A stretch of 31,781 bases of DNA, taken from a virus. Taxonomy: Duplodnaviria; Heunggongvirae; Uroviricota; Caudoviricetes. The translations under genes and the position numbers were made by a program. The stretch is from IMG/VR virus record IMGVR_UViG_2579778929_000008. The stretch is one strand, 5' to 3'. Positions 1-31,781 of this stretch are shown piece by piece; within the stretch, counting starts at the first letter, position 1, and the number at the start of each line of letters is the position of its first letter. A model generated the notes under the pieces. It was not told the DNA's origin and did no database searches. It worked only from the letters and a program-made list of their open reading frames with translations.

Positions 1-504
<504 letters not shown>

Positions 505-676
505 TTAGCTTGCATCGGACTTTGCATATTTAAAGAAGTGCTGGTGGTGACTGGTTGCTGTTTTTCATTTCCACAGAACAAAATCAGAGAAACTATATCT
601 AATAGTTGCATTGAATCACTGACGAGACAGCCTCATATTTATCAGGACTGGTGTACGTCCAATACAGGAGGTTGTG

Positions 677-766
677 GTGCTGGTTCTCAAATGTGCGCTG
701 GCTATTGCGGCTGTAATGGCGATTTATTTTCTTGCCATTGTTCTTATGGATCGCCTTTCTGACTGA
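677..766 (+). CDS. Small hydrophobic peptide (29-30 aa), GTG start, candidate membrane peptide
   Basis: CAGGAGG (665-671) lies 5 nt before GTG at 677 (alternative GTG at 674). Frame reads (M)LVLKCALAIAAVMAIYFLAIVLMDRLSD then TGA at 764-766. Single predicted transmembrane helix. Below the 60-aa ORF-track cut-off and in a different frame from track ORF 415..762. Confidence 0.3.
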   Translation: MLVLKCALAIAAVMAIYFLAIVLMDRLSD

Positions 767-808
767 TTGCATATTGGCGAGGTAACGGGAGTTAAGTAGA
801 ATGCCTGC

Positions 809-920
809 GGGTGCTTGAGGCTATCTGCCTCGGGCATGAACACCAAAGGCAGATAGAGAAAAGCCCCAGTTAACATTACGCGTCCTGCAAGACGCTTAAC
901 ATTAATCTGAGGCCAATTTC
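809..920 (+). promoter_or_regulatory. hok mRNA 5' leader (tac/ucb-like region), putative -10 TAGAAT at 796-801 just upstream
   Basis: GTGCTTGAGGCTATCTGCCTC...GGCAGATAGAGAAAAGCCCC resembles the 5' leader of plasmid R1 hok mRNA as I recall it, with the same stem-forming repeats (CTGCCTC / GGCAGA). Confidence 0.4.
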
Positions 921-935
921 ATGCTAGACACATGT
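865..935 (-). ncRNA. sok: Expected Sok-like antisense RNA (position approximate)
   Basis: Placed by analogy with hok/sok loci, where Sok is antisense to the mok translation-initiation region. No promoter was confidently identified, so coordinates are an estimate. Confidence 0.25.
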
Positions 936-1133
936 AGGTTAGCCTCTTACGTGCCGGAAGGCAAGGAGAAGCAGGCTATGAAGCAGCAAAAGGCGATGTT
1001 AATCGCCCTGATCGTCATCTGTTTAACCGTCATAGTGACGGCACTGGTAACGAGGAAAGACCTCTGCGAGGTACGAATCCGAACCGGCCAGACGGAGGTC
1101 GCTGTCTTCACAGCTTACGAACCTGAGGAGTAA
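921..1133 (+). CDS. mok: mok-like overlapping reading frame (modulator of killing)
   Basis: ATG at 921 opens a 70-codon frame that overlaps and ends with hok at 1133, the arrangement of hok/mok loci. Confidence 0.5.
   Translation: MLDTCRLASYVPEGKEKQAMKQQKAMLIALIVICLTVIVTALVTRKDLCEVRIRTGQTEVAVFTAYEPEE
978..1133 (+). CDS. hokD: Hok-family type I toxin, 51 aa (HokD/RelF-like)
   Basis: AAGGAG (963-968) then ATG at 978. Product MKQQKAMLIALIVICLTVIVTALVTRKDLCEVRIRTGQTEVAVFTAYEPEE matches my recollection of E. coli HokD/RelF. TAA at 1131-1133. Confidence 0.85.
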   Translation: MKQQKAMLIALIVICLTVIVTALVTRKDLCEVRIRTGQTEVAVFTAYEPEE

Positions 1134-1203
1134 GAGACCCGGCGAGGGAGAAATCCCTCGCCACCTCTGATGTGGCAGGCATCCTCAACGCACCCGCACT
1201 TAA

Positions 1204-1225
1204 CCCGCTTCGGCGGGTTTTTGTT
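1204..1225 (+). terminator. Intrinsic terminator downstream of hok
   Basis: CCCGC-TTCG-GCGGG hairpin (1204-1217) followed by TTTTT. An upstream hairpin GCGAGGG...CCCTCGC (1142-1162) may be the fbi-like 3' element. Confidence 0.6.
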
Positions 1226-1349
1226 TTTATTTTCAACGCGTTTGAAGTTCTGGACGGTGACGGAATAGAATCAAAAATACTTAAGTAGCGCGCAGGGATA
1301 AGAGGGATGGTCCCTTAAAGGGGAGAGCTAATTATCCGGAAGGATTCTG

Positions 1350-1601
1350 ATGATGAACATCGAAGAACTGCGTAAAATTTTTTGTGAAGATGGCCTCTAT
1401 GCTGTGTGCGTTGAAAATGGAAATCTTGTTAGTCATTACCGCATTATGTGTTTGCGAAAGAATGGGGCTGCGTTAATTAATTTTGTGGATGGTCGAGTGA
1501 CAGACGGATTTATCTTGCGCGAAGGTGAGTTTGTCACTTCATTACAGGCACTGAAAGAGATCGGAATAAAAGCAGGCTTTTCAGCTTTTGCAGAAGAATA
1601 A
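1350..1601 (+). CDS. rem: Rem-like small protein (83 aa), Qin-type prophage gene of unknown function
   Basis: GGAAGGA RBS (1338-1344), ATGATG at 1350, TAA at 1599-1601. Position between hokD and ydfU matches K-12 Qin gene order; the name is from memory of that order. Confidence 0.55.
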   Translation: MMNIEELRKIFCEDGLYAVCVENGNLVSHYRIMCLRKNGAALINFVDGRVTDGFILREGEFVTSLQALKEIGIKAGFSAFAEE

Positions 1602-1667
1602 ACTCATCTACAATCTTGCGCGGGGCTGAACTCCCGCTGAGTAACACCGTGCCACCGGAGAAAACCG

Positions 1668-1946
1668 ATGGCACGCAACGTAAAATATTACAATTCTGAT
1701 AATTCGCCCGTTCTTGCCTGCACGCACGAGCGGTATTCTCACGCATTCAAGTCTGAATGGTTCCAACACCCTCCATGCACTGAAGAGCAGGCTGAATGGA
1801 TAATTCAGTGTTACCGCAGGCGCGGATACGAGGTTAAGAAAGCCCTTAGTCTCGACTACCGTCACTGGATAATCTCAGTCAGATTGCCTTACTCCGAACG
1901 CCCACCACGTGCGTCCCGCACTTTCCAGCAACGGATCTGGAGGTAA
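1668..1946 (+). CDS. Hypothetical protein (92 aa), Cys-containing
   Basis: CCGGAG RBS (1655-1660) 7 nt before ATG at 1668; TAA at 1944-1946 immediately before the next gene's RBS and start. Confidence 0.5.
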   Translation: MARNVKYYNSDNSPVLACTHERYSHAFKSEWFQHPPCTEEQAEWIIQCYRRRGYEVKKALSLDYRHWIISVRLPYSERPPRASRTFQQRIWR

Positions 1947-1947
1947 C

Positions 1948-2997
1948 GTGCGGGTATTACTTAGACCTGTTCTGGTGCCTGAGCTTGGGCTGGTGGTCCT
2001 TAAGCCGGGCCGTGAATCCATACAGATATTTCATAATCCTCGAGTGCTGGTGGAACCGGAACCAAAAAGCATGCGTAATCTGCCATCCGGAGTCGTTCCT
2101 GCCGTTGGCCAGCCGCTGGCGGAAGACAAAACATTGCTGCCGTTTTTTAGTAACGAACGGGTGATTCGTGCTGCTGGCGGCGTTGGCGCATTGTCTGACT
2201 GGCTATTACGTCATGTTACATCCTGCCAGTGGCCTAATGGAGATTACCATCACACTGAAACAGTCATTCACCGTTATGGTACCGGCGCAATGGTGTTGTG
2301 TTGGCACTGCGACAACCAACTGCGTGACCAGACATCGGAATCACTGGAGCTGCTTGCTCAACAAAATCTGACAGCATGGGTGATTGACGTCATCCGTCAC
2401 GCAATAAGCGGTACGCAGGAGCGGGAATTATCTTTGGCTGAATTATCCTGGTGGGCGGTCTGCAATCAGGTGGTGGATGCACTACCTGAGGCTGTATCGC
2501 GTCGTTCGCTGGGATTACCAGCGGAAAAAATCTGCTCGGTGTACCGCGAAAGCGACATCGTACCGGGAGAGCAGACCGCCACCAGCATATTGAAACAACG
2601 CACAAAAAATCTTGCACCGTTGCCTTACGCCCACCAGCAACAAAAACTACCACAGGAAAAGACGGTGGTAAGCATCACCGTTGATCCAGAGTCTCCGGAA
2701 TCTTTCATGAAGCTGCCTAAACGTCGCCGCTGGGTTAAGGAGAAATACACACGTTGGGTTAAGACACAGCCGTGTGCTTGCTGCGGTATGCCAGCCGACG
2801 ATCCGCATCATCTGATTGGTCACGGGCAGGGCGGAATGGGAACAAAAGCACATGATCTCTTTGTGTTGCCTTTGTGCAGAAAGCATCACAACGAGCTGCA
2901 TACGGATACAGTGGCATTTGAAGAGAAGTATGGCTCCCAACTGGAGCTGATATTTCGTTTTATCGATCGCGCGCTGGCAATTGGCGTACTGGCGTAA
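1948..2997 (+). CDS. ydfU: YdfU-like DUF968 protein (349 aa) with C-terminal HNH/zinc-finger-like motif
   Basis: GGAGG (1939-1943) then GTG at 1948 (track ORF begins at an upstream GTG, 1909). C-terminus CACCGMPADDPHHLIGHGQGG...CRKHHNELH. The 349-aa length matches my recollection of K-12 YdfU. Confidence 0.7.
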   Translation: MRVLLRPVLVPELGLVVLKPGRESIQIFHNPRVLVEPEPKSMRNLPSGVVPAVGQPLAEDKTLLPFFSNERVIRAAGGVGALSDWLLRHVTSCQWPNGDYHHTETVIHRYGTGAMVLCWHCDNQLRDQTSESLELLAQQNLTAWVIDVIRHAISGTQERELSLAELSWWAVCNQVVDALPEAVSRRSLGLPAEKICSVYRESDIVPGEQTATSILKQRTKNLAPLPYAHQQQKLPQEKTVVSITVDPESPESFMKLPKRRRWVKEKYTRWVKTQPCACCGMPADDPHHLIGHGQGGMGTKAHDLFVLPLCRKHHNELHTDTVAFEEKYGSQLELIFRFIDRALAIGVLA

Positions 2998-3010
2998 GTG
3001 GAGAACGAGC

Positions 3011-3763
3011 ATGAACCTTGAAGCCTTACCAAAATATTACTCCCCAAAATCTCCAAAATTGAGCGATGACGCTCCAGCGACAGGCACCGGTTGTTTAACA
3101 ATTACGGATGTAATGGCAGCGCAGGGGATGGTGCAGTCGAAAGCACCACTTGGGTTGGCCTTATTTCTGGCAAAAGTTGGTGTTCAGGACCCTCAGTTTG
3201 CGATTGAAGGCCTGCTAAATTACGCGATGGCACTGGATAACCCGACATTGAACAAATTGAGTGAAGAAATCCGGTTACAGATTATTCCTTACCTCGTGAG
3301 TTTTGCCTTTGCTGATTACTCCAGGTCTGCGGCAAGTAAGGCTCGCTGTGAGCATTGTTCAGGTACGGGATTTTATAATGTATTGCGCGAAGTGGTGAAA
3401 CACTACAGACGCGGGGAATCTGTAATCAAGGAAGAATGGGTGAAGGAACTATGTCAGCATTGCCATGGTAAGGGCGAAGTCAGCACAGCGTGCAGAGGGT
3501 GTAAGGGTAAAGGGATTGTTCTGGATGAAAAAAGAACCCGGTTTCATGGCGTACCGGTATATAAGATTTGTGGGCGTTGTAATGGAAACCGGTTTAGTCG
3601 TTTACCGACCACGCTGGCACGACGTCATGTCCAGAAGCTGGTACCAGACCTGACCGATTATCAGTGGTATAAGGGGTATGCGGACGTCATTGATAAACTG
3701 GTAACAAAGTGCTGGCAGGAAGAAGCATACGCGGAAGCGCAATTGAGGAAGGTGACGAGATAA
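3011..3763 (+). CDS. quuQ: Late-gene antiterminator Q (250 aa, zinc-binding)
   Basis: GGAG (3000-3003) 7 nt before ATG at 3011 (track ORF starts at TTG 2981). Cys clusters CEHCSGTG...CQHCHGKG...CRGCKGKG are typical of phage Q proteins. Sits immediately upstream of the lysis region. Confidence 0.8.
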
Positions 3764-3795
3764 ATGATTTTTGCTGAAGATGGCGACATGATGTT

Positions 3796-3824
3796 TGCAT
3801 TTTTCAAAAAACATGGATAAGATT
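3796..3824 (+). promoter_or_regulatory. Candidate Q-dependent late promoter (pR'-like): TTGCAT - 17 nt - TAAGAT
   Basis: Weak -35/-10 hexamers about 35 bp downstream of the Q stop, followed about 50 nt later by a strong terminator. This geometry resembles lambda pR'-tR'. Sequence evidence is weak. Confidence 0.25.
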
Positions 3825-3870
3825 TTCTCAACGATGGGCTTTGTGTATCCGACGTTTAGAAAAAAGTAGA

Positions 3871-3896
3871 AAACCCGCTGATAAGCGGGTTTTTGT
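3871..3896 (+). terminator. Intrinsic terminator (tR'-like) downstream of Q
   Basis: AAAA-CCCGC-TGATAA-GCGGG-TTTTT; the hairpin is flanked by an A-run and a T-run, so it could act in both directions. Confidence 0.6.
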
Positions 3897-4269
3897 GCTT
3901 TAAATGGGGCAATAGAGATATTGAATCTCATCCCGGGATAAACATTGGGAGTTGAAGGTCCACGCGAACCATTTATCCGGCAAAATTCCACGCGTAATCC
4001 TGTGGTAATTTCTTCTGCATCTCGAAGATTGAGAGCTGAAACGTGAAGCTGGGCATCGATACGCCATCGGATGGGAATATAAGACCTTTGCTGCTTTTGT
4101 AGTCAAAGTTTTTGACAATTCCTGTCATTTTAGGGGACAGAAAAACTCCTTAATACTGATAACCTGGTGCACCATACACACGTTCCTGGAGAAAACTACT
4201 TTGTTGATAGGGTTGAAGGTGGCTGGATGTCTAAAATAAACATTGCTTCATATGTTCAACTATGAGTTA

Positions 4270-4438
4270 ATGACTGCGTCGGTTTGAAGAACAGACGATA
4301 TACGAAGTAGTTTACTAAAGCAGTTCTCATTTCAGGTGTTATTCACTTATTCCTTCTTTGAGTCTCTCCAATTAAGTACGAAGTCGTTTCTGTTATGCAA
4401 ACCATTTATGCCGAAAGGCTCAAGTTAAGGAATGTAGA
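4270..4438 (+). promoter_or_regulatory. Long cold-shock-type 5' UTR of the cspB-like gene
   Basis: About 170 nt of leader containing TCGGTTTGAAGAACAGACG near its 5' end and GCCGAAAGGC near the start codon, both reminiscent of the cspA-family 5' UTR. Boundaries approximate. Confidence 0.45.
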
Positions 4439-4654
4439 ATGTCAAATAAAATGACTGGTTTAGTAAAATGGTTTAACGCTGATAAAGGTTTCGGCTTTAT
4501 TTCTCCTGTTGATGGTAGTAAAGATGTGTTTGTGCATTTTTCTGCGATTCAGAATGATAATTATCGAACCTTATTTGAAGGTCAAAAGGTTACCTTCTCT
4601 ATAGAGAGTGGTGCTAAAGGTCCTGCAGCAGTAAATGTCATCATTACTGATTAA
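4439..4654 (+). CDS. cspB: CspA-family cold-shock protein (71 aa)
   Basis: [38 protein letters not shown]... carries RNP1 (KGFGFI) and RNP2 (VFVHF) motifs. Assigned cspB from memory and from Qin gene order. Confidence 0.8.
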
Positions 4655-4934
4655 AATTCATCGCTCGTCTGTATACGATAACGAAGAAGGCTGATGCCTG
4701 AGTAGAGATACGGACAGAGTAGTGAATATTGGATCTCTTTAATAAAAAGTAAGGAGGTCCAATACATGAAACAATGGCCAGCATATTTGGCAAAATCTTA
4801 ATCAGGAAAAGTATGCTAACCATTGTGGTGAAGTGCAGGTTTGCTGCATGAATAGTTTTACAGCAGAAGCTAACTGCTGGCATGGCAAAACAAAGTGCGT
4901 AAGTGGATGACTCCCACAAAAAGCACCACAATCT

Positions 4935-4958
4935 CAAACCCGCTCAGGCGGGTTTTTT
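4935..4958 (+). terminator. Intrinsic terminator
   Basis: CCCGC-TCAG-GCGGG hairpin (4938-4951) followed by TTTTTT (4952-4957). Confidence 0.55.
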
Positions 4959-5017
4959 ATTATCTGCTTTAAATATATTATTAAAATATAAAAAATACTT
5001 GTTACTAATAAAATCAA

Positions 5018-5188
5018 TCAGGCTACAGCTTTAAGATTTGTCTGGAATACTTTGTTGCAATGAGGGCAGATCAAAAGGGCACCTTTTTGTACTCTTGAAA
5101 AACTGTGTTCTGACTCTTGGGTGCAGTTTGGGCAGGAACATTTAACGAGATAATTACGGCGTGATTTTGAGTCTTTACGTTCTGACAT
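5018..5188 (-). CDS. Small zinc-ribbon protein (56 aa)
   Basis: On the minus strand, AGGAAAA precedes ATG at 5188. Product MSERKDSKSRRNYLVKCSCPNCTQESEHSFSRVQKGALLICPHCNKVF... has CxCPxC...CPxC. Track ORF 5018..5239 begins at an upstream in-frame start with no RBS. Confidence 0.5.
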   Translation of the reverse strand: MSERKDSKSRRNYLVKCSCPNCTQESEHSFSRVQKGALLICPHCNKVFQTNLKAVA

Positions 5189-5407
5189 AGGCTTTTCCTG
5201 TATAAATGGCCGTATACAGTACACTAAATATGAAAACATTTCTCGTATTATTATTTTATATATAACTTTCTTTCAAAATAATTACTCACATTTTTAATGT
5301 GTATGTTTCTTTAGCGCCGTTGAGAACAACGTGTGCTGTCAAAACTACCCCGTAGACTCCGATCTTTTCAAACATATTGCACCATCCGTGTACATCGGGG
5401 TGAGGAT

Positions 5408-5623
5408 ATGAAATCAATGGATAAGTTAACAACAGGTGTTGCCTATGGCACATCGGCGGGTAATGCTGGTTTCTGGGCATTGCAGTTACTCGATAAAGTA
5501 ACTCCGTCACAGTGGGCTGCAATCGGTGTGCTGGGTAGCCTGGTTTTTGGCCTGCTGACGTATCTGACAAATCTTTATTTCAAGATTAAAGAAGACAGGC
5601 GTAAGGCTGCGAGAGGAGAGTAA
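5408..5623 (+). CDS. essQ: Class II holin / pinholin (S21-like) with dual-start motif
   Basis: [71 protein letters not shown] closely resembles the phage 21 S holin as recalled. Met1-Lys-Ser-Met4 gives the antiholin/holin dual start. Track ORF starts further upstream (5333). Confidence 0.8.
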
Positions 5624-5627
5624 TCCA

Positions 5628-5935
5628 ATGACTCAAGACTATGAACTGGTTGTGAAAGGAGTCCGTAATTTTGAGAATAAAGTTACGGTAACTGTAGCCT
5701 TACAGGACAAAGAACGCTTTGACGGTGAAATTTTTGGCCTGGATGTCGCCATGGACCGTGTTGAAGGAGCTGCGCTGGAGTTTTATGAGGCAGCAGCCAG
5801 AAGGAGCGTCCGGCAAGTCTTCCTGGAAGTAGCAGAAAAATTGTCAGAAAAAGTTGAGTCTTATCTGCAGCATCAGTACTCCTTTAAGATTGAAAATCCT
5901 GCCAATAAGCACGAGCGTCCTCATCATAAATATAT

Positions 5936-5939
<4 letters not shown>
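5628..5939 (+). CDS. ydfR: YdfR-like protein (103 aa) between holin and endolysin
   Basis: ATG at 5628 is 5 nt after the holin stop; its stop overlaps the endolysin start (ATGA at 5936-5939). Position and length match K-12 Qin ydfR as recalled. Confidence 0.6.
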
Positions 5940-6963
<1,024 letters not shown>

Positions 6964-7325
6964 GGTAATATTAAATCGGAACATTTACATCGCGGAATGT
7001 AAAATTTAAATAAAAAGGACTCTTCCATGAGCCAAAATTCCTGAAATCTTAAGGGTAAGATAAAAGGTCTTAATCAGAATGACACGTTTTATTAATAAAT
7101 AAAGCTATTCTTTCATTGCTGTGTTTTTCTTTACAAAAGTAATCCTTGCTATGGGTGGTTAATCATGCGTTAATGGTGTTCTGGTTTGTTACAAATTTAT
7201 CTGAAGCAGTCATTGTTATAATTTTATTATTTGTACCTCTTGAGATTTCCTTGTTGGTTTTTCTCTCTGATATTTTTTTTCGGACCATTCTGCCCAAGGG
7301 CTAATTTCTTCAAAAGGTAATAATT

Positions 7326-7538
7326 ATGTCTAACAAAATGACTGGTTTAGTGAAATGGTTTAACCCTGAAAAAGGTTTTGGTTTCATCACGCCGAAAGAT
7401 GGCAGCAAAGATGTGTTTGTCCATTTCTCAGCAATTCAGAGCAACGATTTCAAAACATTAACTGAGAATCAGGAAGTTGAATTTGGTATTGAGAACGGAC
7501 CTAAAGGTCCTGCCGCTGTTCATGTAGTGGCGCTTTGA
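7326..7538 (+). CDS. cspI: CspA-family cold-shock protein (70 aa)
   Basis: [70 protein letters not shown] matches my recollection of CspI; preceded by a long AT-rich leader. Confidence 0.8.
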
Positions 7539-7548
7539 GGTAGACAAT

Positions 7549-7737
7549 ATTACAAACCATATTCACTTTAGATGCCCGTGTTGTCATGGTTCCCAGTATA
7601 GAACATCATCTTTTGATGTTTCTGACATGAATCCTTTCGGGGCAAAATGTATCTTTTGTAAATCAATGATGATTACATTTGATAATATTTCACAATACTT
7701 AAATGCCAGCCGTCTGTCGTTGGATTTAAAAAAGTGA
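7549..7737 (+). CDS. Zinc-ribbon-like ORF with no canonical start codon (possible ATT start or decayed gene)
   Basis: Open frame from 7528 to TGA at 7735-7737 encodes ...HIHFRCPCCHGSQYRTSSFDVSDMNPFGAKCIFCKSMMITFDNISQYLNASRLSLDLKK. No ATG/GTG/TTG lies upstream of the CPCC motif; GAGG (7537-7540) sits 8 nt before an ATT at 7549. First in-frame ATG is at 7627. Confidence 0.25.
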   Translation: MTNHIHFRCPCCHGSQYRTSSFDVSDMNPFGAKCIFCKSMMITFDNISQYLNASRLSLDLKK

Positions 7738-7744
7738 AAATGAA

Positions 7745-7766
7745 GGCTCCTTCGGGAGCTTTTTTG
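7745..7766 (+). terminator. Intrinsic terminator downstream of cspI
   Basis: GGCTCC-TTCG-GGAGCT hairpin followed by TTTTTT. Confidence 0.6.
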
Positions 7767-7809
7767 CTTGGTATCTATTCGATGGATACTCACATACTAC
7801 GGTAACATC

Positions 7810-8040
7810 ATGAAAAAAATCATAGTTTTTTTTAACTCTGAACCAGCAGTGGTAGTGCCAGCGATGACTGGAGTTAACACCATCATGCGTGAATATCCAA
7901 ATGGCGAAAAAACACACCTTACTGTAATGGCCGCAGGGTTTCCATCTCTGACCGGAGATCATAAAGTCATTTATGTAGCCGCGGATCGACATGTTACTTC
8001 AGAAGAAATTCTGGAAGCAGCAATAAGGCTCTTGAGTTGA
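7810..8040 (+). CDS. Hypothetical small protein (76 aa)
   Basis: ATG at 7810, TGA at 8038-8040. Product MKKIIVFFNSEPAVVVPAMTGVNTIMREYPNGEKTHLTVMAAGFPSLTGDHKVIYVAADRHVTSEEILEAAIRLLS has protein-like composition. No strong SD; track ORF begins upstream at 7768. Confidence 0.4.
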   Translation: MKKIIVFFNSEPAVVVPAMTGVNTIMREYPNGEKTHLTVMAAGFPSLTGDHKVIYVAADRHVTSEEILEAAIRLLS

Positions 8041-8211
8041 TTTGATGCTATTGTATTGATAATTCAGGAAAATTCTCTTTGTCTGTTTGTGTAAAATTTA
8101 GACTATCGTATGTTGATTATTGCGATGTTTCATCTTATCTTTTACACGTTTGCACCATATAATCGACTTACTGTGTAACTGGAAAGTCATAACAGACTAA
8201 AAGAGGAAATG

Positions 8212-8385
8212 ATGAATATTGAAAACTTAAAAACAAAAGCAGAAGCAGATATTTCTGAATATATAACAAAAAAAATTATTGAACTTAAGAAAAAGACCGG
8301 GAAAGAAGTTACCAGTATTCAGTTTACCGCACGGGAAAAAATGACGGGTCTTGAAAGCTATGATGTCAAGATTAATTTAATCTGA
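8212..8385 (+). CDS. gnsB: GnsA/GnsB-family small protein (57 aa)
   Basis: AAGAGGA (8201-8207) then ATG at 8212 (an in-frame ATG also at 8209). Product MNIENLKTKAEADISEYITKKIIELKKKTGKEVTSIQFTAREKMTGLESYDVKINLI resembles GnsB as recalled. Absent from the ORF track because it is under 60 aa. Confidence 0.75.
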   Translation: MNIENLKTKAEADISEYITKKIIELKKKTGKEVTSIQFTAREKMTGLESYDVKINLI

Positions 8386-8412
8386 TGTATTCAATAATAA
8401 AATTTATCCATA

Positions 8413-8438
8413 AACCTCGTTTTTACGGGGTTTTGTTA
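8413..8438 (+). terminator. Probable intrinsic terminator after gnsB
   Basis: AACCTCG-TTTTTA-CGGGGTT hairpin (one G-U pair) followed by a T-rich tract. Confidence 0.4.
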
Positions 8439-8536
8439 TATTTGAATGGTTCCGAATATCTAAATCACAATTGTTGATGGTTTTTATTAAACCAATGCAG
8501 TCCGGCTCAGGAGTGAGAGAAGCCGGACGTTATGGT

Positions 8537-8947
8537 TTAGCGTGGTAAGATCTGTGTAGTTTTCTGGATGCTTTCAGTAAATAGTAATGAGTTATCAAAG
8601 GCATAGTAATATCTTTGGTGTTCCTGGATATTTGTAACCCATCGGAAAACTCCTGCTTTAGCAAGATTTTCCCTGTATTGTTGAAATGTGATTTCTTTTG
8701 ATTTCAACTTATTATAGGAGGTCTCTATAAGATGTTTGTTTCTGGAGAATTTAACATTTACAACCTTTTTGAGTCCTTTTACTAACACTATGTTGTCGTT
8801 TTCTAACACAATGTGAATATTATCTGTGGCTAAATAGTAAATATAAAGTGAGACATTGTGACGTTTTAGCTCAGAATAAAATAATTCACAGTTTAAATCT
8901 TTACGCACTTGATCGAATATTTCTTTAAAAATGGCAGCCTGAGCCAT
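8537..8947 (-). CDS. ydfO: YdfO-like DUF1398 protein (136 aa)
   Basis: Minus-strand ORF; GGAAGG RBS precedes ATG at 8947 (track ORF starts 5 codons upstream at 8962 without RBS). Product [47 protein letters not shown]... Confidence 0.7.
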
Positions 8948-9247
8948 TGGTAAACCTTCCATGTGATACGATGGCGCGTAGTTAGCATTATCGTGTTTAT
9001 TGTTTCAATCTGGTCTGACCTCTTTGTGTTTTGTTGATGATTTATGTCAAATATTAAGCCTGTTTTTGATGAATAGTGTTGATTGCGTAACAAAATTGAG
9101 CCTTGCTGGCATCCAGGAGGGATATGCAACCGACAGATGTATGTAAGGTCGATGTACTCAAACTTTCATACTTTTCCTCTTTTATGCAGTAAGATTTGAA
9201 GTAATATTTTAACCGCTAGATGACGAGCAAACGCATGGAGCGACAAA

Positions 9248-9454
9248 ATGAATAAAGAACAATCTGCTGATGAACTCTCGTTGGATCTGATTCGTGTAAA
9301 AAATATGCTTAATAGCACCATTTCTATGAGTTACCCGGATGTTGTAATTGCATGTATAGAACATCAGGTGTCTCTGGAAGCATTCAGGGCAATTGAGGCA
9401 GCGTTGGTGAAGCACGATAAGAATTCGAAGGATTATTCCCTGGTGGTTGACTGA
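9248..9454 (+). CDS. Hypothetical small acidic protein (68 aa), possibly ynfO-like
   Basis: GGAG (9237-9240) 7 nt before ATG at 9248; TGA at 9452-9454. Confidence 0.45.
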
Positions 9455-9631
9455 GCACCATAACTGCTAATCATTCAAACTATTTCACCTGTGACAGAGT
9501 CAATATCGCATTCTGTCACTGTCAGGCTAATACAGAGCTGCAATTCAACTACTGCAATGTCCTCGTAATTAGGTGAATTTACAATATCGTCCTGTTCGGA
9601 TGCCGGTTGCATTGCTGAATATGAGGCATTT

Positions 9632-10000
9632 ATGCGTGACTCGCCAGGTCCCGGCTATGTGCATTTCCCTGACTGGCTGGGGAGCTGGTTTTACGACGAA
9701 CTGACGTATGAAGAGCGGAGCAGTGACGGGAAATGGAGTAAGCCGGGTCGCGGTGCCAACGAAGCTTTTGACCTGATGGTGTATGCCGAGGCTCTGGTCA
9801 TTCTGCATGGATACGAAAAGATCCGCTGGCCGGATGCACCGGAGTGGGCGAGCCGGGAAACCTGGCTGGAGTGTGTCCCGGACAGTACCGAACCGTCACC
9901 CACACCGGAACCGGTATCCACGCCTGTTAAAAAACAAAAACGGAAGAAAACAGTAACTGACGATGTTAACCCCTGGCTGACTTCCGGAGGATGGTTATGA
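9632..10000 (+). pseudogene. Terminase large subunit (lambda gpA-like), C-terminal ~120-codon remnant only
   Basis: ...DGKWSKPGRGANEAFDLMVYAEALVILHGYEKIRW... resembles the extreme C-terminus of lambda-family large terminases. No upstream terminase reading frame and no small-subunit gene. Sits directly before W and portal as in lambda. Confidence 0.6.
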
Positions 10001-10209
10001 ACCAGAATGATATCGAAGCCATGATTCAGCGTTATACGGAAGCTGAAATGGCGGTGCTGGACGGAAAATCCGTCACCTTTAATGGTCAGCAGATGACCAT
10101 GGAAAACTTATCTGAGATCCGGCAGGGACGGCAGGAGTGGGAGCGCCGCCTTGCGGCTCTGATTACACGACGACGGGGGCATCCCGGGTACCGGCTGGCG
10201 AGGTTCTGA
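9991..10209 (+). CDS. W: Head-tail joining protein W-like
   Basis: CCGGAGG RBS then ATG at 9991; 72 aa; stop overlaps portal start (TGATG at 10207-10211). Position between terminase and portal as in lambda. Confidence 0.7.
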   Translation: MVMNQNDIEAMIQRYTEAEMAVLDGKSVTFNGQQMTMENLSEIRQGRQEWERRLAALITRRRGHPGYRLARF

Positions 10210-11717
10210 TGGCAATTCTTGATGATGTGATTGGCGTTTTTTCACCAGGATGGAAAGCGGCAAGGCTGCGTTCCCGTGCGGTGATCCAGGCTTATGAGGC
10301 CGTAAAAACGACACGGACACACAAAGCCCGGCGGGAAAACCGAACTGCCGACCAGTTAAGCCAGTACGGGGCCGTGTCGTTACGTGAGCAGGCCCGTTAC
10401 CTTGATAACAACCACGATCTGGTTATTGGTGTATTTGACAAGCTGGAAGAACGGGTGGTGGGGAAAAACGGGATTATTGTCGAGCCACATCCGGTATTAC
10501 GCAATGGGGCCATTGCCCGTGATCTGGCAGCGGAGATACGCACCCGATGGAGTGAATGGTCTGTCAGTCCGGAAGTCACCGGGCAGTTTACCCGTCCGAT
10601 GCTGGAACGTCTGATGCTGCGTACCTGGCTGCGCGATGGTGAGGTGTTTGCCCAGATGGTTTCCGGGCACATAAACAGCCTGACGCCTTCTGCCGGTGTT
10701 CATTTCTGGCTGGAGGCGCTCGAGCCGGACTTTATTCCCATGACCAGTGATGAGAGCAACAGGCTGAATCAGGGCGTGTTTGTTGATGACTGGGGGCGTC
10801 CCGAAAAATATCTGGTGTATAAAAGCCGTCCCGTATCCGGGCGGCAGATGGAAACCAAAGAAGTGGATGCAGAGCGAATGCTGCATCTTAAATTTGTTCG
10901 CCGTCTGCACCAGATGCGCGGGACGTCTTTGTTGTCCGGTGTGCTGATCCGCCTCAGTGCCCTGAAAGAGTATGAAGATTCTGAGCTGACTGCAGCAAGG
11001 ATCGCCGCTGCTCTGGGGATGTACATCCGGAAAGGCGACGGGCAGAGCTATGAACCGGATGGTAATGGCAGCAAGGAGAATGAACGCGAGCTTACCATTC
11101 AGCCAGGCATTATTTACGACGATCTGAAACCCGGCGAAGAAATCGGAATGGTGAAGTCGGATCGTCCCAATCCTAACCTTGAAACTTTTCGTAATGGTCA
11201 GTTGCGTGCCGTGGCGGCGGGCAGTCGTCTGAGTTTTTCCAGTACGGCACGCAACTATAACGGCACTTACAGCGCCCAGCGTCAGGAGCTGGTTGAATCC
11301 ACTGATGGCTACCTGATCCTGCAGGACTGGTTTATTGGTGCCGTCACCCGCCCGATGTATCGTGCCTGGCTGAAACAGGCTGTGGCATCCGGTGTTATCA
11401 GGCTACCCCGCGATCTTGATCGTTCTTCACTGTATACCGCGGTGTATTCCGGACCGGTGATGCCGTGGATTGACCCTGTTAAGGAGGCTGAGGCCTGGAA
11501 AATTCAGATTCGTGGTGGAGCGGCGACAGAATCAGACTGGGTACGTGCAGGTGGTCGTAATCCGGATGATGTCAAACGTCGGCGCAAGGCCGAAATTGAT
11601 GAAAACCGCAAGCTGGATCTGGTATTTGATACCGATCCGGCCAGTGATAAAGGAGGCAGCAGTGCCGCAACGAAACGACAGGAGCCGCAGCACACCGACG
11701 ACCAGTCCGAAGAATAA
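10209..11717 (+). CDS. B: Portal protein (lambda gpB-like), 502 aa
   Basis: ATG at 10209 coupled to the W stop (track ORF begins upstream at 10137 in the same frame). Size and gene order as lambda B. Confidence 0.85.
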   Translation: MAILDDVIGVFSPGWKAARLRSRAVIQAYEAVKTTRTHKARRENRTADQLSQYGAVSLREQARYLDNNHDLVIGVFDKLEERVVGKNGIIVEPHPVLRNGAIARDLAAEIRTRWSEWSVSPEVTGQFTRPMLERLMLRTWLRDGEVFAQMVSGHINSLTPSAGVHFWLEALEPDFIPMTSDESNRLNQGVFVDDWGRPEKYLVYKSRPVSGRQMETKEVDAERMLHLKFVRRLHQMRGTSLLSGVLIRLSALKEYEDSELTAARIAAALGMYIRKGDGQSYEPDGNGSKENERELTIQPGIIYDDLKPGEEIGMVKSDRPNPNLETFRNGQLRAVAAGSRLSFSSTARNYNGTYSAQRQELVESTDGYLILQDWFIGAVTRPMYRAWLKQAVASGVIRLPRDLDRSSLYTAVYSGPVMPWIDPVKEAEAWKIQIRGGAATESDWVRAGGRNPDDVKRRRKAEIDENRKLDLVFDTDPASDKGGSSAATKRQEPQHTDDQSEE

Positions 11718-11730
11718 TTCCTGGTTCAGG

Positions 11731-13689
11731 ATGCAGGCAGGTCACCAGAGTGACGCGGATATTTATATTTATGACGAGATTGGTTTCTGGGGTGTTACAG
11801 CGAAGCAGTTTATCAGTGATCTGAATGCACTGGGCGATATCACCCACATTAATCTCCATATTAATTCACCGGGTGGCGATGTCTTTGAAGGCATCGCCAT
11901 TTTTAATGCACTGAAAACACATGGTGCGTCCATTACCGTTTATGTCGACGGTGTGGCGGCGTCAATGGCGTCGGTCATTGCGATGGTGGGAAACCCGGTC
12001 ATTATGCCGGAAAACTCCTTCATGATGATTCATAAACCATTTGGCTTTACGGGCGGTGATGCGGAGGACATGCGCACCTATGCCGACCTGCTCGATAAAG
12101 TTGAGGCGGTTCTGTTACCCGCTTATGCACAGAAAACCGGGAAAACCACCGATGAAATTGCTGCCATGCTGGCGGATGAGACCTGGATGTCCGGTGCCGA
12201 ATGTCTGGCACAGGGATTTGCTGATCAGGTGACACCAGCCGTTAAGGCAATGGCATGTATTCAGTCAAAACGTACAGAGGAATTTAAAAAGATGCCGGAA
12301 TCCATTCGAAACATGATTACTCCGCCACGCAACAGTGCTCCACGCGTACAGGATGATGAACCTGCAGCCTCCCGGACGCCAGTGCAGGCAGCAGCACCCG
12401 TGGTGGATGAAAACAGTATCCGTGCGCAGGTACTGGCAGAGCAAAAAGCGCGTGTAAACGGTATTAATGATCTGTTTGCCATGTTTGGCGGGCGTTATCA
12501 GACGCTGCAGGCTCAGTGTCTTGCCGATCCTGAGTGTTCGCTGGAGCAGGCCCGCGAAAAGCTGTTGAACGAGATGGGGCGCGAGTCCACGCCATCCAAT
12601 AAAAATACACCGGCTCATATTTATGCTGGTAACGGTAATTTTGTGGGGGACGGGATCCGCCAGGCGCTGATGGCGCGTGCCGGATTTGAAAAAACCGAAC
12701 GTGATAATGTCTACAACGGGATGACCCTGCGTGAATATGCCCGTATGTCACTGACTGAACGGGGTATTGGGGTTTCCGGTTATAACCCGATGCAGATGGT
12801 CGGTGCGGCGTTCACCCACAGTACGTCTGACTTCGGTAATATTCTGCTGGATGTTGCGAACAAAGCCATTCTGCAGGGCTGGGAAGATGCTCCTGAAACC
12901 TATGAACAATGGACGCGGAAAGGTCAGTTGTCTGATTTTAAAATTGCCCATCGTGTGGGTATGGGGGGCTTCAGTGCTCTGCGTCAGGTGCGTGAAGGGG
13001 CGGAATATAAATACGTCACCACCGGAGATAAACAGGCCACTATTGCACTGGCGACCTATGGCGAGCTGTTCAGTATCACCCGTCAGGCCATTATCAATGA
13101 TGATCTGAATATGCTGACCGATGTCCCGATGAAACTGGGCCGTGCGGCGAAATCCACTATTGCCGATCTGGTTTATGCCATTCTGACGTCTAACCCGAAA
13201 ATCTCCACAGATAATGTAAGTCTGTTCGATAAAGCGAAACATGCAAACGTACTGGAGAGCGCTGCAATGGACGTGGCATCGCTGGATAAAGCCCGCCAGT
13301 TGATGCGCGTTCAGAAAGAGGGGGAGCGTCATCTGAATATTCGTCCTGCGTTCGTACTGGTACCGACGGCGATGGAGTCTGTTGCTAACCAGGTCATTCG
13401 CTCCTCAAGTGTCAAGGGGGCTGACATTAACGCCGGTATTATTAACCCGGTGAAAGATTTTGCGACCGTTATTGCAGAGCCTCGTCTTGATGATAACAGC
13501 CAGACCACCTTCTACCTGGCTGCGTCAAAAGGCTCCGATACGATTGAAGTGGCTTATCTCAACGGTGTGGATACGCCATATATTGATCAGATGGAGGGCT
13601 TCAGTGTGGATGGCGTGACAACGAAAGTGCGTATTGACGCCGGTGTCGCGCCAGTTGATCACCGCGGTCTGGTGAAATGTACGGCGTAA
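11731..13689 (+). CDS. Head maturation protease (ClpP/S49-like) - scaffold-like linker - major capsid protein fusion, 652 aa
   Basis: N-terminal region ...IYIYDEIGFWGV...INSPGGDVFEGIAIFNALK...VDGVAASMASVI... is ClpP-like. Central region is Ala/Gln-rich. C-terminal ~300 aa are capsid-like. One continuous frame from ATG at 11731 (track ORF starts inside portal at 11470). Confidence 0.75.
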   Translation: MQAGHQSDADIYIYDEIGFWGVTAKQFISDLNALGDITHINLHINSPGGDVFEGIAIFNALKTHGASITVYVDGVAASMASVIAMVGNPVIMPENSFMMIHKPFGFTGGDAEDMRTYADLLDKVEAVLLPAYAQKTGKTTDEIAAMLADETWMSGAECLAQGFADQVTPAVKAMACIQSKRTEEFKKMPESIRNMITPPRNSAPRVQDDEPAASRTPVQAAAPVVDENSIRAQVLAEQKARVNGINDLFAMFGGRYQTLQAQCLADPECSLEQAREKLLNEMGRESTPSNKNTPAHIYAGNGNFVGDGIRQALMARAGFEKTERDNVYNGMTLREYARMSLTERGIGVSGYNPMQMVGAAFTHSTSDFGNILLDVANKAILQGWEDAPETYEQWTRKGQLSDFKIAHRVGMGGFSALRQVREGAEYKYVTTGDKQATIALATYGELFSITRQAIINDDLNMLTDVPMKLGRAAKSTIADLVYAILTSNPKISTDNVSLFDKAKHANVLESAAMDVASLDKARQLMRVQKEGERHLNIRPAFVLVPTAMESVANQVIRSSSVKGADINAGIINPVKDFATVIAEPRLDDNSQTTFYLAASKGSDTIEVAYLNGVDTPYIDQMEGFSVDGVTTKVRIDAGVAPVDHRGLVKCTA

Positions 13690-13711
13690 ACGTCGCAGAC
13701 AACAACTCTGA

Positions 13712-13733
13712 TGGCCCGTAAGGGCTTTTTTTG
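13712..13733 (+). terminator. Terminator-like hairpin plus T-run after the capsid gene (probable attenuator)
   Basis: GCCC-GTAA-GGGC followed by TTTTTTT. A second perfect hairpin CAGCCCC-TGAA-CGGGGCTG follows at 13745-13762 without a T-run. Confidence 0.4.
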
Positions 13734-13775
13734 TACCTGAAATCAGCCCCTGAACGGGGCTGTGCGGAGACAGTT

Positions 13776-14099
13776 ATGGCAAAGAATTTTGTAGAAGAAG
13801 GAAAAACGGTGGCGATTGTTGCCAGTGCAGCCATCAGCAGCGGAGATCTGGTGCAGGTGGGCGATGTTTTTGCGGTGGCGCTGACCGATATTCCACAGGG
13901 TGAAACAGGCGACGGCATGACCGAAGGTGTGTTTATGCTGCCTAAGCTGAAAACGGATGACATGAAAACGGGTAAGAAGGTTTATCTGAAGTCCGGAAAA
14001 GTTCAGCTGACTAACAGCGGCTCTGATCCGCTGGTCGGGGTTGTCTGGGCAGATGCCGGAACCAGTGCAGAAGAAGTGCCGGTAAAACTCAATGTCTGA
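13776..14099 (+). CDS. Small phage head-associated protein (107 aa; DUF2190-like, possible decoration/cement protein)
   Basis: GGAGA RBS then ATG at 13776 (track ORF 13731). Location immediately after the capsid gene. Confidence 0.5.
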   Translation: MAKNFVEEGKTVAIVASAAISSGDLVQVGDVFAVALTDIPQGETGDGMTEGVFMLPKLKTDDMKTGKKVYLKSGKVQLTNSGSDPLVGVVWADAGTSAEEVPVKLNV

Positions 14100-14367
14100 T
14101 CCCTTTTCCCGGCTGGCAGCGCGTATGGATGCGATCACGGTCAGAAAGATGGGAAAGACAGCCTCGATTAATGATGTCGATATGACTGTGATCCCGGGAG
14201 AAACACTGGCAGAGCTGAATGCTCTGTCCGGACCTGCGGTCTCTCTGGTGGTGTTTTCTTCGGGATACCGCCCACGGCGCGGGGATCGCGTTGTTTATGA
14301 CGGACAACAATGGACGGTCACACGGCATGAACGCTTTAACGGTAAGCCAATGATCTTTATTGAGTAA
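14092..14367 (+). CDS. Head-tail connector/head completion protein (91 aa)
   Basis: ATG at 14092 overlaps the upstream stop (ATGTCTGA). Function assigned by position only. Confidence 0.45.
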   Translation: MSDPFSRLAARMDAITVRKMGKTASINDVDMTVIPGETLAELNALSGPAVSLVVFSSGYRPRRGDRVVYDGQQWTVTRHERFNGKPMIFIE

Positions 14368-14378
14368 AGAGGTGTGGG

Positions 14379-14957
14379 ATGAAGGGGCTTGAGAATGCCA
14401 TCCGCAATCTGAACAGCCTTGATACCCGTATGGTGCCACAGGCCAGCGCATGGGCGATAAACCGTGTGGCACAGAAAGCGGTCTCGGTTGCCACCCGGCA
14501 GGTTGCCGGGAATACCGTTGCGGGAGATAACCAGGTGAAAGGGATCCCCCTGAAACTGGTACGTCAGCGTGTCCGGGTGTTTAAAGCCAGTCCGTCAGGA
14601 AAAATGACGGCCAGGATCCGCGTTAACCGGGGCAATCTGCCCGCCATTAAGCTGGGGACAGCCCGGGTCAGACTGGCCCGGCGTGGTGGAAAACTGCAGT
14701 ACCGTGGCAGTGTGCTGAAGGTGGGTAAATATCTTTTCCGGGATGCGTTTATTCAGCAACTGGCGAATGGTCGCTGGCACGTGATGCGACGTATTGATGG
14801 CAAAAATCGTTACCCCATTGATGTGGTGAAAATCCCGCTGTCCGGACCGCTGACACAGGCATTTGAAGATGCCCGCGACCACATCATTGCTGCGGAAATG
14901 CCGAAACAGCTGGGGTATGCACTGAAACAACAACTGAGGTTATGGCTGACCCGATGA
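14379..14957 (+). CDS. Z: Tail completion/head-tail adaptor protein, gpZ-like (192 aa)
   Basis: AGAGG RBS then ATG at 14379. Same length and position as lambda Z, immediately upstream of U. Confidence 0.55.
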   Translation: MKGLENAIRNLNSLDTRMVPQASAWAINRVAQKAVSVATRQVAGNTVAGDNQVKGIPLKLVRQRVRVFKASPSGKMTARIRVNRGNLPAIKLGTARVRLARRGGKLQYRGSVLKVGKYLFRDAFIQQLANGRWHVMRRIDGKNRYPIDVVKIPLSGPLTQAFEDARDHIIAAEMPKQLGYALKQQLRLWLTR

Positions 14958-15355
14958 ACCGACATACACAAATCCGCCAGGCCGTACTGGCACGCCTTCG
15001 GGAACAGTGTGGAGACAGCGCCACGTTTTTTGACGGGCTTCCGGCATTTATTGATGCGCAGGAACTGCCTGCCGTGGCGGTGTGGCTGAGTGATGCTCAG
15101 TACACCGGAAAAATGACGGATGAAGATGACTGGCAGGCTGTTCTGCATATTGCCGTCTTCATCCGGGCACAGGCACCGGATTCAGAGCTGGATATGTGGA
15201 TGGAGAGCACCATTTTCCCTGCCCTGAATGATATACCGGCACTTTCCGGACTCATCGACACCCTGATCCCACTCGGTTTTAACTATCAACGTGATAATGA
15301 GATGGCCACCTGGGCGATGGCGGAAATCACGTACCAGATCACGTACACGAATTAA
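14954..15355 (+). CDS. U: Tail terminator protein U
   Basis: [52 protein letters not shown]...[26 protein letters not shown]... aligns with lambda gpU as recalled. ATGA coupling to the upstream gene (track ORF starts 4 codons earlier at 14942). Confidence 0.85.
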
Positions 15356-15365
15356 GGAGGTGGTA

Positions 15366-15737
15366 ATGACCACACCAAATCCACTGGCAAAGACGAAAGG
15401 TGCGGGGACGACGTTCTGGATGTATACCGGCAACGGCGATGCGTTTGCGAACCCTTTGTCGGACACTGACTGGCTGCGTCTTGCGATGGTGAAGGATCTG
15501 CAACCTGGCGAAATGACCGCTGATGCAGAAGATGACACTTATCTCGATGATGAAGATGCAGACTGGAAAACGACAACCCAGGGGCAGAAATCCGTTGGTG
15601 ATACTTCGGCGACGCTGGCCTGGCGTCCGGGTGACAGCGGGCAGAAAAACTGGTTCAGTTGTTCGACTCCGGTGAAGTCTGCGCGTTTCGTATCAAATAT
15701 CCCAACGGCACTGTTGATGTTTTCCGTGGCTGGCTGA
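15366..15737 (+). CDS. V: Major tail protein V, N-terminal part (reading frame lost after an A5 run at 15645-15649)
   Basis: AAGGAGG RBS then ATG at 15366. [52 protein letters not shown]...DDEDADW... matches lambda V as recalled, up to ...GDSGQK; beyond that the frame encodes unrelated residues to a stop at 15737. Confidence 0.75.
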
Positions 15738-16108
15738 GCTCACTGGGTAAAACCATTGCCTCAAAAGACGTGATGACCCGCACTGTGAAAATCAGCGGTG
15801 TGGGGCGTCCGTATCTGGCAGAGGAAGGCACTGAAACCGTGAGCGTTACCGGGCTGACAGTATCACCGGCGTCTGCCAGTGTAAAAGTGGGAGCAACCAC
15901 CACGCTGACCTTTACAGTAAAACCTGACGGAGCCAGTGACAAAGCGATCAGTGTGCATTCGTCAGATCCACAGACTGCCACGGTTACCCTGAACGGACTT
16001 GTGGCCACGGTAAAAGGCGTGAAGCAGGGCAGTGTCAGCATTGTGGGCATGACCGCTGACGGGAATTTTGTGGCTGTGACTGCGGTGACTGTCAGCGCAG
16101 CAGGTTAA
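15659..16108 (+). CDS. V: Major tail protein V, C-terminal part (continues V in the -1 frame; includes Ig-like Big_2 domain)
   Basis: Frame reads ...[35 protein letters not shown]...[33 protein letters not shown]..., matching the middle and C-terminus of lambda V as recalled. Track start at 15659 is a TTG. Confidence 0.75.
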
Positions 16109-16128
16109 CAGGACGATACTCATCATTT

Positions 16129-16152
16129 GCCCCGGTTATGCGGGGCTTTTTT
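16129..16152 (+). terminator. Terminator-like hairpin plus T-run between V and G
   Basis: GCCCC-GGTTATGC-GGGGC followed by TTTTTT, immediately upstream of the G RBS. Confidence 0.45.
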
Positions 16153-16165
16153 GCAGGTGGAGAAC

Positions 16166-16555
16166 ATGATGTTTCTGAAACAGGACACGTTTAATTATGA
16201 AAAACAGTCCGTGGTGCTCAGTGAGCTGTCCGGGCAGCAGAGAATTGAATATCTGACGTTTGTTCAGCAGCGAACGGCAAAGTTTGATGCCGGGGAGGGA
16301 GAACTGCCGGAGGCTGAACGACAGATTGCTTTTCTGCGGATGGGGATGGATATCAATGCCTGGCTGGTTTCCCGCTCACTGTGGAATGCGGATCAGTCTA
16401 AGGATGTAGAGACGCTTTGCGCATCCGTTATTACAACATGGTCGTATGATGCCCTGGGTGCGGGGGCGGAGATGGTTCTGTCGCTGAGCGGTATGGGGGC
16501 CATTGATAATGCCGTGGATGATGAGCATGAGGCGCTGACGCCGGAAAAGTCCTGA
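16166..16555 (+). CDS. G: Tail assembly chaperone G
   Basis: GGTGGAG RBS then ATGATG at 16166. MMFLKQDTFNYEKQSVVLSELSGQQRIEYLTF... resembles lambda gpG. TGA at 16553-16555. Confidence 0.8.
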   Translation: MMFLKQDTFNYEKQSVVLSELSGQQRIEYLTFVQQRTAKFDAGEGELPEAERQIAFLRMGMDINAWLVSRSLWNADQSKDVETLCASVITTWSYDALGAGAEMVLSLSGMGAIDNAVDDEHEALTPEKS

Positions 16556-16893
16556 CGCGGGAAATGCAGTTTGTCATGCGGCTTGCCCGGGAGTTCCGGC
16601 GGGCAGACTGGCGGCGGATGCTGTCGGAAATGTCGGCCACTGAGCTTGGTGAGTGGGGCGATTATTTCCGGATGCAGAGCTTCAGTGATGTGTGGATGGA
16701 TGCGCAGTTTGCCTCGCTGAAGGCATTGATCGTGAGAATGGTGTCCGGCAGCAGTGATGCTGCGGTGGCTGATTTCAGCCTTTTACCGGAAGAGAACGGG
16801 ATACCGGAGCGAACGGACGAAGAACTGATGCATCTTGGGGAAGGTATTTCCGGAGGTGTGCGTTATGGACCAGATAGCCAACCTGGTCATTGA
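16166..16893 (+). CDS. T: Tail assembly chaperone G-T fusion via putative -1 programmed ribosomal frameshift near 16543-16549
   Basis: The -1 frame is open from 16531 and runs to TGA at 16891-16893, encoding ...MRLAREFRRADWRRMLSEMSATELGEWGDYF..., which is lambda gpT-like. Candidate slip site G-GAA-AAG lies one codon before the G stop. Gene T has no independent RBS. Confidence 0.55.
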
Positions 16894-19800
16894 TTTGGGG
16901 ATTGATGCGGCAGAGTTTAAAAATGAAATTCCCCGTATCAAAAACCTTCTGAATGGTGCAGCCAGCGATGCAGAACGGTCTTCTGCCCGTATGCAGCGTT
17001 TTATGGAGCGTCAGACTCAGGCTGCCCGGCAGACAACGCAGGCAGCTTCTTCGGCTGCAACAGCCGCATCCGTCCATGCGCAGACGGTGGAGAAGAACGC
17101 ACAGGCTCATGAACGCATGGCCCGCGAGGTGGAGAAAACCCGCCAGCGCATGGAGGCACTGAGCCAGAAAATGCGCGAGGAACAGGCGCAGGCCATGGCT
17201 CTGGCGGAGGCTCAGGATAAAGCGGCTGCTGCGTTTTATCGTCAGATTGACAGTGTGAAACAGGCCAGTGCGGGGCTGCAGGAATTACAGCGTATTCAGC
17301 AGCAGATCCGACAGGCCAGAAACAGTGGCGGGATTGGTCAGCAGGATTATCTGGCGCTGATTTCTGAGGTTACGGCGAAAACCCGTGTTCTTACGCAGGC
17401 TGAGGCAGAGGCTACCCGACAGAAAGTGGCGTTTATCCGTCAGCTTAAAGAGCAGGCAACCCGCCAGAATCTTTCTTCTTCTGAGTTGCTTCGTGCCAGG
17501 GCTGCCCAGCTGGGGGTAAGCAGTGCTGCAGAAGTGTATATCCGCAAAATGGAGCGGGCAGGAAAAGCCACGCATTCGCTGGGTCTGAAAAGTGCAGCGG
17601 CCCGCCAGGAGATAGGCGTTCTGATAGGTGAACTGGCCCGCGGCAATTTAGGGGCGCTGAGGGGATCCGGGATAACGCTGGCTAACCGTGCCGGATGGAT
17701 AGACACACTGATGTCACCGAAAGGCATGATGCTGGGCGGGGTTATTGGCGGTATTACCGCGGCCGTCTATGGTCTGGGTAAAGCCTGGTATGACGGTCAG
17801 AAGGAGGGGGAAGAATTTAACCGCCAGCTGTCGCTGACGGGGCATTATGCCGGAGTCACTGCCGGGCAGCTGTGGACGCTCAGTCGTGCTATTTCCGGGA
17901 ATGGTATCACGCAACATGCTGCAGCCGGTGCGCTGGCTCAGGTGGTGGGGAGTGGTGCATTTCGTGGAAACGATATCGGTATGGTGGCGAGAGCTGCCGC
18001 ACAGATGGAGCGATCGGTTGGCCAGTCGGTCAGCGATACCATAAATCAGTTTAAGCGGCTGAAGGATGATCCTGTAAATGCCGCGAAGGCTCTGGACAAT
18101 GAGCTGCATTTTCTTACTGCCACTCAGCTTGAGCAGATACGTGTCCTTGGGGATCAGGGACGGTCCAGTGATGCTGCACGGATAGCCATGTCTGCACTGG
18201 CAGAGGAAACCGGTCGGCGTACTGCGGATATTGATAATAACCTCAATGCGCTTGGCAGTACGCTGAAGTATCTGTCTGATTTGTGGAGTCGTTTCTGGGA
18301 TGCGGCCATGAATATTGGTCGTGAAGACTCGCTGGATGAACAGATTGCCGCTTTACAGGAGAAAGTGTCGCGGGCGAAAAGACTCCCCTGGACGGCATCA
18401 TCTTCTCAGGTTGAATACGATCAGCAGCGTCTTAACGATCTTCAGGAGAAAAAACGCCAGAAGGATTTGCAGGATGCAAAAGAGCAGGCAGAGCGGAATT
18501 ATCAGGAGCAACAGAAACGACGTAATGCTGAAAATGCTGCACTGAACCGGATGAATGAAACGGAAGCAGCACGACATCAGCGTGAAATTGCGCGTATTAA
18601 TTCCATGCAGTACGCCGATCAGGCTGTCAGGGATGCAGCGATACAACGTGAAAATGAACGTTACGAGAAAGCCCTGGCATCCGGTAAGAAAAAAACACGC
18701 GAAACCCGTAATGATGAGGCCACCCGGTTATTGCTGCAGTACAGTCAGCAACAGGCACAGGTGGAAGGACAGATTGCTGCTGCAAGACAGTCAGCAGGCA
18801 TTGCCACTGAAAAGATGACAGAAGCGCATAAACAGCTTCTGGCTCTGCAGCAGCGCATCAGCGATCTGGACGGGAAAAAACTGACGGCAGATGAAAAGAG
18901 TGTGCTGGCCCGTAAAGATGAACTGATTCAGGCACTGACGCTGCTGGATGTAAAACAGCAGGAGCTTCAGAAACAGACGGCACTCAACGATCTGAAGAAA
19001 AAAACAATTCAGCTGACCAGTCAACTGGCTGAAGAAGAGCGCGCTCAGCGTCAGCAACATGACCTGGATATCGCCACGGTGGGTATGGGTGATCAGCAGC
19101 GGCAGCGATATCAGGTACAACTGAGTCTTCGCCAGAAATACCAGCAACAGCTGGAGCAGTTGAGGCGGGAGAGTGAGCAGAAAGGGACATATAACACGGA
19201 TGACTACAGAAAGGCCGAGCAGGCGCTGACGGAGAGCCTGAACCGACAACTGAATGAGAATCGCCGTTACTGGCAACAGCTTGAAGTTGTGCAGGGTAAC
19301 TGGAAAAACGGAGTCCTGCGTGCATTTCAGGATTTTACCGTGGATGCAGATAATACGGCAGGAACAGCAGAACAGGTGTTCTCGTCAGCCTTCAGCAACA
19401 TGGGTAATGGCCTGGCAACTTTTGTCACTACCGGCAAACTCAATTTCAAATCCTTCACCTCTTCTGTGCTGTCAGATATGGCGAAAATCCTGGCGCAGGC
19501 AACCATGATGAAATCGATAAAAGGGATTGGCAGTGTACTGGGATTTGATCTCAGCAGCCTTTCCCTGAATGCCAATGGGGGGATTTATCAGTCTGCTGAT
19601 TTGAGTCGTTACAGTGGCACGGTGGTTAACCGTCCGACGTTTTTTGCTTTTGCAAAAGGCGCGGGTGTGATGGGTGAAGCGGGACCTGAAGCCATTCTGC
19701 CTCTGCGTCGTGGTGCTGACGGTAAGCTGGGGGTTGTGGCGGATATTGGTGGTTCAGGTATGGCGATGTTTGCCCCGCAGTACAACATCGAGATCAATAA

Positions 19801-19930
19801 CGATGGCACGAACGGGCAGATAGGTCCGGCTGCCCTGAAGGTGGTTTATGACCTTGGGAAAAAAGCGGCAGCGGACTTTATGCAACAGCAGGCCCGTGAT
19901 GGTGGTCGGTTAAGTGGAGCATATCGGTAA
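16865..19930 (+). CDS. H: Tail tape measure protein (gpH-like), 1021 aa
   Basis: GGAGGTG RBS then ATG at 16865. Long Ala/Gln/Glu-rich coiled-coil protein. The C-terminus overlaps the M start (TAATG at 19928-19932). Confidence 0.85.
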   Translation: MDQIANLVIDLGIDAAEFKNEIPRIKNLLNGAASDAERSSARMQRFMERQTQAARQTTQAASSAATAASVHAQTVEKNAQAHERMAREVEKTRQRMEALSQKMREEQAQAMALAEAQDKAAAAFYRQIDSVKQASAGLQELQRIQQQIRQARNSGGIGQQDYLALISEVTAKTRVLTQAEAEATRQKVAFIRQLKEQATRQNLSSSELLRARAAQLGVSSAAEVYIRKMERAGKATHSLGLKSAAARQEIGVLIGELARGNLGALRGSGITLANRAGWIDTLMSPKGMMLGGVIGGITAAVYGLGKAWYDGQKEGEEFNRQLSLTGHYAGVTAGQLWTLSRAISGNGITQHAAAGALAQVVGSGAFRGNDIGMVARAAAQMERSVGQSVSDTINQFKRLKDDPVNAAKALDNELHFLTATQLEQIRVLGDQGRSSDAARIAMSALAEETGRRTADIDNNLNALGSTLKYLSDLWSRFWDAAMNIGREDSLDEQIAALQEKVSRAKRLPWTASSSQVEYDQQRLNDLQEKKRQKDLQDAKEQAERNYQEQQKRRNAENAALNRMNETEAARHQREIARINSMQYADQAVRDAAIQRENERYEKALASGKKKTRETRNDEATRLLLQYSQQQAQVEGQIAAARQSAGIATEKMTEAHKQLLALQQRISDLDGKKLTADEKSVLARKDELIQALTLLDVKQQELQKQTALNDLKKKTIQLTSQLAEEERAQRQQHDLDIATVGMGDQQRQRYQVQLSLRQKYQQQLEQLRRESEQKGTYNTDDYRKAEQALTESLNRQLNENRRYWQQLEVVQGNWKNGVLRAFQDFTVDADNTAGTAEQVFSSAFSNMGNGLATFVTTGKLNFKSFTSSVLSDMAKILAQATMMKSIKGIGSVLGFDLSSLSLNANGGIYQSADLSRYSGTVVNRPTFFAFAKGAGVMGEAGPEAILPLRRGADGKLGVVADIGGSGMAMFAPQYNIEINNDGTNGQIGPAALKVVYDLGKKAAADFMQQQARDGGRLSGAYR

Positions 19931-20259
19931 TGGAGACGTTTCACTGGAAAGTGCGCCCGGATATGAATGTGGTATCAGAGCCGAAAGTGGTGACAGTGAA
20001 GCTGGGCGATGGTTATGAACAGCGTCGTGCGGCGGGACTGAATAACCAGTTGTCGACTTACAGCGTGACGATACGTGTTCGTAAATGTGAACACCCATCT
20101 TTAAAAGCCTTTCTGGAACGGCACGGTGGCGTCCGCGCATTTCAGTGGACGCCACCTTATGACTGGAAGCCGATCAGGGTGGTTTGTCGTAAATGGTCGG
20201 CAAGCGTAGGGGCGCTGTGGGTAACCATAACGGCAGATTTTGAACAGGTCGTGGCATAG
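19930..20259 (+). CDS. M: Minor tail protein M
   Basis: 109 aa beginning METFHWKVRPDMNVVSEPKVV...; same length and position as lambda M. Confidence 0.9.
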   Translation: METFHWKVRPDMNVVSEPKVVTVKLGDGYEQRRAAGLNNQLSTYSVTIRVRKCEHPSLKAFLERHGGVRAFQWTPPYDWKPIRVVCRKWSASVGALWVTITADFEQVVA

Positions 20260-20268
20260 GAGGCTCTG

Positions 20269-20967
20269 ATGCAGGATATTCCACAGGAAACACATCATGA
20301 GACGACACGCCTCACTCAGTCAGCCCAGGTGGTGCTCTGGGAAATCGATCTGACAGAGGTCGGTGGTGAACGTTATTTTTTCTGTAATGAGCAGAACGAA
20401 AAAGGTGAGCCGGTCACCTGGCAGGGGTGGCAGTATCAGCCGTATCCCATTCAGGGGACGGGATTTGAACTGAACGGTAAGGGCAGTGCTGCCCGTCCGA
20501 CACTGACGGTCTCTAACCTGCACGGCATAGTCACCGGGATGGCGGAAGACCTGCAGAGTCTGGTCGGCGGAACGGTGGTCAGGCGTAAGGTTTACGCCCG
20601 TTTTCTGGATGCGGTGAACTTCGTCAACGGAAACAGCGAAGCCGATCCGGAGCAGGAGGTGATCAGCCGCTGGCGCATCGAGCAGTGCAGCGAACTGAGC
20701 GCGGTCAGTGTCTCTTTTGTACTGTCCACACCGACTGAAACGGATGGCTCTGTTTTTCCGGGGCGTATCATGCTGGCCAACACCTGCACCTGGACCTATC
20801 GCGGCGATGAGTGCGGTTATAGCGGTCCGGCGGTCGCGGATGAATATGACCAGCCGACGTCCGATATCACGAAGGATAAATGCAGCAAATGCCTGAGCGG
20901 CTGTAAGTTTCGCAATAACGTCGGCAACTTTGGCGGCTTCCTTTCCATTAACAAACTTTCGCAGTAA
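20269..20967 (+). CDS. L: Minor tail protein L
   Basis: TAGGAGG RBS. The 232-aa product MQDIPQETHHETTRL...CSKCLSGCKFRNNVGNFGGFLSINKLSQ is near-identical to lambda L as recalled, including the Cys cluster. Confidence 0.9.
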   Translation: MQDIPQETHHETTRLTQSAQVVLWEIDLTEVGGERYFFCNEQNEKGEPVTWQGWQYQPYPIQGTGFELNGKGSAARPTLTVSNLHGIVTGMAEDLQSLVGGTVVRRKVYARFLDAVNFVNGNSEADPEQEVISRWRIEQCSELSAVSVSFVLSTPTETDGSVFPGRIMLANTCTWTYRGDECGYSGPAVADEYDQPTSDITKDKCSKCLSGCKFRNNVGNFGGFLSINKLSQ

Positions 20968-20971
20968 TCCC

Positions 20972-21715
20972 ATGACAGAGACAGAATCAGCGATTCTGGC
21001 GCACGCCCGGCGATGTGCGCCAGCGGAGTCGTGCGGCTTCGTGGTGAGAGCGCCGGAGGGGGAAAGATATTTTCCCTGCGTGAATATTTCCGGTGAGCCG
21101 GAGGATTATTTCCGGATGGCTCCGGAGGACTGGCTGCAGGCAGAGATGCAGGGTGAGATTGTGGCACTGGTCCACAGCCACCCCGGTGGTCTGCCCTGGC
21201 TGAGTGAGGCCGACCGGCGGCTGCAGGTGCAGAGTGATTTGCCGTGGTGGCTGGTCTGCCGGGGGGCGATTCACAAGTTCCGCTGTGTGCCACATCTTAC
21301 CGGGCGGCGCTTTGAGCACGGGGTGACGGACTGTTACACGCTGTTCCGGGATGCTTACCATCTGGCGGGGATTGAGATGCCGGATTTTCATCGCGAGGAT
21401 GACTGGTGGCGTCACGGTCAGAATCTCTATCTGGATAATCTGGAGGCCACAGGGCTGTATCAGGTGCCGTTGTCAGCGGCGCAGCCGGGCGATGTGCTGC
21501 TGTGCTGTTTTGGTTCATCGGTGCCGAATCATGCCGCCATTTACTGTGGTGACGGCGAGCTGCTGCACCATATTCCTGAACAACTGAGCAAACGAGAGAG
21601 GTATACCGACAAATGGCAGCGACGCACACACTCCCTCTGGCGTCACCGGGCATGGCACGCATCTGCCTTTACGGGGATTTACAACGATTTGGCCGCCGCA
21701 TCGACCTTCGTGTGA
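20972..21715 (+). CDS. K: Tail assembly protein K (MPN/JAB plus NlpC/P60-like domains)
   Basis: ATG at 20972 is 5 nt after the L stop (track ORF starts upstream at 20930). HSHPGG (JAMM-like) motif. Position as lambda K. Confidence 0.85.
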   Translation: MTETESAILAHARRCAPAESCGFVVRAPEGERYFPCVNISGEPEDYFRMAPEDWLQAEMQGEIVALVHSHPGGLPWLSEADRRLQVQSDLPWWLVCRGAIHKFRCVPHLTGRRFEHGVTDCYTLFRDAYHLAGIEMPDFHREDDWWRHGQNLYLDNLEATGLYQVPLSAAQPGDVLLCCFGSSVPNHAAIYCGDGELLHHIPEQLSKRERYTDKWQRRTHSLWRHRAWHASAFTGIYNDLAAASTFV

Positions 21716-22260
21716 AAACGGGGGCTGAAGCCATCCGGGCGCTGGCCACACAGCTTCCGTCGTTTCGCCAGAAACTGAATGAGGGCTGGTATCAGGTGCG
21801 CATTTCCGGGCGTGATGCAGGCGAAAATGAATTATCTGCCCGTCTTAATGAACCGCTGGCAAATGGTGCCGTGATCCACGTCGTTCCGCGTCTGGCGGGT
21901 GCCAAAAGTGGCGGTGTGTTTCAGGCGGTGCTGGGTGCGGCGCTGATTGCGGTGGCATGGTGGAACCCTGTTGGCTGGCTGGGGGCCGCGGCTGTATCGG
22001 GTCTGTATGCAGCAGGGGCCAGTATGATCCTGGGTGGTGTGGCGCAGATGCTGGCACCGAAAGCCAGGACGCCCACGGCAGCCAGTACAGATAACGGCAA
22101 ACAGAACACGTATTTCTCGTCACTGGATAACATGGTTGCCCAGGGCAATGTTCTGCCTGTTCTGTACGGTGAAATGCGTGTGGGGTCTCGTGTGGTTTCT
22201 CAGGAGATCAGCACGGCAGATGAAGGGGACGGTGGTCAGGTTGTGGTGATTGGCCGCTGA
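21613..22260 (+). CDS. I: Tail assembly protein I
   Basis: MAATHTLPLASPGMARICLYGDLQRFGRRIDLRVKTGAEAIRALATQLP...GQVVVIGR matches lambda I as recalled. Overlaps the 3' end of K by about 100 nt. Confidence 0.85.
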   Translation: MAATHTLPLASPGMARICLYGDLQRFGRRIDLRVKTGAEAIRALATQLPSFRQKLNEGWYQVRISGRDAGENELSARLNEPLANGAVIHVVPRLAGAKSGGVFQAVLGAALIAVAWWNPVGWLGAAAVSGLYAAGASMILGGVAQMLAPKARTPTAASTDNGKQNTYFSSLDNMVAQGNVLPVLYGEMRVGSRVVSQEISTADEGDGGQVVVIGR

Positions 22261-22278
22261 TGCAAAATGTTTTATGTG

Positions 22279-22300
22279 AAACCGCCTGCGGGCGGTTTTG
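22279..22300 (+). terminator. Terminator-like hairpin plus T-run between I and J
   Basis: ACCGCC-TGCG-GGCGGT followed by TTTTG. Confidence 0.4.
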
Positions 22301-22320
22301 TCGTTTATGGAGCATGACGA

Positions 22321-22761
22321 ATGGGTAAAGGCAGCAGTAAGGGGCATACCCCGCGCGAAGCGAAGGACAACCTGAAGTCCACGCAGCTGCTGAGTGTGAT
22401 CGATGCCATCAGCGAAGGGCCGGTTGAAGGTCCGGTGGATGGATTAAAAAGCGTGCTGCTGAACAGTACGCCGGTGCTGGACAGTGAGGGGAATACCAAT
22501 ATATCCGGCGTCACGGTGGTGTTCCGGGCCGGTGAGCAGGAGCAGACACCGCCGGAGGGATTTGAATCCTCCGGCTCCGAGACGGTGCTCGGTACAGAAG
22601 TGAAATATGACACGCCGATCACCCGGACCATCACGTCGGCAAACATTGACCGTCTGCGTTTTACTTTCGGCGTGCAGGCACTGGTGGAAACAACCTCAAA
22701 GGGGGACAGGAATCCATCGGAAGTCCGCCTGCTGGTTCAGATACAACGTAACGGTGGCTGA
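22321..22761 (+). CDS. J: Tail tip attachment/host specificity protein J, N-terminal 146 codons ending at an in-frame TGA
   Basis: MGKGSSKGHTPREAKDNLKSTQLLSVIDAISEGPVEGPVDGLKSVLLNSTPVLDSEGNTNISGVTVV...LVQIQRNGG then TGA at 22759-22761. As I recall lambda J, the next residue is Trp (TGG). Confidence 0.85.
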   Translation: MGKGSSKGHTPREAKDNLKSTQLLSVIDAISEGPVEGPVDGLKSVLLNSTPVLDSEGNTNISGVTVVFRAGEQEQTPPEGFESSGSETVLGTEVKYDTPITRTITSANIDRLRFTFGVQALVETTSKGDRNPSEVRLLVQIQRNGG

Positions 22762-25719
<2,958 letters not shown>

Positions 25720-25737
25720 ATTTTATAACCCATAACG

Positions 25738-25763
25738 GGCGTCAGAAATGACGCCTTTTTTAT
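25738..25763 (+). terminator. Intrinsic terminator after J
   Basis: GGGCGTCA-GAAA-TGACGCC followed by TTTTTT. Confidence 0.6.
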
Positions 25764-25785
25764 TGCAGAAAAGCGAGAGGTAATT

Positions 25786-26385
25786 ATGCGTAAACTTTAT
25801 GCCGCCATTTTGTCCGCAGCCATTTGTCTGGCCGTATCCGGTGCGCCTGCATGGGCGTCTGAACATCAGTCCACGCTGAGCGCGGGGTATCTTCATGCCC
25901 GGACGAACGTTCCCGGCAGTGATGATCTGAACGGGATTAACGTGAAATACCGTTATGAGTTTACGGACACACTGGGGATGGTGACGTCGTTCAGCTATGC
26001 AGGAGACAAGAATCGCCAGATTACCCGTTACAGCGATACCCGCTGGCATGAAGATTCCGTGCGTAACCGCTGGTTCAGCGTGATGGTGGGGCCGTCTGTG
26101 CGCGTGAATGAATGGTTCAGCGCGTATGCGATGGCGGGTATGGCTTACAGCCGTGTGTCGACTTTCTCCGGGGATTATCTCCGCGTAACTGACAACAAGG
26201 GGAAAACGCACGACGTGCTGACCGGAAGTGATGACGGTCGCCACAGCAACACGTCTCTGGCGTGGGGAGCTGGCGTGCAGTTTAACCCGACCGAATCCGT
26301 GGCCATTGATGTCGCTTATGAAGGCTCCGGCAGTGGTGACTGGCGCACTGACGGGTTCATCGTGGGTGTTGGTTATAAATTCTGA
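25786..26385 (+). CDS. lom: Lom/Ail-family outer-membrane beta-barrel protein (moron)
   Basis: Signal peptide [24 protein letters not shown]; alternating-hydrophobic beta strands; C-terminal aromatic (GVGYKF). Position between J and stf as in lambda. Confidence 0.85.
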
Positions 26386-26411
26386 TTAGCCAGGTAACAC
26401 AGTGTTATGAC

Positions 26412-26439
26412 AGCCCGCCGGTTCAGGCGGGCTTTTTTG
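26412..26439 (+). terminator. Intrinsic terminator after lom
   Basis: AGCCCGCC-GGTTCA-GGCGGGCT followed by TTTTTT. Confidence 0.65.
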
Positions 26440-26449
26440 TGGGGTGAAT

Positions 26450-29400
26450 ATGGCAGTAAAAATTTCAGGTGTACTGAAAGACGGCACAGGAAAACCGGTA
26501 CAGAACTGCACAATCCAGCTGAAAGCAAAACGTAACAGTACCACGGTGGTGGTGAACACGCTGGCCTCAGAAAATCCGGATGAAGCCGGGCGTTACAGCA
26601 TGGACGTTGAGTACGGTCAGTACAGCGTTATTCTGTTGGTGGAAGGATTCCCGCCGTCACATGCCGGGACCATCACCGTGTATGAAGATTCCCGACCCGG
26701 TACGCTGAATGATTTTCTCGGTTCCATGACGGAGGATGATGCCCGTCCTGAGGCACTGCGCCGTTTTGAACTGATGGTGGAAGAGGTGGCGCGTAACGCG
26801 TCCGCGGTGGCACAGAACACGGCAGCCGCGAAGAAGTCAGCCAGCGATGCCAGCACATCAGCCCGTGAGGCGGCAACCCATGCGACTGATGCTGCAGGCT
26901 CAGCACGCGCAGCCAGAACGTCAGCCGGACAGGCCGCGATGTCGGCTCAGTCAGCGTCTTCCAGCGCAGGAACGGCATCGACAAAGGCCAGTGAAGCAGC
27001 GAAAAGTGCTGCTGCTGCAGAGTCATCAAAAAGCGCGGCAGCTACCAGTGCCGGTGCGGCGAAAACGTCAGAAACGAATGCGGCAGCGTCACAAAAATCG
27101 GCAGCCACTTCTGCATCCACAGCGACCACGAAGGCGTCAGAAGCTGCCACCTCAGCACGGGATGCGGCGGCCTCAAAAGAGGCAGCGAAATCATCAGAAA
27201 CGAATGCATCATCAAGTGCCAGTAGTGCAGCTTCCTCGGCAACGGCGGCAGGAAATTCCGCGAAGGCGGCAAAAACGTCCGAGACGAACGCTAAGTCTTC
27301 TGAAACAGCAGCGGGACAGAGCGCCTCAGCTGCGGCAGGTTCAAAAACAGCGGCTGCGTCGTCTGCCAGTGCTGCGTCAACAAGTGCCGGGCAGGCCTCA
27401 GCCAGTGCCACCGCCGCCGGAAAATCGGCAGAAAGCGCCGCATCATCCGCTTCAACAGCCACAACGAAGGCTGGCAAAGCCACTGAGCAAGCCACTGCAG
27501 CAGCGAGGTCTGCTTCTGCAGCAAAAACCTCTGAAACAAATGCAAAGACTTCAGCAGACAATGCTGCTTCCTCTAAGGCGGCAGCCGCATCGTCCGCTGG
27601 TTCAGCGGCGTCATCGGCATCATCTGCGTCTGCTTCAAAAGATGAGGCGACCAGACAAGCGTCAGCAGCGAAAGGTAGTGCCACGACAGCAACAACGAAA
27701 GCATCAGAGGCGGCAGGCAGTGCGACGGCTGCATCTCAGAGCAAAGTTGCTGCTGAATCCGCGGCAACGCGTGCCGAAACAGCGGCAAAACGGGCAGAGG
27801 ATATTGCTGATGCCGTATCTCTGGAAGATGCAAGTACGACGAAAAAGGGGATAGTACAGCTCAGCAGTGCGACCAACAGTACGTCTGAAACGCTGGCGGC
27901 AACGCCAAAGGCAGTAAAATCAGCCTATGACAATGCAGAGAAACGTCTGCAGAAAGACCAGAACGGCGCTGATATACCCGATAAGGGACGCTTCCTGAAC
28001 AACATTAACGCGGTCAGTAAAACAGACTTTGCTGATAAGCGTGGTATGCGTTATGTGCGGGTTAACGCTCCTGCAGGTGCAACATCTGGAAAATATTACC
28101 CTGTTGTTGTTATGCGTTCTGCTGGCTCAGTAAGCGAACTGGCATCAAGGGTCATTATCACCACGGCAACGCGAACCGCAGGCGATCCGATGAATAACTG
28201 CGAGTTTAACGGATTTGTTATGCCTGGTGGCTGGACTGACAGGGGGCGTTATGCTTATGGAATGTTCTGGCAATATCAAAACAATGAACGAGCCATCCAC
28301 TCAATAATGATGAGTAATAAGGGCGATGATTTGCGCTCTGTGTTCTATGTTGATGGCGCTGCTTTCCCTGTTTTTGCGTTTATCGAAGATGGCCTGTCAA
28401 TATCCGCACCTGGTGCTGATCTCGTTGTTAATGATACGACCTATAAGTTTGGGGCAACAAATCCAGCGACTGAATGTATCGCGGCGGACGTTATCCTTGA
28501 TTTTAAGAGTGGGCGTGGTTTTTATGAGTCTCATTCGTTAATCGTTAACGATAACTTGTCGTGCAAAAAACTTTTTGCCACAGACGAAATTGTAGCGCGT
28601 GGTGGTAATCAGATTCGAATGATAGGTGGGGAGTATGGTGCATTATGGCGTAATGATGGTGCTAAAACTTACCTGCTGCTTACCAATCAAGGTGATGTTT
28701 ATGGTGGCTGGAATACATTAAGACCGTTTGCTATTGATAACGCAACCGGCGAACTGGTTATTGGAACCAAACTGTCCGCAAGTCTGAACGGTAATGCATT
28801 AACAGCAACAAAGCTGCAAACGCCAAGACGGGTTTCTGGTGTTGAGTTTGATGGTTCCAAAGATATTACTTTAACCGCCGCGCATGTTGCTGCTTTTGCC
28901 AGAAGAGCAACAAATACATATGCCGATGCGGATGGGGGCGTTCCATGGAATGCCGAATCAGGCGCTTACAATGTCACCCGCTCTGGCGACAGCTATATTC
29001 TGGTTAACTTCTATACCGGAGTCGGAAGTTGCCGGACATTGCAGATGAAGGCGCATTACAGAAATGGTGGTCTGTTCTACCGTTCTTCAAGAGACGGTTA
29101 TGGTTTTGAGGATGACTGGGCAGAAGTTTATACCTCGAAAAATCTTCCACCAGAAAGCTACCCAGTCGGCGCACCAATCCCGTGGCCATCAGATACCGTT
29201 CCGTCTGGTTATGCCCTGATGCAGGGGCAGACTTTTGACAAATCTGCTTACCCGAAACTTGCAGTGGCTTATCCGTCAGGCGTTATTCCTGATATGCGTG
29301 GCTGGACGATTAAGGGCAAGCCCGCCAGTGATCGAGCCGTATTGTCTCAGGAACAGGACGGCATTAAATCGCACACCCACAGCGCCAGCGCATCCAGTAC

Positions 29401-29863
29401 GGATTTGGGGACGAAAACCACATCGTCGTTTGATTACGGCACTAAATCCACGAATAACACCGGGGCGCATACGCACAGTCTGAGTGGCTCTACGGGGTCT
29501 GCCGGTGATCATACTCATGGTAATGGTATTCGTTGGCCAGGAGGCGGCGGTTCTGCGTTAGCATTTTATGATGGCGGTGGGTTCACTTATGTCCAGGATT
29601 CACAGTATCAAGTAAGGCCGGAGACTTCTTCCTATAGATCGTATTATCAACGTATTCAGACACAGTCAGCAGGTGCTCATACCCACTCGCTGTCTGGTAC
29701 TGCAGCAAGTTCTGGCGCACATGCACATACTGTAGGTATTGGTGCGCATACGCACTCCGTTGCGATTGGTTCACATGGACACACCATCACCGTTAACGCT
29801 GCGGGTAACGCGGAAAACACCGTCAAAAACATCGCATTTAACTATATTGTGAGGCTTGCATAA
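26450..29863 (+). CDS. stf: Side tail fiber protein (Stf), 1137 aa
   Basis: ATG at 26450 (track starts at GTG 26444). N-terminus [37 protein letters not shown]... and C-terminus ...GAHTHSLSG...[22 protein letters not shown] match lambda Stf as recalled. Long Ala/Ser/Thr-rich repeats; His-rich GxHxH motifs near the C-terminus. Confidence 0.85.
26800..27800 (+). repeat. Imperfect tandem coding repeats inside stf (Ala/Ser/Thr-rich; units such as AAKTSETNA / [13 protein letters not shown])
   Basis: Recurrent nucleotide motifs (GCGGCAAAAACGTCAGAAACGAATGC and variants) produce low-complexity ORFs in all three forward and reverse frames (track ORFs 26847..27854 and 26947..27684). Confidence 0.6.
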
Positions 29864-30447
29864 TGGCATTCAGAATGAGTGAACAAGCACGGACCATAAA
29901 AATTTATAATCTGCTGGCCGGAACTAATGAATTTATTGGTGAAGGTGACGCATATATTCCGCCTCATACAGGTCTGCCAGCAAACAGTACCGATATTGCA
30001 CCACCAGATATTCCTGCTGGCTTTGTGGCTGTTTTCAACAGTGATGAGGCATCGTGGCATCTCGTTGAAGACCATCGGGGTAAAACGGTTTATGACGTAG
30101 CGTCAGGGGGCGAGTTATTTATTTCTGAACTCGGTCCGTTACCGGAAAATGTTACCTGGTTATCGCCGGAAGGGGAGTTTCAGAAGTGGAACGGCACAGC
30201 CTGGGTGAAGGATACGGAAGCAGAAAAACTGTTCCGGATCCGGGAGGCGGAAGAAACAAAAAACAGCCTGATGCAGGTAGCCAGCGAGCATATTGCGCCG
30301 CTTCAGGATGCTGCAGATCTGGAAATTGCAACAGAGGAAGAAATCTCGTTGCTGGAAGCCTGGAAAAAGTATCGGGTGTTGCTGAACCGTGTTGATACAT
30401 CAACTGCACCTGATATTGAGTGGCCTACGAACCCTGTCAGGGAGTAA
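29863..30447 (+). CDS. tfa: Tail fiber assembly protein Tfa (194 aa)
   Basis: Start overlaps the stf stop (TAATG). [79 protein letters not shown]... matches lambda Tfa as recalled. Confidence 0.9.
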
Positions 30448-30496
30448 TCATTGGGATTATGCCGCAGCACGTCTTAAGCAAGAACGTGCTGCGGTT
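30292..30496. repeat. Direct repeat copy 1 (~205 bp; tfa 3' end plus ~50 bp downstream including a 10-bp-stem palindrome)
   Basis: ATTGCGCC...GTTGATACATCAACTGCACCTGATATTGAGTGGCCT...CCTGTCAGGGAGTAATCATTGGGATTATGCCGCAG...CGTGCTGCGGTT recurs at 31341-31546 with roughly 85-90 percent identity by eye. Confidence 0.7.
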
Positions 30497-30501
30497 GGAT
30501 G

Positions 30502-31158
30502 CTATTTTTTCCCTGAAGCGGAAAACATTACTACAGTACCTTGAACCTTGGTTTTAACATTCTCGAAATGCTCTGAGAGTATATGTGTTAAGCCTTCTTC
30601 GGAATCTTTTGTGTTTGAAAAGATGCCTTTCTGATTGTAAATGCGCATCAGTTTTTGACCGAAGCTATTGTGCACAACTCCATCGCCAAGAATTGTGGCT
30701 CCGTATAGAGTTCCATCGTCAGTTAAGGCCTGCGCCGCATTGCGTATTACACAGCTTTTTGTAGATATATTTCCAGGCAGGCAGTGAAGAAGGTAAAACA
30801 TGGAAATGGAATCAAATTGACCATGTAACGCCGCGGGATAAGGTTCAAAAACATCATGGCTAATTTTATGTTTAATTTTTGATTCCCCAGCCCTTGTAGA
30901 TGCCGCGTTCAGGCTAGCTTCGTTCAAATCCATTAAAGATATCAGACTACTCTCAGGTACGTGAGTAAGGTAAAACCCAGTTCCAACACCAATATCCAGA
31001 TGGTTGTTACCTACATGTTCCAGAAAGTGTGGAAGAAGGTGTTCCTTTGTAGGACATCCCCATGCAAGCCGATTTGATACTCCCAAAACCCACCAGTCAT
31101 AAAGCTTTAGGGTAAGTGGTGTGTAAATTTTAGCCCCATCATCTGTGTTTTTTTTCAT
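30502..31158 (-). CDS. Class I SAM-dependent methyltransferase (218 aa), substrate unknown; AT-rich moron
   Basis: Minus-strand ORF; GGTGA RBS 5 nt before ATG at 31158 (track start 31170 has no RBS). Motif I ...HLDIGVGTGFYL... in a Rossmann-fold context. No DPPY/NPPY motif, so probably not an amino-methylating DNA methyltransferase. Markedly AT-richer than flanking phage genes (by eye). Confidence 0.7.
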   Translation of the reverse strand: MKKNTDDGAKIYTPLTLKLYDWWVLGVSNRLAWGCPTKEHLLPHFLEHVGNNHLDIGVGTGFYLTHVPESSLISLMDLNEASLNAASTRAGESKIKHKISHDVFEPYPAALHGQFDSISMFYLLHCLPGNISTKSCVIRNAAQALTDDGTLYGATILGDGVVHNSFGQKLMRIYNQKGIFSNTKDSEEGLTHILSEHFENVKTKVQGTVVMFSASGKK

Positions 31159-31226
31159 TGATTTCACCATGTTATAGTTTTATTTGTGAATTAAATCAAT
31201 TATGGCGATGAATTACAAGGGGTTAA

Positions 31227-31496
31227 ATGCTGCCGCAGCATAGCGATATTGAAATAGCCTGGTATGCTTCGATACAGCAGGAGCCGAATGGCTGGAAGAC
31301 CGTCACCACACAGTTCTACATCCAGGAATTCAGTGAGTATATTGCGCCACTGCAGGATGCTGTAGATCTGGAAATCGCAACGGAGGAAGAAAGATCGTTG
31401 CTGGAGGCATGGAATAAATATCGGGTATTGTTGAATCGTGTTGATACATCAACTGCACCTGATATTGAGTGGCCTGCAAATCCTGTCAGGGAGTAA
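31227..31496 (+). pseudogene. Second, truncated tfa-like ORF (89 codons; C-terminal domain only)
   Basis: C-terminal 55 aa (...[51 protein letters not shown]) are near-identical to the Tfa C-terminus at 30286-30447; N-terminal 35 aa are unrelated. AAGGGG RBS precedes the ATG, so it may still be translated. Confidence 0.55.
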
Positions 31497-31546
31497 TCAT
31501 TGGGATTATGCCGCAGACACGTCGTATGCAGGAACGTGCTGCGGTT
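31341..31546. repeat. Direct repeat copy 2
   Basis: See copy 1 (30292-30496). Confidence 0.7.
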
Positions 31547-31610
31547 AGTTTGTGAGCTTTCGATAGTGGTTGTTATTTTTGCCCTTATTTGTTCCGGAGG
31601 CCATGGTTCA

Positions 31611-31781
31611 ATGGTCCGTCTGCCCCCTATGGTGATGTCAGCAAAATCAGCCACTGCGCGAACCACAATAGCCCGGGAAGATGCTGAAGATCACCAGGTA
31701 AAGCTATCAGCGCAGAAACTGGAAGAACTGCTCGCATCAATGGTTAAGGATGAGGTTGATCGCAATGATGGGATTTATTGA
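31611..31781 (+). CDS. Hypothetical small protein (56 aa)
   Basis: GGAGG (31596-31600) about 10 nt before ATG at 31611; TGA at 31779-31781, the last bases of the window. Product MVRLPPMVMSAKSATARTTIAREDAEDHQVKLSAQKLEELLASMVKDEVDRNDGIY. Track ORF starts upstream at TTG 31500. Confidence 0.3.
   Translation: MVRLPPMVMSAKSATARTTIAREDAEDHQVKLSAQKLEELLASMVKDEVDRNDGIY

Follow-up and report, generated by a model that had tools for sequence, protein, structure and literature searches.

A conserved 29-codon gene encoding a small hydrophobic peptide at the hokD locus of lambdoid prophages in Escherichia and Shigella

The window analysed here, a stretch of 31,781 bp (IMG/VR record IMGVR_UViG_2579778929_000008), covers the right-hand portion of an E. 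coli prophage, a defective one of the lambdoid Qin type. Its gene content includes hokD, rem, ydfU, ydfT/Q, csp genes, lysis genes, and head and tail genes. The left arm of the prophage has been swapped for an IS5-like element (ISKpn26), and the transposase gene of this element ends at position 357 according to the PGAP annotation of an identical genome. The right terminal inverted repeat of the element (the reverse complement of GGAAGGTGCGAATAAG) is found at positions 489–504 and forms the left limit of the module described below within the window. It is directly followed by the tetranucleotide TTAG (505–508), which is identified as the IS5 insertion point by alignment with IS5-less relatives (alignment A3). 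The features that follow are all encoded on the plus strand. A putative sigma-70 promoter is located at 611–639 and is composed of the -35 hexamer TTGAAT (611–616), a 17-nt spacer and the -10 hexamer CATATT (634–639). A Shine-Dalgarno (SD) sequence, CAGGAGG (665–671, with AGGAGG at 666–671), precedes by 5 nt the GTG start codon of a 29-aa microprotein CDS (677–766) that terminates at a TGA codon (764–766). The promoter scan places the hokD promoter, TTGGCG-17-TAGAAT, at 774–802, beginning 7 bp after the microprotein stop codon. The hokD mRNA 5' leader with the sok antisense region covers 809–983 and is matched by the Rfam sok model (RF01794, 117.1 bits, E = 7e-28), and the hokD CDS (978–1133, from PGAP on the identical genome) starts 211 nt downstream of the microprotein stop. 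A terminator scan found no intrinsic terminator between the ORF stop at 766 and the hok transcription start near 809.

The sequence-only reading had described an ORF of 29–30 codons in this interval, placed between IS5 and the hok promoter and headed by CAGGAGG 5 nt before a GTG. The SD and its start codon can be read directly from the sequence, the location agrees with the IS5 and hokD coordinates given above, and the description of a small, single-helix hydrophobic peptide with a strong SD, physically linked to a hok/sok locus, was borne out. The length can be narrowed to the lower figure. There are GTG codons at both 674 and 677, and the ORF listing uses the first of these to give a 30-aa product (674–766), a start that is not conserved. 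In comparison with relatives, the codon preceding the second GTG varies between GTG, GCC, GTC, TAT and ATC, and the second position is always GTG, or ATG on the Shigella/EIEC virulence plasmid pINV; the double-GTG site reads GCC GTG in E. coli strain 20 and GTC ATG on pINV. The conserved start is therefore the second GTG, the gene spans 677–766, and its 29-aa product is MLVLKCALAIAAVMAIYFLAIVLMDRLSD. Upstream, the frame is bounded by an in-frame TGA at 620–622.

The peptide is in essence one hydrophobic helix (L2–M24) followed by the short charged tail DRLSD, and its best 19-residue stretch has a mean Kyte-Doolittle hydropathy of 2.73. The allele found in the window (F18, I21) is a rare variant that is present at four loci and in one deposit, OSK39484.1. 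The 29-codon feature is more than a chance occurrence in the window. A combined filter was applied that selects ORFs of 20–60 aa with an SD-like motif 4–9 nt upstream and a 19-residue mean Kyte-Doolittle hydropathy of at least 2.0, and in the whole 31.8-kb window only hokD and the 29-codon ORF pass it; the same filter applied to 100 shuffles gave a mean count of 0.05 and a maximum of one.

The hexamers TTGAAT-17-CATATT are present at a constant distance from the start codon in six locus types and in a divergent homologue (L140), and they are retained while the spacer and leader are only 33–65% identical. In types A–E and in L140, the -35, -10, SD and start are all kept at fixed spacing. The homology of types B–D to type A starts just upstream of the -35 hexamer, and the conserved unit is therefore composed of the putative promoter, the SD and the ORF. 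The hexamers at 611–639 form what appears to be the phylogenetic footprint of a promoter, with a predicted transcription start near 646; they match the consensus at 8 of 12 positions, and a stricter promoter scan did not call them. The GGAG core of the SD is kept in nearly all variants, and two rare variants have GGGGG in its place. The predicted fold of 645–810 exhibits no excess structure relative to shuffled sequences (z = 0.74), and neither the minimum-energy nor the centroid structure pairs the SD. Since the fold does not differ from that of the shuffles, the putative transcript is not regarded as a structured RNA element. A terminator-like hairpin at 701–720, inside the ORF, is weak, with three G-C pairs, and was taken as a chance feature.

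Conservation of this DNA follows the reading frame. In each of the 49 distinct homologous segments the sense frame stays open. Four of the remaining frames are open in none of them, and the antisense frame that overlaps it in full is interrupted in 11, its ATG often being absent. The 134 loci collected yield 32 distinct homologous CDS that encode 21 peptides with no premature stop, and a single stop-codon mutation is the sole ORF lesion in true homologues among these loci; a metagenomic copy (L141) is frameshifted. Between locus types the ORF is 77–96% identical, as opposed to 33–68% for the 66 nt upstream, which hold the promoter and leader. The aligned peptide variants share 72–93% identity and their replacements are conservative, exchanging V/I/A/T within the helix and D/E/N or R/H in the tail. 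The divergent homologue L140 carries an in-frame 6-nt insertion that adds two codons, Leu-Val.

Differences between variants fall mainly at third codon positions, with 22 third-, 13 first- and 7 second-position differences counted by script across the variants, and 9 third-, 9 first- and 2 second-position differences counted by hand between pINV and the window (alignment A1). Nei-Gojobori (NG86) dN/dS values are mostly 0.1–0.4 and fall at 0.10–0.49 in 19 of 21 pairs between locus types, calculated from the small counts that 29 codons provide (2–12 synonymous differences per pairwise comparison). Most of the loci were gathered with a DNA pattern taken from inside the ORF, which holds many first and second positions of codons 9–19 constant, so the apparent conservation of these codons is inflated. 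Outside of the pattern, the distinct variants exhibit a ratio of 16 synonymous to 23 non-synonymous differences, compared with 42 to 109 expected, a synonymous excess that is real yet moderate. The alignments show the reading frame, SD and start to be under purifying selection in Escherichia/Shigella prophages, in four temperate phages and on the Shigella virulence plasmid. A test of periodicity along the helix, which would reveal a conserved interaction face, gave no significant result (p = 0.19); it was set aside, as the search pattern also biases it.

Translation of an orthologue has been recorded in a published catalogue. In The Cryptic Bacterial Microproteome (PMC11188072), Fesenko et al. 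(2024) applied smORFer in a re-analysis of the retapamulin Ribo-seq data that Meydan et al. had produced, and their Table S4 lists a BL21(DE3) site at NC_012971.2:1591437-1591524(-) with the peptide VLVLKCTLAIVAVMAIYCLVIVLMDHLSD (TIScounts 13, TISfraction 1, RPFcounts 38, RPFfraction 0.90). This site belongs to the Entero67K cluster Escherichia_98807, which has 389 members and a modest dN/dS of 0.46 (dN 0.074, dS 0.161); the same authors warn that low start-site signals may be spurious or reflect low-level translation (PMC11188072). The site is orthologous to the ORF in the window, being located 214 nt upstream of hokD and encoding a peptide 83% identical to the window peptide. Ribosome profiling, which the sequence-only reading had proposed as a check, thus provides a signal at the orthologous BL21(DE3) start codon, albeit a weak one of 13 reads, and the evidence that ribosomes initiate there is weakly positive. 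BL21 carries a deletion that joins a DUF977 gene to the leader and has removed both the -35 and -10 hexamers; the Ribo-RET data therefore say nothing about the putative promoter, and translation at this site must depend on read-through of upstream prophage transcripts. On the combined evidence, the 29-codon ORF is a genuine lambdoid prophage gene that is conserved and translated at a weak level.

The gene had been described as unannotated, which holds at this locus: PGAP calls no such gene in 29 of the 30 full-length matches listed, and the lone PGAP hypothetical protein among them is a different ORF spanning the IS5 junction. It does not hold everywhere. The gene is annotated as WP_000960667.1 at the homologous site of strain 20, records for REL606, BL21(DE3) and Shigella name it a membrane protein or a conserved hypothetical protein, and it occurs in further deposits as GenBank ACT39199.1/ACT43394.1 (hypothetical/membrane protein) and UniRef A0A0M1UIT1. 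A search using a tandem-duplicated peptide query returned matches from Escherichia/Shigella only, mostly gene-caller N-terminal extensions of the same ORF. A full-text search for the peptide sequence found no paper, the 29-aa gene is absent from the supplements of the Sakai Ribo-seq small-gene paper, and no characterisation of it was found in the literature on hokD, Qin or small ORFs. What is already known of the gene consists of a nameless RefSeq/GenBank entry and one line among 67,297 catalogue clusters. Both the RefSeq/GenBank entries and Escherichia_98807 belong to this gene family and share its position upstream of hokD, and neither source describes the gene or assigns it a promoter, a context or a function.

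The family is confined to Escherichia/Shigella, where annotation of it is sporadic. A 151-bp region around the ORF is present at a coverage of at least 80% and an identity of 81–100% in 1,892 of 5,426 complete E. coli genomes, and the search of E. coli located it at roughly 3,150 places in all. ATCC 25922 and 55989 are examples of strains with the complete module. A pattern scan identified the module in more than 120 IMG/VR viral contigs, and across GTDB species representatives the same type of scan yielded hits solely in E. ruysiae, S. flexneri and four MAG contigs. The module is also present in four isolated temperate phages (Tritos, Evi, mEp460_ev081 and HannyBb) and is absent from all four annotations. 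The ORF is followed by hokD in 100 of 111 evaluable loci, at exactly 211 nt in 93 of them and at 191–212 nt in the other seven, and the most divergent homologues, L140 and L141, are likewise located directly upstream of HOK_GEF genes.

Linkage to hok is nevertheless not obligatory in either direction. In nine viral contigs of a hok-less prophage class, and on the S. flexneri chromosome, the ORF is intact (the ...VVLMERLSD allele), homology ends approximately 28 nt after its stop codon, and a convergent DUF1971 gene is found instead of hok. The ORF region is present on essentially all of the Shigella/EIEC virulence plasmids that matched, and approximately 135 Shigella/EIEC pINV plasmids carry an intact ORF upstream of icsP. 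This plasmid copy has 77% DNA identity to the window and its start has been upgraded to ATG; after it come just the hok promoter and a portion of the hok leader, and then icsP. Conversely, the hokW loci of 933W and Sakai-type phages do not contain the ORF, and their homology to the window begins only at position 789. An intact ORF without hok and hokW without the ORF indicate that the ORF is a separate module that often rides with hokD. To the left of the module the cargo depends on the locus and includes DUF4145 proteins, an acetyltransferase, QueH, a dATP/dGTP pyrophosphohydrolase, HigBA, and an adenosine-deaminase, Ham1 and SIR2_2 trio. The compared loci show the module at the right edge of a variable accessory/defence slot that lies between the replication genes and the nin/Q region of lambdoid prophages. 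They also show the gene to be a discrete mobile module of promoter-like hexamers, SD and ORF, for which fusion to hokD/sok is usual and not obligatory.

The sequence-only reading offered two interpretations of the ORF, one of which was that it could be the remnant of a gene disrupted when IS5 inserted. The one point in favour of this origin is the nearness of IS5, which ends 172 bp upstream of the start codon. Relatives that do not carry IS5, namely the phages Evi, Tritos and mEp460_ev081 and E. coli strains 20, 2A and P4, encode this 29-codon frame with its start and stop unchanged, and the ORF is therefore not a gene remnant; nor is it, as had been raised, the internal part of a longer gene in such relatives. 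The in-frame TGA at 620–622 closes the frame upstream, and the TTAG insertion point is approximately 107 bp upstream of the putative -35, well clear of the conserved promoter-like hexamers. In the IS5-less genomes, conserved DNA runs approximately 35 bp further left of TTAG (...GGACTAGAAGG|TTAGCTTG...), a stretch that includes the hairpin GTCCGCTTCTCGCTCAAAGCGGAC and beyond which unrelated cargo genes are found. The insertion evidently left the promoter/SD/ORF module whole, and the probability that the ORF is a leftover of a broken gene is negligible.

The other interpretation was a resemblance to type I toxins, in this case a membrane-depolarising peptide whose translation would be repressed by an sRNA that pairs with its mRNA, in antisense or in another way. 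The product would suit this in size and composition, as it is a hydrophobic, potentially membrane-targeted peptide of 29 aa (toxins of the class being under 60 aa) with one helix and a charged tail, and the gene adjoins hok/sok; the GTG start and the low start-site signal of 13 reads would also fit tight expression. The resemblance did not extend to family or SD. No match was obtained to Hok/Gef (PF01848), Ldr, Ibs, TisB, Fst or other Pfam, NCBIfam, PHROG or PADLOC models at E-values up to 10, and no relative of the peptide was found in the PDB. Rfam identified no sRNA over or beside the ORF; its one match was the hok/sok leader, and all else was noise below the threshold. In type I toxin mRNAs the SD is typically sequestered, whereas in the predicted fold of this transcript, which is no more structured than shuffled sequence, the SD is free. 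The suggested search for an antisense promoter recovered no minus-strand site reaching 9/12 of the consensus. The only positionally recurrent minus-strand site, TCCATA-18-TAAATT inside the ORF, matches at 7/12 and is present in five of six locus types; it would yield an RNA antisense to the SD and start, but its recurrence is explained by codon constraint, as it lies in coding sequence. Locus types share no related DNA upstream of the -35, and hence a divergent sRNA or antitoxin gene is not conserved there. Nothing positive points to the ORF as the toxin of a type I pair, and because the likeness is limited to size, hydrophobicity and neighbourhood, the ORF is not filed as one; a new type I toxin is considered unlikely.

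Two further explanations do not require a functional peptide. The ORF could be conserved DNA, such as a recombination junction beside a cargo hotspot or sequence upstream of the hok promoter, that happens to stay open and is subject to pervasive low translation. Its position exactly at the boundary of a mosaic cargo slot, the weak Ribo-RET signal, moderate dN/dS values that rest on few sites and a family confined to Escherichia/Shigella are all compatible with this idea. It does not account for the fact that only the sense frame stays open in all 49 segments, for the retention of SD and start with a change to ATG on pINV at 77% DNA identity, for the third-position bias and the in-frame insertion in L140, or for an ORF far better conserved than its own leader, and a non-functional ORF is accordingly thought improbable. 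Alternatively, the ORF could act in cis on hokD, with the peptide itself irrelevant and transcription or translation across the ORF reading into or occluding the hok promoter and so setting the level of hok/sok expression. The fixed 211-nt spacing in 93 of 111 evaluable loci (with 191–212 nt in seven more), the lack of an intrinsic terminator before the hok transcription start and the position of L140 and L141 before HOK_GEF genes would be in agreement with such a role. Constraint is seen at the amino acid level, as dN/dS below 1, conservative replacements and an in-frame indel, and the intact ORF persists where hok is missing, in the hok-less prophage class, on pINV and on the S. flexneri chromosome. 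Many hokD-type loci (933W, Sakai hokW) also function without the ORF, given that their homology to the window begins only at 789, and cis-regulation of hokD is judged quite improbable.

The best-rated description of the 29-aa gene is an uncharacterised, small, prophage-encoded membrane microprotein that has never been individually described. The preferred reading, with a probability of roughly 0.6, is that it is a genuine gene with expression signals of its own, and that its product is a prophage accessory inner-membrane peptide that acts apart from the linked hok. In lysogens the gene would be transcribed from its own weak sigma-70 promoter (611–639), and during lytic growth it would be transcribed by rightward phage transcription. 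The peptide is predicted to insert into the inner membrane, where it may act as a moron-type accessory factor through helix-helix contacts or mild membrane perturbation, and its action would be independent of the cis-linked hok gene.

A more speculative proposal, which is given a low probability, is that the peptide is a third player of hokD-type loci, acting at the protein level, or a membrane effector in its own right, or else represents a new type I-like toxin family. In one form of this proposal, its transmembrane helix would bind or modulate Hok-family toxins genome-wide, or another inner-membrane target, as an immunity or tuning factor. In the other form, it would found a new type I-like toxin family for which the antitoxin RNA has not yet been seen. 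If true, either the Hok-modulator or the toxin proposal would explain why the gene travels with hokD and yet stays intact once the linked hok is lost, as seen on Shigella pINV and in the hok-less prophage class.

The accessory inner-membrane peptide can be compared with three groups of known systems. With the E. coli type I toxins (Hok/Gef, TisB, IbsC, ShoB, LdrD, DinQ and ZorO) it shares a length below 60 aa, a single hydrophobic helix with a charged end and a mobile or prophage location, in this case immediately beside hok/sok. It differs from them in having no family match, no detectable partner sRNA, a short unstructured leader and an exposed strong SD. AcrZ, MgrB, MgtS, CydX and YohP are non-toxic small inner-membrane regulators that are encoded in the core genome and have known partners. 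The 29-aa gene resembles them in size, a predicted single transmembrane helix, SD-led monocistronic layout and under-annotation, but it is prophage- or plasmid-borne, is limited to Escherichia/Shigella and has no identified partner. The prophage morons, independently transcribed accessory genes such as bor and lom of lambda, also occupy a variable accessory slot in lambdoid prophages, have their own promoter-like signals and are dispensable; many lambdoid phages lack the 29-aa gene, and it is therefore dispensable for phage functions as well. Unlike the morons, the gene lacks its own terminator where it is joined to hok, and its expression data come only from the promoter-deleted BL21.

The ORF region is present in about a third of complete E. 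coli genomes and yet is usually unannotated. It encodes a well-supported, conserved prophage microprotein that annotation pipelines should call, and the intergenic DNA upstream of hokD is not empty. Should the peptide prove to modulate phage exclusion, hok toxicity or membrane physiology, it would be an added component of a well-studied toxin-antitoxin locus, and on the Shigella pINV it would be an expressed gene within the long regulatory region upstream of icsP.

Two other ORFs that overlap the gene were rejected. A 115-aa ORF on the plus strand in another frame (415–762) was discounted because its start lies inside IS5. A 57-aa antisense ORF on the minus strand (599–772) has lost its ATG or gained stops in many variants; it has partly been called as genes by the annotators of phage HannyBb.

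An intact copy of the small gene, with an ATG start, is found on the Shigella/EIEC virulence plasmid pINV, approximately 290 bp upstream of icsP. At the pINV locus (L008), the small ORF occupies positions 3037–3126 and icsP positions 3417–4364. The microprotein gene of the plasmid is located within the ospZ(nleE)-icsP intergenic region, a region that has been studied for H-NS/VirB regulation. The ORF is followed on its 3' side by a degenerate hok promoter (TTGGCG-18-TAGAAT) and then by the 5' leader, with this promoter and leader remnant spanning approximately 3127–3223. The copy is common to about 135 plasmids from S. flexneri, S. boydii, S. dysenteriae and EIEC.

In the region of BL21(DE3) that holds the small gene (L138 3938–4345, corresponding to NC_012971.2 1591437–1591844), a deletion has brought a truncated DUF977 gene right up against the microprotein leader and eliminated the putative small-gene promoter. 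As annotated, the DUF977 CDS now covers the first 40 nt of the small ORF in a different frame. In a single metagenomic homologue (L141 3001–3147), one extra nucleotide following codon 6 shifts the frame of the small ORF, and gene calling salvaged a product of 48 aa by starting at an ATG further upstream; the frameshift reflects either a mistake in assembly or a true pseudogene.

Within the hok-less class, in which prophage loci retain an intact small ORF, three tightly packed and co-oriented genes directly precede the module on its left side, as seen in a viral contig (L076 2653–5026). These genes encode an adenosine deaminase (PF00962), a Ham1-like NTP pyrophosphatase (PF01725) and a SIR2_2 protein (PF13289), a trio that looks like an anti-phage defence cassette. 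Eight similar IMG/VR loci and the S. flexneri chromosome (L015) have the same three-gene arrangement. The module is bordered on the right in this class by a convergent DUF1971 gene.

The left boundary of the conserved block is marked in IS5-free relatives by a conserved, perfect 8-bp hairpin, GTCCGCTT-CTCGCTCA-AAGCGGAC (L004 ~2965–2990 and L002 ~3965–3990), just left of the point in these relatives that corresponds to the IS5 insertion. Variable cargo genes directly precede this hairpin, which may be a terminator or mark a recombination boundary. The window lacks the hairpin because it was replaced by IS5 and an associated deletion. At this junction, PGAP annotation of an identical genome lists a 64-aa hypothetical protein (WP_315747918.1, window 339–533), the ORF of which starts within the 3' end of the IS5 transposase gene, passes through the inverted repeat of IS5 and ends in the adjoining DNA; this entry almost certainly reflects an artefact of the IS5 junction.

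On the minus strand, a 57-aa antisense ORF (window 599–772) wholly overlaps the small gene. The annotation of phage HannyBb includes two minus-strand CDS at this ORF (L003 3954–4243), though these calls are probably spurious since in many variants the antisense frame is disrupted or has no ATG. Two copies of the hexamer CATATT lie around the small gene, at 634–640, where it forms the putative -10 element, and at 767–773, directly after the stop codon and adjoining the hok -35 (TGATTGCATATTGGCG). Of the six locus types, five retain both copies, and the downstream copy reads CATACT in the hok-less class; the pair could reflect chance or a shared protein-binding site. Further downstream, the 3' end of hokD and its terminator (window 1142–1223) match the Rfam model isrK below threshold, with 25.7 bits (E = 0.0024) where the gathering score is 50; the match is owed mainly to two hairpins and the terminal U-run.

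Follow-up and report, generated by a model that had tools for sequence, protein, structure and literature searches.

The zinc-ribbon gene ynfU of Qin-type prophages and its recurrent association with cold-shock genes

The ynfU locus and its identity

The DNA analysed here (hereafter the window) is the full 31,781-nucleotide stretch of IMG/VR virus record IMGVR_UViG_2579778929_000008, and it carries a Qin-like prophage that is more complete than the one in K-12, its terminase, portal, capsid and tail genes being present. Its landmarks run from the antiterminator gene Q through a terminator-like hairpin, probably the tR'-type terminator of the late leader, and a set of accessory genes to the holin (Table 1). 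The open reading frame (ORF) under study lies in the accessory ("moron") stretch that separates the Q antiterminator from the lysis cassette, where GC is low (35-41%, as against 47% for the lysis genes), and it is read in the opposite direction to late transcription. The initial annotation had described a 56-aa minus-strand protein with CxCPxC...CPxC spacing, placed between cspB and the holin gene and separated from the lysis cassette by an AT-rich region, and our analysis agrees: the ORF list gives this protein with its cysteines arranged as C17-x-C19-P-x-C22 and C41-P-x-C44, both neighbours flank it, and the 219-bp spacer (5189-5407) has 35.2% GC compared with 50.4% for the whole window.

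Table 1. Features of the window around ynfU and elsewhere in the prophage, with the evidence for each.
Feature	Position	Strand	Evidence and remarks
sok antitoxin RNA of the hokD locus	809-983	+	Rfam, 117 bits, above gathering score
Q-type antiterminator ydfT	3011-3763	+	Carries DnaJ-like CxxCxGxG repeats
Strong hairpin, T runs on both sides	3870-3893		~110 nt downstream of Q
cspF remnant	~3938-4140	minus	Frameshifted/partial annotation in identical region of strain 2014C-4587
cspB with cspA-type thermoregulator 5' UTR	4278-4701	+	Rfam RF01766, 158.9 bits against a threshold of 78
cspB CDS	4439-4654	+	Convergent with ynfU
GC-rich hairpin between convergent cspB and ynfU	4936-4955		Plus-strand terminator scan; 8 pairs, then T run
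ynfU CDS	5018-5188	minus	56 codons plus stop; ORF list, PF23499, NF038384, K-12 match
Conserved ynfU upstream block	5189-5246	minus	Alignments of 81 and 43 upstream regions; promoter and/or 5' UTR
Shine-Dalgarno CAGGA	5196-5200	minus	7-8 nt before ATG; each position in 93-100% of 43 diverse loci
Motif gTG-TAnnGT, here GTGTACTGT	5216-5224	minus	-10-like; 27 nt before ATG
Sigma-70-like match TTGAAA-18-AATAAT	5247-5276	minus	Consensus scan, 10/12 matches; Escherichia version only
Class II holin essQ/essD	5408-5623	+	Divergent from ynfU; RefSeq annotation under match; lineage-specific neighbour
ynfQ, YmcF-like	7549-7737	+	PF23641, E 1.7e-32; directly after cspI; starts at non-canonical ATT
IS009	30206-30404	+	Rfam, 223 bits, above gathering score

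Sequence matches identify the ORF, with near certainty, as ynfU, a gene already described from Qin-type lambdoid prophages that encodes a 56-aa zinc ribbon of the YnfU family. Its product matches the Pfam family PF23499 "YnfU" (E 2.5e-31, 107.7 bits against a cut-off of 27, residues 1-49 of 49 profile positions) and the NCBIfam model NF038384 "YnfU family zinc-binding protein" (79.8 bits against a cut-off of 36). In E. coli K-12 MG1655, ynfU is b4776 (1640805-1640975), which lies in the cryptic prophage Qin, flanked by essQ and cspB; the window gene occupies the orthologous position, between cspB and the Qin holin, and its protein is identical to K-12 YnfU at 55 of 56 residues, the one difference being N6D. 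The initial annotation was not aware of such a gene at this point of K-12 Qin, yet b4776 is annotated exactly there. The surrounding DNA (4900-5500) occurs in 1662 of the 5426 complete E. coli genomes searched, as a rule at ≥99% identity, and these genomes carry a ynfU annotation adjoining essD/essQ, while gene order around ynfU agrees between the window and strain 2014C-4587. Given the Pfam match, a median pairwise dN/dS of 0.107 (1116 pairs among 83 homologous loci) and this occurrence among E. coli genomes, the sequence record puts ynfU far beyond a chance ORF.

The gene is thus already known, with a K-12 annotation, Pfam and NCBIfam families of its own and demonstrated translation. YnfU was found by ribosome profiling with stalled initiation complexes and was confirmed by chromosomal SPA tagging and western blotting, which showed it at the highest level among the new small proteins of that study in uninduced K-12 grown in LB at 37 C (Weaver et al. 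2019), and PIRT-Seq (2025) independently scored ynfU as translated; published K-12 data therefore speak against an untranslated ORF. Other mentions of ynfU in the literature are lists or remarks in passing, and the literature that mentions ynfU or b4776 reports neither a function nor a cold-shock test. A silver-nanoparticle evolution study recorded an intergenic ynfU/cspB polymorphism in one population at a frequency of 0.28, which is uninformative here.

Other small genes of the prophage deserve brief mention. The ynfQ product has a CxxC...CxxC arrangement of its own, and the prophage thus encodes, next to two of its csp genes, small Cys-rich proteins that are unrelated to each other. The cspF gene, a remnant in the window, is intact in phage HannyBb, and between Q and ynfU (4200-7400 of that genome) the HannyBb annotation lists ~25 tiny ORFs while missing both cspB and cspF; scans of this run for a tRNA or repeat array returned 0 tRNAs and 0 tandem repeats, and we regard it as an annotation artefact laid over cspB, cspF and other sequence.

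Start codon, upstream block and transcription signals

The ORF list encloses ynfU in a longer minus-strand ORF of 73 codons (5018..5239), within which the 56-aa form starts at the internal ATG 5188 and yields MSERKDSKSRRNYLVKCSCPNCTQESEHSFSRVQKGALLICPHCNKVFQTNLKAVA, a small basic protein of 6.4 kDa with a pI of 9.4. Comparison across loci identifies the 56-aa start as the real one, because an ATG at this position and a Shine-Dalgarno-like sequence are found in 83 of 83 homologous ynfU loci, the N-terminal extension is unconserved and the K-12 annotation uses the 56-aa form. We rejected the 73-aa form from ATG 5239, whose unconserved extension would also take in the invariant TAnnGT motif described below.

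The ~70 nt upstream of the ynfU ATG are conserved in every genomic context in which the gene was found, and the block, the ATG and the Shine-Dalgarno sequence are together retained in 14 or more genera, even where protein identity falls to 57%. Within the TAnnGT motif, T5221, A5220, G5217 and T5216 are invariant in 43 of 43 diverse loci and the preceding G5222 is present in 42 of the 43; a CC at 5208-5209 is also conserved. RNAalifold predicted no pairs and no consensus RNA structure for the same 43 upstream regions, such that conservation acts at the level of sequence and a structured RNA in the 5' block was set aside. Because of this result, the block reads best as a putative promoter with a -10-like element, followed by a short leader and the Shine-Dalgarno sequence, that moves together with ynfU. 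The sigma-70-like match farther upstream adds weak evidence, as the consensus scan returned 4 such sites across the scanned region, where chance alone predicts 3.7.

At the other end of the gene, the GC-rich hairpin between the convergent genes is probably a shared bidirectional terminator of cspB and ynfU; its use by ynfU we infer from its position 63 nt past the ynfU stop codon. The ~280-nt stretch from the cspB stop to this hairpin also holds a plus-strand mini-ORF (4767-4802) of 11 codons, MKQWPAYLAKS, preceded at 8 nt by a strong AAGGAGG Shine-Dalgarno sequence. Escherichia loci share this mini-ORF, among them K-12 (MKQWLAYLAKS), whose annotation omits it.

The zinc-ribbon family and its look-alikes

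Homologues of YnfU are 45-60 aa long, mostly 54 or 56 (n=83), and uniformly basic (pI 9.36-9.96), and the window protein shows the hallmarks of the family, that is, two CPxC knuckles (here C19-P-N-C22 and C41-P-H-C44) in a stand-alone protein of ~50-60 aa. In the family alignment P20, C22, S26-E-H-S-F30, K35, P42 and C44 are invariant and C17, C19 and C41 are at least 90% conserved. The low dN/dS indicates, from sequence comparison, that YnfU is under strong purifying selection. An AlphaFold2 model built on the family alignment (mean pLDDT 71.6) has four short strands and one short helix between disordered ends, and with its expected strands it joins PF23499 and NF038384 in upholding the zinc-ribbon call of the initial annotation. 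Since C17 is missing from a distant branch of the family, a single structural zinc would be held by C19, C22, C41 and C44.

The family is, as far as sequence searches reach, restricted to Enterobacterales. This follows from a word-indexed search, which returned 49 clusters that all carry PF23499 and nearly all come from Enterobacteriaceae, from an exhaustive profile search of 1.84 billion representatives, which returned only 36 at E ≤0.001, and from the genera of the distant members, already named "YnfU family", namely Hafnia, Serratia, Erwinia, Brenneria, Cronobacter and Mangrovibacter. Eight deposited phage genomes encode YnfU, with an identical protein in 5 of them. A scan of IMG/VR found 241 contigs that encode a YnfU relative; the 80 that were kept are all 100% identical Qin-type copies, and the scan was dropped as a source of diversity because none added any.

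The predicted zinc site bears on a first alternative, in which YnfU would serve metal handling (zinc buffering, or iron or zinc stress) and not macromolecular regulation. The four conserved Cys ligands are compatible with such a role, and one preprint lists ynfU with suf genes among those up-regulated under hypomagnetic conditions and labels it an iron-metabolism gene. That label comes without evidence there, however, whereas the model suggests that the lone zinc site of this 6.4-kDa protein belongs to a structural zinc ribbon, and no metal-homeostasis genes recur near ynfU, all of which leaves metal handling a remote prospect.

Searches beyond the family returned only generic zinc-ribbon matches for the YnfU fold. 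All PDB sequence and profile searches stayed below threshold (Tim15, E 0.012-0.014; L44e, 0.038; PA0128, 0.11-0.31), and none of the three can be counted as a relative. Weaver et al. (2019) noted a resemblance to the PhnA/YjdM zinc ribbon, and the N-terminal ribbon of that family (PA0128, PDB 2AKL) does share with YnfU a CxxC...CxxC arrangement of similar spacing. PhnA/YjdM is also the best non-YnfU Pfam match (E 1.3e-4), but at 22.4 bits it falls below the cut-off of 30.8, and YnfU lacks the PhnA C-terminal domain, ending 12 residues past the second knuckle. The "cold shock small protein" YmcF/YnfQ (PF23641) is likewise ~60 aa long with a CxxC...CxxC arrangement, lies next to csp genes and is present in the same prophage; homology between it and YnfU was rejected on an hhalign probability of 1.9%. 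A PHROGs search of YnfU gave a best E of 0.0026, to a family of unknown function, and the PADLOC anti-phage defence models gave 0 families at E up to 1.

The likeness to Tim15 deserves separate treatment, as it underlies a second alternative, namely that YnfU is a zinc-ribbon modulator that works purely by binding a host protein, as Tim15/Hep1 does on Hsp70 or YacG on gyrase, with neither a nucleic-acid role nor a tie to csp genes. YnfU resembles the DNL zinc finger of the Hsp70 escorts Tim15/Zim17/Hep1 locally, over both knuckles and the loop between them (S-H-S...KG...I-CPHC; E ~0.01 against PDB sequences), and this weak, sub-threshold likeness (E 0.012 with phmmer and 0.014 with a profile, rank 3 in Foldseek) would fit a protein-binding role, as would the invariance of the loop motif SEHSFSRVQKG and the expectation of Weaver et al. 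(2019) that most small proteins act on larger ones. The zf-DNL Pfam score for YnfU is 13.4 bits against a cut-off of 27, the segment that defines DNL is absent from the YnfU family, whose C-terminal segment is variable with TNL only in Escherichia sequences, and there is no special structural similarity between the two. We hold a purely protein-binding modulator of this kind to be improbable.

Genomic neighbourhood and possible function

To place ynfU in its wider context, we compared 80 loci, each from a different species. In 57 of them a csp gene is found no more than 1 kb from ynfU, and in 23 this linkage is absent; csp hits number 0.52 per kb inside that distance and 0.009 per kb in the flanks from 1 to 6 kb, a local enrichment of ~56-fold. 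The commonest layout is that of the window, with ynfU convergent with a cspB-like gene and often then a cspF-like gene. The association loosens in the distant branch of the family: among five members that were checked, a CSD gene lies ~0.8 kb off in Hafnia and ~2 kb off in Cronobacter, and none is nearby in those from Serratia, Erwinia and Citrobacter.

Other small genes recur as well. A YmcF/YnfQ-like gene is found near ynfU in 8-10 of the 80 loci, and a YnfN-like protein of 75 aa is encoded divergently upstream of ynfU in 21-26, with the YnfN-like neighbours being 59% identical to the YnfN of the window. In the latter ynfN is full-length (7810-8040, plus strand, 76 aa); K-12 annotates only 51 aa, and no Pfam family covers it. 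Phage PHB10 carries a ynfN-like/ynfU/cspB-like/cspF-like cassette beside its integrase. These divergent YnfN homologues and the PHB10 arrangement suggest an ancestral ynfN/ynfU/cspB/cspF cassette that was split in Qin by the lysis genes. In two Kosakonia loci, a neighbour within ~0.1-0.3 kb of ynfU looks, by its N-terminal sequence, like an IbpA/IbpB-type small heat-shock protein, which would be another stress-protein neighbour in place of a csp gene.

Outside prophages, ynfU is found at budR-budAB in Klebsiella and Raoultella and at fliE-fliF and yeeED in Kosakonia and Erwinia, and further chromosomal neighbours include ABC transporters, a small heat-shock protein and prlC. The csp linkage could reflect the hitch-hiking of one mobile cassette and not a shared function. 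In a further alternative, ynfU would merely ride along neutrally with a mobile csp cassette and its product would be functionless, as its place in a cryptic prophage and its carriage alongside csp genes in varied contexts might lead one to suppose. The selection signal (dN/dS ~0.11) argues strongly against this, however, as do the conservation of start codon, Shine-Dalgarno sequence and upstream block over such divergent genera and the persistence of ynfU alone at many chromosomal sites, and we regard a functionless product as the least credible of the readings weighed here.

The neighbourhoods also speak to the suggestion, made from the window by itself, that the protein could influence late or lysis gene expression. 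YnfU would then be a nucleic-acid-binding late or lysis regulator that acts on the spacer shared with the holin gene or on the late transcript, and several features appear to invite this: ynfU is divergent from the holin over the AT-rich spacer in Qin-type prophages, the same divergence, there without a csp gene, is found in Klebsiella phage ST13-OXA48phi12.4, the protein is basic, and the lambdoid layout implies that Q-dependent late transcription would cross ynfU in the antisense direction. Across species, however, a lysozyme or EssQ-type holin gene lies within 2.5 kb of ynfU in only 10 of the 80 loci, essentially Escherichia/Shigella Qin-type prophages and a few others, as against the 57 with a csp gene, and many family members sit in the chromosomal, non-prophage contexts listed above. 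In PHB10 no lysis gene is annotated in the ~4-kb flanks of the integrase-linked cassette, and YnfU is made in uninduced K-12, where Qin is cryptic.

Late regulators of this sort exist among phages: Ogr of P2 and Delta of P4 are small zinc proteins with four Cys that activate late genes. YnfU has no match to these among the listed Pfam hits (E up to 10), and it shows no family-wide linkage to late genes. The lysis suggestion was accordingly not borne out by the comparison, and we judge a late or lysis regulator very unlikely.

The explanation that we favour, taken whole, is that the ORF is ynfU and that ynfU is an autonomous, csp-linked accessory gene, to which we assign a probability of roughly 0.55. 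Under this explanation ynfU would be a lysogen-expressed unit that stands outside the late/lysis operon, because it has a portable upstream block of its own, lies antisense to late transcription and is expressed, according to published work, in uninduced K-12. The invariant SEHSF(S/T)R(V/I)QKG between the knuckles and the basic N-terminal tail, with R4, K5 and R11, may jointly form a binding surface through which YnfU would contact RNA, the ribosome or some larger protein. Since its conserved neighbours are csp genes, often with YnfN-like and YmcF-like genes as well, YnfU would most likely act in a cold-shock/RNA-chaperone stress module. As a mechanism, csp-linked binding of RNA or of a partner is a tentative proposal drawn from sequence, which we think somewhat doubtful as it stands. 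A more specific version, rather unlikely in our estimate, would make YnfU the dedicated partner of the prophage cold-shock module (CspB/CspF, YnfN and YmcF-type proteins), binding RNA, the ribosome or Csp and thereby tuning RNA-chaperone activity or translation at low temperature.

The repeated tight linkage to csp genes and the upstream block that travels with ynfU are modest but concrete leads on what YnfU does. If YnfU does prove to be a dedicated partner of the cold-shock module, a y-gene would gain a function, and the puzzling csp clusters found in lambdoid prophages would gain one too.

Follow-up and report, generated by a model that had tools for sequence, protein, structure and literature searches.

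The DNA considered here, a stretch of 31,781 nucleotides referred to below as the window, is a Qin-like cryptic lambdoid prophage of Escherichia coli located at the ydfJ locus. Contig JJLS01000155.1 of the draft assembly GCA_000627475.1 matches it with 100% identity and the same coordinates, and a region of the chromosome of E. coli strain 102651 (NZ_CP189662.1) matches it with 99.94% identity. In the RefSeq annotation of strain 102651 and of a second strain, TUM14664, both sides of a Qin-like location are found: truncated ydfJ, ynfT, ydfK, pinQ and tfaQ on one side, and hokD, rem, ydfU, ydfT, cspF, cspB, essD, ydfR, rrrQ, rzpQ, cspI, ymcF, ynfN and gnsB on the other. The rzpQ gene of the window (6466-6963) has a run of seven A residues at position 6745 where strain 102651 has eight, and it is frameshifted in the RefSeq record and intact in the window; one assembly or the other may carry a sequencing error in this homopolymer. 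The right end of the window (29480-31781) is unlike 102651 and TUM14664. There, the C-terminus of the tail fibre and tfa are only about 94.5% identical, and the place of pinQ after tfa is taken by an open reading frame (ORF) for a 222-aa protein with a methyltransferase domain (30502-31170, minus strand) and a second tfa-like fragment (around 31320-31478, 86% identical to tfaQ). This end may represent a different or rearranged invertible tail-fibre cassette.

The region of interest lies between a block of small accessory genes and the structural genes of the head. On the left are gnsB (8209-8385, PF08178), a DUF1398 gene of the YdfO/YbcV type (8537-8962, minus strand) and an ORF for a 68-aa YbcW/YnfO-like protein (9248-9454, plus strand; PHROG 657, E 5e-47), with which the accessory block ends ahead of the position of cos. 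The product of this ORF is WP_001031431.1 in strains 102651 and TUM14664, and phage Tritos encodes a YbcW-like protein. On the right, a head-tail adaptor of the gpW type (DUF6148; 9997-10209, plus strand; PHROG 118, E 8.5e-37) is followed by a lambda-family portal gene (10209-11717, plus strand; PF05136, E 1.6e-81). In lambda, the space in front of W and the portal is occupied by cos and by Nu1 and A, the genes of the small and large terminase subunits. In the window, all of this module is missing but the last 121 codons of the large-subunit gene (terL).

The remnant, an ORF at 9632-10000 on the plus strand, encodes a product of 122 aa, which consists of a methionine followed by residues 580-700 of the large terminase (TerL), that is, the end of the nuclease domain and the C-terminal tail. 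Residues 2-122 agree at 121 of 121 positions with the same stretch, 580-700, of TerL (700 aa) in the sister prophage of TUM14664. The only Pfam match is PF20454 (GpA_nuclease/endonuclease), covering profile positions 223-294 of 294 with E 2.1e-17 and 63.7 bits against a cut-off of 22.5 bits, and the terminase large subunit family PHROG 15 matches with E 9e-46. Residues 536-596 of lambda gpA, among them E586 within the motif NEA(L/F)D, align with the stub, and identity to lambda TerL over the stub region is about 39%. Judged by its sequence, the stub is a descendant of a gpA-type terL gene, as the preliminary description of this DNA had proposed for the 122-codon ORF. It is far from a complete enzyme. 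The N-terminal ATPase domain (PF05876, Walker motifs) is absent from it by Pfam and by tblastn with four TerL queries, and only the last 72 of the 294 positions of the RNase-H-like endonuclease domain are left. The equivalent of lambda D401 falls in the deleted part, and the NEAxD motif (E586 equivalent) alone is kept.

Another family of unknown function, PHROG 12089 (208 positions), matches the stub at positions 88-208 with E 1e-80. Since PHROG 15, the terL family, is matched by this stub as well, PHROG 12089 is probably made up of C-terminal pieces of terL found in phage records and would be a mislabelled family of pseudogenes. Its members would start about 87 residues before the stub and therefore have different truncation points. 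An NCBIfam search gave nothing useful for the stub or the small ORFs.

No second source of terminase was found in the window. When both terminase subunits of lambda (Nu1 and A), phage 2H10, phage cdtI and the sister prophage were used as tblastn queries, the window matched at 9623-9997 only, all other matches having E of 0.6 or higher. A small terminase of the Nu1 or DUF1441 type is not found in the window with Nu1 or with the small subunits (TerS) of 2H10, cdtI and TUM14664 (best E 0.63). The earlier statement that neither a small subunit nor a terminase ATPase domain is visible in the window is therefore borne out by Pfam and tblastn together. The interval that had been singled out, 9455-10000, does contain the terminase remnant but starts too far to the left: 9455-9634 holds no terminase sequence and proves to be a conserved spacer that stands upstream of cos in intact relatives.

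The nature of the loss can be read from a direct comparison with the undeleted prophage of E. coli TUM14664, the locus of which (L002) served as the reference for mapping, with an identity of 99.8-99.97% in the flanks. Here the 68-aa ORF is separated by 562 bp of non-coding DNA from a gene for a DUF1441 small terminase (7118-7612), after which come terL (7612-9714), W and the portal. The TerL of this prophage carries GpA_ATPase (PF05876) at residues 41-304 and GpA_nuclease at 326-644. Pairwise alignment shows that exactly 2,613 bp, L002 6736-9348, are missing from the window in one piece. The junction lies at 9634/9635 and reads TTTATG/CGTGAC, so that L002 position 6735 is followed by 9349; one G could belong to either side. 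Megablast of window positions 8900-10300 against 5,426 complete E. coli genomes gives the same picture. Strain 102651 alone spans the full query, many other genomes match its left 735 bases and end at window position 9634, and the phages cdtI, Tritos, mEp460 and Ayreon match from 9630 rightwards at 99.1-99.6%.

The deleted interval comprises about 200 bp of spacer, cosQ, cosN, the 186-bp spacer between cosN and terS, which is presumably cosB, the DUF1441 terS gene and codons 1-579 of terL. With these 579 of 700 codons, the ATPase domain was lost entirely and the nuclease domain by about three quarters. The preliminary suggestion that a deletion had removed cos, terS and most of terL is thus supported by the mapping against TUM14664, and so is its corollary that such an element is unable to package its own DNA.

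The position of cos was derived from the relatives. The records of cdtI and Tritos both start at GGGCGGGAGCGTCGCGG, which is position 6932 of L002. The lambda cosQ (GGGTCCT, lambda 48473-48479) aligns to L002 6903-6909, and the lambda cosN (ACG/GGGCGGCGACCTCGCGG, with the slash at the nick) to L002 6929-6948. As a result, CACG/GGGCGGGAGCGTCGCGG of L002 stands where lambda has TACG/GGGCGGCGACCTCGCGG, and the nick in Tritos and cdtI is predicted at CCACG/GGGCGGGAGCGT. This assignment, which we infer from similarity to lambda and from the convention for record starts, places the equivalents of both cosQ and cosN inside the interval L002 6736-9348. The motif of the relatives, CCACGGGGCGGGAGCGTCGCGG, a family variant of cosN derived from the cdtI and Tritos record starts and the lambda alignment, is absent from the window at up to three mismatches; the lambda cosN 12-mer is absent from both the window and the sister locus at up to two mismatches.

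Phages of the cdtI/Tritos/mEp460 type appear in this comparison to have a lambda-like cos at the equivalent of L002 6892-6948, with cosQ GGGTCCT at the same distance. The core of their cosN differs from lambda at 4 of 17 positions, and their small terminase belongs to DUF1441 and is not Nu1-like. A literature search found no experimental mapping of cos for this phage family, and in the Ayreon paper cos packaging is predicted from TerL phylogeny only. The undeleted relatives otherwise share the cos-Nu1-A arrangement of lambda, namely a gpA-type TerL with PF05876 and PF20454 and the cosQ heptamer, followed by W and a lambda-family portal, although their TerL is 700 aa long compared with 641 aa in lambda. 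The phages cdtI, Tritos, mEp460 and Ayreon correspond to window positions 9630-10300 at 99.1-99.6% DNA identity with the same terL-W-portal order, and Tritos shares the accessory block before cos. They differ from the window in having cos, terS and terL intact, and three of them, Tritos, mEp460 and Ayreon, are viable isolates.

The retained spacer (9455-9634) is collinear with L002 6557-6735 and about 93% identical to positions 103-280 of phage 2H10. In undeleted relatives, the equivalent DNA begins 375 bp and ends 197 bp before the nick site of cosN. On the minus strand of the spacer, at 9475-9612, lies a 45-aa ORF of PHROG 4035, a family of unknown function (E 4e-34, profile positions 11-55 of 55), which has no PGAP annotation. 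In L002 this ORF is intact (6576-6743, minus strand, 55 aa) and is located just upstream of cos. The deletion stripped it of its start codon and upstream region, and codons 11-55 were kept. The spacer also contains an 8-bp inverted repeat (9491-9498/9512-9519), and it was near an imperfect palindrome at 9485-9525 that the junction had initially been suspected. The palindrome at 9491-9519 is rejected as the junction: it lies about 115 bp to the left of 9634/9635 and is unchanged in undeleted relatives.

At the actual junction, the hexamer TTATGG is present at both parental breakpoints. A clean microhomology deletion between these repeats is ruled out, as the observed sequence, TTATG-CGTGAC, is one G short of the clean repeat product. 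The mechanism would rather be illegitimate recombination, by slippage or end-joining, at or near the short TTATG(G) repeat. The missing G has a further consequence, in that it brings the ATG of the left flank (9632) in frame with terL codon 580; the clean product would have been out of frame with terL. This ATG is preceded at 5 nt by GAGG, and at the other end of the stub the stop codon overlaps the start of W (ATGA).

A different explanation was contained in the preliminary description, according to which an incoming moron island (the ynfO-like gene, ydfO, gnsB and their neighbours) had replaced cos, terS and most of terL. The accessory genes indeed stand directly upstream of the stub. However, the block of cspI, ymcF, ynfN, gnsB, the DUF1398 gene and ybcW occupies the same place in TUM14664, whose undeleted prophage has it, in the same order and at 99.8% identity, flanked by the lysis genes on one side and an intact cos-terS-terL segment on the other. 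The isolated phage Tritos carries it as well, at the right end of its genome, and against the parental sequence nothing was added at the junction. The island as an insertion is refuted by these collinear undeleted relatives, and a replacement is extremely unlikely compared with a plain deletion.

The junction is rare. The undeleted span, counted as present when at least 80% of a 2,961-bp probe across both breakpoints was matched, is kept in 1,299 of the 5,426 complete E. coli genomes, whereas the junction occurs in one of them, that of strain 102651. An exact-protein look-up finds the 122-aa product on at least 24 contigs, which come from two draft genomes and from gut-metagenome and read-set assemblies. 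The exact junction 28-mer is absent from GTDB species representatives and JGI metagenomes. In all ten carrier contigs that were fetched and in 102651 the junction is identical, with 0-5 SNPs per approximately 8 kb, which points to a single event in one clone. The same data bear on the origin of the window in a draft contig (JJLS01000155.1), which could invite the view that the junction is an artefact of assembly. Its recurrence in the complete 102651 genome, two draft genomes and several independent metagenome or read-set assemblies makes the chance of such an artefact negligible.

The terminase deletion is not the only damage in this prophage. The structural operon downstream had been described as intact, a view that does not hold: the V-like (tail-tube) gene is frameshifted at about 15367-16109, and the tail-tip gene J has an in-frame TGA at codon 147 (22759-22761). 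Furthermore, no integrase or excisionase, repressor or replication genes are annotated between the IS5-like element and hokD. With these two tail-gene lesions and without the integrase, immunity and replication region, the element lacks what a viable or inducible lambdoid prophage would have. The window itself starts (1-360; L001 10226-11633) inside an IS5-like ISKpn26 element abutting a truncated ydeN-like sulfatase gene and hokD. The arrangement suggests that the missing integrase, immunity and replication side, together with intervening chromosomal DNA, was lost by an IS-mediated deletion or rearrangement.

The order of these lesions can be read because a near-identical sister prophage still has the missing segment. 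Over most of the length that they share, the TUM14664 prophage and the window agree at 99.75-99.97% identity. The TUM14664 element has in common with strain 102651 the IS5/ISKpn26 element abutting hokD, the lack of integrase, repressor and replication genes, the frameshift in the V-like gene and the stop codon in J; an IS903B in the neighbouring mannitol dehydrogenase gene is likewise common to TUM14664 and the carriers. Since the terminase-positive prophage has the same older lesions, the prophage was dead before the terminase deletion took place. The cos-terminase deletion is the younger event: by then the integrase, immunity and replication genes had gone, the V-like tail gene had acquired its frameshift and J its stop codon. 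Packaging was therefore neither the only function that this prophage lost nor the first. In TUM14664, an independent IS1 insertion (L022 27181-31023) splits the tape-measure gene, which shows parallel and ongoing decay of the same prophage in close strains.

A well-known counterpart is the Qin prophage of E. coli K-12. The two elements occupy the same ydfJ site, with truncated ydfJ, pinQ, tfaQ, ydfK and ynfT, and share the block of hokD, rem, ydfU, ydfT/quuQ, cspF, cspB, essQ/D, ydfR, rrrQ, rzpQ, cspI, ynfN and gnsB. Both are defective through deletions, but the deletions are different. K-12 Qin presumably keeps the Nu1-like nohA beside ynfO and has lost everything from terL through the tail fibre. 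The element in the window keeps the genes from the portal through the tail fibre and is without cos, terS and most of terL. Its lineage differs also in having a DUF1441 small terminase and in the additional loss of the dicB/immunity side.

Taken together, the observations are best explained by a single late deletion of 2,613 bp, covering cos, terS and terL codons 1-579, in an already non-viable Qin-like prophage, which left a pseudogene stub; we give this reading a probability of about 0.93. The junction, the deleted content, the window free of terminase and cos, the older lesions shared with the sister and the rarity of the junction are direct observations. In the proposed course of events, illegitimate recombination would have fused terL, from codon 580 on, to DNA that ends 197 bp short of the cosN nick site, removing cosQ, cosN, the presumed cosB spacer, the DUF1441 terS gene and the first 579 codons of terL. 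The remaining stub carries, by chance, an in-frame ATG and the Shine-Dalgarno-like GAGG from the left flank. The element is able neither to cut nor to package its DNA, and because cos is gone, no helper terminase could recognise it. The deletion would have happened once, late, in a clonal lineage in which the prophage was already non-viable.

Whether the stub is more than debris was weighed separately. Given the ATG, a plausible ribosome-binding site and the retained ATGA overlap with W, it may be expressed. A functional neo-gene could then be imagined, whose 122-aa TerL tail blocks the packaging of superinfecting phages of the cdtI/mEp460/Tritos type or merely keeps W translationally coupled. 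If the last ~32 residues of lambda gpA are a guide, this tail would be the end that binds the prohead or portal. The start signals and the overlap with W agree with such a role, as do the prediction of the ORF by gene callers on at least 24 contigs and the frame itself, which a clean TTATGG-repeat product would have broken. There is also a precedent in Listeria, where the prophage protein TerI blocks the packaging of a rival (bioRxiv 10.1101/2025.02.27.640495). Yet the stub had one chance in three of falling in frame, which is nothing unusual, and conservation of the stub across carriers says nothing because the carriers are a single clone. No evident promoter precedes the ORF; in the region 8900-10300 the sole promoter-like match is a weak one (9/12 consensus, 9447-9474), and such matches are no commoner than in shuffled sequence (one, compared with a shuffle mean of 2.3). 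In a cryptic prophage the Q/late-operon context is likely to be silent, and the stub has no homology to known defence proteins beyond terL itself. A neo-gene of this kind is consequently considered very unlikely. Its most specific form, in which a product of decay was co-opted for defence and acts as a decoy that poisons packaging of cdtI/mEp460/Tritos-type phages through a presumed portal-binding tail, is conceivable but most unlikely. Under the preferred reading, a pseudogene left by one late deletion, we infer that the stub is without function.

The stub is already annotated as a pseudogene in RefSeq, where PGAP labels it 'terminase gpA endonuclease subunit, incomplete, missing N-terminus', and the deletion is ordinary prophage decay. 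Its significance beyond annotation is small. The junction 28-mer offers a handy marker for the carrier E. coli clone in genomes and gut metagenomes, and the locus provides a cleanly mapped example of the stepwise decay of a prophage. Speculatively, the loss of cos and terminase may even be mildly favoured in such elements, because a non-excisable prophage that kept both could cut the host chromosome.

Follow-up and report, generated by a model that had tools for sequence, protein, structure and literature searches.

The tail genes of phage lambda follow the order Z-U-V-G-T-H-M-L-K-I-J, and the V product, gpV, consists of a tube domain (PF16461) followed by an Ig-like domain (Big_2). Solved structures represent its N-terminal domain (2k4q), its Ig-like domain (2l04) and the tail tube (6p3e, 8iyk). 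Without gpV a lambda-type phage does not polymerise a tail tube. The chaperones of tail assembly, G and GT, depend on a programmed -1 frameshift for which lambda uses the slippery site G GGA AAG. In the defective lambdoid prophages Qin, Rac and DLP12 of E. coli K-12, morphogenesis genes have been hit by frameshifts, nonsense codons, deletions and IS elements; the 'defective prophage pool' of O157 Sakai and the stf frameshift of lambda PaPa provide comparable disabled prophage genes.

The stretch of DNA analysed here, 31,781 nucleotides long and called the window, contains a phage of the mEp460/cdtI group in which the tail genes are arranged as in lambda. Its V gene, once the reading frame is restored, encodes the same two domains as gpV, but the sequence has diverged and is interrupted after residue 94. 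The damage resembles that seen in the K-12 prophages just named. The Qin-locus neighbours are hokD, rem, ydfU, ydfT, cspB, essQ/essD, rrrQ, rzpQ, cspI and gnsB and, further on, tfaQ, pinQ and ydfK; the K-12 Qin markers also found in the window are ydfU, ydfT, cspB, cspI, essQ, rrrQ, rzpQ and pinQ. The prophage of the window is far less decayed than K-12 Qin, and it is because almost the whole head and tail region has been retained that the successive steps of decay can be put in order.

Other parts of the window set it apart from lambda. The head gene at 11662-13689 (in an ORF extending from 11470 to 13689) encodes a 675-aa fusion of a ClpP-like prohead protease with the major capsid protein, which also occurs in mEp460/cdtI-type phages, whereas lambda has separate C, Nu3 and E genes. 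The sequence G GAA AAG at 16543-16549 (alternatively the tetramer A AAG), which differs from the lambda slippery site, is located three codons before the G stop codon at 16553-16555, and the T frame is open in -1 to 16893; as judged from the sequence, this is likely the programmed -1 frameshift site of G/GT. Between V and G, at 16129-16153, a GC-rich hairpin is followed by a T run (CCCCGGTTATGCGGGGCTTTTTT), and the equivalent site of mEp460 is annotated as a rho-independent terminator.

The two ends of the window have their own features. Positions 1-357 lie inside a copy of the IS5-like ISKpn26 transposase and correspond to 701-1057 of L002, one of the loci used for comparison (numbered with the prefix L). 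That the contig breaks off at a repeat points to a draft assembly from short reads. At the right end, positions 29480-31781 depart from both complete genomes that carry the V lesion described below, with just 94% identity in the C-terminus of the tail fibre and tfa. A minus-strand ORF in this region (30502-31170) resembles a class I SAM-dependent methyltransferase that in strain B4103-1 is found beside tail-fibre-assembly fragments. It may be that the tail-fibre module at this end has been recombined or inverted.

The V gene and its break point

V starts with an ATG preceded by the ribosome-binding site AAGGAGG. Across a run of five A residues (A5) the zero frame reads GGT GAC AGC GGG CAG AAA AAC TGG and continues to a stop codon at 15735-15737, whereas the lambda-V-like sequence carries on in the -1 frame until the stop codon at 16106-16108. 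The window contains no intact single V ORF: the frame is broken at the run and the product ends at 15737. The features of the gene and of two further lesions are listed in Table 1.

Table 1. Position of the V gene, its parts and the other lesions in the window
Feature	Position	Strand	Basis or remark
Gene for the major tail tube protein (homologue of lambda V), a pseudogene interrupted by a 1-nt deletion	15366..16108	+	Restored ORF, PF16461 + Big_2
A5 run, where the 1 nt is deleted (intact relatives: A6)	15645..15649	+	Alignments to five relatives
5' fragment ORF, 123 aa: 94 authentic V residues and a 29-residue out-of-frame tail	15366..15737	+	
3' fragment, read in the -1 frame and encoding the second half of the tube domain and the C-terminal Ig-like (Big_2) domain	15647..16108	+	
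Second lesion: in-frame TGA in J, the tail tip gene (relatives have TGG)	22759..22761	+	PGAP 'internal stop' in both complete A5 genomes
Third lesion: junction of a terminase deletion of ~2.6 kb	9630..9634	+	Window joins L001 position 7722 to 10330

In-silico insertion of a single A at the run yields one ORF of 247 codons. The protein restored in this way matches the entire PF16461 profile (positions 1-135 of 135) with 224 bits (cut-off 26.1) and contains a Big_2 domain at residues 161-238. In PDB sequence matches, residues 1-245 align with chain 6p3e_A of lambda gpV (E = 4e-87), residues 1-153 with 2k4q, the N-terminal tube domain, and residues 160-245 with 2l04, the Ig-like domain. When the two fragments are taken separately, the 5' ORF covers PF16461 positions 1-78 and the 3' ORF covers positions 82-135 and Big_2. 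The break after residue 94 falls at position 78-82 of the 135 profile positions, within the part of the tube domain that aligns with 2k4q. The first in-frame start codon of the 3' part, TTG at 15659, has no obvious Shine-Dalgarno sequence, and this part is without a convincing start of its own. V is flanked, according to PGAP and Pfam, by Minor_tail_Z and Phage_tail_U on one side and by Phage_TAC_2 (G), Phage_tail_T and the tape measure gene on the other. It occupies the place of a lambda-type tube protein gene between the tail terminator U and the chaperones G/T.

These results agree with much of what the first-pass annotation had read from the letters alone. Its assignment of a V-like gene is borne out by the full PF16461 profile, the Big_2 domain and the end-to-end alignment with gpV, and its proposal to align both ORFs with lambda V returned the two complementary stretches of the tube profile and a restored protein that matches gpV. 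The frame switch was correctly placed at AAAAA, where relatives have exactly one A more than the window. One added A does restore a single gene, of 247 codons compared with the approximately 246 that had been predicted. Judged from its reading frames, the V gene of the window is a pseudogene of the lambda-type tube protein family (PF16461 + Big_2) and not a functional member. The frameshift is already annotated in RefSeq, where PGAP labels the gene "phage tail protein, frameshifted" in two genomes (NZ_CP135649.1 and NZ_CP189662.1), and the gene is an ordinary pseudogene in a defective prophage. The depositors of the sister isolates named the 5' half "putative major tail protein V" and the 3' half "bacterial Ig-like domain family protein".

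Distribution of the A5 run and its association with other lesions

The length of the A run was counted in 26 loci. All five aligned relatives (mEp460, mEp460_ev081, cdtI, 500465-3 and the prophage of B4103-1) have A6, and V of mEp460_ev081 and strain B4103-1 is identical to that of the window across the gene save for the extra A. Seventeen phage records cover V in full; the gene spans 744 nt in 16 of them and 743 nt in phage 500465-3. The latter was considered as a fellow A5 case and rejected, since it has A6 here and is missing a G in a different run. The intact V genes of mEp460, mEp460_ev081, cdtI, PhiR55_1 and Qin-locus prophages such as that of NZ_CP062910.1 share 95-99.9% nucleotide identity with the window, and the Qin-locus prophages of other E. 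coli strains (e.g. NZ_CP062910.1) agree with it in chromosomal locus and gene order. These intact relatives possess A6, a single V ORF of 744 nt, and an intact terminase and J, whereas the window has none of these. In a survey of 5426 complete E. coli genomes a 181-nt V segment was present in 1845, of which the best 60 were listed. An exact A5 match was obtained in two of these 60 best-matching genomes, TUM14664 from Japan (NZ_CP135649.1) and 102651 from the Gambia (NZ_CP189662.1); the matches in the remaining 58 are 182 nt long and so exceed the query by one base.

The exact 123-aa product was found on 101 contigs in 156 index blocks of NCBI, ENA and Logan. Among the loci fetched, A5 is present in eleven clean loci besides the window, a number that includes the window's own record (L010, GCA_000627475.1, contig JJLS01000155.1). 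With this contig the window agrees at 100% and with identical coordinates over 5366-25737, and it is probably the first 31.8 kb of the contig. The clean set comprises the two complete genomes, GCA_905134055.1, GCA_053190085.1, GCA_000627475.1, GCA_000627455.1, GCA_029999455.1, GCA_029997535.1 and the ENA gut metagenome assemblies ERZ27246787 and ERZ28581190. Over 12.8 kb, the ten clean A5 loci other than L017 differ from each other by 0-8 SNPs; L017 differs from them by 38-45 SNPs, possibly due to a recombined patch, and about 100 SNPs separate the A5 lineage from its nearest A6 relative. Compared with NZ_CP062910.1, the nearest intact Qin-locus relative, in which all structural genes are annotated as intact, the window is 99.0% identical, with 157 substitutions over 15.8 kb. 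Three one-base indels occur in this distance, two of them intergenic and the third, the sole coding indel, in the V run.

The A5 loci carry further lesions. The TGA codon splits J (22321-25719) into ORFs of 146 and 985 aa. Lost to the terminase deletion are the small terminase (DUF1441) and, of the large terminase, the N-terminal three quarters; all that is left is an ORF (9632-10000) for a 122-aa remnant of the GpA nuclease. Among the loci checked, the string across the deletion junction is present only in L002, L010, L011, L013 and L017; among complete genomes only that of strain 102651 has it, and the deletion is otherwise found in several draft and metagenome contigs. Of the 5426 complete E. 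coli genomes, just the two with A5 contain the exact 141-mer with the J TGA, and none of the 5426 is an A6 revertant with the J-TGA marker. Three classes can be distinguished: A5 alone (L014, L015, L016), A5 with the J TGA (L001, L009), and A5 with the J TGA and the terminase deletion (window, L002, L010, L011, L013, L017), the SNPs 16236A and 19405T marking a subgroup within the last class. Comparison of lesions and SNPs shows the series from A5 to the J TGA to the terminase deletion to be nested with zero homoplasy. From this nesting we infer that the V frameshift preceded the J nonsense codon, which preceded the terminase deletion. In the 19 kb of L015 the V frameshift is the sole disruptive lesion, accompanied by the in-frame loss of 6 nt in J, as would be expected if the V frameshift had been the first disabling step. 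Private lesions are found in individual strains: TUM14664 has an IS1 in the tape measure gene (L001 18315-19012), and L014 (GCA_029999455.1) lacks 1 nt in the tape measure gene, at the equivalent of window position 18656, and 33 nt in K (equivalent to 21025-21057). Such private lesions would fit ongoing decay, and the later lesions would fit relaxed selection after loss of function.

Origin and consequence of the missing base

It is highly probable from these sequence comparisons that the lack of one A is a real mutation, the loss of a single A from A6, which would have arisen once and been inherited as a V pseudogene in a decaying Qin-locus prophage. Of the options offered in the first-pass annotation, that of a genuine inactivating mutation is supported by the occurrence of A5 throughout a lineage and its linkage to other lesions. 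Had the true sequence been A6 with an intact V, the missing A would be a homopolymer under-call, as the same annotation had also considered. This happens at the site: other V alleles (P0004 and P0005) show A5 as well, in assemblies in which most phage genes are fragmented, and L020 has additional one-base deletions in G6 and A6 runs that are typical of homopolymer error. The changes from A6 to A5 on other V alleles in L018-L025, L008 and L012 are apparent under-calls of this kind; among the protein variants of the other alleles, residue 23 is N or K and the out-of-frame tail has A or V. To regard P0004 and P0005 as recurrent independent events at a hotspot was rejected in view of the fragmented contigs and the homopolymer losses in L020, and they are read as sequencing noise. 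L008 and L012, which contain the exact 123-aa product, were rejected as members of the lineage on account of their divergent context (81-96% identity); each of their aligned segments, 2.7-5 kb long, contains some 30 gap openings or more. By contrast, the window contains no other coding indel in the 15.8 kb compared with NZ_CP062910.1, and the same A5 recurs in eleven other clean loci from separate samples and countries (L010 being the window's own record), including an ENA metagenome contig with a 'k141_' name, the short-read naming style of MEGAHIT. A5 is perfectly linked to the SNPs and lesions of the lineage and is absent from the other 58 best-matching complete genomes listed. The same lesion in independent assemblies, congruent with the other markers, is what an inherited mutation leaves behind; A5 is taken as real because a random homopolymer miscall would not track the phylogeny. 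While the suspicion of an artefact is reasonable in general at a site that is error-prone on some platforms, it does not apply to the lineage of the window, for which an under-call is very improbable. The simplest reading of the sequences is that one deletion event took place in an ancestor of the prophage lineage and has been inherited since.

A real A5 would still permit the formation of full-length V if ribosomes slipped by -1 on G AAA AAC, if a tRNA-Lys shifted by +2, or if RNA polymerase slipped during transcription; the split would then be functionally tolerated or even regulatory. G AAA AAC is an imperfect version of the IS1-type heptamer A AAA AAC, the shift required is indeed -1 at an A-rich run ending in AAC, a Shine-Dalgarno-like GGTGA lies 10 nt upstream of the run, and a genuine programmed -1 shift is located 900 nt downstream in G/T, likewise in the tail cluster and at an A-rich site. 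The G/T shift, however, is conserved in all relatives and situated at the end of G, whereas the V split is confined to one lineage, interrupts a domain and destroys the protein. Programmed sites are conserved, but A5 occurs in just two of the 60 best-matching complete genomes listed (of 1845 with the segment) and in none of the five aligned relatives. The zero-frame heptamer does not conform to the canonical X XXY YYZ, and the P-site tRNA would have to re-pair with GAA. No stimulatory structure was found in the 80 nt at 15651-15730, which fold with an MFE of -11.4 kcal/mol compared with a mean of -18.0 for shuffled sequences (z = +2.37), worse than each of the 200 shuffles. The motif GAAAAAC occurs 16 times in the window. 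Five A residues are too short for efficient transcriptional slippage, and lambda needs roughly 200 copies of V per tail. Additional lesions that inactivate J, the terminase and the tape measure gene accumulate in the lineage, as expected after loss of function. With a common motif and no structure downstream, a programmed frameshift at V was rejected, and the slippage-prone site that had been suggested finds no support as a functional element. Continued synthesis of full-length V by recoding is very unlikely, and so is a leaky A5 at which a low level of slippage by -1 (or +2) on G AAA AAC would provide a little full-length tube protein. Were it leaky, the frameshift would be a throttle on tail production and not a knock-out, at least where it is the sole lesion, as in L015. 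Least probable, to a degree that makes it nearly negligible, is a reversible mutational switch in which alternation between A5 and A6 would silence and reactivate tail production within the population. Mutations do concentrate in homopolymer tracts and the same run is affected in several backgrounds, but the other A5 backgrounds stem from noisy assemblies, a tract of six bases is short for phase variation, the clean members of the lineage (12 with the window) all have A5 with no revertant among the genomes that carry the J-TGA marker, and the later lesions render a reversion useless.

For the inherited deletion the following course of events is proposed. In an mEp460/cdtI-type prophage at the Qin locus of E. 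coli, one A would have been deleted from A6, the codons AAA AAA for Lys-Lys, most likely by replication slippage. Loss of an A from AAAAAA is a classic outcome of such slippage. Translation would quit the V frame after residue 94, inside the tube-forming domain, and reach a stop codon 29 codons further on. Full-length tube protein would not be made and the prophage would probably be unable to build tails, although V could be supplied in trans by another prophage in the same cell. The mutation, having arisen once, would have been inherited vertically by the bacterial lineage while decay of the prophage presumably continued with the J nonsense codon, the terminase deletion and then the private IS1 and other lesions of each strain.

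V in the window is correctly annotated as a frameshifted major tail protein pseudogene and the prophage as defective, since it lacks tube protein and terminase and its J is truncated. For pseudogene calls from noisy data the run is a caution, in that linkage to other markers separates a real lesion from an error. Past annotation the significance of the lesion is little; near-identical public copies let the order of decay be read, and they provide a small example of the erosion of a Qin-type prophage toward the remnant present in K-12.

Follow-up and report, generated by a model that had tools for sequence, protein, structure and literature searches.

A ybcY-type methyltransferase module framed by direct repeats of tfa 3' ends in an Escherichia coli lambdoid prophage

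The end of the 31,781-nucleotide stretch analysed here (the window) carries a known and annotated, but functionally uncharacterised, ybcY-type moron module, which follows the tail-fibre genes of most lambda-like prophages of E. coli. Its methyltransferase gene is framed by two direct copies of a tfa 3' end that differ from each other. Together, the results presented below make it probable that the module is mobile accessory cargo, borne by recombination, and that its enzyme acts in the lysogen on a small molecule.

Genes that have been added to lambdoid phage genomes and are transcribed on their own, among them lom, bor, sodC and ompT, are called morons, a concept of Hendrix and colleagues. 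The module resembles them in several respects. Sibling prophages either carry it or lack it, its flanking genes then adjoining each other; it differs in GC content, and it lies on the opposite strand with promoter matches of its own and a hairpin. It is also located in the region between the tail fibre genes and the attachment site, where its neighbours, depending on the host, are lom, ompT, appY, catalase or sodC. It differs from them in its frame, which consists of about 215 bp of homeologous tfa sequence and not of clean promoter/terminator boundaries.

Organization of the tfa-methyltransferase region

All features are listed with their coordinates in Table 1. The lambda-type stf-tfa pair that the preliminary description had placed upstream of the methyltransferase gene is borne out by phage_tail_N, Gp34_trimer and Collar domains, followed by Caudo_TAP. 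The second, short tfa-like ORF with an unrelated 5' end was also recovered as described: the C-terminal 56 residues of this 89-aa ORF are the tfa C-terminus (Caudo_TAP positions 75-130 of 131), and the ~35 residues at its N-terminus bear no relation to tfa and come from a small phage ORF family. In PHROGs, residues 3-37 match phrog_3893 and residues 29-87 match tfa families; RefSeq annotates the ORF as a tfa pseudogene without N-terminus. The last small ORF is not a gene of its own but, by RefSeq annotation, part of a DUF4376 pseudogene that extends beyond the window end. It matches inner parts of the tail-fibre-like families phrog_7703 (positions 185-239 of 268) and phrog_1141 (positions 111-165 of 194), and the region carries a RefSeq DUF4376 pseudogene annotation in UTI89, NMBU-W13E19 and 2016-02-324.

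Table 1. Features of the stf-tfa-methyltransferase region (positions in the window)
Feature	Position	Strand	Evidence or remark
stf, side tail fibre, 1139 aa	26444-29863	+	Pfam phage_tail_N, Gp34_trimer, Collar, Phage_fiber
tfa, full-length tail fibre assembly protein, 194 aa	29863-30447	+	Pfam Caudo_TAP, E 5e-44; RefSeq name
Direct repeat copy 1 (tfa 3' end, stop codon, hairpin)	30282-30496	+	BLASTN
Strong, terminator-like hairpin between the convergent tfa and methyltransferase genes	30461-30495	.	MFE, z
ybcY-type class I SAM-dependent methyltransferase, 218 aa	30502-31158	-	ORF extends to 31170 (222 aa)
AT-rich putative promoter region of the methyltransferase gene	31171-31226	-	Two candidates
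tfaX-like chimeric ORF, 89 aa	31227-31496	+	phrog_2341 end to end, E 4e-61
Direct repeat copy 2 (truncated tfa 3' end, stop codon, degenerate hairpin at 31510-31544)	31330-31546	+	
DUF4376/tail-fibre-like pseudogene fragment, runs off the window	31611-31781	+	PHROGs, RefSeq

Direct repeats of about 205 bp had been reported at 30292-30496 and 31341-31546. Both intervals fall within the limits found by gapped BLASTN, in which the two copies are identical at 193 of 216 positions with 1 gap (E 4e-77). A repeat search resolved the similarity into a block of 197 nt at 88% identity (30271-30467 and 31320-31516) and a second one of 29 nt at 90% (30468-30496 and 31518-31546), separated by a 1-nt indel. 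The tfa coding part of each repeat comprises the last ~165 nt and the stop codon, and is followed by the hairpin. Over the 56 codons compared, 12 differences between the copies are synonymous and 6 are non-synonymous. In a 76-nt context, the hairpin of copy 1 has an MFE of -34.4 kcal/mol on the plus strand and -27 on the minus strand, with a z-score of about -5 on both; the plus-strand z-scores are -5.3 for this hairpin and -3.8 for the weaker one of copy 2. No canonical U-run was found at the copy 1 hairpin on the minus strand, which carries the methyltransferase gene, so that its role as a terminator of this gene is only putative.

The unique segment between the copies measures 823-833 bp. 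Its lower GC content, also noted in the preliminary description, was confirmed: it is 41.4% at positions 30497-31319, compared with 50.4% over the whole window, 48.4% in tfa and 52.1% in stf. Since 12.7% of the equal-sized windows across the sequence have a GC content no higher than this, and the AT content of two other stretches exceeds that of the segment, this difference is real but not extreme. Neither tRNA genes nor tandem repeats were found in the region, and no inverted repeats were detected between 28000 and 31781, where the repeats are direct.

Several other identities were considered for the segment. An invertible tail-fibre segment, as in Mu (G), P1 (C) or e14 (P), was rejected on the grounds that the repeats are direct and inverted repeats are lacking; no invertase is present among the RefSeq-annotated genes between tfa and the prophage end. 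In phage Kati, an invertase gene lies between tfa and the cassette, outside the module. An insertion sequence or transposon was rejected as well, with neither a transposase nor terminal inverted repeats. Finally, RefSeq annotates a DinI-family fragment upstream of the methyltransferase gene in one genome (an 80-nt piece). This annotation was not reproduced: BLASTP against Citrobacter DinI gave no match, and PHROGs gave none for the 27-aa piece.

The module in other prophages and phages

The same layout is found in the cryptic DLP12 prophage of K-12, as tfaD-ybcY (b0562)-tfaX. Gene order, strands and repeats are identical in arrangement, the two sequences are collinear with 96.7% nucleotide identity across positions 30009-31473 of the window, and the promoter hexamers are the same. 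They differ in two respects. In K-12, a frameshift has made ybcY a pseudogene, whereas the gene is intact in the window, and DLP12 continues into appY-ompT at argU whereas the window prophage, as judged from near-identical genomes, ends at ompW beside yciE and trp.

The whole 1,919-bp arrangement was found in 1,126 of 5,426 complete E. coli genomes. The 823-bp unique segment, at an identity of at least 95%, is present in 3,844 of them (~71%), a single genome having as many as 4 copies. An unbroken left junction (tfa end, hairpin, methyltransferase) was found in 3,066 genomes, and an unbroken right junction (spacer, tfa fragment) in 3,438. A full-length methyltransferase is also encoded in 14 records of isolated Escherichia phages, and the temperate phages carrying the gene include ev243, 2G7b, Kati, Turner and the PhiR series. 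Both the methyltransferase (phrog_2132) and the 89-aa ORF (phrog_2341) are end-to-end members of PHROGs families labelled 'unknown function'. According to the preliminary description, its reading would be refuted by a conserved, already characterised part of this prophage family. The arrangement is indeed conserved, given the long-annotated DLP12 layout and the occurrence in ~71% of complete E. coli genomes, but the gene is uncharacterised. Literature searches for ybcY and its protein accessions found no functional study; apart from a Keio ybcY mutant without phenotype in one assay (PMC2408971), they yielded an entry in a promoter/H-NS table and a remark on synteny.

Gain, loss and origin of the repeats

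In 20 genomes, the same prophage at the same ompW/yciE/trp locus has an empty site, contained in one uninterrupted piece, where tfa is directly followed by the DUF4376 gene; this piece is the product predicted for a deletion from repeat to repeat. The cassette is present at this locus in 1,126 genomes. The occupied allele is longer than the empty one by 1,049 bp, exactly the length of the cassette and one repeat, and the DUF4376 fragment is the conserved right flank of both. At the positions where the two copies differ, the tfa 3' end of the empty site is a chimera that switches from copy-1-like to copy-2-like. These results support the earlier view of the segment as variable cargo exchanged by homologous recombination at tfa ends. 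The cassette may have been gained or lost at this site, and the empty alleles could have arisen by deletion instead of representing the ancestral state.

The left end of the cassette is always the hairpin, which is kept in phage Kati and in O157 though tfa is displaced. In O157, phage Kati, phage ev243 and E2348/69, other cargo or tail-fibre genes adjoin the same core. Across contexts, copy 1 shows 85% to 97% identity and is sometimes represented by the hairpin alone; the cassette and copy 2 are constant, the cassette being 98-100% identical among E. coli copies.

The two copies abut the insert in direct orientation and both stop at the same hairpin, as would also be expected if they were a local duplication made when the cassette was inserted, by long target duplication or replication slippage. 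We consider such an origin quite improbable. The copies have diverged at 23 of 216 positions, for the most part synonymously, whereas the cassette that they enclose is nearly invariant; copy 1 varies with its context and copy 2 does not; transposase and terminal inverted repeats are both absent. The repeats would more probably derive from two different tfa alleles than from a recent duplication. As recombination-borne cargo, the reading that we favour, the module would be framed by portable homology, so that RecA- or Red-type recombination with lambdoid phages could gain, lose and transfer it. The position of the methyltransferase gene next to tfa would then be due to the use of tfa ends as recombination homology.

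Expression signals

The methyltransferase gene stands opposite the late (tail) operon, straight after stf-tfa, and ends at a strong hairpin shared with tfa. In the AT-rich spacer ahead of it, two candidate promoters with sigma-70 matches were identified on the minus strand: TTGATT (31199-31194)-17-TATAAC (31176-31171) and, from a consensus scan, TTAACC (31226-31221)-16-CATAAT (31204-31199). The transcript start predicted for the first one lies only ~6 nt ahead of the ATG. The same TTGATT-17-TATAAC promoter is listed for K-12 ybcY in an RpoD genomic-SELEX table, according to which the ybcY/tfaX spacer is bound in vitro by RNA polymerase holoenzyme and is flagged for HNS (PMC3946193). The HNS flag suggests that ybcY is silenced under laboratory conditions. 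The promoter matches, the SELEX/HNS entries and the hairpin are consistent with an enzyme that would be transcribed independently of the late operon.

The methyltransferase and its family

The ORF, the Pfam matches and a confident predicted fold all support the 218-aa class I SAM-dependent methyltransferase with motif I LDIGVGTG announced in the preliminary description. The family alignment begins at codon 5 of the ORF, an ATG at 31158 preceded by GGTGA, which yields 218 aa. In the numbering of the 222-aa ORF, motif I (HLDIGVGTG) corresponds to residues 57-65, of which D59, G61, G63, T64 and G65 are invariant in 36 homologs; 60 columns are invariant across these homologs, the SAM-binding motifs among them. 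Four Pfam families are matched above their cut-offs (in parentheses): Methyltransf_12 with 37.5 bits (30), Methyltransf_23 with 29 (27), Methyltransf_25 with 27.7 (27) and Methyltransf_11 with 24.6 (21.2). The AF2 model (pLDDT 90.4) predicts a class I alternating beta-alpha fold with a seven-stranded sheet. The match to phrog_2132 covers positions 1-218 of 218 (E 3.9e-157), and the protein is 100% identical over its full length to cluster P0002, which has 6,589 members. Truncated proteins form clusters as well, such as one with 445 members of 161 aa.

Homologs of 56-68% identity occur in places with no tail-fibre or phage genes nearby. Stand-alone homologs occur at non-phage chromosomal sites (Salmonella, Enterobacter), at IS-flanked sites and on plasmids, including Klebsiella virulence plasmids, where they lie near rmpD and iroN. 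The neighbours of the chromosomal homologs are not conserved among Salmonella, Enterobacter, Citrobacter and Aeromonas and thus give no operon clue, and the longer family members with N-terminal extensions contain no informative extra domain. The ybcY-type methyltransferases are a distinct stand-alone family. The only RCC1 fusion in it is a fungal gene model.

BAH65943.1, a putative SAM-dependent methyltransferase of the same family encoded on the Klebsiella pneumoniae hypervirulence plasmid pK2044, is 65% identical over 215 of 218 residues without gaps (E 9e-107). Like the window gene, it is a stand-alone, uncharacterised gene in horizontally acquired cargo, here virulence cargo next to rmpA; it differs in being plasmid-borne and devoid of tfa repeats. 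In published work this rmpA-linked methyltransferase features only as a statistical marker for strains that are hypermucoviscous or cause liver abscess, owing to its linkage to rmpA/iro (PMC5126061, PMC9372168, PMC9846069).

Some observations would fit a passenger without function, a remnant in decay that is carried along by recombinogenic tfa ends. The K-12 ybcY is frameshifted and truncated protein clusters occur (161 aa, 445 members), the K-12 spacer carries the HNS flag (PMC3946193), the adjoining tfa fragment and DUF4376 gene are pseudogenes, and the single assay of a Keio ybcY mutant cited above revealed no phenotype. Against this reading, dN/dS values of 0.11-0.21 relative to homologs of 65-90% identity indicate that the methyltransferase family evolves under purifying selection, and the 60 invariant columns include the SAM-binding motifs. 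The identity of 98-100% among the E. coli copies makes selection not measurable within E. coli. Moreover, the full-length identical cluster has thousands of members versus hundreds for truncated forms, the gene is intact in isolated phages, and the family is kept as a singleton gene at non-mobile chromosomal sites in other genera. A mere passenger is thus unlikely in our view.

An enzyme that serves the phage directly, by modifying nucleic acids (anti-restriction, rRNA or tRNA) or by methylating the tail fibre or Tfa, appears less likely still. The adjacency to tfa, which might point in this direction, is accounted for by the recombination homology of tfa ends, and the gene lies opposite the late operon with separate promoter matches. 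The absence of DNA-methyltransferase catalytic motifs, already stated in the preliminary description, was upheld: a regex search of the 218-aa protein found neither motif IV ([DNS]PP[YFW]) nor the C5 motif (PCQ), Pfam and NCBIfam gave no match to DNA-methylase families, and 218 aa are too short for a target-recognition domain. PADLOC gave no meaningful match either, its sole hit among defence models being a marginal, partial one to mad2 (E 0.0096, 12.8 bits). Finally, homologs of 56-68% identity occur away from tail-fibre and phage genes. DNA, the tail fibre and Tfa would accordingly be improbable targets.

The most likely role of the enzyme would be that of accessory cargo in the lysogen, of the lysogenic-conversion type.

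Substrate

The enzyme is predicted to fold as a small-molecule-type methyltransferase. The top Foldseek match of the model is the bacterial PE N-methyltransferase Rt-PmtA (8ys9), with a TM score of 0.61-0.66. Among named families, lipid and quinone methyltransferases come closest to it, although every score is far under the family cut-off: among the 36 members, NCBIfam matches were obtained to CpaM (30), Legionella PmtA (26), RquA (23), BioC (14), UbiG (10) and UbiE (9). With the PmtA equivalog NF045882, 26 of 36 members give weak matches, the best at E 1.5e-7, and the window protein scores 15.7 bits for a cut-off of 390. With the RquA equivalog it scores 16.9 bits for a cut-off of 175, and the matches of the 10 and 9 members to the UbiG and UbiE equivalogs, at E-values of at least 3.8e-5, do not assign them to these families. 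Searches of PDB sequences with the single protein or the family profile returned weak generic matches, such as JHAMT (7e-6) and UbiG (1.7e-3).

Rt-PmtA and the window protein are of similar size (207 and 218 aa) and both have an N-terminal helix with aromatic residues; in the methyltransferase family the N-terminal aromatics Y16, Y24, W26 and W27 are invariant. In Rt-PmtA, the catalytic Tyr10 is located on the N-terminal helix and His117, Ser120 and His147 contact the phosphate (PMC11446283). As a guess from the sequences, Y16/Y24, H129 and H167 might be their candidate counterparts. These likenesses point to a small, probably hydrophobic or membrane-associated metabolite or a lipid head group as the most likely substrate.

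A bolder version of this idea would make the ybcY family a new stand-alone class of methyltransferases for lipids or membrane metabolites, acting for example on the PE head group or on a quinone-like or host-derived hydrophobic compound. Such an enzyme would be delivered as a conversion or virulence factor by mobile elements, namely lambdoid prophages in ~71% of E. coli and the rmpA/iro region of hypervirulent Klebsiella plasmids. Once released from silencing by H-NS, it would change the envelope, the tolerance to stress or the interaction with the host. We regard this as a long shot.

Significance

As a genome feature, the module is an ordinary annotated moron that specialists of lambdoid prophages will recognise as ybcY. 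The locus is an unusually clean natural case of conserved tfa 3' ends that probably move cargo as portable homology. The enzyme is among the most prevalent uncharacterised accessory gene products of E. coli, often encoded in several copies per genome, and a relative with 65% identity is found in tight linkage with rmpA on plasmids of hypervirulent Klebsiella, where it has been used as a marker without functional study.

A known and widespread module

The cassette, a unique segment with a minus-strand methyltransferase gene between two direct repeats of the 3' end of tfa (tail fibre assembly), has a counterpart in the K-12 cryptic prophage DLP12, for which the RefSeq annotation gives the order tfaD (+), ybcY (-, pseudogene b0562) and tfaX (+). 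Both regions are collinear with 96.7% identity. Unlike ybcY of K-12, the methyltransferase gene of the window is intact. In PHROGs, the methyltransferase and the 89-aa tfaX-like ORF match end to end to phrog_2132 (E 4e-157) and phrog_2341 (E 4e-61) respectively, both listed as of unknown function. The feature is already known and annotated, as ybcY and phrog_2132, and we have high confidence that the module is the ybcY module.

Among 5,426 complete E. coli genomes, 3,844 contain the 823-bp unique segment at an identity threshold of 95% or better, with up to 4 copies each, and 1,126 contain the 1,919-bp arrangement running from tfa to the window end. An intact left junction (tfa end, hairpin and methyltransferase 3' end) was counted in 3,066 genomes; for the right junction (spacer and tfa fragment) the figure is 3,438. 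Fourteen records of isolated Escherichia phages code for the methyltransferase (98–100% identity). The E. coli cassette was also detected in plasmid record HM037272.1, labelled Bacillus thuringiensis CT-43 (53289-54102, 98.9% over 99% of its length), most likely as a contamination or mis-assembly of that record.

Composition, reading frames and repeats

The GC content of the unique segment is 41.4%, against 50.4% for the window, 48.4% for tfa and 52.1% for stf (side tail fibre), in agreement with the preliminary description. The drop is evident without being extreme: 12.7% of same-sized windows across this sequence are equally low. The methyltransferase ORF codes for 222 aa. A GGTGA precedes its fifth codon, where the alignment of 36 homologs starts, which gives a protein of 218 aa, the size first proposed. 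The protein scored above cut-off in four Pfam methyltransferase models. The 89-aa ORF had been described as tfa-like with an unrelated 5' end. It is indeed chimeric: residues 3–37 match the start of phrog_3893, an unrelated small phage family, and residues 29–87 correspond to the tfa C-terminus. Within the spacer, this phrog_3893-like start is the only part with a recognised origin. The last small ORF exists as a reading frame but is not a separate gene, being an interior piece of a DUF4376/tail-fibre-like pseudogene. In near-identical genomes, a truncated ompW gene, yciE and trp come after this pseudogene within some 500 bp and mark the prophage end.

RefSeq places a 45-aa "hypothetical protein", WP_001309429.1, across the tfa stop codon, the hairpin and the methyltransferase 3' end; it is probably a spurious call since it overlaps both genes and a terminator-like hairpin. 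An 80-nt minus-strand stretch is equivalent to a frameshifted DinI-family fragment annotated by RefSeq in strain 605, and neither BLASTP against a Citrobacter DinI nor a PHROGs scan gave a match supporting this origin.

The two direct repeats reported earlier were resolved by repeat search into blocks of 197 nt (88%) and 29 nt (90%) separated by a one-base indel, and by gapped BLASTN into a single alignment with 193 of 216 identical positions (E 4e-77). Each copy contains the last ~165 nt of the tfa frame, the stop codon and a hairpin, which is highly stable on both strands in copy 1, the left repeat (z about -5), and weaker in copy 2. At codon level, the 23 differences comprise 12 synonymous and 6 non-synonymous changes. 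As the enclosed cassette is 98–100% identical among E. coli copies, this divergence indicates that the repeats are two diverged tfa alleles rather than a fresh duplication. Repeat and ORF searches detected no inverted repeats in 28000-31781, no invertase and no transposase.

Coordinates of the features (window positions unless another record is named)
Feature	Position	Strand
Q antiterminator	2981-3763	
AT-rich stretches	3801-5700; 6601-9600	
ybcV-like DUF1398 gene	8537-8962	-
Terminase large subunit piece	9632-10000	
Lambda-type portal gene	10137-11717	
stf	26444-29863	+
Spurious ORFs in stf (examples)	26847-27854; 26947-27684	+; -
Collinearity with DLP12	30009-31473	
Repeat block 1, copies 1 and 2	30271-30467; 31320-31516	
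Repeat block 2, copies 1 and 2	30468-30496; 31518-31546	
Gapped repeat alignment	30282-30496; 31330-31546	
WP_001309429.1	30420-30557	+
Hairpins, copies 1 and 2	30461-30495; 31510-31544	
Constant core	30462-31256	
Unique segment	30497-31319	
Methyltransferase ORF	30502-31170	-
Spacer	31171-31329	
Promoter TTGATT-17-TATAAC (candidate)	31199-31171	-
Promoter TTAACC-16-CATAAT (candidate)	31226-31199	-
89-aa ORF	31227-31496	+
DinI-annotated equivalent	31245-31324	-
DUF4376 pseudogene piece	31611-31781	
65%-identical homolog, K. pneumoniae plasmid CP035906.1	7002-7655	

Variation downstream of tfa

Seven contexts were aligned against the window. All share a constant core made up of the hairpin, the methyltransferase and the spacer upstream of it, usually extended by the tfa fragment as far as about 31451-31474. 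The left neighbours vary: the window, UTI89 and DLP12 have a full tfa; in phage ev243, a different tail-fibre set comes first and only a 3' remnant of tfa is left; phage Kati has tfa followed by an invertase and further small ORFs; E. coli O157 SRCC 1675 has tfa followed by manganese catalase and yciE/F/G-like genes; and strain 605 has an IS3-family element. In the O157 prophage (locus 1295-3508), the catalase and yciE/yciF/yciG-like stress genes lie between tfa and the core, indicating that several cargo genes are stacked at one tfa-downstream position.

The predicted repeat-to-repeat product (the tfa body running straight into copy 2 and the flank behind it, 651 nt) was found uninterrupted in 20 genomes with 90–97% identity. 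The two of these empty sites that were examined lie in a J-lom-stf-tfa-DUF4376 prophage, which occupies the ompW/yciE/trp site of the window prophage. At copy-distinguishing positions, the empty-site tfa resembles copy 1 on its 5' side and switches at about 30395-30420 to the copy 2 pattern, hairpin included. This mosaic is the signature of a crossover inside the repeat, the 20 empty sites being either ancestral or deletions. Together, these observations support the proposed exchange of cargo at tfa 3' ends, and our confidence in recombination between the flanking tfa ends is high.

Rest of the prophage

Of the terminase large subunit, only 122 C-terminal residues are encoded (GpA_nuclease positions 223–294 of 294), ahead of the portal gene, and no candidate ORF of at least 90 aa for the remainder was found upstream. 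The prophage looks packaging-defective. Two stretches are more AT-rich than the cassette and are probably further moron or regulatory regions: one between the lysis genes and the terminase remnant, with the ybcV-like gene (500-bp GC minimum 0.31), the other between the Q antiterminator and the lysis cassette (0.35). At 1139 aa, the stf product is longer than those of UTI89 (1035 aa) and TUM14664 (1056 aa). Its Ala/Ser/Thr-rich stretch is very long (about residues 120–480) and yields long spurious ORFs in other frames; Tandem Repeats Finder detected no tandem array in it.

The enzyme and its homologs

An AF2 model built from the 36 homologs (pLDDT 90.4, pTM 0.86) confidently predicts a class I methyltransferase fold, with strands and helices alternating. 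Sequence-profile links to the PDB are weak (JHAMT 7e-6, UbiG 2e-3), and the most frequent NCBIfam families over the 36 members (CpaM, Legionella PmtA, RquA, BioC, UbiG and UbiE) all score far under cut-offs. A motif search of the protein found no DNA-methylase motif, in line with the preliminary description. Residues invariant outside the SAM motifs in the 36 homologs include Y16, P18, YDWWVL (24–29), N33, AW (36–37), C39, H57, H105-D106, H129-C130, N168 and YNxKGIF (178–184). Against homologs of 65–90% identity, dN/dS is 0.11–0.21. The enzyme belongs to a distinct, sizeable family, in which 414 clusters at 50% identity reach E<=1e-30, mostly of ~220 aa with full-length matches, and which extends to lichen-forming fungi. 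Confidence in any one particular substrate is low.

Homologs of 56–68% identity in Salmonella and Enterobacter are singletons at ordinary chromosomal sites with unshared neighbours; others are IS-flanked, on a ccdAB/kfrA plasmid contig, next to perC, or in a sodC/dinI/sopA region. A 65%-identical homolog (E 9e-107) occurs on 603 Klebsiella plasmid records. Its distance on hypervirulence-type IncFIB plasmids is about 2 kb to rmpD and about 4 kb to iroN. The pK2044 gene BAH65943.1 ("putative SAM-dependent methyltransferase") is this homolog and has been reported solely as a marker for liver-abscess and hypermucoviscous isolates (PMC5126061, PMC9372168, PMC9846069). The family recurs as stand-alone cargo of horizontally acquired fitness and virulence regions, which speaks against a tail-fibre-linked role.

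Expression signals and proposed model

Both candidate promoters lie within the spacer. TTGATT-17-TATAAC is exactly the ybcY promoter of the genomic-SELEX catalogue of RpoD holoenzyme sites, which also flags HNS for the ybcY/tfaX spacer (PMC3946193); this evidence is in vitro and from K-12, where ybcY is broken. The hairpin lies 5–6 nt past the methyltransferase stop codon. It lacks a U-run on the methyltransferase strand and is followed about 8 nt later by a T-run on the + strand. We hold expression in lysogens with moderate confidence.

In the best explanation, the module would be a moron with its own transcription, probably H-NS-silenced, whose product may be a small-molecule methyltransferase, possibly lipid- or quinone-directed, and which homologous recombination between flanking tfa ends would move and remove. 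The overall reading first put forward, of cargo exchanged at tfa 3' ends and a methyltransferase not acting on DNA, is supported.
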